A DNA stretch of 63,048 nucleotides, counting the filler, from Reclinomonas americana ATCC 50394 (taxonomy: Eukaryota), in assembly GCA_048213135.1 (NCBI GenBank). It is 13 parts of 13 records of this genome, joined end to end, with 100 filler letters (N's around TTAATTAATTAA, not from the genome) between each part and the next. Parts side by side here need not be neighbours in the genome. Positions count along the whole stretch, not along the records: positions 38,075 to 49,792 come from AFZH01022817.1; 12 more parts are not named here. The stretch is one strand, 5' to 3'. The first letter of the stretch is position 1, and every line of letters begins with the position of its first letter. A model generated the notes under the pieces. The model saw only the letters and a program-made list of their open reading frames with translations, was not told the origin of the DNA and made no database searches. A program made the position numbers and the translations under genes. Positions 1-63,048 of this stretch are shown in pieces.

Positions 1-1940
1 CCTCACGCCAAGCCCTCGTATACCACAGATCTCCTCCTCCACCTCCACCACCACCGCAGTCGCCCACGTCGGCAGTGGGCCTGAAGCTCGACGGCGACAG
101 TGTTACAGTGTTGGGCCTGAAAGTGGTGTCGGTGGAGAGTGAGGAGCACATGAGATTGTTGCGCACGTATCATCCACTCTTGAGCTCCACAAGTTCTGTG
201 CTCACCACAGTGTGCTTGCCAGACTGATGAACCAGGCCGCTCTTCATCGCCGGCGAGCAGTGGAGCAAGGCCGTCAGCAGCGTGAGGCAGGCGTCGAGCA
301 TGTGACACATCTCGTTGTCAACATTCACCTCACACAGCGAACCGGGCACGAAGGTGTGGTGCTGATGGCGCCTTTGCCGCCGTTGTCGTCATTTTGTCCA
401 CTCACGCACATGCACAACCATATTTGCCAGGCCGCCCGGTGGTCCTCGAGTCGCGCATGCAGATCTTTGATGTGGAGTATGTGGGGCGCGATCACAAGGA
501 CATGGTGGCGCATGCCAAGCTTGTGAAGACCTTGGCCAGCGGCACGCCAGCAGAGCCGGCGCTGTTTCGCGAGTCTCGCCTGGTCGCTTTACTGCGCGAC
601 GCCTACGGCGGCAATTCGATCACGGTGAGCGACACGCACTTTGGCACAAGAGTCACGTGCACTCACGCGCCTATGTCATCGCAACCACCACAGTCGCTGC
701 TCGCGTGTCTCGAAGAGCATCCGGCCTCCGATCCAATGCTCCTGGTGAACTCGCTGGCCGTGAGCGATCAGATCATCAATCGGCCTGTGGTGCAGGTGAC
801 GGACGACATGTCGGCGGAGGACTTGGCGAGTCGTCTGCGCATCTACGATGCGATGCTGGCGGCCTCCAACGCGCGAGTGGCGGAGCTGGAGGGCACTGTC
901 GAGCGATTGCAGGTGTCGTCGGACGAGCATGTGGCTCTCCAGCGGCAGACCGAGAAGCAGCAAGAGCGAATCGGCGAGGTTTGTCGTCGTGCATCGGCGC
1001 ACACTGGGAGTTGTCGCTCACACTCCTCTGCACACGCAGCTGGAGTCGCGGATGGGCGATCTGGAGGAGGAGGTCGAGCGATTACAGAGGGACGCGGAGG
1101 AGGAGCGGAGTACTCTCGGGGCGGCGCTGGTGGAGACCGAGACGCAGTTGCGACTGGCACACGAGGAGATCAGCATGCTGAAACACAGCACTGTGGGCCT
1201 CGGTGTGTTTTCTTCTCTCCTCCTCTATTGCGTGACGCCAGCGTGTGGCTCATCGCGCCGTGCAGAGACGTTGCGAGCGCAGTGCCACTCCGAGAAGCAT
1301 GTGCGCTTCGCGATACAGATCGCTTTTGGTGTGTGCCTCTGCTGATACCGCTGTGGCGCGCGCAGGAAATCATGCTTGAGTGGCGTCGTCGGTACGACTT
1401 GCTCCAGCAGCAACTGGACTCGCTCAAGGCCGCATACTTGGCGCAGGGCGAGGCTCTGCGCGCACGCAACAGCCGACTGAAGGAGGGCATCAGCAAGGAG
1501 AAGCGCGAATCGTTCCACTTGGCGCATCACGAGGCTCTGGAACTGCAGAGCATGTACAGAAAAGTGTCACAAGAGAACGACGAGCTGCGCGAGGAGCTCG
1601 AGGACGAAAGGATGCTCGTGTTTCGTACTTTTTCGCGCGTTCATCTTCTCACTCTCTCTTGCCTGTTTTTTTGTGTGCTGATTCCCTGGGCGGATCGCAC
1701 AGCTCTTCGCTGAATCGCCAGATCATTCGGCTGCGTGGTGCCCTGACGGAGCACATCACGGAGGTGGAGGCAGCTGCTGTCGTTGCGTGCATCTGACTCT
1801 TGTAGTCCAGCTCGTGTGTGTGATTGCTAGGATCGTGACCGTTACTCAATGCATTTGCTCAGCATGCACCGAGTCCACAGCCCGGTTTCGACGCCGAGCA
1901 GGGCCCAGACGAAGCGTGGGATGCCAACACCGCAGAGTGA
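1..1940 (+). CDS. Divergent kinesin-motor-like domain plus coiled coil; multi-exon, 5' end outside the window
   Basis: FRESRLVALLRDAYGGNSIT (about 565-624) matches the kinesin YRDSKLTRLLQDSLGGNSKT motif. Long heptad exons follow, joined by GT-AG introns. Last exon ends at TGA 1938-1940. Confidence 0.6.
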
Positions 1941-2059
1941 AACAGCCTCGCTGTGCTTGAGAATCCGTTGAAGTTCCCTGACATACTTGAACGCGCGGCA
2001 GAAGAATACTGACCGTTGAGCCCGATTTTTTTTGTTCACGAGAGTGGAGAGAAAGTGAC

Positions 2060-5000
2060 ATGAGTTCGCACATGAGCGCCGGGGGCCCGACCGAGCGCAC
2101 CTACGACGCGGCACCGCACCCACCCAAGGTTGGCCACACACCCGCACACAGGAGAGCGAGTGTGTGCTCTGCGCTGCGTGCTCACTCTCACCCACACACA
2201 CAGTTGTCGTCGTCGTCATCGATGCACGAACCGCACCCACCGAAGGACGTGGACTATGTCGACCTCGACAGTGAGCTGCACGATGTGCGCGAGGACAACA
2301 AGCGCCTCGCAGCCATGCTCGCCGAGGCATGTGCAATTCCGTCTCTCACTCCTCCACTCCCTCACACACTCACCCACTCACCCACTCACCCACTCTCTCC
2401 CTGTCTCGTCGTCATTTTCCCACTCCCGTTGAATCACCCAGGCGCTGAGCGAGAACGAGAGGCTGCGTGCCGCGTCGCCGTACGGAGGCGACAACGGAGC
2501 GACCGGTAAAATGTCGCACAGTCCGACACGCAGTGCGCAGCGCCCGGTATATTTCTCAACGGAGTCCGGATCCGTGTATGCTCACGAGAGCGGCCAGCCA
2601 CGCTCAACAGTCGTCGGTCTGCCGCCCCTGCCCCCTGCTGCATACTCGCACGGACGACCGCCTCGTGCTGGATCGCCAGGCAGCGTGGCGAGCTCACGCG
2701 CCACCACACCGAGTGCATTCATTGTGGACACTTGCGGCGATGAGTCACCGTCGTCGGCGTTGCGCTCGGCCAGTGAGGCGTCGTCGCCAACACAGCGAAT
2801 GGTGTCAGACAGCCACGGTGGAATGCACGGTGGCAGCTCGAGCTCGTTGGGAATGCGATTGCATGATGCGTCGCCTATGCCTGCAGCCACCCGACAAGCC
2901 GGTGGCATGGGCATGTTTGACGGAGACGACTCACCGGCTCGACCTGCTGCTGCCTACATGCATCCGTCGGGAGGTGTGACGAACGCTTTTGCAGTGGCCA
3001 CGACCGTGACGACGGATCCAACTGCGGAAATCGAGGGTGCACTCCGCGGGCTCATCAAAGCCGCCAGTGACACCCTCACCGTGTTTCAGTGCGGCAGTCT
3101 GCACGACAGGGTGTGTTAATGTGTTTTTGTAGTGCACGTTGCACGCCAGTCGTGCTAACCCTGGTGTTCCACAGGCACTGCAGGGACAGGTGGAACTGCA
3201 TCGCGCTACCCTGGAGCGTCTCGAGAGACTGATCTATCACAACTCGTTGCGTGGCGAGCACCGGGCGCATGCACCTTACGAGAGACAGAGAACTGTTTCT
3301 TTCATCATTCCCTCTCTCTCCTCTGTGCTTGTCCACCGTCGTTTTCCACTCCATTTGCTATCGTCAACATCTCACTGGTATCTCTGCAGTACCGATGAAA
3401 TCGAAGAGGGCCTGAGAGCGTGTGCGGAAAAGTCGCGGCGATACCACGAAGACTACGTACAGCACACTCTCAGCAAAGCGGTAGGCAGTTGTTGCGAACG
3501 AGTGCGTGTGTAAGTTCTGCTGCCTCTGACTGCATTGTTTGGTAGGAGTTGTATCGAAGAATCGACAGCATGCGCAAGAGCATTAATCGGCTGGAGGATG
3601 CTGTGCTCGACATTGACTTTACGTTTCGTTGTCTTGAGGATTCTCTTACCTCGACTTCTGAACTCACACTCGAAACTCGCAACAGTGACGAAGTGGAGTC
3701 GACACTGTACGACTGCTCGGTTGCTTCTCGTGAAGCCGTGGAGCACTACCGTCGTGGAGACGCCAACGCAGAGGTTTTGGCATTCGCACCCATGTGTTCC
3801 TTGCTGTGGCAACTCTGTATCTTATCGTTCTTCCTCGACAGATGCTTCTGAAGCAAGTCGACGCCACTCGCAAGGCCTGCAACAATCTGGAGGACGTTGC
3901 ATTGGCTTGTGACAGAAGGTTTGGCGATGAGCAACGAGATGTCCTCCACTGCGGTTCAGTTGGTGACTGTGGCGCCTTGCAGGGAAGCGGTAGAAAATCT
4001 GCTGTGGCTGTGGGTGTTTGCTGGTCGCGAGTGTTTGTATTTGTATCGTAGACGTGGTTCGCGAACGGCAGTTGCGTCACCCGTACTCTGTGCTGGCCAC
4101 GGGATAGCAGCAGTCTTATGCTGCGTGCGAACAGGAATTCATGCGCATCATTGACGAGCATCGACACACGATTGATCGGCTGGAGGAGGACATTATGTGG
4201 CGAGCGGTGGGCGAGGCCGAGGAAGAGTTTCGTGAACTCTCACGTTATCGCAGTACGAAGCTTGTGTGCTCACCGCTACTCGACAGTGGCGATTCGGCAT
4301 CCACTGAAGAAGTCGACAGATGTCGTGCGTTGTATGCACGGGCACGACGCGCCTGGCTGCGCAAGGTGTGACTTTCCCTCCTCTCATGTGCACACATGTG
4401 TGGCGAGCTCGGATCTTTCTCATCCTCTCAGTTTCTCAGATTGCGTGCTCACTCTGTTTCCCTCGCTCTCGTTCTCTTTGCTCTCTGTCTTCCTCTCCCT
4501 CTTGTTGAGTCTCGACTGCATGTTTGCTTGTGCTCGGACTTTCTCGTCCAATTTCTCTTCCTTCTCCTTCTCCTTCTCCTCCTCCTTCTTCTTCTTCTCT
4601 CTCACTGCTGCTGTTTGTGAAACGCAGGAGCTGGATTTTATGCTCCGTGGCGCTGTCAACTTTTCCGGCGGACCCGTGGAAGGCCTGTTTGTCAACCCCG
4701 ACGACAACATCTACTTTTGGCGGATCACTGTGCTCGGACCGGTGCGTCTGTGCGCACAGAGTGCAGCATTCGCTTACTCCTATAGACGACTCACGACAGT
4801 CGTGCTTTTGCAGGAAAACACGCCGTACGAGGGCGGCAACTTCACCTTCTTGCTGGATCTGTCGAGTGGCTACCCGTTCTACCCACCGACGATAACGTGT
4901 GTCACGAGGCTACTGCACCCGAACATTGACGACAGTGGCATTGTGCACATGGAGTCGCTGTCGCGAGAGAACTGGCGCTCCGGAGCACACATCTCAGAAG

Positions 5001-5176
5001 GTGCCGCACTCATGCTGCCTTTTCCTCTCCGTCCAATAGTTGCTGACACATCGTGACTCGTGTTGCACAGTGGTGGCGGAACTGGTACAGCTACTGCGTG
5101 TGCCGAGAGCACGTGCGTCATGTTTGCCCCACATCTTGAGCTGCAGCTTCTCGTAACTTATCCATCACAACGCAAT
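2060..5176 (+). CDS. Multi-exon protein with Ser/Pro-rich and coiled-coil regions and a C-terminal UBC/E2-like (UEV) domain; runs to the contig end
   Basis: Spliced exons give DNIYFWRITVLGP|ENTPYEGGNFTFLLDLSSGYPFYPPTITCVTRLLHPNIDDSGIVHM, a classic E2 fold. Continuity with the upstream exons is inferred from phase-compatible introns. Confidence 0.65.
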
Positions 5177-5276
5177 NNNNNNNNNNNNNNNNNNNNNNNN
5201 NNNNNNNNNNNNNNNNNNNNTTAATTAATTAANNNNNNNNNNNNNNNNNNNNNNNNNNNNNNNNNNNNNNNNNNNN
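5177..5276. other. Artificial contig-joining spacer (N44-TTAATTAATTAA-N44), one of 12
   Basis: Identical 100-bp all-frame-stop linkers also lie at 8911-9010, 15068-15167, 26968-27067, 30410-30509, 37975-38074, 49793-49892, 53948-54047, 55511-55610, 57050-57149, 59669-59768 and 61121-61220. Confidence 0.99.
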
Positions 5277-5475
5277 CCTCGCCGACGCAGCAATCCGTGG
5301 GCGAGTTCTTCACGGCAGCGATTGGTGCGGCCGTGGTGTACTCGGTGGCCGTGGTCTCGAACCTGCTGCTGGCGCTCCTGTTTTGTTGTGCACGCAACAA
5401 GCTCGCGGGACGGAGACAAGACGATCTGCCGATGCATGTTCAATTGGAAAACTACTGATAAAAAGCAACGAGCGG

Positions 5476-6932
5476 TCAACACGTGAGTCCGCGTGCGGCG
5501 GCACGACCCAGGCAAAAGTAGTAGAAGATGTTGGCGACGAGTCGCGCCGTCATGTACTGGTCGGCCACGTGTGGGTTGTACTCGCTGAGGTCCATGAGGC
5601 GCACTTGCGGGTGCCGGCCAGCGAGGAACGCGATCTGCAGTGCATCGGTGGCACTCAGACCACGATGGCCGGGGCAACTGACACCCTGCGATGTTGTTGT
5701 CGGTCAGTGCACTTTTCGTCTTGCGATGATACACCACCGCGACGCAACAGGCATGTCGGCCGCACGGATGCTGTCAATGTCGAAGCTGACAAAGATGGCG
5801 GTGGCCGCCGCAAAGTCCTCGTCGAGCACCTGCTTGAACCGCTCGGCGGCAGTCAGCGTCGAACCAGTGGCACCCTGCAACGCAGTCGGTGAGCGGACTC
5901 TTTACGCGCCACCATGTTCCTGCGCCGACGCACCGGTCGGATGAGCGGCATGTCGTTGACAATGTCGGCCAGCCAAATGGCCTTGCCGCCGTGCTCCTCC
6001 AGCCACTGCACGTGCTCGGCGGCACACTGCGAACCCTGCAATGCGAACTCCACAAAGGTCGACCCGGCGAACCGCTCTGCTCAGGCATACACAAACGCAT
6101 TCAGCCGCAGCAACGCAGCTCCCCCTTTTTTGGGCCTCCAAGCTTCCCCACCATCTTCCAGCAACTGGCGGAACGGTGAGCCCGAGTGCACCTTGCCCTC
6201 TTTCAGCGGCCTCACATCCGAGTGAGCGTCAATGTTGACCACACCAATGTTCCTGCGTTGCCACACCGTCAGCCTTCCTCCCCCCTGCTCCCTCTCGCCT
6301 GCAAAACGCACCGATAATGATCCAGCAACGCCGACGCATTTGGATAACTCTGATCATTACCACCGCCCATGACGAAGCTGCAAGGCACATGCATGTGAGC
6401 AAGCGACGCGCGCAAAGCAGCGGGAGAGGGCAGGCAGAATGCACATTTGTGTGGAGGGCTGTGTGGCGCCCAGCAGCTTCGACACTGTGCCCTGCAGCAC
6501 CTCATGCATGCGCTCCAGCTCGCCCAACGACGGATCCACATCACCCGCATCCGCAATGCGCAGTTCCCTGTCACCTCCTTGCTCAGTCTACACATGCACA
6601 CACACCACACGCAGCACTGCAGAGCACCTCAGGTCCAACCCGAACTCGCGATTGGTGGCGCATCCAGTGCGCTTGAGGAACCTGCACACTCACTTTGAGT
6701 CAACCGCTGCCTCTGCTGGTGAAAGAGACAAGTGGCACACACGCAACTCGCGCAGCACACGCGGAGCATCGGCCGCACCCACACGCCCTCCATTGCGTCG
6801 CACTCCCTCATTGGCCGGCATGCCCACCAGAATCACATCTGCAGCCGCGTCCTCCTCATGCCAGTCGACCAGCAGATCGCCAATCTTAAAGTCCTCTGTT
6901 TTGCTGCAAGGCGTGTGATTGGCGGCGATCAT
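5476..6932 (-). CDS. hutG: Arginase/ureohydrolase-family enzyme, formimidoylglutamase (HutG)-like; multi-exon
   Basis: Motifs EGVRRNGGRVGAADAP, GGGNDQSY, NIDAHSDVRP, HSGSPFRQ, FVSFDIDSI and DLSEYNP. ATG at 6932, TGA at 5478-5476. Confidence 0.85.
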
Positions 6933-6943
6933 AGGGTGGCGCA

Positions 6944-8269
6944 GTGATGATGATGGATGACAGCATTTTGCCGGAATTCAAACTTTTTGCCAGGATTGAG
7001 AGAGAGCGAATGCTGCTGCCTGGTGCGCAAGAGTACCTCGCGTTCTTTGGTAACATTCGCGGGTTCCGTGGACCTGCGGTGTCGCACTTTGCGGTGGAGA
7101 GTCGTCGCGTGGGAATGACGCTGTTGGATGAGCTCCGCAACATGGTGGCGACTGGCAAGTTGCCGCTGGGCGTGCAGGCGCAGCTGTTTGCCGATGTTCA
7201 GCAGTGGATCGCGAGCTGTGGCGGCGATGAGCGGGTAGCACAGGAGCGACTGCAGTCGAGTTGCGAGAGGGATGATCGAACACGGAAGGAGACACTCTCT
7301 GACGTTTACATTCTCTGCCATACGCACACACAGTGCAACAGCTCATACAAGACAAGGCGTACCCACATGCTGTTGAAGAGCGCGATTGGCTGTATGTGGT
7401 GATCGACTCTGTCTTTGACAACACTGAAGGTGGCGAGAATTCCCCTTCGCACTCTCGCTCTCTCTCTCCCTCTCACTGACAGCATGTGGTGCAGTGTACG
7501 GTGTGCGTGCCGCAGAGTTGAAAACGAAGCTGGAGCAGCATTACATCTCCACCATCGACCAGCTGTTGGAGCTGCCGATGGAGGCTTTCCTCGAGCCGTC
7601 ACTGTGTCTCCCGCTGCACGCAGCCGTCGCACTGATCCAGGCGTGTGAGCAGAGTGCGTCTTCACCTCCGCACACCTATCCGCCTTTTTGTGCACGCGAT
7701 TGAGTGGGAAGCACAGGGCTCGTCAAGCCGCCAATTGATCCGACGTGGAGATACGACATTCTGGCCTCTCCGCGCTCCGTGCGTGATTCTCCCCCAGCGG
7801 TCGTCAGTGCTCCCGTGGCTGTCGCACCTGTACGCGAGCCAGTACGTGAGCGGCGAGAGGCCACATGCATCGCGTGTCATGCGAGGAGAGATCTGGATGA
7901 GGACATGGTGCAATTCAGTGGTTGCATGGTCTGTCTGTGTGTGTGTGTTTTCGTGCTGCTCGGCGTTTCTCTGTGGTGGTGACCCACTCATGCGCACACA
8001 CAGCACACTGTGTGCAAGGCGTGCGTTCTCGAGAAGCTCAACAGGAAGAAAGTCGACGATCCGTCGCGATTGCGCTACGATCCCATGTGTGCCGTGCCTG
8101 GTTGTCCGAACGGTGGAACCGACGAGGAACGCAAGCACGTCCTCGGTGCTGCCAAGTGGACCGCCATCGAGCGCAGCGTACGTAGTGCCGTGTGCTGCAC
8201 ACTTTTGTGTACTATGACTCACAATGCTCCTTGTGCAGCTGGGGATCGCCGTCGACGATGATTGAGTAA
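6944..8269 (+). CDS. Multi-exon protein with a SAM-like helical segment and a C-terminal RING-type zinc finger
   Basis: The Cys/His pattern CIAC...GC.H..CKAC...CAVPGC resembles RING1 of RBR ligases. The segment KLEQHYISTIDQLLELP is SAM-like. Start is approximate. Confidence 0.5.
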
Positions 8270-8388
8270 GAAAAGAGTACAGTTGCTGACGTGTTGTTGT
8301 TGTTGGTAATAAGCCAAACAGTTTTTATGTGCCATCTATTTCCTTCCATTGTGCCTCCTCCCATAACGACAGTTTCGTCGTTGATGAT

Positions 8389-8910
8389 TTAGCAGCAGAG
8401 GCCCGACGATGAGGGAGCATCGGCAGCGGCCGCACCAGCGCCCGCCTCCATGCCTGCCTTCTCGCCAGCAGCGCTAGCAGAGCCAGCAGCAGCAGAGTCA
8501 GCAGCGGCCTTGGCAGCGTCGCGCTGCAGCTTGCCACGGAAGTAGTCAATGGTGGCGAGGATGCCGTCGCGCAGAGCGACCTTGGGTCCCTCCCATCCGA
8601 TCTTGGCGCGAGCCAAGCTGATGTCGGGGCGGCGGATCTTGGGATCGTCAGACGGCAGCGGCAGGCTGATGACGGAGGATGAGGAGGCGGCGAACTCGCG
8701 GATCAGGTCACCCATCTCGGCAATGGTGTGCTCCTCCGGGTTGCCGACGTTGCAGGGGCCGGGGAAGTCGCTCTCGCACAGCTTGTTGAGGCCGTCGATG
8801 AGGTCGGCGTAGAAGCAGAACGAGCGGGTCTGCGAGCCGTCACCGTACATGGTCAGCGCCTCGCCCTTGATGGCCTGCACGACAAAGTTGGAGATGATGC
8901 GGCCGTCTGC
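8389..8910 (-). CDS. UXS1: UDP-glucuronate decarboxylase, 3' part (second haplotype/copy, cut by the contig end)
   Basis: [20 protein letters not shown]...NVGNPEE...[11 protein letters not shown]; near-identical to 9337-9858. Confidence 0.9.
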   Translation of the reverse strand, partial: ADGRIISNFVVQAIKGEALTMYGDGSQTRSFCFYADLIDGLNKLCESDFPGPCNVGNPEEHTIAEMGDLIREFAASSSSVISLPLPSDDPKIRRPDISLARAKIGWEGPKVALRDGILATIDYFRGKLQRDAAKAAADSAAAGSASAAGEKAGMEAGAGAAAADAPSSSGLCC

Positions 8911-9336
8911 NNNNNNNNNNNNNNNNNNNNNNNNNNNNNNNNNNNNNNNNNNNNTTAATTAATTAANNNNNNNNNNNNNNNNNNNNNNNNNNNNNNNNNN
9001 NNNNNNNNNNGTGTACGATCCCATGTGTGCCGTGCCTGGTTGTCAGAACGGTGGAACCGACGAGGAACGCAAGCACGTCCTCGGTGCTGCCAAGTGGACC
9101 GCCATCGAGCGCAGCGTACGTACTGCCGTGTGCTGCACACTTTGTGTCCATGAATCACAATACTCCTTGTGCAGCTGGGGATTGCCGTCGACGATGATTG
9201 AGTAAGAAAAGAGTACAGTTGCTGACTTGTTGTTGTTGTTAATAAGCAAAACAGTTTTATGTGCCATCTATTTCCTTCCATTGTGCCTCCCATCCTCATC
9301 TACACCTCCCATAACGACAGTTTCGTCGTTGATGAT

Positions 9337-10596
9337 TTAGCAGCAGAGGCCCGACGATGAGGGAGCATCGGCAGCGGCCGCACCAGCGCCCGCCTCCATG
9401 CCCGCCTTCTCGCCGGCAGCGCTAGCAGAGCCAGCAGCAGCAGAGTCAGCAGCGGCCTTGGCAGCGTCGCGCTGCAGCTTGCCACGGAAGTAGTCGATGG
9501 TGGCGAGGATGCCGTCGCGCAGAGCGACCTTGGGTCCCTCCCATCCGATCTTGGCGCGAGCCAAGCTGATGTCGGGGCGGCGGATCTTGGGATCGTCAGA
9601 CGGCAGCGGCAGGCTGATGACGGAGGATGAGGAGGCGGCGAACTCGCGGATCAGGTCACCCATCTCGGCAATGGTGTGCTCCTCCGGGTTGCCGACATTG
9701 CAGGGGCCGGGGAAGTCGCTCTCACACAGCTTGTTGAGGCCGTCGATGAGGTCGGCGTAGAAGCAGAACGAGCGGGTCTGCGAGCCGTCGCCGTACATGG
9801 TCAGCGCCTCGCCCTTGATGGCCTGCACGACAAAGTTGGAGATGATACGGCCGTCTGCGTGGAAAATAGAAGGTGAGCACTTTCTGTTTTCTCCTTGTCC
9901 ATGAGTTGTCAAGAGATGCACAAACCATTGGGGTCCATACGCGGGCCGTAGGTGTTGAAGATGCGGGCGACGCGCACCTCGACGCCACGCGCGCGCATGA
10001 AGTCAAACGCCAGCGTCTCGGCGCAGCGCTTGCCCTCGTCGTAGCAGGCACGAATGCCGGTGCACGAGGTGTTGCCGCGGTACGACTCCACCTGCGGGTG
10101 CACCTCGGGATCACCGTACACCTCCGAGGTGGAGGTGATGAAGAAGCGGGCGCCGGTGCGCTCGCACAGCTCCAGCGCATTCAGCGTTCCCCACACCGAC
10201 GTCTTGAGTGTGAACACCGGGTCCTTCTGGTAGTGCGGCGGCGAGGCCGGGCACGCCATGCAGTAGACGCGATCGAACTTGACGTCGCTGCCGAACAGCT
10301 CGGTCACCTTGGCCGCGTCGAGCGGGTTGATGACGTCGTGGGTGGCGTAGTGGAAGCGATCACCACCGTTGCGGATGGCATCCTGAATGTTGTCGAGGGT
10401 GCCGGTAAAGTAGTTGTCGATGCAGTAGACCTCGTGACCCTGCTTCAGCAGCAGGTCGCACATGTGCGAGCCGAGGAAACCAGCACCACCTGAATGGAGA
10501 GGAATCACGAGGGCAAGGATGAGTGCATGGCCACCACCTCGCGAGTATGCAATGTGGTGGGCACAAACCGGTGACCAAAATCTTCATCGACGACAT
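9337..10596 (-). CDS. UXS1: UDP-glucuronate decarboxylase (UDP-xylose synthase), 3 exons
   Basis: [58 protein letters not shown] at 9339-9337. Confidence 0.93.
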
Positions 10597-11236
10597 GATG
10601 GAGTTGTGTGGAGTGAGTGATTGGGTGGGTGTGAGATGGGAGTGGTTCGTGCTCTAAGGCGGGTGGTGAATTATTGACGCAGGCTTCGGCGGCGGTTTTG
10701 TCGGCTGGCGGAAACGGAGAATAACGAAATCGGCAGACTGTATGTACAAGTCGAGCATTTTCTTCGGTGCGATGCGTTTCGAACCGGCAGTGCAAGATTC
10801 CTGTTGGGGGGTAGAGGTGGTGGTCATGATGGTGGTCTGTAGCGCGTCAGGCTCGATGGTGTGGCCTCGAAAACGAGCACGGGAGATATCGAATGCGATA
10901 AAACGGAAAAACTTTACGGTACACGAAAAACCGTTTCCGAAGTATGCATGGCAATGCAGAATGAGGACGGTGGATGCAGTCGATTGTGGCGGGTGAGTGG
11001 GAGGTTATGCTCCGGTTCACGAACGGGTTCGAATCGCGGAACGAGGCCAACTTTTGTTTGTCCCTGCGGACGTGACTCATTGTCCCGCAACGTTCGTCAG
11101 CGCGACCGCTCGTACACATCGTGGCTTGCGTTCGCGAGAGTGTGTGTGCGAGAGAGTGTGTGCACGTGAGTGTAGGGCACGCGTGGAGAGTGAGCGCGAG
11201 TGAGTGTGTGAGAGAGAGAAACGCGTGGTGTAGAAA

Positions 11237-14200
11237 ATGGCGGCGCTCATGGACCGCGTGGAACGCCTTCTTCGGCCGACGGAGAAGTGCAAGTTTGTGT
11301 GTGAGGTGATGTGGTTGAACGCGGGCAGCAGCAGTGGAGGTGCATCGGGTGGCGGCGGCAGTGGCAGTGGCGTCGTGGCGGTGTCTGGAGGCTCGAGTGG
11401 CAGCGGGAGCGGAGATAAGAGCAAGCGACCCATCACACTCGCGCTGGTGTACACGCGCGACAAGAGCAAGCCTGTGGAGTATGCGTTGCGTCCCCGCCCC
11501 CTCTCTCGCTCTCTCTTGCTCTCGTGGATTCGATCATTCTTGTCGTCTGCGAGCTTACCCTGTTCATCATGTCATGTGTGTGCTGTGTGCTGTGTGCTGT
11601 GTGCGTGTGTGGGTTCGATCGCTTGGCTGTTCAGTGTGTTCATCTACGAGAAGCCTTCGCTGGAGATCGGGAGCACGGTGTATACACTACGCGCGTGTCA
11701 TCCAGTCAACTTGGAATCGGGATTGAAGGCAAGTGTGACACTGGCTGGCGTGCACGCCATTCTCGCTCTCGTTTCTCTTTACTCAGGCATTCTCTCTCTG
11801 CCACTGCACACTCCACACGGGAACCTCTCGCTCTTGACAGAATCTTTCTCTCTCTCGCTCTCACTCTCGTGTTGCTTGTGTTGTGATTGCACATTCCTGT
11901 GCGCCGATCGCTGTGAGTTTGTGTGTGAATTGCCGGCTTGGAAGGTCGGCTGTGGTGGTGGCGACGATGGACTGACGTGGTGCTTGCATCGTTTGTGTGT
12001 GTTTTCTTGCAATGTCGACAACAAACAGTTCAACGGCGAAAGCCAACTGGAGATCTTCTTCCGTTCCAGTGGCGACGTGTACGCAGTGGAACCGCTTGCA
12101 CTGTCACACATGTGGAGTTTGTCGACGCACTTGTCGCGTGCGCTGCAGTCTGCACGTTGCGTGAGCGAGAGGTGGCATGTATCGTGTGTTGAGACTTGGC
12201 GATCTCTCATCTCGTCGTCGCGCAGACTCGTTGTCGCGATCCGGCAACACACACCAATGGCTCGAACCATATCGCGCCATGTTGAACAAGCCCATCGAAC
12301 TCACCGACGAGCTGCCGTGGGAGGTGACTGAAAAGTCTGCCGATCCACCAGCAGGTGTGCTACAGCGCCCGTCAATCCGTGTATGTGTGTGCGTTTCTCA
12401 CTGTCACAACCAATAGTCGTGGACGTCATGTTTGACGAAATGTTTGGTGACGACGGTGGCCCGTCGGGTTCGAAGCCAAGACCAGCCTCCTCCTCTGGTG
12501 GGGCGGCATCGTCGGCGGCAGCCGGTGCCGACAGTGACTTTGGCGACTCGTTTGGTGGCGGTCCGTCGTCGCGGGCCTCTGCCGCCGGCGTTGACACAGT
12601 CGTGGTGGAATCGCCCTCGCATCTGGCTGGTCGCTCCAAGAGTCGCTCTTTCCGGATACCAACCTCGCCGGCGCTGAACCCTGCTGCGGAGCACTTTGAT
12701 GCACGTGAGCAATGGTTGAGGAACGAGATGAAAAAGAGGGAACACGAGTTTACGGAGCGCAGTCGCCTCAAGTTGCGTCTCGCCACTCGCCACTGTTGCC
12801 ACCATTGTGTCCAGCAGTCGCTCATCCGTGCATGCGCAGGGTTGTGGTGGGCACATGGAACGTAAACTCCAAGAAGACCAAGGAGGATATCAGTGGCTGG
12901 ATCCAGACGAATTTGTGCGCGGATGTGTATGTGTTTGGGTGCGTGCGTTTCCCTCTACTGTCGGTACAGTGGTCGTGTACCTCACGCGTGGAGTGCAGCA
13001 TGCAAGAAATTGATATGACGGCCGGTGCGCTGATCTCGGAGAACAACGCGAGTGGTAAATTCTGGGAGAGGACAATGCAGGAGGCCATGGAGAAGAACGC
13101 CGAGTTCCCTTATCACATGGTGCGCCAGCCCGCCGTACCTCCTTTCACAGGAGATACGTGTTTGTCCCCTCCTTTTTTACCAACACCCTTTCTTTGCGCG
13201 TGCAGGTGGCATCCAAGCAGTTGGTCGGCATGTTTATTGTGGTATTTGTGCGAACGGACCTGTTGGATTTCGTGTCCAACGTTCGAGTCGCACAACAGGC
13301 GTGCGGTATCATGGGCATTATGGTGTGTGTGGTTATTGTGCTTCTGCGCAGGCGAATCCGCGAAGGTGGCTGCTGACACACCAATGAATCGTGCAGGGCA
13401 ACAAGGGCGGCGTGTCTGTGCGCTTCAACATTCATGAGACCTCATTCTGCTACATCAACGCCCATTTGTCACCACACATGGACAATGTGGCCAGGCGCAA
13501 TGCCAACTTCCACACTATTGTGGAGCGCCTCGACTTTGGCGATGTGCAGTATCAGACCGTGTTTGACCATGAGTTGCGTTGGGAGATGAAGATGTGCGAG
13601 AAGGGTCATCTGCTCACTCACTGTCACTGCTCCGCCACAGTTACGTGTTCTTCTTTGGCGATCTGAACTACCGTGTGGCAACGACACTGGCCGATGCGCG
13701 TGATCGCATCCGGCGGAAAGATTTTGACTACCTTTTGAAGTACGACCAGGTTGGTGGTGCCGTGTGACTCGGTGAGCGTGTCACACCGATCCAGTGCTGA
13801 CGCTGCTGCGCAGTTGAACAATTCGAGGGAAAGTGCGCAGGCGTTTGAGGGCTTCAACGAGGGCCGCATCGCATTTGCGCCCACATACAAGTTCGATCCC
13901 GGCACCGATGAGTATGACACCAGGTGCGTGCAGACTCGCAAATCTATCTACTCTTCTTTCTCTCCCTCACTGTCACTGGCGCCGTACCCGCCTCACAGTG
14001 AGAAGAAGCGTGTGCCGGCATGGACCGACCGAGTGTTGTGGTGGGTTCGCGACACGGATGCGTGTCCGGTGGAGCAGTACGCCTACTCGTCGCATCCGCT
14101 GCGTGCGTCGGATCACAAGCCCGTGTCATCCGTGTTCTACGTGGAGGTACATGGCACGTGTGTGTGTCTTTGAGGTCCCAGAACAAATGCTGAATGTTGT

Positions 14201-15067
14201 GAACAGGCGCGCAAGGTGATTCTCGATCGCCAGCACGAGGTGCTGACGGATTTGCTGAAGGAGCTGGACCGAATGGAGAACGAGCTGTTGCCGGAGATTT
14301 CGCTCTCTGGCCAGGCGTTCTTCTTTGAGGAGGTCAAGTACGGCGAAGCCGTGCAACTGTCGCTGTTCCTGCACAATGTCGGCAAAGTACTCGTGCAGTA
14401 CTCGTTCTCGCCAAGTCCGGCCACCGGTCTCATGCACAAGCCGTGGCTGCACATTGAGCCTGTGACTGGCCTCGTGACGCCGAGTGACACACAGGAGATC
14501 AAGGTGCGCAGCCTTTGAAGCGCTGTGTATGTGCGCGCGCGCGTGTGTGTGTTTGGGTGCTCACACCTGTTCGACGCGCAGTTTACGATTTTGGTGAACG
14601 AGGAGACGGCACCGTCACTCAACAGTGGCGTGGAGACGCTGGAGGACATTCTCATTCTGCATCTGGACAATGGCCGCGACCACTTTGTTGCGCACCACTC
14701 GGGGGAAGTTGGTTCTATCATGTCCGATACTCATTCCCTCGTCCCCCACGCACTGCAGATCTCGGTCTCGGGCAACTTCTTGCCGTCGTGCTTTGGCAAC
14801 AGCCTCGACAAGCTTGTCGGTATTGCCGGGCCTCTGCGCAGCATCTTGCCGCAGTCGTCCATTACCACGCGCCTGAAAGTACCCAAGGAGATTTGGAGAT
14901 TGGTGGACTACATCTACCGCAAGGGCCTCAACGAGGACGGCCTCTTCCAGGAGGAGGGCGATACCGAGGAGGTGGCCGATGTGCGAGAGATTCTCGACAC
15001 TGGAGCCTCGTTCGACACCTTTAGTTGCGCCTGCTCACTCGTGTCCTGGGTTGTGTTTTGGCTCATT
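11237..15067 (+). CDS. OCRL: Type II inositol polyphosphate 5-phosphatase (OCRL/INPP5B-like: PH-like, 5-phosphatase, ASH, RhoGAP-like); 3' truncated
   Basis: GTWNVN, GNKGGVSVRF, FFGDLNYR, FAPTYKFD, PAWTDRVLW and SDHKPV; ASH EDILILHLDNGRDHF; RhoGAP-like VPKEIWRLVDYIY..GLFQ. Confidence 0.92.
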
Positions 15068-15585
15068 NNNNNNNNNNNNNNNNNNNNNNNNNNNNNNNNN
15101 NNNNNNNNNNNTTAATTAATTAANNNNNNNNNNNNNNNNNNNNNNNNNNNNNNNNNNNNNNNNNNNNTGTGTTGTGCTCGTTTGTTAATACGCCTCCTCT
15201 TCTGGCTGACCCAAAGGACGTTGCAGATACGCGAACACAGGCGAGCGCCACTGGAGTAAGAAAGGCACCGCTTCTTTTGGACACGTAGAAATTGGTCGCG
15301 GTGGTTTCCGTTTTTCCTGTTTCTCGTGTGTTGCTCATTTCTACAAACTACTTTGCCCGGCGCGTCCTTCCATTTGTTCCCTTGTGACTCTTTTCTCGCT
15401 TCTGCATTTCTCCCTTTCTCTCTCTGTGTGTGTCTGTGTTTGCGGCAAAATGTAACCGTGTTTTTTTGCCCGAAAAGTTCGGCGCGGTTTGATCCGATTC
15501 GGGACGATTGCAGTACTTTTCTTCATCGAGCGAGAGAGGATCGCCAACTCCACACTCACCCCTCTACCCCTTCGCAACGCACACA

Positions 15586-16726
15586 ATGTCCTCTCACCCC
15601 TGGCACGGCATCCTGCTCTCAGACGCCACTGACGAGGTACGTTGGCCAAAGACACACAAGAAAAAACGCAATCCAACTGCATCGACTGCTGCAAACTGTT
15701 CCCCCACTCGCTCACCGCCAATCCTCGCCTCCTCTTCTCTTCTCTTGTCTATTGCACAGCTCCTCGAAGTCAATGCCGTCGTCGAGTCGCCACAAGGCTC
15801 GAAAGGTTTGAGTTGTCTCGCAACTTGCCAGAAGTGTTCTTTTCCCAATCCCTCACTCTCTCTCCCTTTCCCTCCCTTTCCCTCTCCCGTGCTTCCAGTC
15901 AAGTACGAGCTGGACTTGCCCACGGGACTGCTGCGCGTGAACCGCGTGCTCTCCTCGTCCATGATGTATCCCCACAATTGTTGCGTTTCGCTGATGATCC
16001 TCGCCTGTGCATCTCCCACTTGCAAGCTCGCTCACCCTCGCTTTCCCGTCTTGGTGAGCAGATGGCATTGTGCCGCAGACACGTTGCGTTTGCGTGTGTT
16101 TTTCCCAGCTCTTGCATGCCGCAATGGGAGGTTGACAACTCAAATCCCGCGTACGCAGTGTCGGGAGACGGATCGCCTGTCGACGCACTCATTATGATGT
16201 CTGAGCGCGTGTTCCCACTCTCGATCCTGCGTGCGCGACCGATTGGTCTCTTGGAGGTCACCGACAATGGAGTCGTCGATCACAAGGTCTGTGCCGTTGC
16301 CGTCCCACTCTTCAGTCTCAGTGTGCCTCAAACTCTCTCTCCTCCTCCCAACAGGTCATCTGCGTCCACCTCGACGACCCGAGCTACAACGGCTACTCAT
16401 CGATGGACGAGTTGCAGCCGCACACGCTGGCCGAGCTGCGCCAGTTTTTCCGCGATTACAAGGCCGGCGAGGGACACCAAGTCAAGGTCGGCGAGTTCCA
16501 GGGTGCCGCCGAGGCACGGCGATTCCTGCAGGATGCGGCCCAGCGATACGCTGCTCACCGGCCAAAGCTGCCTGGCTTCAGCGAGCGACTGGCGGCACCT
16601 CTGCTGTCACCGTCAAAAGCCTCCAAGTTCGCCGAAGCCACTCGCGACACGCACGAGTTGCACGACGGCAACGATTTGGGTGAGAGCGTAGGCACATCAA
16701 GCCTGATTGACTCGACACACTTTTAA
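15586..16726 (+). CDS. ppa: Family I soluble inorganic pyrophosphatase, 6 exons including a 21-nt micro-exon (16062-16082)
   Basis: HPWH, VESPQGSK|VKYELD, YPHNYGIVPQT, DGSPVD, DNGVVDHK, FFRDYK. Confidence 0.88.
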
Positions 16727-17005
16727 AGAGACTGTGGACCCACCACAATAGAGGGCGAGAAGAGAGAGAGAGAGGAGGCACACAAGTGAGAAAACGAGTG
16801 TAACGCCAGCGCAGCACTTCGTGACAGGGTGTGGAACACTAGGCGAATTGATCCTCTACAATGATACAGCAAAAACATCAACACTACAGCAAAAATGACA
16901 AGAGTGAGCACGCGGCCATTGCAGTGGCGCGCGGCCCAGTACAAGAAAGAAAGAAAGAACTACTACAACAACAACAACAGCATGGAGGAAAATACTATCG
17001 CGCTC

Positions 17006-19871
17006 CTATCGCACGTACGCATTGGTGTTGCTGACGTCGGTAAAATGACGCAGCGACGGCGCAGAGCCTGATCCGCGACGAGTAACGCCGGGCGCCGCCA
17101 GTGGTGACGGCAGTGGGGTAACCGTGCGACGGAACGTGGGCGGACTGACGAGTGACGGACGCGCGTGCGATGGTGTCGGCGGCACAGCGGTGGAGCTGGC
17201 GACGCTGCTGCCGCTGCCGGGCTTGATGTCGTCCAGCATCGCTCGCAGCCGGTGCAGCGAGGTGTCGACCGATGACCACAGATCGCGGAAATTGAGCAGC
17301 GACGAGCGAGTCTGGTGGAACGATGTGTGCACGGCGGCCTCCAGATGATTAAAGGCGCCCTTGTCGTCGGGCGGAACAAAAGTCGAGGGCGACGGAATCG
17401 CCAGAGGCGACAGTGGCGCCGACACTGGTGAGTCTGCCGTCGAAATCAACAGTCGCTGGTACTGCTTGTGCACGTCGAATGTCGACACGGGCGACATGGG
17501 CGTGGTGGTGTATGGCGAGGTCGAGTGTGCACTGAGATAGGTCGACGAGCCAGCCGACAGCGGAGGCGACGGCAGCGTGCCGCCAGAAGCCGTCAACGAG
17601 GCGCCGATGGTGCCGCCAGCGGTACCGGTGACTGTGGTGGAAGAAGCGGAGGAACGCAGCGTCGTCGCATCCATGATTGCAGGCTGTGGCGTGGCAAACA
17701 TCGACAGCACAGGTGTGCGCAGTGGTGGCGAGTACACGACGGGATGCGTCGGCACCGACAAGACTGACGGCGCCAACTTGGGCGCATCGGAACCACTCAT
17801 GGGCGCCTTGGGCGGCGTGCCAAACGCCGGCGGCGGCAGCGGTGGTCGACTGGCACTGTACCGTGGCGGCGGAACAAACACCATATCCGACAAAGAAGAA
17901 GCGGCATGCACACTCTGCGCAGACGAGGTAGGGGCGGCGGTTGGCTCGTGTGACCACATGGGCTGTCGTGGTGGCGGCGGCAGCGGCACCGCACGCTCCG
18001 TCACCACCTTGGCCTCGAGCGGGTCGAAAAGCGGCCGACGTGACCGCTCCCCGGGCGACGGAGGGGCGGGTGGTGGCAACATGGGCATCGCGCGACCGGC
18101 GAGCGAATCCAGCGACATGGACGGCACTGGTCTCGGCATGCTGGCGTCGCTACTGTACATGGAGTTGTTGTGGTTGTGGTTGTGGTTGTGTGCGACAGCA
18201 ACTGTCGTGTCTCGTACTGCTGGCGCTGGCGATGCGAGTAATGAAGGCGCGGGTGGCGGTGGCGAGGATTGCAAGGCGGCAAGCTTGTCTGCCGGCTGCT
18301 TCGCCGACAGCAACGACTCGATGCCTTGTCCACACAAAGCACCGAGCAAATCCCATGCCTCGCGAAGCAGAGCGTCAGCTGTGGTACTCCGCCCACCGAC
18401 CTCGGTCTCGATCTGCAGAAAGAGTCCCACCAGCTCACGCAGCAGCTCAGCCTGCTGCTGCTGTTCAAAGTGGACCATGCGCTCCATGTCGGCGGTCGAC
18501 GGAACGGCGGTTGTGGTCGTCGTGGTCGTCGTCGTTGTCGTAGTGGTGGTGGTGGTTGTCGTCTGCGTCGCCCACGGCGCCAGCGGCGCACTTGTGGCCG
18601 ACAGCTTCCCGTTGGGTGAGGACGGCACTGCAAGTGCCTCGGTGGAGCTGTCGCGACGATGAAACGCCGGCGGAGGCGGCAACAACGGCGCAAACATCGA
18701 CGTGGAGAGGAGTGACGGCGGCGTGGCCGAGTCGAGCGGCAACGGTGCCGCACGACCAGCCTCATCCGGCCCCGCGGTCGTCCCATTCGCCGTCGTCGCC
18801 GCTCCCGCCGCCGTCATTGCTGCCGCACTCATCACCATTCCAGTCGGTGAGAACGGTTCCTGCGACGCCCGATTCGACACGATACGACTCGCCGTGGGCG
18901 ACACCACACGACTGCCTCCCGCCGATGTCGAGTCGGCCAACAACAGCGTATCCACTGCGTGAGCGTGCACCGTTGTGTGAGCACACACATCGAATCACCA
19001 CTGGTACCAAGAAAGGCCCTCCCATCCAATCCAAATCACACTCACACTCTGTAATGGTCTGCTCCAGCCGCGCCTCGATCGGCAAGAACGTGGGCACATC
19101 AAAGAAGCCCTCGCCATCCTCATCATCGTCATCATCTTCGTCGTCATCGTCATCGTCAGCGGCCGCGGGATGACGGCGATGCACAAACTCATCGGCGATT
19201 CCTTTCCGCGGCTTGCCGCCGTACTGGAGCAGATAGTCGACAAACTCAGGCACCTCGGGGTTCGCCTGGCACACAAGAACTGAGCATCGCACACAACCGA
19301 CCCCAACAACACACACAATACTCAATACTTCATGCACACACACACCTCCAACACGTTGCTCTGTCGTCGCTTTCGACCGGACGTTGGGCTCTCTGTCGGG
19401 AACACCAAGCACAAGTACTAACACACAAACACCACCGCACGAGTGAGCAACACGAAAAGAGGGCGCGCGCGTACGCGCCATGACCATGACACACACACAA
19501 ACCTGGAACACCGAGGCCGGGATGGAGGCCTTGCGTGCCGCAGCCATGGACGCCTCACTGTGATGATGATCGTCTGCACTCGCCACATCAGCAGCCTCCC
19601 GCTGGTGCTGCTGCAGGGCATCGACCAGCAGACGATGATCCACGACATCATACGCCGACGCCGGCGGTGGTGGATCGCGCCCAATGAACGATGGTGTGCG
19701 GTGCTTGAGCCGCAGACGCGCACGTCGCGTTGTCAGCACTCGTGTCGCAGTCGACGATGAGGTGGTCGTCGTGTGAGTGGTGCCGTCCTCATCGTCGCCC
19801 ACGAGACGATCAGAGGTGGCGCGCTGATGCATGCCGCGTCGACTGGAGGTCGAGTCGGCTGGCGCAGCCAT
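17006..19871 (-). CDS. Low-complexity Pro/Ser/Thr-rich protein of unknown function; multi-exon
   Basis: A long open last exon (660-aa ORF) with poly-T, poly-Q and (HN)n tracts. Upstream acidic exons. No recognisable domain. Confidence 0.6.
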
Positions 19872-20155
19872 TCTGCGCGCGCTCCCGAATCGCTATGTGA
19901 GATGGTGTGCGATGACAAAAACGGCGGGACCACACTTCACTTGCTCGCGTCAGGCACACTCTCCCTGCTCGAATGGACGCGACCGCGGATGACGGTATGC
20001 CCTTCTTCTCCGCCTTCCTCCACCTCTCTGTGTTGTGTGCGCCACTCACGAAGGAAACAAACGCGCAGTTCTTCAGCGACTTCGCGAGTGCACGTCGCTG
20101 GTGACGCGCTTGGTGGTCTGTCGCCGCGAGCTGTTCCTGCTCTTTATCGACTATT

Positions 20156-23100
20156 ATGGACGACAGCGTGCGCTGCAGACGTACTTCCGGTCAGTGTGAG
20201 AGAAGCAAAGGAGTTTGTGTTCATTTTTCTGAAGTGCGAGTCGTTACACCCAACAACAGTGGGCATCGTGAACGATGCATGCGACGGCAGCGTGCGGTGT
20301 TGCACTCGCATACGCGGGACTTTATCGTGCGCCGTGGCATGTCAGTGGTGCGTCTTTGGCGAGTGTGTGTGTGTTCTGTCACGAGTGTGTCTGTATTGAC
20401 GACGATCCATCGTGCAGCTGGCCACCGATAGTGCCGTCAGCGATGTGCTGAACATGCTGCGTGCGGCGTTTGCGGAGGAGAGAGAGTCGATTGACACGGC
20501 GGAGCGCAAGCTGCTGTTGCGTTTTGCTGCGCCTGCTCGTGTGTTCTCATACGCAAGTCCCTCATCTCGTTGGTGTGTAGCGATGCGGTGCAGCAGCACT
20601 TGGTGCACCGGCGGCAGCAACTCGAGTCGCAGATCCGCGAGCTGGAGGTGGAATGCGCACAGGCCAACCTCACGGATAACCAGATGGCGCTCCTGTTGAT
20701 GCATCCGGCGGTGGTGGAGGAGCACGACTCGCTGTTGCAGTTGCGCCTCGCGTGCGCTGAGGGAGACCTGCCGCCGATGCCACCTCTCTAACATGCACTT
20801 CTGGCTTCTATCCCCGCAGATCGCTGTGCATCGATTCACTCGGGACGCAGTTCTTTCCGCCCCTGGCCGACGAGCACGGCGATGTGGATCCGCAGTTCCA
20901 GTTCCTGTGGGAGGACATTGAGGCCAGCTTTGGCATGCCGGGAAACGATGATGTTGGTGCGTTGTTTGCCGCACCCGCTGCGATGTGTGTGGCACTGGAA
21001 AAATGACTGCGGTGAACAGAGGATGACGACGACGATTTCGGCGATGTGGACATGAATGCGGACTTGTTGCGCGAGATCCAGTTCAGTGTGATTGCCAATC
21101 CGCCCGTGCAACTGGCGAGTAACGCACCACCACCCCCAGCGTCGACTGGCAGTGCCACGAAGGTACATTCTGCGTGACCCGGCTCGTTTTTTTGTGTCGA
21201 GAGTTCTCACCACCGCCGCAGGTTGTCCCACCAGCCCCACCAAACACAGTGGAGCAGACGGCGCGCGGTCCAGGCGGCCAGTCGCTAGTGTCGTCGCTGT
21301 CGTTGCCGCAGAGACCACCGTCGGCGGCACGCAGCTCGACGGGTCCTTCACCACACAGCTCCGGATTGCCATCTCCACGACCCTCTAGCAACTCGATGCC
21401 ATCTCCGCGGCCATCGCAAGGCGATCGATCGGCCCGCGGTGCCGGTATGCGATCTCCCAGCCCCGCAGCCCGTCTCCGCTCTCCATCACCAAATCGGCAC
21501 TGGCGACCGACTCGCACCGCTCCGACGGGCGTCGATTTGCAAGAGTTCCAGCAAGGTGTCTCGCCTGAGCACAAGCTGCGCAGATTAGCGGCGGCCCGAG
21601 CCCGAGCGCGCAAGTTGTACAATGGAGGCGAGCCCACGCGACAGCAGGTGGTGCAGTCCGACCGGGAGATCGCCGTCCGTTCGCCCTCACCACGGCGCGA
21701 ACGCATCAAGCCGGCGCTGCCGGTGGATGCACTCTCGCCCACCTCTCGTCGGCGCTTGGAGGAGACTGTGCGCAACACGCTGGTGCGCGCACAAGACGCA
21801 GTGTCGCGGCAAGAGGAGACGACGCCTGCATTGCCAGAAGACACGCTGTCGCTCGGGAGTGGATCGGTGGATGAGCGACGCGATGCGGTCGCGCAAGACT
21901 CTCAGTCAGTTGGCGAAGCGTCAGTGACAGAAAAGGCCGTGGTGCAAGTGGCCGACCGAGTGCTGTCGCGACTCGAGCGTTTCTACAATCGTATCGATCG
22001 TGCTTTTGCCGCACGGCCGCCACCGCCAGAACGCGAGAGACCATCGGCTTGTTGCGTATGCCTTTTTGTTCTCCTCTCTGGTTGTTGAAACTGTGACATT
22101 CACGCACGCGTGTGCCGGCAGTGTTTGATGACGTGCGGTCGCATTTGCGTCAGTCGGTACTCTTCCGCGAAGGACGACTGGCGATTGGTCCAGCAGTGCG
22201 TACTGTTTTGTGTGTCTCGAGACGTACCAGTTTGTCGGCTGACATTGCCTTCTGCCCGCAGAGAAATGCACGGCTCGACGACAGCGACGACGACGTACGG
22301 GCGTCGCCACTGGCCAAGTTGGCGCAGTATGATGCCGATGATGGTGTGCATGCACTCTCTCTATGCAAATGCTCGCAATGTTGGTGATCTCACTCTGCGT
22401 GTGTGCATTGGTGCAGCCCACGAGTCGCCCGTGTCGCTGGTGACGAGATCCATTGTGGAGGAGACTGTTCGCTCGCACTTGCAGCAGCGTCGCCTTCGTC
22501 GAGTTGCGTCATGCACCTCATGCTTCATTGTGACAGCCGTCTGCTTACTCACCACCCTTCCGTTCACAGGCCGAGTCGCCGGCGCCGGTGATCGACGTCG
22601 ACGAGTTGGTGAATCTTACCGGCGACATTCGCAAGTCACGTGTTCGTCGCGAACGCCGAGAGCGCAAGGTATGTCGGTCGCGCCTTGTGTTTTGTGTGTG
22701 TTTCGCACCGCTGCTCACGCACGTCTGCAGTCATCACGAATGTCGTCGTCGCTGCAGTCGTCGCCGCGCACCGACACAGAATCACCGTCGATGCATCTGC
22801 TCACGCACGCCACCTCGTCGGCACGAGGGTTCCGCTCATCGTCTCCGCTTTTCCGCTCCCCATCTCCCTCCTTTGCTCCTGCTACTGCGGCGGCCGTGGC
22901 ACCCATTGCGCCGGTGGCACGTGTGGCCAAGACGATTACGGTGACGGCCAGTTCGCCAACACACATTTCCGTGGCCACGCCACTTCCTTTACCGTCGCGA
23001 CCCATCAGCTCCGTGTTGTCGGCCGACGATTTCTCTGCCGCCTCGTCACCACGCGTGATTGTGGCACCGGGTCACTCGGCTAGTGGCACGTCGTCCATGC

Positions 23101-23273
23101 TGAGCACGCCTCGCGAGGACAGATATCACGAGGCCATGGTGGCCGCGTATGCTGACGTACTGAGCACTCTGCACGGAGACGTGGGGAGATTGCTGCAGCT
23201 CAACTCGGAGAACCGGGAGGAGCTGGCCAGAGAGAATGACGCGCATGCGCTGTTTGAGAGATTTTTCGTTTAG
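20156..23273 (+). CDS. Multi-exon protein of unknown function (coiled coil plus Ser/Pro-rich regions)
   Basis: A chain of phase-compatible exons (RQQLESQIRELEVE, RSPSP repeats, DVDELVNL) ending at TAG 23271-23273. It could be two genes. Confidence 0.5.
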
Positions 23274-23336
23274 CGGTCGCCCCTCGCCATTGTACGTTTT
23301 TTTACTGCTTTTGCTGTTACTGGACGCTCTCCCGTC

Positions 23337-25725
23337 TCAGTAGGTGGCCCTCTTTGCGCGGTTGCGGAACGCCTTGACCTGTTTCACAGCATGCTTCGGT
23401 GGATTCTTGGTGAGGCACGTTTCGTAGTCCTTCAGTGCGGCCTCGTCGTTGAACAACTGCTGGTTGATCTGGCCACGGAACAGATACACGTCCCAACCGG
23501 CCTTGACACACACACGATGTCAGTGTGACAACAGCAAACCAACACACTTGCTCCCCGCCGACACTCTCTCACCTGGTCGCCGAGCAAGTCAATAGCCTTG
23601 GTGCAGTCGACCAGAGCGTCGGCCATGCGTCCGCTCGCCATGTTGACTTTGCACCGGTTCGTGTAGGCCACTGGCCACTTGGGACTGAGCTCGATGACAC
23701 GGGAAAAGTCGGCTCTGGCCTCGGCATAGTTCTTGACGCGCTCATGCATCAGCGCACGGTTGTACAGCGCCACCGTGTTGGTGGGATCCAGCGACACGGC
23801 CTCGTTGTAGCCCTTGAAGGCCTCCTCGCGACGGCCCATCTCCTCCAGCAGCGAGGCGCGCGAGTGATAGGCCGAGGCGGCAGTCTTTTTTGCACACGCA
23901 AGAAGATTGTCAGTTTGTTTCTCCTTTTGGCAGCGACGCAGTGTCTCACCCCGACGTACCTTGCCATCGGGATCGAGCTCAATCGCTCGGTTAAAGTCCT
24001 TCAGTGCCTTGTTGCGCTTGTGGCGGTCGACGTACAGCTGCGCGCGTGAAAAGTGCACATCGGCGCGATTCGGGTCCAGCTGCAGCGCGCGATTGTAGAG
24101 GCGCTTGGCGTCCTTCAAGTGTCGCTGCTTGTGATGCTCCACGGCCACTTCGTAGATAAGCTGCACGTTGGAGGGTGCCAACTCCAGTGCCTTGTCGTCT
24201 GCGCCGCCGTTCTCCGACGGTGTGAGATCGCGCAGATGAAGAATATGCCAATCGCACAGCACGCAACAGTCCTCAAAGGCCTTCTTGACCTCATTCGATC
24301 GCATGTGCACCTGGCCGCGACGGTAGTACGCGTCAGGGTCGTTGGGATTCAGCTTGATGATGCGGCTAAAGTCGCGCAAAGCCTCCGGGAGCTTGCCCAT
24401 GGTGACAAGCACATTGCCACGAGCACGCAGACTGCCAATGTCTCGAGGTGACATGGTGAGGGTCTGGGAAAAGTCTTGCAGCGCCATGTCGGCGTTTCCG
24501 AGGCTGGTGTGCGTCAGGCCACGATAGTAGAGTGCTGTAACAAAGGTACTGTGAGATTTGAAACAGGAAATGCAAAAAAGAAACACACTCACCTGTGGAG
24601 ACATCCTGATTCACAGCACCCCGCTCAGTCGTGCCGCCCTCTGCCACGGCCTTGTTGAAATCAGCGAGGGCCTCGGGGAACTTCTCCAAGGCAGCCAGAG
24701 CCATGCCACGGCTCAGGTAGTGCAGTGAGGTGTCGTCGCGCTGCGCAGAGAGTTTTAGCGATTGCCTGCTTGGGTCTGCGTGTGTGATGCCAACCCACCG
24801 CCAGCTTCAAGCACTTTTCAAAATCCTTCAGCGCCTCCTTCGGTTTCTTCAGGCCGTTCAGGTACAACAGACCGCGGTTGTGCAACACGCCCACGTTGCC
24901 GGAATCGATCTCCAGCGCCTCGTTGAAGAATTTGAGCGCCTCATCGAACTGTCGCTCCGTGAACAGCACCAAGCCCAGTGAATGCATGGCGGCGGCGCTC
25001 TCCGGCAACAGCTCCACCACGTGCTTGTAGTAGCGAATGGCGGTCTTGTTGTCGTGCTGTCGCTCCACCATGGTTCCGAACCGGTGCAGAATGGGGCCGA
25101 GAGCGGGGTCCGACATCGATTCCGGGAACTTGGGGTTGTCCACGGGGAAGCCACGCAGCTTGAAATACTCGCTCATGTCGGCCACTGCACGCGTGTACTT
25201 GGCCTGTGGGTGGGAACATTGTCAGTGCATCACTCTCTCATGCTCTCACGAATGCACGCACACACACCTGTCGCTTCTCCTCCGAGCTCTCGCGATCGCC
25301 TTCCTCGTCCAGGTTGGTGGCACGCACCAGATAGGCCTCGGGGTCCTTCGGGTGCTTGCTGATGACCTCGGTGCACGAGTCCACAGAGTCGCATCGTGGC
25401 ACCTCGTCCTCCTTCTGCTTCTCATCTGCTGCTGCTTCTTTCTTTTGCTCTGCGCCATCGCTGCTGCTGCTGCTTTCCTCCTCTGGTGTGCCAATGATCA
25501 ACACTGCATGGCATGCGAGTGAGCGTGAAGAGCGCAAAGCATGTGTGTGTGCGTGACACGTGGCGACAAACCCTCGTCATTGTCTTCGTCGTCGTCGTCG
25601 TCCTCTTCTTCCTGCTTGCTGACTGCCTTGGTGGCCTTGGCAGCCTCCACTACAGTGACAAGCGAGACCACGTAGTGGCACAGGAGGAATGCCAGGAGGA
25701 GAGCGGCAACTCTCCGAGTTTGCAT
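23337..25725 (-). CDS. Tetratricopeptide-repeat protein with an N-terminal signal peptide; multi-exon
   Basis: Many TPR units (AYYRRG..AFED, ALYNRA..ARADFSRVIELSP, AYTNR..ALVDCTKAIDL) and a hydrophobic N-terminus MQTRRVAALLLAFLLC. Confidence 0.85.
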
Positions 25726-38074: not shown

Positions 38075-39400
38075 TTTCTATTATTATCGGCGTCGTCGAG
38101 CCTCTCGGCGGTGACCGCCAACGGCGGAGTGCTTGTGCTCTCGAGCGCCTCGCTGCTCAACCTCGACGCGAGCCCGGCCAAGCTCACCGTTGGCGCCTCG
38201 GCGGTGTACTCGCTGCGCGACGTCGTGTACAACATCGCCGGCTCGACGATCAGCGGCACCCGCTCGCCAGCCACGCTCGTCAGCGACGCGATGAGTCTGG
38301 CCGGCCTCGCCATGAACGGCGCGAAGATCACCGGGCTGGCGAGCGGCACGGACAGCGGCGACGCCGCCACGTTCGGCCAACTGTCGACGCGCCTGCCGCT
38401 GACCGGCGGCACGATCTCTGGCGGACTTACTGTCGGCGGCAACCTGACCGTGAACGGGACTGCCACGACTGTGAACAGCTCCATCACGACAGTCGACAAG
38501 TTGCTCGTCGCCACGATCGGAGGCGGCGATCCGGCGCTGGCTGTGCAAGCGAGCGGCACGGCGCCCATCATGGTCGTGACCGACACGGACAGCGATGACA
38601 CCTTGTTCTGCATTGACAATGGAGCGAAGCTCGGGCTTGACACCGAGGATCCCGCGGTCAGCCTCGACATGGGTCTGCGCAAGGACGGCGTAATCCTACC
38701 GCGCGGCACGACGGCGGAGCGGCCGACGGCGGCCGCTGGTCTGATTCGCTTCAACAGCCAGACGAGTAAGTTCGAAGGCTGCACCGACGGCTCGACGTTC
38801 GGCGTAATCGGCGCGCCACCGACCGCCGCCGAGGTCACATTCTCGCCGACCGGCGGTATCAGCAGCACGACGGTGCAGGCTGCCGTCGCGGAGCTCGACT
38901 CGGAAAAACAGCCCCTCAACAGCAAGCTCACGAGCATCGCGGGCAGCACCGGCACGCCGTCGAACGCGACCTTCTTGCGCGGCGACTACACGTGGGCCGC
39001 TGCCGGCGGTGGGGTGCCGTACGCGATCCACATTCGCTTCCGCCTGAACAACGGTGGCTTGGCGGCTAGCGCGATCACGCGGTACGACGGTGGGAGCACG
39101 CTGACCATGGTCACCAGCGCGTCGCCCGCCTCGAACGAGATCGGTTTCCGCCGGCTCAACGCGGGCCAATTCCAGCTGCTGGACGGCGTGAACGGAGCCA
39201 TCTTCGGGCCAGCCAACAGCTGCCTCCTGCGCATCCACATGACGATGATGGCGACACTGGGCTTCGCGAACCAGAGCTTTGGCGCTGGTGAGACCGGCTC
39301 GAACGGCGCGTTCTCGTTCAACACCTACAACAACGGCACGGCGACCGACTACGCCTTCGCGCAGTTCGAGGTGCTCGTCTACTCGGCCGCCATGAGCTGA
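38075..39400 (+). CDS. Tail-fibre/adhesin-like virion protein, 5' truncated
   Basis: YadA-neck-like KITGLASGTDSGDAATFGQL and phage fibre motifs LPLTGGTISG, LPRGTTAERP..GLIRFN, TVQAAVAELDSEKQPL and TFLRGDYTW. Rich in G/S/T/A. Confidence 0.75.
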   Translation, partial: FLLLSASSSLSAVTANGGVLVLSSASLLNLDASPAKLTVGASAVYSLRDVVYNIAGSTISGTRSPATLVSDAMSLAGLAMNGAKITGLASGTDSGDAATFGQLSTRLPLTGGTISGGLTVGGNLTVNGTATTVNSSITTVDKLLVATIGGGDPALAVQASGTAPIMVVTDTDSDDTLFCIDNGAKLGLDTEDPAVSLDMGLRKDGVILPRGTTAERPTAAAGLIRFNSQTSKFEGCTDGSTFGVIGAPPTAAEVTFSPTGGISSTTVQAAVAELDSEKQPLNSKLTSIAGSTGTPSNATFLRGDYTWAAAGGGVPYAIHIRFRLNNGGLAASAITRYDGGSTLTMVTSASPASNEIGFRRLNAGQFQLLDGVNGAIFGPANSCLLRIHMTMMATLGFANQSFGAGETGSNGAFSFNTYNNGTATDYAFAQFEVLVYSAAMS

Positions 39401-39452
39401 GTCTCTCGCGTTTAGAGGCCGGGCGCTGGCTCGGCAGCGTTTTTGACTTCCA

Positions 39453-40112
39453 ATGGCAAGCGGCTCAGGCCCCCCCACGTTCATCGTCACCGGCACGCCG
39501 GCCGCAGCGCCCGCAGCACTGCCAGCAGCCGGCGCGGCGCCAGTCATCGTCACGGCTCTCTGCGAGGACGGCAGCCGCGACTACCCGTTCCCCCAACGCG
39601 TGATCGACGCGTACCCCAAGCTGCTCGACGCCGAGACGCGGTACCTCATGATCAGGCTCGACTGCGGCGCGTACGAGCTGCTCCTCGGCCAGCCGATCAG
39701 CCTCGTGAGCAACCGCGTGCTGAGCGACCGCGACGATCGAAACCGCCTGTTCTACGTGTGCGAGGCGCTGGGCCGCAAGCTGACCGACGGCGAGCTGCAG
39801 TACGTGTGCGAGGCGACGGGCATGAAGGACGCTTTCCGCGCCGTCCGCCGCCATCTGAAGGGGTTCGGGCGCAAAGTCGCCGAGTGGCTCGGCAGCAAGA
39901 AGCTGCGCAACTGGTCGTTCGACAACGACGACGGCCTGCGCCACATGTTCCCGGCCGCCACCGCGCAAGGCATCGACACCTCGCGCCTCCTGCACCTGAT
40001 CGATCGCAAAGACTATGGCGGCCTGTTCAAGCTGAATCTTGAGTTCCCGTCGCTCGCGCAGACGTTCCTGGACGGCTACAGCCGCTTCGCGGGGTTTCTC
40101 GGATCCGTCTGA
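39453..40112 (+). CDS. Hypothetical viral protein, 219 aa
   Basis: Clean ORF with strong GC3 bias and globular composition, directly after the fibre gene. Confidence 0.75.
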   Translation: MASGSGPPTFIVTGTPAAAPAALPAAGAAPVIVTALCEDGSRDYPFPQRVIDAYPKLLDAETRYLMIRLDCGAYELLLGQPISLVSNRVLSDRDDRNRLFYVCEALGRKLTDGELQYVCEATGMKDAFRAVRRHLKGFGRKVAEWLGSKKLRNWSFDNDDGLRHMFPAATAQGIDTSRLLHLIDRKDYGGLFKLNLEFPSLAQTFLDGYSRFAGFLGSV

Positions 40113-40250
40113 CGAGCAAGGGATCCTTAACCGACTCCACCGCCTCATGGCGGATGCCGAAAAAGCGACCGCGCTGCTGCAGGCCATTCGGCTTCTTGTG
40201 CAGATCGGTTTCGCGGTCGGCGTGGCAGTATGACGGCTTGTAGCCGTCCG

Positions 40251-40511
40251 TCAGTTTTTCCGCAGTGCCGCTCGGCGCTTGTCGGCGGCGTCGTCGAGCT
40301 CGAGATCGCGCATCGCCCGCTCCTCGGCGGACATCGGCGGCAGCGGCGCCAAGGGCTCGTGCTCGATGTAGCGGCAGCCGTACTGCGTCTCGACGACGAA
40401 GCACACCCGATCGTCGACGAGACAGTGTCCGACACGCTGTCCTTTGCTGCTGCGACCGGTCCACGCGACGCTCGGCCACAGGGACCGCGGGAGGTTGGCC
40501 CAGAGTGACAT
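40251..40511 (-). CDS. Hypothetical viral protein, 86 aa
   Basis: ATG lies 8 nt after the stop of the upstream co-oriented ORF; protein-like composition. Confidence 0.55.
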   Translation of the reverse strand: MSLWANLPRSLWPSVAWTGRSSKGQRVGHCLVDDRVCFVVETQYGCRYIEHEPLAPLPPMSAEERAMRDLELDDAADKRRAALRKN

Positions 40512-40519
40512 GTCGACCG

Positions 40520-41122
40520 CTATTGGGGGGCGGCAGACTTTTCCCGAAATTCGTAAATAACTGCCGCGTGTCCGTCATTACTGGCCTCGCGCGCGGCAAG
40601 GGCGGCGGCGAGGTCCGCGACGCGCTGGCCGAGGAGCTGAGACAGAGCGTCGAGCGTGAGGCCGCGGAGAACAGCCGGCTCGGCTTCCCCGGCGCCCGGA
40701 GGGCCGACCGACACGCGGTCTCCGGGCTGAATGCTGAGCGCGCCCTCCAGATGCGGAATTCTGTAGGCGTCGGCGCTTTCGGCCTCGCGGAGCATCCTGA
40801 CCGCTTCGGTCAGGACCGCATCCAGAGCGTTGGCCACTCGGGCCTCGTAGAACAGGTACGTCCCGTAGTGCTGAACCATCTGGCGACTGCCCCGATCGTC
40901 GCCCGGATAGTCGGCTCGCGCTCGAGCCTCGCACTCCCTGCAGTCATAGTTCGAGTGCTTAGGGCATGGGAGCTTGGAGTTGACGATTGACATATGCATG
41001 TAGTGGGATTGGTCGTATACGCGCAACGCGTCTCCGTCCTCGAACCTGAGGCGGGGAGCGTCGCCATCGCGCACCAGAACCACGCATGGGTTTTTGCGCG
41101 TGACCAGGTAGAAGTCGCCCAT
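40520..41122 (-). CDS. Hypothetical viral protein, 200 aa, with a CxxH-x4-CxxC putative Zn site
   Basis: Contains CPKHSNYDCREC. The ATG directly follows copy 1 of the 57-bp repeat. Confidence 0.7.
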   Translation of the reverse strand: MGDFYLVTRKNPCVVLVRDGDAPRLRFEDGDALRVYDQSHYMHMSIVNSKLPCPKHSNYDCRECEARARADYPGDDRGSRQMVQHYGTYLFYEARVANALDAVLTEAVRMLREAESADAYRIPHLEGALSIQPGDRVSVGPPGAGEAEPAVLRGLTLDALSQLLGQRVADLAAALAAREASNDGHAAVIYEFREKSAAPQ

Positions 41123-41126
41123 GTCG

Positions 41127-41183
41127 TGCTATGTGTGTCTTGTAAAAGGCCGGCCAGTTTTATTTAATTCCCGTCGCTCTGCG
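41127..41183 (-). promoter_or_regulatory. 57-bp intergenic direct repeat, copy 1
   Basis: 55/57 identical to 41864-41920. Contains AATTAAATAAAA and the GGCCGGCC palindrome. Ends 4 nt before an ATG. Confidence 0.8.
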
Positions 41184-41224
41184 CCTGCCGCCGGAACAAA
41201 AAGCGCGGCAGCCGCCGAGGGTGG

Positions 41225-41857
41225 CTACTGTACGGGGGGCGCCATAGCGCGCACGATGTCTTTGATCCTGGCGCGGTTCCGTTCCACGAGCGCCAAGACG
41301 CCCCGGCGAATGCCTTGGGCGCACGCGTCCGCTGCTGCGGCACAGAGTGCAAAGTGCGGGTCGCTGATGGGCGCCACCGGTGAGAACCACTCGGCGCCCT
41401 GGCTTCCGCAAACCTCATACTCGGCAGGGTACCCCTTGCGCGGGTAGAGTACCACGTCTTCGTGGCCAGGAAGGCAGTACGAGAACTCTTTCAGCCCCGC
41501 CTCGCGCAGCGCCGCAAGGCCTTTCTCGGCCGCCGTTTCTACGGCATCTAACAGGTGCCCGGAAAGCACGGAGAATGCTTCCAGGACCAGGCTGCCGTCC
41601 ACGCCAATGATCATTCTGCCAGAGGGGGCGGGGTTGGTGGGGTAGACGTACACCATTTTCGACCAAACCCCCGGGCGGTCGGAGAGATCGCGCTCTCTAT
41701 CCGACACCATCTTGAGCCTAGCCGGCTTGTCGGCCCGGCACTCCAGTACCAAATTCGAAAACTTCCAACCCGTGCCAGCCAGTACGACGGTGACAACGAC
41801 TGGCGCGTCCTCGGCCGGCGCTGCGCTGCCGCTTCCAGTGGCGGTGTCGTGCTCCAT
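41225..41857 (-). CDS. Hypothetical viral protein, 210 aa, bracketed by the two 57-bp repeats
   Basis: Clean ORF; the ATG lies 6 nt after repeat copy 2. Confidence 0.7.
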   Translation of the reverse strand: MEHDTATGSGSAAPAEDAPVVVTVVLAGTGWKFSNLVLECRADKPARLKMVSDRERDLSDRPGVWSKMVYVYPTNPAPSGRMIIGVDGSLVLEAFSVLSGHLLDAVETAAEKGLAALREAGLKEFSYCLPGHEDVVLYPRKGYPAEYEVCGSQGAEWFSPVAPISDPHFALCAAAADACAQGIRRGVLALVERNRARIKDIVRAMAPPVQ

Positions 41858-41863
41858 AATCGC

Positions 41864-41920
41864 TGCTATGTGTGTCTCGTAAAAGGCCGGCCAGTTTTAT
41901 TTAATTCCCCTCGCTCTGCG
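41864..41920 (-). promoter_or_regulatory. 57-bp intergenic direct repeat, copy 2
   Basis: See copy 1. It also supplies the TAA stop (41903-41901) of the upstream ORF. Confidence 0.8.
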
Positions 41921-42143
41921 GCCGCGCTTGGAGCGCCTGGCCCATGCGTATCACCAGGTCTGACAGAGTCCTGTCGATCTCCGCTCTCGCCTCGTCCAGG
42001 CCAGCGATTGGCGCAGTGATGTCCTCCAGCGAGTTGTCTCGTCGGCGCAGCAGCGCGTAGCGGCCGTTCGGCAGCTGCAGCAGCCCCCACCGCTCGCCGT
42101 TCTCTCGCTCCAGAACCCAGTCGACGGCTCCGAGTCCGGGCAT
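41901..42143 (-). CDS. Hypothetical viral protein, about 80 aa
   Basis: MPGLGAVDWVLERENGERWGLLQLPNGRYALL...; it fills the gap before the divergent AT-rich spacer. Confidence 0.55.
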   Translation of the reverse strand: MPGLGAVDWVLERENGERWGLLQLPNGRYALLRRRDNSLEDITAPIAGLDEARAEIDRTLSDLVIRMGQALQARPQSEGN

Positions 42144-42212
42144 CGCGTATTCAGCTGCACAGACGTCGGGCTCGTGCAATTTAAACGCGCCGGGCGGGCC
42201 GCATCGCGCAGA

Positions 42213-42755
42213 ATGCCGCCAAAGAAGCGTGCCGTCGTCGAGCGTCCGCCAAGCCCCGAGGACGAGAGCGAGCCGGAGCCCGACCTCGAAACCGAGACGA
42301 AAACTGACGATGCACCAGCTGCCAAGCCGGCGCCGAAGACGCGCGCCGAGAGGGAGAGGGAGCGGTACGCGACCGACGCGGCATACCGGGAAGAGAAGCT
42401 GCGACGCGCGAGAGAGTATCGCGCGAAGCTGCGAGAGAAGGTCAACGCCGTGCAGGCCGACGACGAGCCGAAGCCGAAGCGCGCCGCTCCGCCAGTGAAC
42501 GGCGACGCGCTGCTGTATCTTGTTGACAGGCTTGACCGCGAGCGCAGCAAGCGCCGCAAAGTCAAGAAGAGTCTGCAGGCGCTGCTGCAGGTGGCGATGG
42601 GCAGCGCGGAGCAGGCCGATCCTGAGCCGCCGGCACTCGACGCGAAGGCCGCCCCTCCCGAGCCAGCTGACGTCTCGCCGCCGCCAACTCCGGCAGCGGT
42701 GCAGGAGCTCGACCCATTTGGACCGCGCCCGCAATCCGCCAGGCGTAGACGATGA
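42213..42755 (+). CDS. Basic/charged helical protein with an NLS-like N-terminus (possibly DNA-binding)
   Basis: MPPKKR start and a charged helix RERYATDAAYREEKLRRAREYRAKLREK. Confidence 0.7.
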   Translation: MPPKKRAVVERPPSPEDESEPEPDLETETKTDDAPAAKPAPKTRAERERERYATDAAYREEKLRRAREYRAKLREKVNAVQADDEPKPKRAAPPVNGDALLYLVDRLDRERSKRRKVKKSLQALLQVAMGSAEQADPEPPALDAKAAPPEPADVSPPPTPAAVQELDPFGPRPQSARRRR

Positions 42756-43552
42756 GTCTGAAGACGTACACCCCGATCCTGTACGGCGGACGCGCAGCAC
42801 GCGCGTTTCTCGGACCAGGCTTCCAGGTCGCGGTGCAGCCGCACTCGTTCACCGACCCGGATGCCATGCAGCGGCGTGAGCTGGAGCTCGCCATGATGGC
42901 TGGCAAGCGTGCCGGTCGCCGCAAGATCCAGCTCATCCTGCAGCTCGACAAGGACAAGAAGGAGGCGGCGAAGGAGGCGGCGAAGGACGAACGCAGCAAG
43001 CAGAAGGCCGCCAGCCTCGCCTCTTCGGTCAAGCGGCTCGAGGAGGTGCGCGCGGCACTCGGCAATCCGTCGGCTCCGGACCCGAGCCCTCTCGCCGCGT
43101 TCGGTGACAGAATTCCCGGGACTGGGCTCGCTGGACAGCTCGAGGGGCTCGGCTCCCAGCTGTACCAGCTTCCAGCCGTGTCCGCGGCTGAGATCGATCG
43201 GGCGCTGGGTGAGCGGCTCGACGATATCGGCATCGATCTTTCTCGACTTCCGTCAAGGGCCGCCGACGAGTTGCAAGATCGGCAGCGCGTGGTGGACGAG
43301 ACCGACCCGCTGGTCGGCCGCCCCGGCACCGCACACGCGCAGCGGATCATCGCCAGGCAGGGCGTCGTTCCGACCGACGCGCTTATCTCGGCACTCTGGT
43401 CGGCGCTCAACCCGAAGCGCAAGACACCGTACACGGCTGAGGACCTCAGAGCGGCACTTGCTCGCGTGGGTCGGGAGCAGCCAAAGCTGATCCAGCGCTA
43501 CCCGGATCCGGACGGTGGGGCGTCCGGCAGCGGCGCTCCCTTCCCGCGATAA
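42752..43552 (+). CDS. Hypothetical viral protein, 266 aa
   Basis: ATGA overlap with the upstream stop codon; central charged helix; GC3-biased codons. Confidence 0.7.
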   Translation: MSLKTYTPILYGGRAARAFLGPGFQVAVQPHSFTDPDAMQRRELELAMMAGKRAGRRKIQLILQLDKDKKEAAKEAAKDERSKQKAASLASSVKRLEEVRAALGNPSAPDPSPLAAFGDRIPGTGLAGQLEGLGSQLYQLPAVSAAEIDRALGERLDDIGIDLSRLPSRAADELQDRQRVVDETDPLVGRPGTAHAQRIIARQGVVPTDALISALWSALNPKRKTPYTAEDLRAALARVGREQPKLIQRYPDPDGGASGSGAPFPR

Positions 43553-43580
43553 AGAGGGGGCAGCCACGGCTTTTTTAGCC

Positions 43581-43805
43581 ATGAAGCTGCTCAAGGTGCA
43601 GCGCTACGAGCCGCCGGGCGAAGCGCGCCAGGCCGCGATCCGCGACGAAAAAACCGGCGAGGTCTACGCTCGAGCGTTCGCCCCTCACATCGACCAAGAG
43701 TACAGGCCGCCTACACCTGGGGCAAGACCTCCAGCCGAAAAGCCCGCCCCGCCAGCGCCGGCAGAAGGGCCAGCAAAGCCGAAGCGTCGGCGCCGCAAAC
43801 CGTGA
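43581..43805 (+). CDS. Small basic protein with a C-terminal NLS-like KPKRRRRKP
   Basis: GCCATG start after a T-rich spacer; overlaps the convergent ORF. Confidence 0.5.
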   Translation: MKLLKVQRYEPPGEARQAAIRDEKTGEVYARAFAPHIDQEYRPPTPGARPPAEKPAPPAPAEGPAKPKRRRRKP

Positions 43806-44118
43806 TGCACTCGGCGGGCTTGGCTGCCACGCGCACCTCCGTGGCTTTCACCGAGTGGTCGACGATCGGAGTCGGCCTGACGGCTGGCTCAATGACGGCC
43901 TCCGGCTCAGCGGCTGGCTTCCCCTTCGGACGCCCTCGCTGCAGCCTCGGCAGCAGCTCATCTGTGCGCGCCGCACCGATCGTCTCCGCCACCTTCTGGC
44001 GCACATTGCAGCGCGCTGAGCCGGTCAGATGGTAGTAGTCCTCCTTTGTTTTTTCCCATTCCTCGCCGGTCGCGCCAGCGGCCACCAGCACGCAAATCTT
44101 CTTGGAGAATGTCGCCAT
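43711..44118 (-). CDS. Hypothetical viral protein, 135 aa
   Basis: ATG preceded by A-rich TAAAAACTC; contains an AT-hook-like RGRPK. Confidence 0.6.
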   Translation of the reverse strand: MATFSKKICVLVAAGATGEEWEKTKEDYYHLTGSARCNVRQKVAETIGAARTDELLPRLQRGRPKGKPAAEPEAVIEPAVRPTPIVDHSVKATEVRVAAKPAECITVCGADASALLALLPALAGRAFRLEVLPQV

Positions 44119-44195
44119 GAGTTTTTACTGTGTGGTACCATCTACCTTCTCTAATTTTCCGGCAAGTAGTGTGGCTGAAAAAGTAGTCCTCGGCT

Positions 44196-45950
44196 TTAGA
44201 GTCCGAGGAGAGCGTCGAGCTCTTCGACCGACATCGAGTCGAGGACGGCGAGCGCGTCATGAGCGTCCGGAGCGGAGGCGGGCTCGGGCACTTGCACCGG
44301 GGCTTGCTCCGGCCCCGGCACCTGCGTTGGCTTCGGCGGGTGGTAGGCCGGTCGATCGGCCATGGCTACGCCGCTTCCGCTGCCGCTGCCACTGCCGCAC
44401 GTCTCCGGCTCGTCGGCGTCGGTGCGGCAGAACTCGGGGTACATCGTCTCTTCGCGGAACCGCTCAATCTGCGCCTCCAGCGGCTCGAAGACGTACCAGG
44501 CCGTCTTCATCTTCCCGAACGGAAGGTTCTTGCAGAGGGCGCACCGCTGGAGGTCCTTGCCGAACGTCGGAGCCGAAGGGTGGGTGTTTCGGCCCTCCGG
44601 CGAGGTGGCGAACGCCTCGTAGAGGACCGAAGTGGGGACGCGCACGGAGGGGCTGCCGAGGTGGTCCGGCATAGGCTTCGCGAGCGAGAACCAGCGACGA
44701 CCCGCGAGCTCGGTGACGTACGGGAGGCCAGACCCCTCCAGGATCTGGCGGCTCTTCTGACCGCCGATGGATCCGGCTGGCGGGTAGTTGCAATTGACTT
44801 CGAGGCCGCCAGCCGAGAGGACCTTCGACCACCAGCGCTCGAACCCGTGCCAGCCCTCTGGGATCAGCTCGCGAAGCAGCCCCGTCTGGGGCGGCAGAGT
44901 GTTGGCCCAGTCGTCCGAGATCTCGGTCTCGTACAGCCAGCGAGCAAACGGACGCACGTCGCGTTTGAGGGCCTTGAGCGCGGCGATCTGCTCCCGGTTG
45001 AGCACCTCACTCGGCTCGAGGACGAGCCAGCGGCGGGTGCCAGAGCCGGCCGGCAGGATCTTGCGCTCGTTCGAGGCCAAGATCAGGCCGCCGTGCGTGT
45101 TGGCGGTGTACGCCTTCTTGTTCTTCTCGTTGATGTGGCTCGTGCCCTGCGTCACGAGCGCCTTCAGCATCGACGAGACGAGGCTCGAGGAGCCGGCCCA
45201 GCCGACCTCCGTGCCGAACACGAGGTGGCAGCGCTCCTTCCAGGCGGTGAACTGCCCGAGCATCACCTGCTGGTCGACGATCTTCGTGTGGGCCATGCCC
45301 ATGACCTCGGTCATGAGCTCGAAGAGGAAGTCCTTGCCCTCGCCGCCGGCCTTGCCGAACAGCACGACGGCGCTGTTGTGCTTGAACGACGGCTGCTGGA
45401 CGAGCATCGCCAGCCAGGCGCGGAACCAGTTGAAGATCGTCTGGTCCTTCCCCGCGAACGACCAGATGAGGTCGATGGCCGGCTTGGCGTCGGCCACGTC
45501 GACGCCCGGCGCGCAGGCCTGCTCGCGGCCAATCGCGAAGCCCTTGAACTTGTTGTGGAACCCGCGCGCGAGCTTGGAAACCAGGTCCGGGCGCGTCGGC
45601 GGAGGCGCGTACACGACGCCCGGCACGGAACGAGCCTTGGAGCTCTTCGCCCAGATCTTGGCGAACGGGACGTCCACGTCGTCGTCCTCGCGGTTGCGCG
45701 CGAAAGCGACGCGCACGGTGACGTTCGGGGTGTCGCGGATCCACGTGTACTGGGTCTTCGGTTCGAAGTCGACGATGTCTGTGCGGAAGACCTGGCGCGG
45801 GTCGTCCTCGACGATCATCCAGAACTGGTTCATGTACTCCACGATGTGCGGCTCCAGGAACTTGAGCAGCTTTTTCTCGTTGGGGAAGGCGGGGGCGTCG
45901 GCCACCACCTGCTGCAGGCGGGCCTCGAGCGCGGCAAGGGTGAAGGACAT
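44196..45950 (-). CDS. Superfamily 3 helicase (D5/NrS-1 DUF5906-like) without an evident primase domain
   Basis: WLAMLVQQP; Walker A VLFGKAGGEGKD; Walker B region LVFGTE; LKALVT..INEK; motif C LILASN; Arg finger RRWLV. Confidence 0.85.
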   Translation of the reverse strand: MSFTLAALEARLQQVVADAPAFPNEKKLLKFLEPHIVEYMNQFWMIVEDDPRQVFRTDIVDFEPKTQYTWIRDTPNVTVRVAFARNREDDDVDVPFAKIWAKSSKARSVPGVVYAPPPTRPDLVSKLARGFHNKFKGFAIGREQACAPGVDVADAKPAIDLIWSFAGKDQTIFNWFRAWLAMLVQQPSFKHNSAVVLFGKAGGEGKDFLFELMTEVMGMAHTKIVDQQVMLGQFTAWKERCHLVFGTEVGWAGSSSLVSSMLKALVTQGTSHINEKNKKAYTANTHGGLILASNERKILPAGSGTRRWLVLEPSEVLNREQIAALKALKRDVRPFARWLYETEISDDWANTLPPQTGLLRELIPEGWHGFERWWSKVLSAGGLEVNCNYPPAGSIGGQKSRQILEGSGLPYVTELAGRRWFSLAKPMPDHLGSPSVRVPTSVLYEAFATSPEGRNTHPSAPTFGKDLQRCALCKNLPFGKMKTAWYVFEPLEAQIERFREETMYPEFCRTDADEPETCGSGSGSGSGVAMADRPAYHPPKPTQVPGPEQAPVQVPEPASAPDAHDALAVLDSMSVEELDALLGL

Positions 45951-46060
45951 GAGCGGTGGGTGGGGTGGGGTGGGTGGGGTGGGGGTGGGTGGTGCCGCGT
46001 ATACGGGGCAGGCAGAGTCTCTAACAAAAAATTATTTTACCCACTTGGACATTTCGCTCG

Positions 46061-47974
46061 ATGGGTATATCGCACATGGCCGCCCGTCGCCCTCTGGACG
46101 GCATCGTCGTCGGAGAGAAGTCGAAGGCGCGTGGACAGGTGCGCACGTACGCTCTTGGCGTTGACCAACTGCAGGAGGCCGGCCTCTCGGTCGCCGACGC
46201 TGCCAAGCGGCTGGCGCAGCCCGGCCAGCGGGTGTCAGCGGTCATCATCTCTCGCGACAGGCGCACATTCCCCACCAGCGCCGTCGCAGCCGATGAGGAC
46301 ATCTCGTTCGCCTCGTACGGCGGCACGGAGGGACGCGAGATCGGCGACGAGAACGACCTCGTCGCGTGGCTGGACGATCACCGCGACGCCATCTCCCAGG
46401 CATATGTGACTGTGTACGAGGCGGGCCGCCGCGTTGGTGGCGAGGGCGATTGCCTGCTGGCGGCGATCGTCGAGTACCTGCGAGAGCACGGTGGCACCCG
46501 CCGCCGCTTGCCAGTTGACGACGAGGACTTCTTCTACGAGGTGCGCAGCGAGCTTGGGCTCGCTCCTGGTCCGATCGACTATGCGGCGGACCTGCCGCGC
46601 ATCGAGAAGTATCTCGGCTGCGGCGTTGAGGTGCTCGACGCGGCGTCGGGTGAGGTGCTCCACGCGCCGTCGGTCGAGTCGCCGCTGCGGGCGGTCGTGC
46701 AGGTCGCTGGCGGCCACGCGACGCTCAGCTATCGCCGCGGCGTCTGCGGCATGGCCTACGCGAAGCGGCCGCTCAAGCTCGTCGCCTGGGCCCAGGGCGT
46801 CTCTGGGCGGGTGTTCGCGTTTGACGGAACCGCCACCATCGAGACCTCCTTCACCGAGCTGTTCTCGCACAAGTACTGCTTCCTCAAGGTGGGGGAGAAG
46901 CTCGCGTCGGTCGAGAGCGCCGACGCCATGCTCCGCGAGGCACACGCGCAGGCGCTCGAGAAGCGTGAGGCCGTGCTCACCGCCGTCGGAGTGGACATGC
47001 TGCGCCTCGGCACGTTCTCCGACGCGCAGGTCGCCCAAAACATCTGGCGTCGCGACTGCCTGGCAGTCACGTTCCGAACGCTGCCGCAGGATCAGGAGCA
47101 CCTCTTCTCGCGGGCGATGGGCGGCGGGTACATCTACGCGGAGCGCGGGTATGAGGGGCCAGCGATCGAAGTTGACTACAGCAGCTTCTACCCGAACCTG
47201 ATGCGCGCGACGTACCGCGTTCCGTACACGGCTGGTCGGTGGGTGGAGGACTTCGAGCCGTACCGCGAGCTGCTCGCCGGCTGCTCGTCTACGGTGGTGA
47301 AGAAGTTCCCCGTCGCGCTGTTCTCCGTGCGGTTCGACGCGAGCGAGCTGCGCGCCATCCACATGCAGCCGCGCGCCATCTACACGTCGTACGAAGTGTG
47401 GCACGCGCTGCGCCGTGGACTGTCGTGCGAGCCGATCTCCGGCGCCCGCCACCTCGTGTGGGAGTACGAGCAGACCGTGCCGCTCCGCACGGCGTTCGGC
47501 CCGTACGTGGACAAGCTGATGCCCCTCAAGGAGGCTGGCCACAGCTTCGCCAAGGGGCTGCTCAACGTGCTGTGGGGCGCGCTGTGTCGCCGCACGCGCC
47601 GCGTCGAGTCACACAACGATGATGATGAGTGGCGGCTCCCTGAGGGTGCGATCATTAACCTCGCCACCCCCATCTCGCAAGATGCGACGGTGTACGAATG
47701 GCGGCTGCCGGAAGACCGCGTGTTCGCTGGTGCAGCGCCACACGTCGGGCCGTTCTTGACCGCGCTGGGTCGCGTGAAGGCGTCGGCGTTCTGCCTCAGT
47801 CTCGGCGGCAAGCTGGAGGCTCGGATCGTTCGGTACCACACTGACGGCGGCACGGTGGCCACCACCGACCCCGAGCGCGTTGCGGCCGCCATCACTCGCG
47901 ACGCCCAACTGAAGGTCAAGCGCATCGGCGAGGTAAAAGTTGGCGCCGCCAACCGCAAGCCGACGTGGGTTTGA
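46061..47974 (+). CDS. Compact protein-primed family B DNA polymerase with an N-terminal OTU-like domain
   Basis: AMGGG, motif A DYSSFYP, TPR1-like YTSYEVWHALRRG, motif B KGLLNVLWG, motif C YHTDG; OTU-like GDCLLAAI...GGHATL. Confidence 0.85.
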   Translation: MGISHMAARRPLDGIVVGEKSKARGQVRTYALGVDQLQEAGLSVADAAKRLAQPGQRVSAVIISRDRRTFPTSAVAADEDISFASYGGTEGREIGDENDLVAWLDDHRDAISQAYVTVYEAGRRVGGEGDCLLAAIVEYLREHGGTRRRLPVDDEDFFYEVRSELGLAPGPIDYAADLPRIEKYLGCGVEVLDAASGEVLHAPSVESPLRAVVQVAGGHATLSYRRGVCGMAYAKRPLKLVAWAQGVSGRVFAFDGTATIETSFTELFSHKYCFLKVGEKLASVESADAMLREAHAQALEKREAVLTAVGVDMLRLGTFSDAQVAQNIWRRDCLAVTFRTLPQDQEHLFSRAMGGGYIYAERGYEGPAIEVDYSSFYPNLMRATYRVPYTAGRWVEDFEPYRELLAGCSSTVVKKFPVALFSVRFDASELRAIHMQPRAIYTSYEVWHALRRGLSCEPISGARHLVWEYEQTVPLRTAFGPYVDKLMPLKEAGHSFAKGLLNVLWGALCRRTRRVESHNDDDEWRLPEGAIINLATPISQDATVYEWRLPEDRVFAGAAPHVGPFLTALGRVKASAFCLSLGGKLEARIVRYHTDGGTVATTDPERVAAAITRDAQLKVKRIGEVKVGAANRKPTWV

Positions 47975-48000
47975 ACACGCCGGCTCGTTTTTTGCATCAC

Positions 48001-48324
48001 ATGCTGTCGGTGCCGGCGAGTGTGCGAGAGGAAGCGCGGCGTGGACTGCGTTGGCGGGCTGAGCTCGGACGCGGTGGCATCGGCCCAGGCCAGGCGACGG
48101 CACGCATGCTGGCGAGTGGCAAGTTGTCGCTCTCGCGGCTCGTGAAGCTGCGGTCGTATCTCGCGCGTCACGCGGTTGACAAGCGAGGGAAGGGATTCGG
48201 CGAGAACGAACCTGGCTTCCCGTCCGCCGGTCGCGTGGCGTGGGCTCTGTGGGGCGGTGACGCCGCGTGGGCGTGGGCCAACGATGTCATCGCTGCCATC
48301 CGCCGCGCCGCTCGTCGCTCTTGA
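48001..48324 (+). CDS. Small conserved phage-like domain protein, 107 aa
   Basis: VREEARRGLRWR..GRGG...RSYLARHAVDK...PSAGRVAWALWGGDA, a pattern I recall from uncharacterised tailed-phage head-module proteins. Confidence 0.7.
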   Translation: MLSVPASVREEARRGLRWRAELGRGGIGPGQATARMLASGKLSLSRLVKLRSYLARHAVDKRGKGFGENEPGFPSAGRVAWALWGGDAAWAWANDVIAAIRRAARRS

Positions 48325-48346
48325 AGCGACGGCCGCTCACCCCACG

Positions 48347-49297
48347 ATGGAGGCGGCACTCGCTCGTCTGATCAAAAACGGCGGCCAGGGGCTTGGCGCT
48401 GAGTCGCTGCGGCAGCTGCTCGCCGATGATGGTGTGAAGGCACCGCTCGCTCGCATCCGAGAGTACCTGCGGTCGCGTTCGCAAGTGAGTGAGACAATGG
48501 GCTCTCTGCGCAATGCGAACGCGCTCGCTCACGCACGAAGGATCGAGGTGTCTGTGCCGAACGAGCTGCACCACGCCGATCTGCTCCAGCTGCCGAAGGA
48601 TCGGCGCATGCAGTATGCGCTGGTGGTGGTCGACGCGGCGTCGCGCTACAAGGCCGTCGAGCCTCTGCCCGACAAGCACCCTCTGGAGGTGGCGGCGGCA
48701 TTCCGCAAGATTTACAAGGAGACGCCGCTCCAGTGGCCAGAGCGGCTCAACGTTGACGGCGGCACTGAGTTTCGTGGCGACGTGGCGAAGCTGTTCGAGA
48801 AGCACAAGACAGAGGTGAGCCGTGGGCTGAGTGGCGACCACCGACACACGGCGTTCGCAGAATCGGCGAACCGTGTGCTTGGTCGGCGGCTGTTTGCCTT
48901 CCAGCATGAGCAAGAGGAGAGGAGCGGCAAGGTGAACCGAGAGTGGGTGAAGCAGCTGCCTGGCGTCGTCGCGGTCATGAATCGGCTCAAAACCCGGCTG
49001 ACGGGACTCGCGCCGGAGAGAGCCGTTGAGCAGAAGACAGTCGCGCTCAAGCCGTCTGTCTCACACTCGCGTGAGCTGGCAAAGGCAAAAAAGGAAGACA
49101 CCTTCCTTATCGCCATCGGCAGCCACGTGCGTATCCCTCTCGACAAGCCGGCAGATGGGGGGCGGTGGAGAGAGACAGACTTGCGCTTCTCTGACAAGAA
49201 AAAGGTGCTCGAGCAGCGCTGGCTGCCTGGACGGCCGCTTGAGTACAGAGTGGAGGGAGACCCTCGCTGGTGGATGAAGGCGCAGCTGCGGTGGTAG
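48347..49297 (+). CDS. Retroviral-like (rve) DDE integrase, Polinton type
   Basis: PNELHHADL, YALVVVDAASRY, LNVDGGTEF and AFAESANR give a D..D-x34-E triad; WVKQLPGVV.VMN...TGLAP; SH3-like C-terminus. Confidence 0.93.
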   Translation: MEAALARLIKNGGQGLGAESLRQLLADDGVKAPLARIREYLRSRSQVSETMGSLRNANALAHARRIEVSVPNELHHADLLQLPKDRRMQYALVVVDAASRYKAVEPLPDKHPLEVAAAFRKIYKETPLQWPERLNVDGGTEFRGDVAKLFEKHKTEVSRGLSGDHRHTAFAESANRVLGRRLFAFQHEQEERSGKVNREWVKQLPGVVAVMNRLKTRLTGLAPERAVEQKTVALKPSVSHSRELAKAKKEDTFLIAIGSHVRIPLDKPADGGRWRETDLRFSDKKKVLEQRWLPGRPLEYRVEGDPRWWMKAQLRW

Positions 49298-49399
49298 CGG
49301 AATTGCAGCGAAAATGCAGCGAAAACTCTGCAGAAGTGCGGTGGGGGGCCAGCCAGTCACATCTCGCAGTCCGTTGGACACGCCACGCACTCCCACACC

Positions 49400-49606
49400 A
49401 TGCCGTACGACATAGTGAGGCAGCCAGGTGGGTACCGAGTGCGCGTCGCGCACAGCGGGCAGATGCTCAGCCGCAAGCCGCTCACTCTGACGCGAGCGAA
49501 GAAGCAGATCGCCGCTGTCGCCATCAGTGAACGGCAGCACGCACAGATGCTGGCCGAGGCCAAGAGGAGCGGGGGTGTCGTTCGCCGCAAGACGCGAAAG
49601 CCATGA
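49400..49606 (+). CDS. Small basic protein, 68 aa
   Basis: MPYDIVRQPGGYRV...LSRKPLTLTRAKKQ resembles small 'MPY' proteins I recall from virophage/PLV genomes; CACCATG start. Confidence 0.6.
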   Translation: MPYDIVRQPGGYRVRVAHSGQMLSRKPLTLTRAKKQIAAVAISERQHAQMLAEAKRSGGVVRRKTRKP

Positions 49607-49892
49607 GGGCACACAGTCGCAACCGGACAACCCCAACCGCGGCTAAAGCAGAAGACAACACCCAGGGCGCGGCTGAAGCAGTACGGCTGAAGCAGTAGGA
49701 AGCGGAGAAGAGGGAGTTGTCCGGTAGCCGCTTTTTTCGGGCGGCGCGCGGCCTCCGGCGGTGTGGCGCTTGCTGCTGCCTCGGGTGGGGGGNNNNNNNN
49801 NNNNNNNNNNNNNNNNNNNNNNNNNNNNNNNNNNNNTTAATTAATTAANNNNNNNNNNNNNNNNNNNNNNNNNNNNNNNNNNNNNNNNNNNN

Positions 49893-52040
49893 ATTGTGAG
49901 TCGTCTCTCTCTCTCTCTCTCTCTCATTCCTCTGCTTGCATTGATGATTGCTTTGTTGTCAGGATCTGTGTGCTCCGGATTTCGTGCTGTGTGCCAGCGA
50001 GCTGCACCACTTGTGTCGGTGAGTGTGAGGAAGCGAGAGAAGGAAGTGCGCTGGCTTGCTTGACTCACTCATTGTGGTAATGATTGCCAGGGAGCATGTG
50101 ACGGAGAGTGGATCGGATCTGTGTGGCGATGGGGTCATGTCGGTGGCCACTATGCATGAGGTTCCGCGTCGATTCCAACTCATGTACACCAACATGAAGG
50201 TTGCGTTATGGGTGTCTATTGATGCACAGTGCATCGCCAGTGATGTTGACATGAGAGAGAGCACCACAGATTGCATGCCCGCTGTGCCACGCACCCATGG
50301 TTTGTGTTTGTCAGGGAGAGTTGCTTGTCTTGGTCTCTCTCCTCACTGGTGGATGAACAGACGGTGGGCGACTATTACCGCACACATGGCCCATCGCAGT
50401 GTCCGTATGCATGCGAGAGGTGTGGAGAGCAGATGACGCTGGATCGCACGGCGGAGCACGAGTGGAGTGGATGCTTGCGAGAGTGTCCACTCGGATGTGG
50501 ATCAAGGCTGGCGCTGAGTGAGATGGTGGAGCACAGCTGGAGTGGGTGCATGCGAGTGTGTCCGCGTGGGTGTCAGCAGCTGTGTGCGCTGGCGGAGATG
50601 CAGCGGCATCTTGGTGAGTGGGCTTGGAGGAGAGAGATGTGGAATGATACTGATTTGTTCTCTTGTTGCAGAAACGGAGTGCCGACTGCAGCACACTGTG
50701 TGTCGTGGTGGTGATCTGGGGTGTGAATGGCGTGGTATCGTTGGCGAGAGGGAGGAGCATGAACGAGTGTGTGATGTGTTGCGAGTGGAGCGACCACTGC
50801 GAGAGGTTTGTGAGAGGAGATGTGATGAGAATGCACTCTCATTGTTCTGATTTGGGGCGTGTGTGGGTGCGCAGTTGCACATGCAAGTGCGCGGGCTGTC
50901 CCAGTTGGTGGCCGAAAGCAGAGAGCAGCTTGCTCAAGAGAGGGAGGCAAGACAAGCTGCGGATGAACGCCTTGGTCAATGCAGTCTGCAACTATTGGAT
51001 GAGCGGCAGGCACGACAAGATATGGAGGGGCGACTTATTAGTTGTATGGGGATGCTTGTCGAGTACTGTCAGCAACTGAAGTCCACAGACGAGCGCCTTA
51101 GTGTGTGTACCGAACAACTTGCGTCAGAGCGGCGCATGCGCGAATCTCTCGAGAGAGGTGTTGCTGAGGTCTGCGTTGTTATTGTTAGTGGAATCGACTC
51201 CATCTCTCTTCTCCTCATTCCGTCTCCTATCCATCTGCAGCTACTCGCCCGTCTCGAGCCGTTGGAGATGCGTGAGCGAGCGATCCAGGAGCGAGAGGCG
51301 GCTGAACGAGAGCGACAGGCCAGAGAGCAGGAGGAGCGTGAGCGACAGGTCAGAGAGCGAGAGGAGCGGGAGCGGCAGGCCAGAGAGCTAGAGGAGCGGG
51401 AGCGAGCGGTGTGGGCGAAGACAAGTGATCTGCTGAGTGCGGTGGATGGGCGAGTGGTGCTGCAATGGGTGCAGCAAGCGAGAGGTGGCGGTGGGAGTGT
51501 GCCCAAGCTGACGTTGCTGTTCAAGGGCAGTCGAGATGGATTCAGGGTAACCACGTTCCATCAGCGGTGTGACAATCGTGGGTGAGTGATTGCGGAAATG
51601 AGAAGGAGAGCACGGTGTGCTTGATAATTTATAGATGAGTGACTGTGTGCAGGCCAACGCTGACTGTGGCCAAGTCGTCGACGGGACAAGTGTGTGGTGG
51701 ATACACGCCTGTGCCGTGGCAGTCTGCGGGCAGCTATATTGCCGATCCATCTGGCACAAGCTTCTTGTTCTCCGCGTCGTGGAGTGGTGCAACTGCGCGA
51801 CGCTTTTCACTGATGGACGATTACAAAGAGAATGCCGTGAATCACTACTCTGGGCATGGACCTACATTCGGAGGTGGACACGACCTTCGCTTGCTTGACA
51901 ACTGCGACAGCAACACCGATAGCAACAGCAACCTTGGGAACTCTTACCAGAGCACCGACGGCGCTGCATGCGACAACACGACCCTGATGGGATCGTATAA
52001 CTTCCAAGTGGCCGACTACGAAGTCTTCCTCGTTGAATGA
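49893..52040 (+). CDS. TRAF-type zinc fingers, coiled coil and C-terminal TLDc domain; multi-exon, 5' truncated
   Basis: CPLGCG..EH..C repeats and GCEWRG..EEHERVC; TLDc motifs LLFKGSRDGF..FHQRCDNRG|PTL, GGYT, SFLFS, GPTFGGGHDL, DYEVF. Confidence 0.85.
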
Positions 52041-52693
52041 ATTCAGCTCTGCAAGCACAACAACAACAACAAATTCATTCACCAACAAGCAAGCAACAGC
52101 AGTATTGATGACGCTCGGTCGTTTGCCAGATCTAGAGACTGACGACACAGGTTGATGTAAATTGTGTGACACGGAGCGAAGTTCTTGACTTGTTCAGAGT
52201 TCCGAGGGCGAATGTACACACTAGAAAACCTGCCGCAATTATGGTTGGACTTGGTCTGTTGATTATTTGTCGGTAATATGTGGATTTGTAGTGTTTGCAT
52301 GATTTCAGACAAATTGTTGGACAAAATATCAGTTTTTCTCACTCCAAGCTCTTCTGCCACACACCACCATGAATCCAATGCAGCTTACACACAAGATACA
52401 CAACATGTACACACCTGCGCGCACAGTGCGTCTGCATCCACATTACTGTCGATTTTACTGAACGAATGTGCACGTGAAAGCGATAACCGTCGATTTTTCC
52501 ATTTTCAGTTCGATTTGCGTGAGAGTGGAACAAGTTCTGCTCGTCGACCAGAGAGAGGGTTGCAAAGAGATAACAAACATGTGGGACGACTATGGGCCAT
52601 CGCGATATCATCCAGAGGCGGTGGAGGGAGCGAGGTGAGAAGAAGAAAAAAGATAAGAAGAGAGCGAGTGAGTGAGAAAGAAAGAAAGAGAGA

Positions 52694-52704
<11 letters not shown>

Positions 52705-52742
<38 letters not shown>
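52705..52742. repeat. (GA)n microsatellite
   Basis: Read directly. Similar GA/CT tracts lie near 34840-34890, 59587-59617 and 59769-59823. Confidence 0.9.
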
Positions 52743-52745
<3 letters not shown>

Positions 52746-52890
52746 GGAGAGGGAGGGAGTGTGTGTATATGTATGAGAGAGGGAAGGAACTGAGTGAGGA
52801 GAGAGGTAATGGGAGGAGAATGATCACTTGTCTCTCATGCAACTCACACTCAATCACTCACTCTCTCCCTCTCTCTCTCACACACACACA

Positions 52891-52921
<31 letters not shown>

Positions 52922-53181
52922 CTCAACATTGCACACTCTCTTGCTCACTCACTCTTACTTGCGCACACTCTCTTACAATTTGCACACCAGGTGTCACCTT
53001 AGTCGTCTTAAACTACTTTAGGCGACGGTTTGCACTCACTCCACTCACTGCACTCACTGCACTCACTGCACTCTCTTCTCTCTCTCTCCTTCTCTTCCCA
53101 CAATCCTGTCACGATCCTGTCACTCCTTGTCGTATTCCCACCCTTCCCCCCTGTTCCCTCCCCCCTTGCAGAGTCGCCCGC

Positions 53182-53770
53182 ATGTTCGACCTCGGCACCG
53201 CCGCACCCATCATTGGCCGTTTCCGCAAATCCTTCTGCAACCCGTCTCTGACACAGCAGGGATGGGCGCTCGAGCGCACCCTCGAAGACGTGCGCGAAGT
53301 CGGCGTGCAAGTCGTCTGCCTGGACGAGGCTGTTATTCCCTTTTCCTTGTTGCCTGACGATGAGCTGGTGCCGGTGTGCTCGGTGGGCGAGAATCGGTGA
53401 GTTTTAATGGCAAAGGGAGTTTGCATCTCCTGCCCCTTGATTCTTCCACTCTTCTCACCCCTTCCCCTCCCTCCTCACAGTTCACAAGTCCTCTTCCGCG
53501 TCCTCCACGACATGATCCAAGACCTCCCCGTGTTCTCAGGCCGAGTTGCGCCTCGCCTTACCTCCCCCATCCTCACCCCACCTTGTTCATTTCTCACATC
53601 CGCTCGCAGTTGCTACCACCGCACGCCGCCGACACGAAACTCGACGCCTTTTGTTCGCGCTTCGAGACGTTTTTGATGCCCACCAAGACCGACCCCGAAT
53701 TCGACGGCTTTGTCGAGGCATTTGGAGTGCCACGACAGCCGATTTTCGGCGAGGAGGCGTTCCCAGAGGT
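53182..53770 (+). CDS. 5' exons of an unknown protein, truncated
   Basis: MFDLGTAAPIIGRFRKSF... in three phase-compatible exons with pyrimidine-rich introns. Confidence 0.5.
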
Positions 53771-53913
53771 CAGAGGCAGAGAACATGACCGCGGTTGCAT
53801 TGTAGTTCCTTGCTGTCTCTTGTCTGTCTGTCGCTTCTTCTTCTACGTGTTTCGTTCTCCTCGTGCTGACTCTTGCCTTTTCCCTACTGTCTCTCCCTGC
53901 CATTCCCCCAGTC

Positions 53914-53946
<33 letters not shown>

Positions 53947-54233
53947 CNNNNNNNNNNNNNNNNNNNNNNNNNNNNNNNNNNNNNNNNNNNNTTAATTAAT
54001 TAANNNNNNNNNNNNNNNNNNNNNNNNNNNNNNNNNNNNNNNNNNNNCCTCTCCTCTCCTCTCCTCTCCTCTCCTCTCCCTCTCCTCCCTTCTCCTCTCC
54101 CTCTCCCTCTCCACTTCCGTTTCCCTCTCCCTCCTCTCCTCTCCCTCTCCCTCTCCCACTCCCTCTCTCCTCTCCATTTCCCTTTCCCTTTATCTCCCTC
54201 TTCCCTGCCCCTCTCTCATTTGTTCACCTCCAG

Positions 54234-55060
54234 TTGCGAGTGGAACCCGTGCGCCGTATTGTCGCCCCGGCCGCAGCCATTGCTGCACCACCGGCAAGAC
54301 CCATGCTGCAAGCCAACGCTGTGCCGAGTTTCGCATTCTCACGTTGCCTTGTCCATCTGTGTCGGCCATTCTGACAGTTGGTGTGTCGACAGACTTTGTG
54401 TACCCGATGGTACCGCAACCGCAACCACAAAACAAGGGCCAGCAGCAACAGCAGCGGTCGCGACCCACGGTTCTCGATCTGCGACAGAAGCGCATCGCTG
54501 GTGAGCCTCACCAGTGGCGAGACAGAGTTTGCACCACAGAAAGAACGGGCGTCTACCAGCGAGAGAGAGAGAATATGTGCCTCTTAGTCGTCCTTCTCCT
54601 CTCCCACCTGCACCTGACTCGAGCGTATCGCAGATGCACAAAAAGCCAAGGTGCAGGCCATTAACGAGGTAGCCTCGTTGCCTGATGTGGTGGTGCCATC
54701 CAAAGCAGGGTACGTGCGGACGATCGGTTGATGTCTGTCCGCGACCACTCACTTGCCTCTGCGCATGCACACAGCGCCTCTGGCCAGCTCTCGCCATTGT
54801 CGCCACGATCGGCAGCGCGTGAGAGAATTCAACAGAAGCGGTTCGCCAACGACGACGATGCCGCATCTGACTCGCCGCCGTCCCTGTCGCCCTCGGCGGA
54901 CCAGAGCTCGCCAGCGCCCAAAGCCACCGATGTCAGTCGTGTGAACGAGATGATGGGACAGGCGATTGGCGTGGCAGGAATGTCGCGACCGAGCGCGCCA
55001 GTGGGAGTGGCACGGCGGCACTTTGGTGCTGGTCCGGCCGTCATTCAAGTGCGCAAGGTG
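54234..55060 (+). CDS. Internal exons of an unknown low-complexity protein
   Basis: Pro/Gln/Ser-rich exon-like blocks bounded by AG/GT sites. Confidence 0.4.
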
Positions 55061-55610
55061 AGCTGCGGGGTTGGTGGGGAAAGTGATGTCGCGTCGCACC
55101 TTGAGGCGAGCGGGGGTAATGTTGAGTGTGGATGATTCGCATAACCTCACCTTTCGCCGGTTTCCTCCTGCTGTCTCGTGCTTCAACTCTTGTCATGTGT
55201 TTGCTTTACCTCCAGCAGATTTGGGTATCTAATGATGCTCGTTTCGAGCACCTCTTGCCTCTTTCGTTCATCGCTTCTCCTTTTCTCGATTTTGAATCGT
55301 CTCGCAGCACATCGCCCTCTCCGCCATGCTTTCTCGCACCCGCTTTCCGTTTTTTCTTGTTCATTCCTCCACGTTTGTTCTCTCTTCTCATCTGCCCCTT
55401 GTTTCCTTCCCATTGCTTTCCTGCCCCTCTCTTCTCCCTCCCCCCTCTCTTCCCCTCTCTTCCCCCTCTCTTCTCCCTCTCTTCTCCCTCTCTTCCCCCT
55501 CTCTTCCCCCNNNNNNNNNNNNNNNNNNNNNNNNNNNNNNNNNNNNNNNNNNNNTTAATTAATTAANNNNNNNNNNNNNNNNNNNNNNNNNNNNNNNNNN
55601 NNNNNNNNNN

Positions 55611-55790
55611 CCCCTCTCTTCCCCTCTCTTCCCCTCTCTCTCCTCTCTCTCCTCTCTTCCCCTCTCTTCCCCTCTCTTCCCCTCTCTTCCCCTCTCTTCC
55701 CCTCTCTTCTCCCTTCTCTTCCCCTTCTCCGTCCCCCTTCTCCGTCCCCCTCTCTTCCCCCTCTCTTCCCCCTCTCTTCCCTTTGTCCCT
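55611..55790. repeat. (CTCTTCCC)n-type polypyrimidine repeat at the contig end
   Basis: Read directly. The same repeat ends the previous contig (about 55420-55510), so the two contigs may be parts of one gene. Confidence 0.8.
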
Positions 55791-55810
55791 TTCTCACATT
55801 TCTCCAACAG

Positions 55811-57049
55811 GTGGCTCCTGTGGTCCACGGCCCGACAGTGCCCACCACTGCCAGTGCAGCAGCTCCCGCGGTCACCACTGCCGCCACTGCTGCTGCTGCT
55901 GCTGGTGCCCCAACATCAACAATGTCTTCCGAGAGCAGCAACGACAGTCTTGGGCGCAAGACGCGCACATTGCTGGTGCGACGCATGGTGAGCTCACCGA
56001 AGCCGTCGCCGCCGAGCTCACCAGCACGCCGTGCCGTGAGTGCCGGTGCGATTGACGAGTTGGATGGTGAGTGTTATGTGTATTCGTGGGTGCGCACGGT
56101 TGAATGAGTCACTGAGTGGAGTGCTGCTTGCTTGCTTGCTTGCGCAGGTCCCGAGTCATATGTGGACGGTTTGTCTTTGCAGAATTGCTGCTGCTTTATT
56201 CTTCATCATCTTCTCTCTCTCTCTCTCGACCATTGTTCCCGTCTCAGCCATGCATTTCCTTTGCATTCCTCCATTCTCCTCACTCTTGTCAATATATTCC
56301 CCTCTTCGTTGCTCTCTCTGCTCTCTTCCTTTGTAATCTCCCGTTCTCCTTCACTCAGGTTATTTGTTGCTTCCCTCCTTGTCAATTATCCTCTCTTCAT
56401 TTCTGCTCTCTTTCCTTTCTGTCTCTTTTTTCTCCGTTCTCTCGTTGTTTTTTTGTTGCTTATCTTGTTCCCCTCTTTGTCCCGTCTCCTCCCTCTCTCT
56501 TCTCTCTTTGACAATTTTCCCCTTTCCCTTACCCCGTTCCCCTCTCTGTCTCTTTTCTCTCCCTCCCTCCCTTCTCCTTCGTCTCACTCTTCCCCCTTCT
56601 AGACATGGGCGTTACATTCACTGTCCGCGCCCCTGCCCGCACGGACGTTGGCGACGCGGACGACGAGGGCGAGGAGGAGGAGACTGGAGAGGCCGAAGAA
56701 GCAGACGATGCGTACGGCCAGTACCTGAACGAGCAAATCGACATGCATTTGTCGCTGTCTGGCGAAATCAAATTCCCGCCGGTTCCCGACGAGGACCCTG
56801 AGGGTGGCGAGAGGAAGCACTCCGAGTCCGACGACGAGGATGTGGTGTACGAGGAGTACTTGGTGGAGGTGGCTGATGATGGTGACGAAGACGACGTTGC
56901 AGGGGAGGAAGAGGGTGGTGAGGAGGAGGAGGACGAAGAAGAGGAAGAAGAGGACGACAGTGCCGGTGGGTACTACGACCGGCCACCTCCTGTGCGAGGC
57001 AATGGTGACGACGACGACGATGGGGAAGAAGAGGGCGATGATGACGAGG
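55811..57049 (+). CDS. Two exons of an unknown protein (Ala/Thr-rich, then very Asp/Glu-rich)
   Basis: Acceptors at 55810 and about 56602; the acidic exon is open to the contig end. Confidence 0.5.
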
Positions 57050-57149
57050 NNNNNNNNNNNNNNNNNNNNNNNNNNNNNNNNNNNNNNNNNNNNTTAATTA
57101 ATTAANNNNNNNNNNNNNNNNNNNNNNNNNNNNNNNNNNNNNNNNNNNN

Positions 57150-59545
57150 ACCCACTTCCCTCGCCCAAGTGTGCAACCCGACAACACCTCCACCAACAAG
57201 AGACCGAGGCACCACGAGTCCGCCGCCGCCGTGTACTCCGGATTAAAGTCGGCCACATGAGTTGGAATGCACAGTTCAGGCGGCTGCGTATGCGTGCGTG
57301 CAAAAAGCGAAGTGAGAAAGAATGCAACCGACACTCTCTCCACTTGCATCGTGCACACGAAGAACACAAGCAGCAGCATCTCACCTGATAGCCATACGTT
57401 CCTGCTGCTCCTGATGCGATGCCCCTCTTGCCCGCAACACGGGCATGGCCAAAGTCTCCCAGCACCGCCAGCCGTTTCTCCCGACTGTAGAAGACGTTGG
57501 CAAGCCGCACATCGCCGTGCACCACCCCGCTGCGGTGCACGATTGCAAGCGCTTGAGTAACGTCAGTCATAAATTGGCGCACTTCAACCTCGTCGAATGG
57601 ATCCGGCTTGTCGCTGCCGTAATAAGGCGTGGTGAATCCAAACCACTGTTGGTGCCGGCGATGCCAACCGTGCGCAAGGACGGTGGGCAGAAGCGAAATC
57701 TTGTCGCTCAACAAGTGTCGCAGCACCATGACCTCGCCTCGCGCTCTGTTCACCGTCTCCCGCTCGCCCGTCTTCACCCACTTGGTGACCATTTGCCGCT
57801 CTGCATGATGTGGACACGCAACACAGTGCCGTGAGCATCATGAGCGAGGCAACAGGAAAATAACAGACTGACATGGTTACGATGATTACCTCGGTCGACG
57901 ACCACGTGCACCGTAGATCGTGAGTACAGAACTTCCACACCACCGCGCTCGCCATTGTCGACGAGCTCATCGCCCGGCAGTGGCAATAGAGCGTCCTCGT
58001 TCATGAAGTCGCTGTCTTTCGGCTCCGAGCTCCCTTCCGCAGCTCCGGCGGCGGCGCCGCTGGCTCCTGCGGCACCACTTGCTCCGAAGAAGGTTGTCCT
58101 TGACACCTCAGCAGATGTTGAACTAATCAGATCCAACGTATCCTCCTCCACCACCACCACCATGCTGCCTTCAGCGTCAGAAGTCGAGTGAACCAATTTC
58201 GCTGTGGCGAGAACGGAGCGGAAGACTCGCAGCTGCGCACTGAGAAGCGACGCCACCGAGCCAACCCCTGTGCACAACCGCCACGAGTCAGCATGAACGA
58301 CAGGGTTATATCGACATTATCTTCAAAATAGGCAACCAACGAAACTGCAGCCATTACGATCATTGTCTTCAAAGTCCCAAATGCCGACGACGGTGACATT
58401 GATGCCGAGCACAATCACAGTGCCTGCGGAGGCCGGGTCATTCTTCCAACGCGGTGAGAAGCGCCAGAGCGACAGCCCGAGGGGCGTCAACAGCCAACTG
58501 AAAACCGTTGCATCCCGCATGCACGCACGCTCATTCGTGCGAAGCAACTCGACCAAGCAGCAACAGCTGTTGACGGCGTTCTTCGCGAAATCTTCATGGA
58601 ATGCAGTGGTGTTGAAAAGCCGCTGAAACGCGAAGAAATCTTTGTTGTATCTGTATATGTAGCAGCGCCGCGGTAAATCACACAAGGCGCCACGATTATT
58701 GATGTGAATTTCCGCAGCGACGACAAGCGCACACGCACCTGTCTGTAAACTTGGCATAGTCAGTCTGCAACTTGGCTTCGGCACTCACATAAACTGCATC
58801 GCGAATGTTGAAATCGTGAACCACCAAGTCGGCGCGAGGCGAGTTCGCACGTTCGCGAACTGCAAGCAAACGAGGCAGACGATGAACTAGTGAGTGGATC
58901 GTGTGCAAAGCGCTGCGACAACTCAAGATCAGATATGCGTACGTGCGTAATCCTGTTGTGCTCGGAAGTACTCTGGCGCCGCGACCCTGAATGGCTTGGA
59001 AAGGCAATCGCCCATGTCAGAGACCAACGTTGCCTCACAATAGTTTTCTATGGAATTCAAGCGACGTGAGTCAGTGTGCATGACGCGTCTGTCATACTAA
59101 CGCACCACAGTAGCCGGCTCGTGTCATGCCATTCGCATGAAAAGTTCGCAGAAGATCACTCAATCCGATTGTTGCACGCCGCAGAAAGGAGCGCGTCTCT
59201 GGATCGAGACCGGCATCCGAGAGGACCCGAAAAATCTCAGAATCCACATCAGCCCTACAGGTTCACGGGAAACGGTGGAACACGTTGAGAAGAAAGAAGG
59301 TTGGCGACTTGATACACAAAACAGCGCCCAGCGGGAAAACGAAACCGCAGCAACTCGGTGAGAACAGTCGGGTCGGCCAGTCGACCGAGTTGTCTGACCA
59401 GCTCGGTCTCCGCATCAGTGAGCTCCTCCGCCCACGGAAACTCTTCATTGTGTGCGAGCAATGTCGCTGCAACATCCAATCTCTGTTCCCGAATGCGGCG
59501 AATGGCGCAGAAGGTTGGCGCCTGGAACACATCTGCGAATTGTAG
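57150..59545 (-). CDS. Crinkler/RHS-like protein: putative REase-fold domain plus protein kinase; multi-exon, both ends truncated
   Basis: Kinase motifs VTKW, GEV, VHGDVRLANV, LGDFG, GTYGYQ|PPE and DSWCLG; upstream RADLVV...VSAEAK. Confidence 0.65.
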
Positions 59546-59582
59546 TCACCATGAGTAAAAGTGTGAGTGAAGAGAGCGACCA

Positions 59583-59620
<38 letters not shown>

Positions 59621-59768
59621 AGCGCGAGAAAGGAAACGAAGAAAAGAAGAGAGAGAGAGACAAATACANNNNNNNNNNNNNNNNNNNNNNNNNNNNNNNN
59701 NNNNNNNNNNNNTTAATTAATTAANNNNNNNNNNNNNNNNNNNNNNNNNNNNNNNNNNNNNNNNNNNN

Positions 59769-59780
59769 AGAGAGAGAGAG

Positions 59781-59824
<44 letters not shown>

Positions 59825-60702
59825 AAAGCGCGAGAAAGGAAACAGAAAAAGAGAGAGAGAGAGCAAAATCACAATTGACTCCAACACACACATGCGTATC
59901 GTGCTGCAAAACAACAGTGGCGCACCTCGCTGCAACTGCTCGCTGTACTCGACTGCAGTTGGGTCGCCGGCCTCTCCCACACGCCTGCGCCAACTCAAGT
60001 GGCGCTTATATAAGCGCCTCGCATCGCTTTCGTTCCTGGTCGTTGGCATCGCCGCTCTCAGTGTCTCGCGCACGGGAGGCGCGAGTGATGTTTCCTCAGT
60101 GACCGCAGTCAACATGGACCGCAAGGCTTCCTCACTCAGCTCATAATCGGTCGGCAGCCTGTTCGTGAGCCAGGAGACGCATCTGGAAAATGCTGGAAAT
60201 TGCAAACCAATGAGTGCAGATCAAGGGCATGAAAACATTCATCAACGGAACGCACTTTCGGTGTCCATCCACATAGGTTTTCTGGCGGTTACATGCATGA
60301 GGAGTCCACCTTCAACAACGATTCGAACGGCATTCGAGGCTGCGCGGAAGGGAGTCAGAAATGCGTGCGCCCAACTGCTGGAGTGAGCTGGTGTCCACAA
60401 CTGATACATACCTCTTTCTGCGATATCTTCTGACACGCCCGCTTCGGCGAGCTTCCTGCCAACGGCTGCGGCGAAGAGACTCGCTGCAGATGCGACCGCC
60501 AAGTGAGAATACACAATTCACACAATGCAACTGGCAAGCAGAATAGATGCGTACAAGACCTCTTTCAGTGGCAACAGTTTCGAGGTCCATCGCATCGACC
60601 GAAGGTGCTGCAGCTGTTGCTGCTGCTGATGCCGCTGCTGCTGTTGGCACTGAAACAGCGCTGGCAGAGGGAGCAGCGGCCGATCGCGCTATGTCTGTGA
60701 TG
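59769..60702 (-). CDS. Exons of an unknown protein with an Ala-rich N-terminal region, truncated
   Basis: Exon-like blocks such as AAPSVDAMDLETVATER and LSEEALRSMLTAVTEE. Confidence 0.4.
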
Positions 60703-62043
60703 GCGGCGGTCAAGATCAGTAATCACAGTACACAGGTCGATGTGAGGGAAACGAGCAAAGAAAGGGATGGAGTGAGAAAGCAAAGGGGGAGAAGAAGTGG
60801 GAAGAGAACATAGCGCGCGCGAGAGAGAGAGAGAGTGCGCACGTCAGCAAGAAAGAGAGAAAAGAAATGCAGCCAATGCGTTTGCAAGAGAGGGAGAGAG
60901 AGACGGAGCAAGAGAAACAAGAGAAAGCAAAAGTGCTGAGTAAGAGAGAGAAAAACAATGTGACCAAAGTGTGAGCAAAAGTAGCAAAGTGCGAGAGAGG
61001 AAAGCACAGTGTGACAAAAGTGTAAGGAGAGAGAGAGAGAGAGAGAAAGAGAGAGGCAGAAAGAGGGAGAGAGACAGAGCATGAAAGAGAGAACAAAGTG
61101 CTGAGGAAGAAAGATAACAGNNNNNNNNNNNNNNNNNNNNNNNNNNNNNNNNNNNNNNNNNNNNTTAATTAATTAANNNNNNNNNNNNNNNNNNNNNNNN
61201 NNNNNNNNNNNNNNNNNNNNAAGGCGAAAGAATGCCAAAAGGGAGGGAGCGGGAGGGGGGATAGGTTTGAGAAGAGAGCAGTGGCGCGTGCATTCACACA
61301 TGAGCGAGAGAGAGAGTGTGTGTGTGTGGAAAAACTGACACAGTTGTATACAGATGATTGTTTCGTGCGTGTGGCACGCAGTGTGCTGGAGTAGTCACAT
61401 GCAGGGAGAGAGGGAGCGATCAAGAGCGCGAATGCGAGTCCCCCCGGTCGATACTTGTCCCGCGCGTTAGCGTCGACCGCCTTCCACGCTGGCAGAGTGC
61501 ACGTCGCCGTCTTACCTGCAATGTGCGTGTACATGCATGTAAGCATGCGGCGTTAGGAAGGGGAAGACGAAGTGGAAGTGTTTCGGGCCAATGTGATATC
61601 TGGGTTTAGGTTCGGAAGGAGATGAAAGAACTGGAAGAGGAAGAACGGGAAGAAGGGAAAGAGGAGGAAGGGAGGGCAAGGGAAGTGGTTGAGGGGAGGG
61701 AGGAAGTAAGAGGGAAGGGAGAGAAAGAGAGAAGGGGATGGGAGCAGGAACCGGGAGGAGTCGATGGGGATGTGGGAACTGGAAGAATGGGGGGAAAAGA
61801 AGGGAGGGCAAGGGGAGTGGTTGAGGGGAGGGAGGGAGGCAAAGCACGAAGAAGAGTTTATGAAGAATACGACGGAATCGGTTTTCGTACAAAAAAGTAA
61901 TCACGCGAACTTGGTCTTCACTTCACGCCTCACGACAGCATGAGAGAGAGTCGGGTACGACTCTCTGCACACTGCACACAAAAGCGGTGGCAAAAACATG
62001 GGCCCGCTCGTGTCGGCGTCCGAATGGTTGCCGCGCTCAGGAT

Positions 62044-62607
62044 TTTACACGTCGTACTGCATCGTGATCGACTGGACTCTGTGCTCGTGCGCAAGTAGAG
62101 AGCAGAGTGAGCAGCAGCAGCACGTGAGCATGCAAGAAGAGGCTCACACAGCGCAACTGTCCGTCGCCAGTCAGCACAATGTGGTCATCAATGTTGCAGC
62201 CATGGATGAACACTACAAGGAGAGAGAAGTCAGTCGCCTCGCTCACGTGCACACTGCTTACAAGAAGAGCAACTCACCCTCGCCCTACAATGAGTGCCAT
62301 CGCCAGAGAGCAAGCAGCACAGAGTGAGCACAACAATGAAAGTTTTGTGAAGTCCCATATTATCAATGTACCTCAGAGCTGCACACGCAAACAAGTCAGC
62401 ACACGCAGACAGTGTGAAAGTAAGAGGAGGAGCAGTGACGCAACGGGACAATGGTGGCGCCGCCAGAAGGGCCTAGAGAGAAGAGAGAAGAGTGTGAGTG
62501 CGAGAAGATCATACAAAGAGTGAGAGAAGAATGAATGAGGGCGCACCAGACAGGTTGACCGGGGTGCCCGAGGCCGGGTTGAAGCTCATGCTCTGGTAGT
62601 CTGCCAT
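62044..62607 (-). CDS. Small multi-exon gene of unknown function
   Basis: MADYQSMSFNPASGTPVNLS first exon with an AAAGATGG context, followed by short GT-AG introns. The end is uncertain. Confidence 0.35.
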
Positions 62608-63048
62608 CTTTGATTTTGCTGTGCGTGTGCGAGAAGACAGTGAGAGAAGGCGTGTGAGAAGAAACGAGAACCGCGATGCCATGGCCCAAAACACCACAGA
62701 GACACACAGAAAGGGAGAGAGACATAGCACGCAGAGCAGCGGGGGTGTGAAGGAGAGAAGGTGAGTGGGAGACGAGGAGAGAAGAGGGGGGGAATGGCGG
62801 AAGAAGTGTGTCATGACGCGCACACACACACACGCACAGAGAGAGACGCAGAGAGAGAGAGGAGGGGAGGGGGGTGGGAGGGGGAGAGGAGGTGCGAGGC
62901 ACGAAGAGAGACAGACAGACTGCGAGAAGTGGGGGTGCTCACCTGCTCTCGAGTAAGTTTCAGTGAGTGTGCGTGTATTGCGAGTAATTTCGCGCGGCAG
63001 GTACTTTTTCACCGTACCGGGGTACGGGGTACGGTCGACCAAGAAAAA

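Follow-up and report, generated by a model that had tools for sequence, protein, structure and literature searches.

The question raised by this locus is what kind of element lies at positions 38075-49792 of the window (the whole stretch of DNA that was analysed, 63,048 nucleotides with filler included), and whether it is a Polinton-like virus of a lineage with an atypical polymerase, as a preliminary description had it. We conclude that it is very probably a 5'-truncated element related to the virophage mavirus, of the kind covered by 'pMVRE group 1' and by the endogenous mavirus-like elements (EMALEs) of Cafeteria, and that it is associated with a GC-rich, intron-bearing eukaryote.

The window consists of 13 contigs joined by N44-TTAATTAATTAA-N44 spacers. 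Reading of the border sequence shows that 38075-49792 is one separate contig of 11,718 bp with N spacers on both sides; both flanks are therefore assembly breaks, as first described, and the left end is truncated, position 38075 falling inside a gene whose ORF is open from the first base. The GC content is 0.66, against 0.524-0.595 in the other 12 contigs (a 1-kb profile was also computed). ORFs were picked by codon-position GC, as uninterrupted frames with high GC3 (0.75-0.90) and low GC2, which gave 12 solid ORFs plus two small candidates, all uninterrupted and together making about 90% of the contig coding. Every ORF except the 5'-cut first one starts with ATG and none requires an intron, whereas in the neighbouring contigs the ORFs are fragments that look like exons of eukaryotic genes (an acyl-CoA oxidase divided between two ORFs, a RhoGAP together with an OCRL-like ASH domain, UQ_con and TPR). 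The early picture of a compact, intronless contig unlike its neighbours and free of obvious disrupting mutations thus holds, although its count of about 15 ORFs was slightly high. The genes are as follows (GC at codon positions 1/2/3 where given):

38075..39400, + strand: fibre-like structural ORF, 441 aa read, cut at its 5' end, with no in-frame start before the break (weak family matches, tblastn)
39453..40112, + strand: ORF, 219 aa, no recognisable relatives (0.67/0.47/0.89)
40251..40511, - strand: candidate small ORF, 86 aa, presumably coding, 8 nt downstream of the 200-aa ORF (0.68/0.49/0.85)
40520..41122, - strand: ORF, 200 aa, no recognisable relatives (codon-position GC)
41225..41857, - strand: ORF, 210 aa, no recognisable relatives (codon-position GC)
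42213..42755, + strand: ORF, 180 aa, Lys/Arg/Glu-rich, with NLS-like PPKKRAVV and SKRRKVKK (0.76/0.52/0.77)
42752..43552, + strand: ORF, 266 aa, no recognisable relatives, its start overlapping the stop of the 180-aa ORF (ATGA; codon-position GC)
43581..43805, + strand: candidate small ORF, 74 aa, C-terminal KPKRRRRKP, coding status uncertain (0.75/0.57/0.69)
43711..44118, - strand: ORF, 135 aa, no recognisable relatives (codon-position GC)
44196..45950, - strand: superfamily 3 (D5/P4-like) helicase, 584 aa (Pfam DUF5906, phrog_1156, TIGR01613)
46061..47974, + strand: protein-primed PolB, 637 aa (homologues, family profile, predicted structure)
48001..48324, + strand: small ORF with a phage head-protein domain, 107 aa from the first ATG, 119 aa from a GTG at 47965 (phrog_2859, tblastn)
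48284..49297, + strand: rve-family (retroviral-type DDE) integrase, 337 aa from the first ATG, no chromodomain (rve, IS481, BLASTP, triad)
49400..49606, + strand: small ORF, 68 aa, with a basic C-terminus, RRKTRKP (0.65/0.49/0.78)

The PolB has no direct match in Pfam, and an exhaustive HMMER search returned 458 homologues (best 2.1e-44), proteins of about 600-650 aa that share the motifs GG..NDCL, HY, YDxxSxYPS, KxxLNxLWG and HTDG. Of 25 homologues scanned, 12 match PF03175 at E<=0.001, eight of them above the cut-off, and a search with the family profile finds phi29 polymerase at 3.6e-10, the alignment covering motifs A, B and C. For an AF2 model (pLDDT 84.8) the best BFVD match, a full-length one, is the 617-aa polymerase of mavirus (Foldseek E 8.7e-29, TM 0.61/0.63, 675 alignment columns); Foldseek gives 1.5e-7 against phi29 polymerase. 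With VIA, residues 236-637 match phi29 polymerase (Z 20.4, 320 aligned residues) and the stretch 125-230 resembles 19 solved chains that bear the name OTU (Z 5.7-7.1). The protein, on the + strand, can be divided as follows:

residues 1 to about 122: putative terminal-protein region, by analogy
residues 126-228: vOTU protease domain, with Cys131 (46451-46453) and His219 (46715-46717) (structure match, conserved residues)
residues 236-637: polymerase part, with motif A D372, motif B K498 and motif C H593-T594-D595 (motif table)

Residues 1-122 of the model are of low confidence (block pLDDT 36-80), and by analogy this region may be the terminal protein. Since the alignment contains no conserved acidic residue between His219 and Glu345, the PolB has no exonuclease active site. 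Its layout (N-terminal region, vOTU, exonuclease-less polymerase) is that already described for mavirus, whose pPolB, according to PMC11071308, consists of terminal protein, vOTU and palm, lacks the exonuclease and goes with a separate S3H; the polymerase is short, as first noticed, but not atypical. The identity is 34% at best to any relative and 21% to IMG/VR virophage-like contigs. The nearest ESM Atlas clusters are from Eukaryota and Preplasmiviricota, and one relative was found in a 7.1-Mb contig of Rhizophagus irregularis. In our own, unlabelled tree of 108 PolB sequences, the contig PolB falls within a small Gly/Ala/Arg/Pro-rich, GC-type subclade (9/108).

A pPolB together with an rve integrase was the original definition of Polintons/Mavericks, and the contig has both. 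The vOTU domain, too, is common to Polinton pPolBs in passages of PMC11071308; these however retain the exonuclease, according to the same source, while the 637-aa PolB of the contig is without exonuclease motifs. Further, the DUF5906 helicase of the contig is a separate gene, and adintovirus polymerases match the PolB model in BFVD at 2e-9 or worse, against 8.7e-29 for mavirus. A classical Polinton/Maverick is highly improbable.

The other two genes of the replication and integration module agree with the mavirus-type reading. The helicase scores 62 bits with Pfam DUF5906 (E 1e-16, cut-off 27.6), 4.6e-29 with phrog_1156 'DNA primase' in PHROGs and 7.5e-7 with TIGR01613 in NCBIfam. Aligned with P0001 and the helicases of two relatives (the IMG/VR contigs L004 and L005), it keeps the Walker A residues G199/G203/G205/K206 as well as E248, N294 and R306/R307; its identity to relatives is low, at 24%. 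The integrase matches Pfam rve at 1.5e-6, its 28.6-28.9 bits lying below the curated cut-off of 32.6, but it reaches 1.7e-14 with the IS481 and 2.2e-7 with the IS3 model of NCBIfam, and BLASTP gives 5.4e-26 to the rve+Chromo integrase of L004 and 1.2e-25 to the integrase of L005. The triad D99/D158/E193 is invariant, with D158 and E193 spaced 35 residues apart (an intact D,D-35-E). PolB, helicase and integrase are all full-length with their catalytic residues in place, and the module is complete.

Two further ORFs resemble phage proteins. The fibre-like ORF at the cut left end (GC3 0.87) has a Pfam YadA_stalk match of 0.0015, below cut-off, and weak PHROGs matches to phrog_697 'structural protein' (4e-5) and phrog_25721 (2.6e-5); its residues 140-258 match 55 cyanophage records by tblastn, at E 3e-6 to 8e-6 among the matches listed. 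The nearest ESM Atlas clusters, to be taken as leads only, are all Uroviricota (scores 0.84-0.87), and a single-sequence fold reached pLDDT 32. The ORF at 48001..48324, which has no Pfam match, scores 5.9e-22 with phrog_2859 and matches 12 phage records by tblastn (37-47% identity, best E 9e-12). Elsewhere this domain lies near the N-terminus of phage head-protease/capsid fusion proteins: in phage DSL-LC01 the match falls within a CDS named 'capsid maturation protease', in Roseobacter phage CRP-821 at the start of one named 'major capsid protein'. The pPolB, stand-alone SF3 helicase and rve integrase named in the preliminary description are thus borne out, and what it called phage-derived genes are present as phage-like ones.

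Such genes, together with the high GC, the compact intronless organisation, the helicase matches in 372 phage records and the IS481/IS3 scores of the integrase, might indicate a bacterial phage, prophage or plasmid contig contaminating a eukaryotic assembly. This origin is scarcely credible: a tblastn search of 50,697 phage records gave nothing for the PolB, whose family belongs to eukaryotes or Preplasmiviricota and whose structure resembles that of mavirus and includes a vOTU domain; the helicase is just 23-28% identical to phages among the 20 matches listed; terminase, portal and HK97-type capsid gave no match on the contig in Pfam or PHROGs; and the contig has no tRNA and no Rfam match. 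Neither is a Shine-Dalgarno-like sequence present upstream of the starts of the intact ORFs, all of which are ATG.

What does stand upstream of several genes is AT-rich sequence:

41127..41188, - strand: 62-nt direct repeat, copy 1, candidate promoter with the AT-rich core AATTAAATAAAACTG (repeat family D2)
41864..41925, - strand: 62-nt repeat, copy 2, likewise a candidate promoter, 35 nt ahead of the 210-aa ORF (repeat search, AT-island scan)
46020..46041, no strand: AT-rich island (TCTAACAAAAAATTATTTTACC), candidate promoter, in the 110-nt divergent helicase/PolB intergenic region (AT-island scan)

The two repeat copies are 94% identical. Copy 1 precedes the 200-aa ORF, its island lying 33 nt upstream of the ATG, and the two proteins downstream of the repeats, of 200 and 210 aa, have no detectable similarity. 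The intergenic island is 20 nt from the PolB ATG and 70 nt from that of the helicase, and another lies 29 nt upstream of the ATG of the 135-aa ORF. Four of the six AT-rich islands are 20-35 nt upstream of starts, standing out in a sequence of 66% GC.

The 219-, 200-, 210-, 180- and 266-aa ORFs have no match in Pfam, PHROGs, NCBIfam or PADLOC, the 135-aa ORF none in Pfam or PHROGs, the 68-aa ORF none in Pfam, PHROGs or PADLOC, and the candidate 86-aa ORF no family match; the candidate 74-aa ORF overlaps the 3' end of the 135-aa ORF. The ORFs without recognisable relatives number about nine, where the preliminary description had about ten, and the NLS-like motifs reported earlier are present as basic runs in the translations (PPKKRAVV, KPKRRRRKP, RRKTRKP), judged by eye.

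Capsid, penton, packaging ATPase and maturation protease were not found among the ORFs (13 searched in Pfam, PHROGs and NCBIfam, 11 in PADLOC). Since the left end cuts a phage-like fibre gene and no capsid genes are seen, the morphogenesis module lies beyond the break or does not exist. Gene context was obtained from long flanks of two PolB relatives, L004 and L005 (14-17 kb), in which PolB stands beside a DUF5906-type helicase and an rve integrase; 9 of the 12 solid ORFs have no match in either. L004 also carries a Pox_A32 packaging ATPase (4.6e-11), the one gene that speaks for its making virions, since its large ORFs, assumed to be capsid proteins, have no PDB match by sequence. Four of 20 PolB relatives looked up lie on contigs of 15.8-20.0 kb, and L003 (4.3 kb covered of a 6.4-kb contig) showed only PolB and one unrelated ORF.

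The element could accordingly be a capsid-less, plasmid- or transposon-like relative of mavirus, with a replication and integration module plus accessory genes and no virion. The absence of morphogenesis genes on the 11.7 kb agrees with this, as does the PolB relative from the fungus Rhizophagus, and according to PMC13215967 there are complete pMVREs that lack structural proteins, among them a large fungal lineage of group 1 whose members are probably plasmids. Against it, the left-end ORF resembles phage structural and fibre proteins, which would have no obvious role without a capsid, a relative has the A32 ATPase, and the contig is shorter than the 14-20-kb contigs of its relatives, so there is room for a morphogenesis module. 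We consider a capsid-less element unlikely; a fibre-like gene at the truncated left end points to the making of a virion by this mavirus-type element. That the capsid module lies beyond that end, which the preliminary description held to be probable, is a guess.

At the right end of the contig stands the following:

49607..49792, no strand: right end, non-coding, short direct repeats (CGGCTGAAGCAGTA, two to three copies, repeat family D11; sequence and repeat search)

It is possibly near the end of the element, and it has no inverted partner across the whole window. As both contig ends are assembly breaks and a host junction is absent, the element may be real and yet not integrated in, or even resident in, the neighbours' organism; it could be a virus genome that is free or episomal, a virophage whose giant virus was co-cultured, or come from another eukaryote in the sample. 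The higher GC (66% against 52-60%), the lack of a second copy or fragment in the other 12 contigs, and the position of the relatives L003 and L010 on contigs labelled as giant-virus bins all fit this. The intact integrase argues instead for an integrating lifestyle, and endogenous elements often differ from host GC and break short-read assemblies, according to passages of PMC10120064. Codon usage is close to that of the neighbours' exon-like ORFs (RSCU r 0.89, GC3 0.83 vs 0.75), although this is weak support, as a correlation is to be expected between any two genomes rich in GC. Such a non-integrated or non-resident state is rather doubtful.

For the preferred mavirus-type element we propose a linear dsDNA genome whose replication would be protein-primed, through the terminal-protein domain at the N-terminus of PolB; the vOTU domain may free this domain from the polymerase, and the SF3 helicase would unwind the DNA. 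Insertion into the nuclear DNA of the host would be the work of the rve integrase. The few AT-rich islands that lie 20-35 nt upstream of genes may be promoters; as in mavirus, a co-infecting giant virus might supply the transcription machinery that reads them. If a virion is made, the capsid, penton, ATPase and protease genes might occupy some 5-8 kb beyond the left break, a guess from the 14-20-kb relatives.

Among known systems, phi29 DNA polymerase, to our knowledge the only solved protein-primed PolB, has the same polymerase-domain fold, and its motifs A, B and C align with those of the contig PolB. Its exonuclease domain is functional, it lacks a vOTU, and its terminal protein is a separate one; in motif C its YxDTD corresponds to HTDG in the contig PolB, where His replaces the first Asp and the second (D595) is kept. 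Polintons/Mavericks and adintoviruses likewise have an rve integrase and a protein-primed PolB whose N-terminal part comprises a terminal protein and a vOTU; their PolB keeps the exonuclease and is much longer (1413 aa in the adintovirus target), their protease, ATPase and capsid genes were not found on the contig, and a separate DUF5906 helicase is not known to be typical of them. PLVs and transpovirons with a Tlr1-like pPolB-S1H likewise carry a pPolB that derives from the Polinton type and lacks the exonuclease (terminal protein, vOTU, palm), as outlined in PMC11071308, but there the palm is fused to a superfamily 1 helicase, while the contig PolB ends after the thumb and its SF3 helicase is separate.

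Mavirus and the EMALEs of Cafeteria burkhardae are much closer. Their pPolB, too, measures about 620-640 aa, lacks the exonuclease and includes a vOTU, a likeness seen through predicted structure, and they also have a separate SF3 helicase, an rve integrase and compact intronless genes (passages of PMC11071308 and PMC8547959), with AT-rich candidate promoters just upstream of genes in the contig as well. The differences are that their capsid, penton, ATPase and protease are not seen on this 11.7-kb fragment, that nine contig ORFs are unshared, and that the 'TCTA' motif occurs on the contig upstream of PolB only. From the IMG/VR relatives the contig differs in GC (66% vs 27-30% in three of them), in gene order (helicase(-)/PolB(+)/small ORF/integrase(+) vs helicase-integrase-PolB in L004 and L005) and in its integrase, which is without the chromodomain present in L004. 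For pMVRE group 1, passages of PMC13215967 (2026) give the mavirus-related pPolB as the defining hallmark, with membership set by a pPolB tree, DUF5906 as specific to the group and its most frequent domain after pPolB, rve as common, the three genes together as the signature of mavirus-related elements, and protists and fungi as hosts. The contig has all three genes, and from predicted structure and gene content only we would place it in this group. The close full-length match to a described family that was to decide against novelty is found in structure and gene set, not in sequence identity (21-34%), and because the match holds in those two respects, 'mavirus-type virophage-related element' is a better label than 'Polinton-like virus'. 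The contig is real, intact-looking and eukaryotic-viral, and its polymerase lineage is not new; it has the same replication and integration genes as mavirus and is therefore a divergent, GC-rich new member of an already described group.

The element occupies exactly one contig of the window, positions 38075-49792 (11,718 bp); the sequence was read at both of its borders, and the spacers between the 13 contigs have the form N44-TTAATTAATTAA-N44. Its GC content is 0.66, against 0.524-0.595 in the other twelve contigs (per-contig values and profile). Because open frames abound on both strands at this GC content, as an ORF scan showed, genes were picked by codon-position GC. This left twelve solid ORFs (GC3 0.75-0.90, low GC2) and two small candidates, which jointly cover 90% of the contig. 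Every intact ORF starts with ATG and none is preceded by a Shine-Dalgarno-like sequence, while the first ORF runs open into the left contig break. Neighbouring contigs have broken, exon-like ORFs that belong to usual eukaryotic genes, namely an acyl-CoA oxidase split in two, an OCRL-like ASH domain plus RhoGAP, UQ_con and TPR. The GC content, the ORF set and these exon-like neighbouring ORFs bear out the preliminary description of an intronless contig of compact ORFs, unlike those around it. The contig's ORFs and the exon-like ORFs of the neighbours correlate in codon usage (r 0.89), a resemblance that is weak evidence because any two GC-rich genomes would correlate. Nine ORFs had no match in Pfam, PHROGs, NCBIfam or PADLOC, PADLOC returned nothing for the 11 unassigned ORFs, and tRNA and Rfam scans of the contig gave no match. 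Separately, a stretch of another contig (17009-18994) has 65% GC and long open frames on both strands, of 662 aa (minus) and 373 aa (plus); the 662-aa frame, the one scanned, has no Pfam match. The following features of the element were annotated:

38075-39400, plus strand: fibre-like first ORF, cut at its 5' end
41127-41188 and 41864-41925: 62-nt direct repeat with an AT-rich core, copies 94% identical
44196-45950, minus strand: SF3 helicase (DUF5906, PF19263, 62 bits, cut-off 27.6; phrog_1156, 4.6e-29)
46061-47974, plus strand: protein-primed PolB, 637 aa (HMMER relatives, family profile, predicted structure)
48001-48324, plus strand: stand-alone ORF of ~107 aa between PolB and integrase (phrog_2859, 5.9e-22)
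48284-49297, plus strand: rve integrase (NCBIfam IS481, 1.7e-14; DDE triad)

The PolB sequence itself matches nothing in Pfam, PHROG or NCBIfam; a word-indexed protein search with it, or with the alignment of 105 of its relatives (A1), returned nothing, and phmmer against PDB gave nothing meaningful. Exhaustive HMMER searching found 458 relatives (best 2.1e-44, 34% identity), and DNA_pol_B_2 (PF03175) was matched at E<=0.001 by 12 of the 25 relatives scanned, 8 of them above the cut-off. The profile of 105 family members matches phi29 DNA polymerase (3.6e-10) on motifs A, B and C, for which the family consensus reads YDxxSxYPS (D372 invariant), KxxLNxLWG (K498) and HTDG (D595 invariant), respectively. 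Nearly all A1 members have HTDG or HTDS as motif C, in contrast to the canonical DTD: where phi29 has YCDTDS, the position of its first Asp is a His in the family of the window PolB. N-terminal of the polymerase motifs lies a signature, GG..NDCL ... HY, in which all 105 sequences share Cys131 and at least 90% of them His219. In the same set, no conserved acidic residue is found between residues 219 and 345, and no Exo motifs are kept.

The AlphaFold model of PolB is confident (pLDDT 84.8, pTM 0.78). Compared with the predicted viral structures of BFVD, it fits best, along its whole length, the polymerase of Cafeteriavirus-dependent mavirus (617 aa; E 8.7e-29, TM 0.61/0.63), and its best match among solved structures is phi29 polymerase, which an all-against-all structural scan aligned with residues 236-637, through to the end of the protein (Z 20.4). 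The same model matches, with residues 125-230, 19 chains named OTU, bunyaviral viral OTU cysteine proteases (vOTUs) among them, at Z 5.7-7.1, values too low for any one of these matches to be relied on by itself. We nevertheless assign an OTU domain here because of the number of matches, their common range and the conserved Cys and His that fall within it. Within the part of PolB that codes for the vOTU, two tandem 24-nt copies, 88% identical, form a small in-frame duplication (46627-46674). The vOTU is followed directly by the polymerase domain, which begins at about residue 236, and the ORF stops at 637 after the thumb. Residues 1-122 are called a putative terminal protein by analogy alone, the model being of low confidence over them. 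According to passages of PMC11071308, the mavirus pPolB is made of terminal protein, vOTU and palm and has lost the exonuclease, for which a separate SF3 helicase (S3H) compensates; the window PolB, as modelled, shares this architecture. The lineage with an atypical polymerase that had been proposed for this contig is thus not supported, structure and layout being those of the known mavirus type.

Other identities were considered as well. A Polinton or Maverick, which would have a long pPolB with its 3'-5' exonuclease domain kept, was rejected on the 637-aa length of PolB, the polymerase following straight after the vOTU, and the Exo motifs not kept in the family. The Tlr1-like type of PLVs and transpovirons, in which the palm is fused to a superfamily 1 helicase, was rejected as well: the ORF ends at 637 after the thumb, and the contig has no helicase gene other than the separate SF3 one. 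A bacterial phage or plasmid was set aside as very improbable, PolB having no tblastn match in 50,697 phage records. Among 13 ORFs of the incomplete contig, there was no Pfam or PHROGs match to a terminase, a portal or an HK97-type capsid.

The helicase keeps Walker A, Walker B, motif C and the arginine pair in an alignment with three relatives, which include the helicases of L004 and L005, two IMG/VR contigs carrying PolB relatives. A word-indexed protein search with it gave one weak match, and a locus search in viral contigs found nothing. The integrase scores 28.9 bits with Pfam rve, just below the cut-off of 32.6, and matches by BLASTP the integrases of the virophage-like contigs L004 (5.4e-26) and L005 (1e-25). 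Its D99, D158 and E193 are invariant, D158 and E193 lying 35 residues apart. The C-terminal chromodomain present in one relative (L004) is missing from it.

The relatives of PolB place the contig in a wider setting. One is annotated within a 7.1-Mb contig of Rhizophagus irregularis, contigs of 15.8-20.0 kb hold 4 of the 20 that were looked up, and in the ESM Atlas the clusters nearest to PolB come from eukaryotes (Mucoromycota, Parabasalia) and Preplasmiviricota. A degenerate motif scan led to three IMG/VR contigs with relatives, and a later scan with another alignment (A4) gave two contigs already found and one further short contig, L010. Locus searches returned nothing in viral contigs with the relative proteins P0003 and P0010, nor in metagenome contigs with P0003 and A4. 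L004 (15.9 kb read of a 17.5-kb contig, 30% GC) encodes GIY-YIG, a 588-aa DUF5906 helicase, an rve integrase with Chromo domain, a 633-aa PolB, HNH and a Pox_A32 ATPase (4.6e-11), besides large ORFs without assignment; its ORFs of 618 and 472 aa, taken as capsid and penton, have no sequence match in PDB. L005 comes from a 14.2-kb contig, where GIY-YIG, helicase, integrase and PolB follow one another as in L004. The genes that the window contig and L004 have in common by BLASTP are PolB (1.6e-18), integrase (5.4e-26) and helicase (9e-6); the remaining nine solid window ORFs have no match in L004. In a FastTree phylogeny of 108 unlabelled sequences, built without named mavirus, PLV or Polinton references, the window PolB groups with the metagenomic proteins P0002 and P0003 (support 0.999). 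It lies within a nine-member subclade in which Gly, Ala, Arg and Pro make up 0.27-0.36 of residues, versus a median of 0.175 elsewhere, a composition that points to a GC-rich lineage.

Mavirus-type PolB also occurs on short contigs whose labels place them in giant-virus metagenome bins, L003 (IMGVR_UViG_GVMAG-M-3300010158-43_000001) and L010 (IMGVR_UViG_GVMAG-M-3300024059-2_000001); the part of L003 that was read (4.3 kb of a 6.4-kb contig) showed PolB and an unrelated ORF only. Either DNA of a virophage was binned together with that of its giant virus, or the genes are integrated in giant-virus genomes.

Two ORFs of the window contig have likenesses to phage proteins. The cut first ORF weakly resembles phage structural or fibre proteins, and gave no confident single-sequence fold (pLDDT 32); tail-fibre-like proteins have also been reported from virophages (PMC12724248). 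The ~107-aa ORF carries a domain that elsewhere stands close to the N-terminus of fusion proteins of the head-maturation-protease or capsid kind in tailed phages (Roseobacter CRP phages, Synechococcus S-CBS1/3, Actinomycetia phage DSL-LC01), and 12 phage records match the ORF at 37-47% identity. Its family, phrog_2859, is unannotated. One reading, which we consider improbable, is that a GC-rich mavirus-type lineage kept pPolB, S3H and rve and swapped the usual accessory or structural genes of virophages for others, some of them derived from phages (the tail-fibre-like protein and the N-terminal domain of a head protein). Were it true, the element would either form a virion or attachment apparatus unlike those of known virophages or lack its own capsid.

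Six AT-rich islands interrupt the 66% GC of the whole contig, four of them 20-35 nt upstream of start codons, and we infer that the islands are candidate promoters. Two of these four lie in the copies of the 62-nt repeat, which precede adjacent genes on the same strand; the products (200 and 210 aa) have no detectable similarity to each other, and the repeat looks like a duplicated promoter cassette. In endogenous mavirus-like elements (EMALEs), promoter motifs are type-specific, with 'TCTA' in type 4 only, as stated in passages of PMC8547959. The islands upstream of four genes are the only lead, an indirect one, to a possible dependence of replication on a co-infecting giant virus.

Both ends of the contig are assembly breaks, and neither has an inverted partner anywhere in the window. 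Microsatellites, (CA)n and (CT)n, stand at the facing ends of the adjoining contigs (37940-37974 and 49893-49925), and these simple repeats likely caused the breaks there; the ends of the element are not microsatellites. No double jelly-roll major capsid protein, penton, A32-like ATPase or cysteine protease was found with Pfam, PHROGs and NCBIfam among the 13 ORFs scanned of a contig that is cut inside its first gene and whose relatives measure 14-20 kb. Such genes may lie beyond the left break or be missing altogether; according to PMC13215967, some complete mavirus-related elements (pMVREs) have no capsid genes.

Through this contig, the mavirus-related elements, colonists of eukaryotic genomes and possibly an inducible defence against giant viruses, gain one divergent, GC-rich and apparently intact member. 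With it, the exonuclease-less pPolB with vOTU (conserved Cys and His, HTDG as motif C) is also found in a high-GC background, and a mavirus-type module is seen to share an element with fibre and head-protein domains of phage-like type. Recovery of the full element with its host junctions would name a new host lineage for elements of this kind and hint at past exposure to giant viruses. No new class of system is opened, and the value of the contig is mostly that of a data point.

Among known systems, the closest comparison is with pMVRE group 1, which, in the relevant passages of PMC13215967, includes the maviruses, occurs in protists and fungi, has DUF5906 as a specific trait, and commonly carries rve and chromodomains. 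EMALEs have 17-21 intronless genes and target-site duplications of 3-5 bp (passages of PMC8547959), and such elements are common in protist assemblies, often deviating from host GC and breaking short-read assemblies (passages of PMC10120064). The traits of pMVRE group 1 and EMALE-like elements present in the contig are a mavirus-type pPolB (N-terminal domain, vOTU and polymerase, no exonuclease), a separate SF3 helicase of DUF5906 type and an rve-type integrase with its DDE triad intact. We read the contig as a fragment, real and intact in appearance, of a mavirus-type virophage-related element, a new divergent member of a known group.

Follow-up and report, generated by a model that had tools for sequence, protein, structure and literature searches.

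The closest described relative of the gene reported here is the protein-primed DNA polymerase of family B (pPolB) from mavirus, which the main text of Krupovic et al. 2024 (PMC11161782) describes as a TP-vOTU-PALM protein in which just a vestige of the exonuclease domain is left. The same text gives the first Asp of motif C as missing in this enzyme and the S3H helicase as a separate protein, and it states that polymerases without this Asp are catalytically active. The mavirus enzyme is treated there as a replicative polymerase, low fidelity is expected of it, and its partnership with a helicase is set out as well (PMC11161782). According to the relevant passages of PMC8547959, helicase, pPolB and rve-type integrase together form a module of low-GC endogenous mavirus-like elements. 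Two further groups are described in the main text of PMC11161782. The polinton (Maverick) pPolB, TP-vOTU-Exo-PALM, likewise has a TP-like and a vOTU domain ahead of a protein-primed polymerase and is accompanied by an rve integrase, but it is about twice as long and has a complete exonuclease domain. Polinton-like viruses and transpovirons encode pPolB-S1H fusions (‘Tlr1-like helicases’), which also combine vOTU with a protein-primed palm; they have lost the exonuclease domain, lack the first motif-C Asp and have gained a helicase. In these fusions the helicase belongs to superfamily 1 and is part of the same protein, whereas at the locus described here it belongs to superfamily 3 (D5-like) and is encoded by a separate, divergent gene; polintons have no separate S3H partner.

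To our knowledge, phi29 DNA polymerase (PDB 1XHX, 2PYJ) is the only protein-primed PolB with a solved structure. Enzymes of the phi29/adenovirus type (DNA_pol_B_2) have an N-terminal 3'-5' exonuclease domain with ExoI, ExoII and ExoIII as well as a C-terminal thumb, both of which are missing in our protein. In phi29 the terminal protein is a separate molecule, whereas our polymerase carries a candidate priming domain and a protease as N-terminal fusions.

N-TTAATTAATTAA-N linkers connect the 13 contigs that make up the window, a stretch of 63,048 nt from the Reclinomonas americana assembly. As these artificial linkers flank the contig of interest, the real context of the polymerase gene is limited to positions 38075-49792 of the window. 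The gene itself is the ORF at 46061..47974 on the plus strand, encoding 637 aa, of which the range covered by the original prediction (46740-47974) represents aa 227-637. Its GC3 is 0.86, compared to 0.68 for the antisense ORF. It adds a new and divergent representative to an established kind, the self-priming mavirus-type pPolBs that are typical of mavirus-like virophages, small viruses parasitising giant viruses; a paper of 2024 had set out this minimal architecture before (main text of PMC11161782). Sequence searches with the polymerase yielded no useful match in Pfam, PHROG or the PDB, and a word-indexed homologue search with either the protein or our alignment A1 as query gave nothing useful. 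Since PF03175 (DNA_pol_B_2) did not match even at E≤1, membership in the wider pPolB group rests on the relatives and on the fold.

Relatives were found by an exhaustive HMMER search of 1.84 billion representatives, which returned 458 matches at E≤1e-3, of which 90 had E≤1e-10, the best one with an E-value of 2.1e-44 and 34% identity. Alignment A1 and all family statistics below (n=104) comprise the matches of at least 560 aa among the 150 best of the 458; shorter ones, mostly fragments, were excluded, and one long match (P0101) is missing from A1. A match to DNA_pol_B_2 was obtained at E≤0.01 for 21 of the best 40 of the 458 relatives, and at the curated cut-off for 15 of these 40. In the tree the query groups with P0001 and P0002 (support 0.999), nested in a clade of 17 members (0.918). 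None of the nine virophage loci with relatives in IMG/VR belongs to the clade of the query with P0001 and P0002, so that genomic context is lacking for the nearest kin. Further searches of viral contigs, with P0049 alone or with A3 as query, gave no match and no additional contigs, respectively, and metagenome scans with A3 and P0002 yielded no confirmed relative. The six residues invariant in the family (C131, D372, K498, G506, R571 and D595) are all kept in the query. At six of 24 near-invariant positions the query differs (N129G, E345Q, G419A, Y421F, N463R, G615A), although E345Q is perhaps an alignment slip because of the adjacent E346.

The AF2 model of the polymerase reached a pLDDT of 84.5 and a pTM of 0.79 (a single-sequence AlphaFold prediction, with a pLDDT of 34.6, was of no use). 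Its top match in BFVD was the polymerase of Cafeteriavirus-dependent mavirus, aligned over the full length (E 6.9e-30, TM 0.59/0.61, 671 columns), with the runner-up at E 8.5e-17. The mavirus pPolB (UniProt A0A1L4BK92) has 617 aa compared to 637 aa here and matches end to end in structure; judged by the main text of PMC11161782, it also shares the succession of an N-terminal domain, the vOTU Cys and His and an exonuclease remnant, as well as the absence of the first motif-C Asp. The two proteins differ strongly in sequence, however, with 16% identity in the structural alignment. Regarding solved structures, phi29 DNA polymerase matched with Z 20.4-21.1 and an rmsd of 3.6-3.7 over 328-333 aligned residues, model residues 235-637 lying on phi29 residues 4-503. 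The assignment to the protein-primed subtype made in the original prediction agrees with this, as phi29 was by far the best solved structural match with Z 21, compared to at most 12 for RNA-primed PolBs, a comparison at the level of alignments.

At the N-terminus of the protein, aa ~12-120 (46094..46420, plus strand) make up a candidate terminal-protein domain, which takes the position of D1 in the mavirus pPolB as given in the main text of PMC11161782. In the model DSSP assigns β-strands to residues 27-33, 56-64 and 111-120 and helices to 34-51 and 97-106, with a pLDDT of 31-83, and the loop of aa 66-95 is predicted to be disordered. The sole match to this domain among those listed in the structure search was an unrelated chain (Z 6.4), which is not informative on a PRD1-like TP fold. 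A GWR[S/T]G loop is conserved in the domain (T89 in the query) and lies off the position of the Ser/Tyr linking residue in the main text of PMC11161782; a residue that links the protein to DNA in priming was sought in this domain, and none could be assigned.

The domain that follows is a cysteine protease of the vOTU-like kind (aa ~125-231, 46433..46753, plus strand), with the OTU-like Cys C131 in GEGDCLL (46451-46453) and His H219 in GGHATL (46715-46717). C131 is present in 104 of 104 relatives, the position of H219 is His in 103 of them, and in the model the two residues mark the start of helix 131-143 and of strand 219-222, respectively. Neither Pfam nor a PDB-sequence profile search up to E 10 detected OTU, which became apparent only in the structure search: of the 50 matches listed by PDB-wide VIA-align, 22 extend over model residues ~125-231, including 19 with the name OTU or Otu, the best OTU match among those listed being 4boz_A (Z 7.7, rmsd 2.9, 94 residues aligned). 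A search of the ESM Atlas with residues 112-232 gave no usable match (best score 0.78).

Between protease and polymerase domain lies what is left of an exonuclease domain (aa ~235-316, end approximate; 46763..47008, plus strand), comprising a few strands and a long helix without catalytic acids. By regex search the ExoII pattern N..(.)[FY]D and the ExoIII pattern Y...D occur nowhere in the polymerase protein. ‘D.E’ is found five times, but never in the first strands of region 235-316; the nearest occurrence, D344-Q-E346, is inside helix 343-352 of the polymerase domain. The stretch from the phi29-aligned start to motif A comprises 137 residues, compared to 245 in phi29, i.e. ~108 fewer. From H219 the distance is 153 aa to D372 of motif A and 136 aa to G355 of the YxGG-like motif, and the family median from the OTU His to motif A is 156 aa (103 sequences). 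The best-kept acidic column within query coordinates 220-340 has D/E in 83 of 104 sequences and R339 in the query, followed by the column of D255 with 76 of 104. The comparison of the model with phi29, which aligned residues 4-503 of 575, likewise revealed no complete exonuclease domain. The original claim that ExoI, ExoII and ExoIII are missing was thus borne out in that neither an ExoII or ExoIII pattern nor a functional exonuclease domain was found.

The polymerase domain (aa ~317-637, 47009..47971) is co-linear with phi29 residues ~190-503, and its motifs, all on the plus strand, align with those of phi29, including the YxGG-like motif. Motif A, DYSSFYP (47174..47194), aligns with phi29 DVNSLYP; its D372, which sits within IEVDYSSFYPNL, is present in 104 of 104 sequences, and its Tyr is Y377. 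Motif B, KGLLNVLWG (aa 498-506, 47552..47578), aligns with KLMLNSLYG and contains K498 and G506, both invariant in the family, and W505, which is Trp in 97 of 104 sequences and replaces the phi29 Tyr. Motif C, YHTDG (aa 592-596, 47834..47848), aligns with YCDTDS, with H593 and D595 in a HTDG where phi29 has DTDS; across the family 95 of 104 sequences have H here and none has D, and D595 is invariant. These pairings come from the family profile, which matches phi29 DNA polymerase at E 2.8e-9 and aligns SRGG to YRGG, DxxSxYP to the D249 motif, KxxLNxLWG to the K383 motif and HTDG to DTDS (D456/D458, phi29 numbering). The spacing of the motifs (126 vs 134 residues from A to B and 97 vs 75 from B to C, query vs phi29) leaves space for TPR1 and TPR2, and motif B is followed by strands 514-548 at the place of TPR2. 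The chain ends 42 aa past D595 (median tail after motif C in the family 43 aa, n=104), and as model residue 637 pairs with residue 503 of 575 in phi29, there is no thumb.

Everything that the original prediction had read from these motifs was confirmed, namely the wording of motifs B and C and the retention of D372, K498, D595 and the motif A Tyr Y377, and the same holds for an end about 40 aa after motif C that leaves little room for a thumb. Its view of these features as peculiar has to be given up, however: judged from the aligned sequences, HTDG and LWG as well as the short C-terminus represent the norm in the family and no peculiarity of the query. The protein would function as a pPolB polymerase core without being a complete enzyme of the phi29 type. 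The loss of the thumb, which is seen across the family, goes unmentioned in the main text of PMC11161782, and full-text literature searches found no discussion of it.

The contig carrying the gene (38075..49792, 11,718 nt) has a G+C content of 66%, compared to 52-60% in the other 12 contigs of the window and 27-38% in the nine virophage loci. Its first ORF is open at the left edge, terminal inverted repeats were not found at the contig ends and a second copy was not found within the window; the contig is probably an incomplete element. The genes are arranged in the order helicase (minus), polymerase (plus), small ORF (plus) and integrase (plus). The helicase, a D5-like superfamily 3 protein of 584 aa at 44196..45950 on the minus strand, is divergent from the polymerase, matches Pfam DUF5906 (1e-16) and phrog_1156 (4.6e-29) and has kept the helicase invariants G204, K205, E247, N293 and R306. 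A complex prediction for polymerase residues 232-637 and the helicase scored 0.00 twice, with alignments unused and no controls, and has no bearing on binding. The rve-type integrase (48176..49297, plus strand; TTG start at 48176, first ATG at 48284) matches Pfam rve at 1.8e-6, its score of 28.6 bits being below the cut-off of 32.6, and its D99, D158 and E193 occur in every aligned sequence. Apart from these genes, ORF 38075-39400 is fibre-protein-like with weak phage matches, and ORF 47965-48324 matches phrog_2859 at 5.9e-22.

Mavirus likewise combines, according to the main text of PMC11161782, an rve integrase with a separate S3H helicase within one module, and in the IMG/VR loci a DUF5906 helicase and an rve integrase are each present in eight of nine. 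For all eight helicases adjoining related polymerases phrog_1156 is the top PHROG. The test for co-occurrence with SF3 helicases suggested along with the original prediction turned out positive in eight of nine related loci, and our polymerase also adjoins such a helicase. In tblastn our integrase matches the integrases beside the polymerase in eight of the nine loci (E 2e-19 to 6e-34, 27-34% identity). The arrangement differs, as in six of the nine loci (L002, L003, L004, L005, L006, L008) the opposite strand carries the integrase directly upstream of the polymerase, and our integrase lacks a chromodomain that is present in five of eight relatives. Morphogenesis genes, of which seven of the nine loci carry at least one (Pfam virophage MCP domains in three, Pox_A32 ATPase in four), were not found here: Pfam, PHROGs and tblastn against the nine loci revealed no double jelly-roll MCP, penton protein, packaging ATPase or cysteine protease in the 9-10 remaining ORFs of the 11.7-kb contig, which is cut within its first ORF. 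We assign a probability of roughly 0.8 to the reading that the polymerase gene, together with the adjoining D5-like S3H helicase and rve integrase, represents the replication and integration module of mavirus-like virophages or of their endogenous copies.

The contig might instead be unrelated to virophages, either as a GC-rich contaminant from a bacterium, phage or plasmid or as another eukaryotic self-replicating element, such as a polinton-like virus or linear plasmid, that shares the polymerase type. Its isolated position among linker-joined contigs and its deviating G+C content would fit, as would the weak phage matches of the fibre-like ORF, the phrog_2859 match of ORF 47965-48324 and the matches of the helicase to phage primase PHROGs; moreover, the searches of the contig revealed no capsid gene, and the closest polymerase relatives have no known context. 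We nevertheless regard this as unlikely, because the mavirus polymerase is the best structural match, the integrase is related to those of eight of nine virophage-type loci and the helicases of the related loci match the PHROG of our helicase in eight of eight cases. The polymerase had no tblastn match in 50,697 phage records, and none of 19 pattern matches in 185,579 prokaryotic genomes, a scan of limited sensitivity, encodes a relative. Family members that carry a name come from eukaryotes (Rhizophagus irregularis, Salpingoeca kvevrii) or bear the label Preplasmiviricota.

The gene could also be an endogenous copy that is inactive or decaying, a molecular fossil within a host genome and not a working polymerase. 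A G+C content far from that of free virophage relatives is expected after a long stay in a GC-rich host, and the lack of capsid genes on the contig and the deviations at six of 24 near-invariant positions point the same way. On the other hand, the ORF of 637 aa is unbroken with six of six invariant residues in place, the adjoining helicase and integrase are intact with their catalytic invariants, and a GC3 of 0.86-0.91 is a coding-type codon pattern, which makes such decay improbable.

For a functional module of the mavirus type, homology and the literature suggest the following course. DNA synthesis at the polymerase active site (D372, D595, K498) would be primed by a hydroxyl residue within the N-terminal domain, after which the vOTU protease (C131/H219) would cleave the priming domain off the polymerase. 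The polymerase would then elongate without proofreading, and since it has neither exonuclease domain nor thumb, it would need the S3H helicase, the product of a separate gene, for unwinding. Insertion of the genome into a host chromosome would be the task of the integrase. The original prediction had seen here a replication mode unlike that of phi29 or adenovirus. With architecture, expected low fidelity and helicase partnership already published for the mavirus pPolB (main text of PMC11161782), this is not a new mode. It had further proposed that the enzyme may act mainly as a protein-priming initiator, with elongation left to the helicase and host polymerases. In a wider form of this reading, elongation past the first nucleotides would pass to the helicase together with a host or giant-virus polymerase. 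The joint absence of exonuclease domain and thumb and the helicase gene next to the polymerase, present in eight of nine related loci, would be in line with this. We consider such a handover quite improbable, as nothing points to it: the catalytic residues and the palm, fingers and TPR region are conserved across 104 sequences, the six invariant residues are kept, the protein is co-linear with phi29 from the palm to the C-terminus, including the TPR1 and TPR2 stretches, and a second polymerase gene was not seen on the contig. We also know of no pPolB system that hands over to another polymerase, and in the main text of PMC11161782 the mavirus enzyme is treated as the replicative polymerase.

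For the mavirus-type enzymes as a family, the structural comparison allows a more far-reaching, tentative proposal. In the phi29 structures exonuclease domain, thumb and TPR2 close the DNA tunnels that give processivity and strand displacement. An enzyme with neither exonuclease domain nor thumb would lack the intrinsic processivity and strand displacement of the phi29 type. It is possible, though we lean against it, that the whole family has lost both and works only in an obligate replisome of polymerase and S3H helicase, in which the retained vOTU or priming domain might hold the DNA after self-cleavage.

As regards the assembly, the contig draws attention to what may be a virophage-like element, or else a contaminant, in the unplaced part. 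For the family, at least 458 clusters at 50% identity unite a candidate priming domain with a protease and a polymerase core and have neither proofreading nor thumb, and the query adds a very divergent and unusually GC-rich lineage to these mavirus-type polymerases. The family may serve as a test case for how small a part of a phi29-type polymerase suffices for genome replication when the helicase comes separately, and also for the proposed release of the terminal protein by a fused vOTU.

The catalytic residues of the 637-aa polymerase encoded at 46061..47974 (plus strand) lie where the original prediction had placed them (D372 in DYSSFYP, K498 in KGLLNVLWG and D595 in YHTDG, 592-596), and the protein ends, as also claimed, soon after motif C, 42 aa beyond D595. 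C131 and H219 are the OTU-like Cys and His, H219 being located 153 aa N-terminal of D372. The predicted lack of exonuclease motifs held as well: ExoII (N..[FY]D) and ExoIII (Y...D) patterns are absent from the whole 637-aa sequence, and the initial strands of the segment that follows the OTU domain contain none of the sequence's five 'D.E' triplets.

Used alone, this query has no match in Pfam, PHROGs or PDB sequences, and a word-indexed homologue search with it gave no useful relative. An exhaustive HMMER search yielded 458 representatives at E≤1e-3, 90 of them at E≤1e-10 and the best at E 2.1e-44 with 34% identity; among the 40 best relatives Pfam DNA_pol_B_2 was found in 21 at E≤0.01, and its curated cut-off was reached by 15. 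We aligned the query with 103 relatives of at least 560 aa, drawn from the 150 best of the 458. The full-length profile of these 104 sequences matches phi29 DNA polymerase (E 2.8e-9); its YxGG-like motif lines up with phi29 YRGG, and motifs A, B and C fall on D249, K383 and D456/D458, respectively. The motifs and the short tail had been taken for peculiarities of the query; in the alignment (n=104) they are the family rule. Position 1 of motif C is His in 95 sequences and Asp in none (H593 in the query), motif B carries Trp in 97 (W505), position 4 of motif C is Gly in 81 and Ser in 20 (G596), and the tail after the motif C Asp has a median length of 43 aa (34-97; 42 in the query). The distance from the OTU His to the motif A Asp has a median of 156 aa (134-190, n=103; 153 in the query). 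C131, D372, K498, G506, R571 and D595 are invariant in all 104 sequences and H219 is present in 103. The query deviates at 6 of 24 near-invariant family positions, including E345Q, a possible alignment slip with E346 adjacent. FastTree (114 sequences) groups it with two relatives, P0001 and P0002 (support 0.999), inside a 17-member clade (0.918) that contains none of the nine virophage loci described below. Scans of metagenomes and viral contigs yielded no gene neighbourhood for members of this clade. Rhizophagus irregularis and a Salpingoeca kvevrii transcriptome are the sources of the named family members, and Atlas clusters of the family are labelled Eukaryota or Preplasmiviricota; no relatives were found in prokaryotic genomes by pattern scan or in phage records by tblastn.

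An AlphaFold2 model built with the family alignment is confident (pLDDT 84.5, pTM 0.79), while a single-sequence run was unusable. Its top match among predicted viral structures is the Cafeteriavirus-dependent mavirus polymerase (617 aa), aligned end to end at E 6.9e-30, with the runner-up at E 8.5e-17. The leading solved structure is phi29 DNA polymerase (Foldseek E 4.9e-8; VIA-align Z 21.1, rmsd 3.7, 333 residues aligned), other PolBs reaching Z ≤12. Model residues 235-637 correspond to phi29 residues 4-503 of 575, and the query therefore ends about 72 residues short of phi29, a stretch that includes the phi29 thumb. From the start of the aligned region to motif A there are 137 residues in the query versus 245 in phi29. 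In a PDB-wide search without Foldseek, model residues ~125-231 are covered by 22 of the 50 matches listed, 19 of them named OTU (human OTUD2 4BOZ with Z 7.7, yeast Otu2, nairovirus and tymovirus proteases). C131 is located at the start of helix 1 of the OTU region and H219 at the start of strand 4, the same elements to which passages of PMC11161782 assign the vOTU catalytic pair.

The polymerase contig (38075-49792, 11,718 nt) is separate from the rest of the window, in which 12 artificial linkers lie between 13 unrelated contigs (5177-5276, 8911-9010, 15068-15167, 26968-27067, 30410-30509, 37975-38074, 49793-49892, 53948-54047, 55511-55610, 57050-57149, 59669-59768 and 61121-61220; each 44 N, TTAATTAATTAA, 44 N). 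ORFs, synteny or anything else read across linkers are artefacts. The G+C content of the contig is 66%, compared with 52-60% in the other 12 contigs, and no second copy of its genes or DNA occurs elsewhere in the window. Polymerase ORF codons look coding, with a GC3 of 0.86 versus 0.68 in the long antisense ORF. A fibre-like ORF (38075-39400, plus strand, 441 aa visible) is open at the left contig edge, and the element probably extends past the contig. The matches of this ORF to YadA_stalk (E 0.0015) and to phage structural PHROGs (2.6e-5, 4e-5) are weak. Two copies of a 62-nt direct repeat (94% identical, 41127-41188 and 41864-41925) are located directly upstream of the minus-strand ORFs 40520-41122 and 41225-41857, for which the repeat may be a candidate shared promoter. 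Exact copies of its AT-rich core TTTTATTTAATT are restricted to these two sites in the window, and three matches at ≤2 mismatches occurred in 0 of 100 shuffles; a similar AT-rich patch, TCTCTAACAAAAAATTATTTTA, is found ahead of the polymerase start. A 119-aa ORF (47965-48324, plus strand) shares sequence with both the polymerase stop and the integrase ORF. Its PHROG match is phrog_2859 (E 5.9e-22, of unknown function); Pfam gave no match, and none of the nine related virophage loci has an equivalent.

The polymerase is accompanied by a D5-like S3H helicase (44196-45950, minus strand; Pfam DUF5906 1e-16, phrog_1156 4.6e-29; invariants G204, K205, E247, N293, R306) and an rve integrase (48176-49297, plus strand). 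The latter scores under the Pfam cut-off, keeps D, D and E, and is 27-34% identical to integrases of related loci, with these residues conserved. No C-terminal chromodomain is present in the integrase (48284-49297); Pfam chromodomains occur in 5 of 8 integrases beside related polymerases. As context sample we used nine IMG/VR contigs encoding family members (107 ORFs ≥110 aa). A DUF5906 helicase was found in 8 of the 9 loci, always with phrog_1156 as best PHROG (8/8), as for the window helicase, which upholds the proposed co-occurrence with SF3 helicases. An rve integrase is likewise present in 8 loci, Pfam virophage major capsid domains in 3, the Sputnik minor capsid domain in 1, the Pox_A32 packaging ATPase in 4, and at least one virophage morphogenesis gene in 7. 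These nine contigs have a G+C content of 27-38% versus 66% in the polymerase contig. Passages of Hackl et al. (eLife 2021, PMC8547959) describe primase/helicase, pPolB (a family B DNA polymerase primed by a protein) and rve-INT as a replication/integration module of endogenous mavirus-like elements, which in contrast to our contig are low in G+C. A GC-rich lineage of the helicase/pPolB/integrase module appears unusual.

The architecture of the query has already been described by Krupovic, Kuhn, Fischer and Koonin (PNAS 2024, PMC11161782), passages of which give eukaryotic pPolBs a domain resembling terminal protein at the N-terminus (D1) together with a vOTU protease (D2), propose that the vOTU severs the priming domain from the polymerase, note that mavirus motif C lacks the first Asp, as in other, still active polymerases, and link exonuclease loss to the acquisition of an S3H helicase encoded by a separate gene. 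Since architecture and S3H partnership were already published there for mavirus, the replication mode originally put forward as new is a rediscovery of the mavirus type, while the reading as a pPolB without exonuclease stands, together with helicase co-occurrence (8/9). With the query, a polymerase kind that is known and was described recently gains a new member, divergent and GC-rich. We file the protein, not the element, as mavirus-type pPolB, because capsid, ATPase and protease genes were not detected on the contig, which is cut inside its first ORF, and because the query clade holds none of the nine virophage loci. The element itself may be a whole virophage, the remnant of an endogenous copy, or a related element without a capsid.

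For every step of the mechanism we infer a division of labor in which the N-terminal domain, a putative priming domain, would provide the hydroxyl for priming, the polymerase core (D372, D595, K498, with Y377 in the place of the motif A Tyr of phi29) would add the first nucleotide and those after it, the vOTU would release the priming domain, the S3H helicase would unwind DNA and the integrase would insert the genome. Residues 85-91 (window about 46313-46333) are located in a predicted disordered loop of the N-terminal domain; most of the family has G-W-R-S/T-G there (Ser 61/104, Thr 11/104), and in the query T89 is present and the Trp absent. The conserved loop hydroxyl next to Gly is a candidate priming residue, although published work places the linking residue elsewhere.

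Tail lengths and the phi29 alignment indicate that the polypeptide for a thumb is missing in all 104 aligned family members. The word 'thumb' is absent from the main text of PMC11161782. A full-text literature search found no discussion of thumb loss in virophage polymerases, and family-wide thumb loss may be new. The DNA tunnels around TPR2 in phi29 DNA polymerase are walled by two parts, exonuclease domain and thumb. The joint loss of both would provide a mechanical reason for the constant helicase partner of this family.
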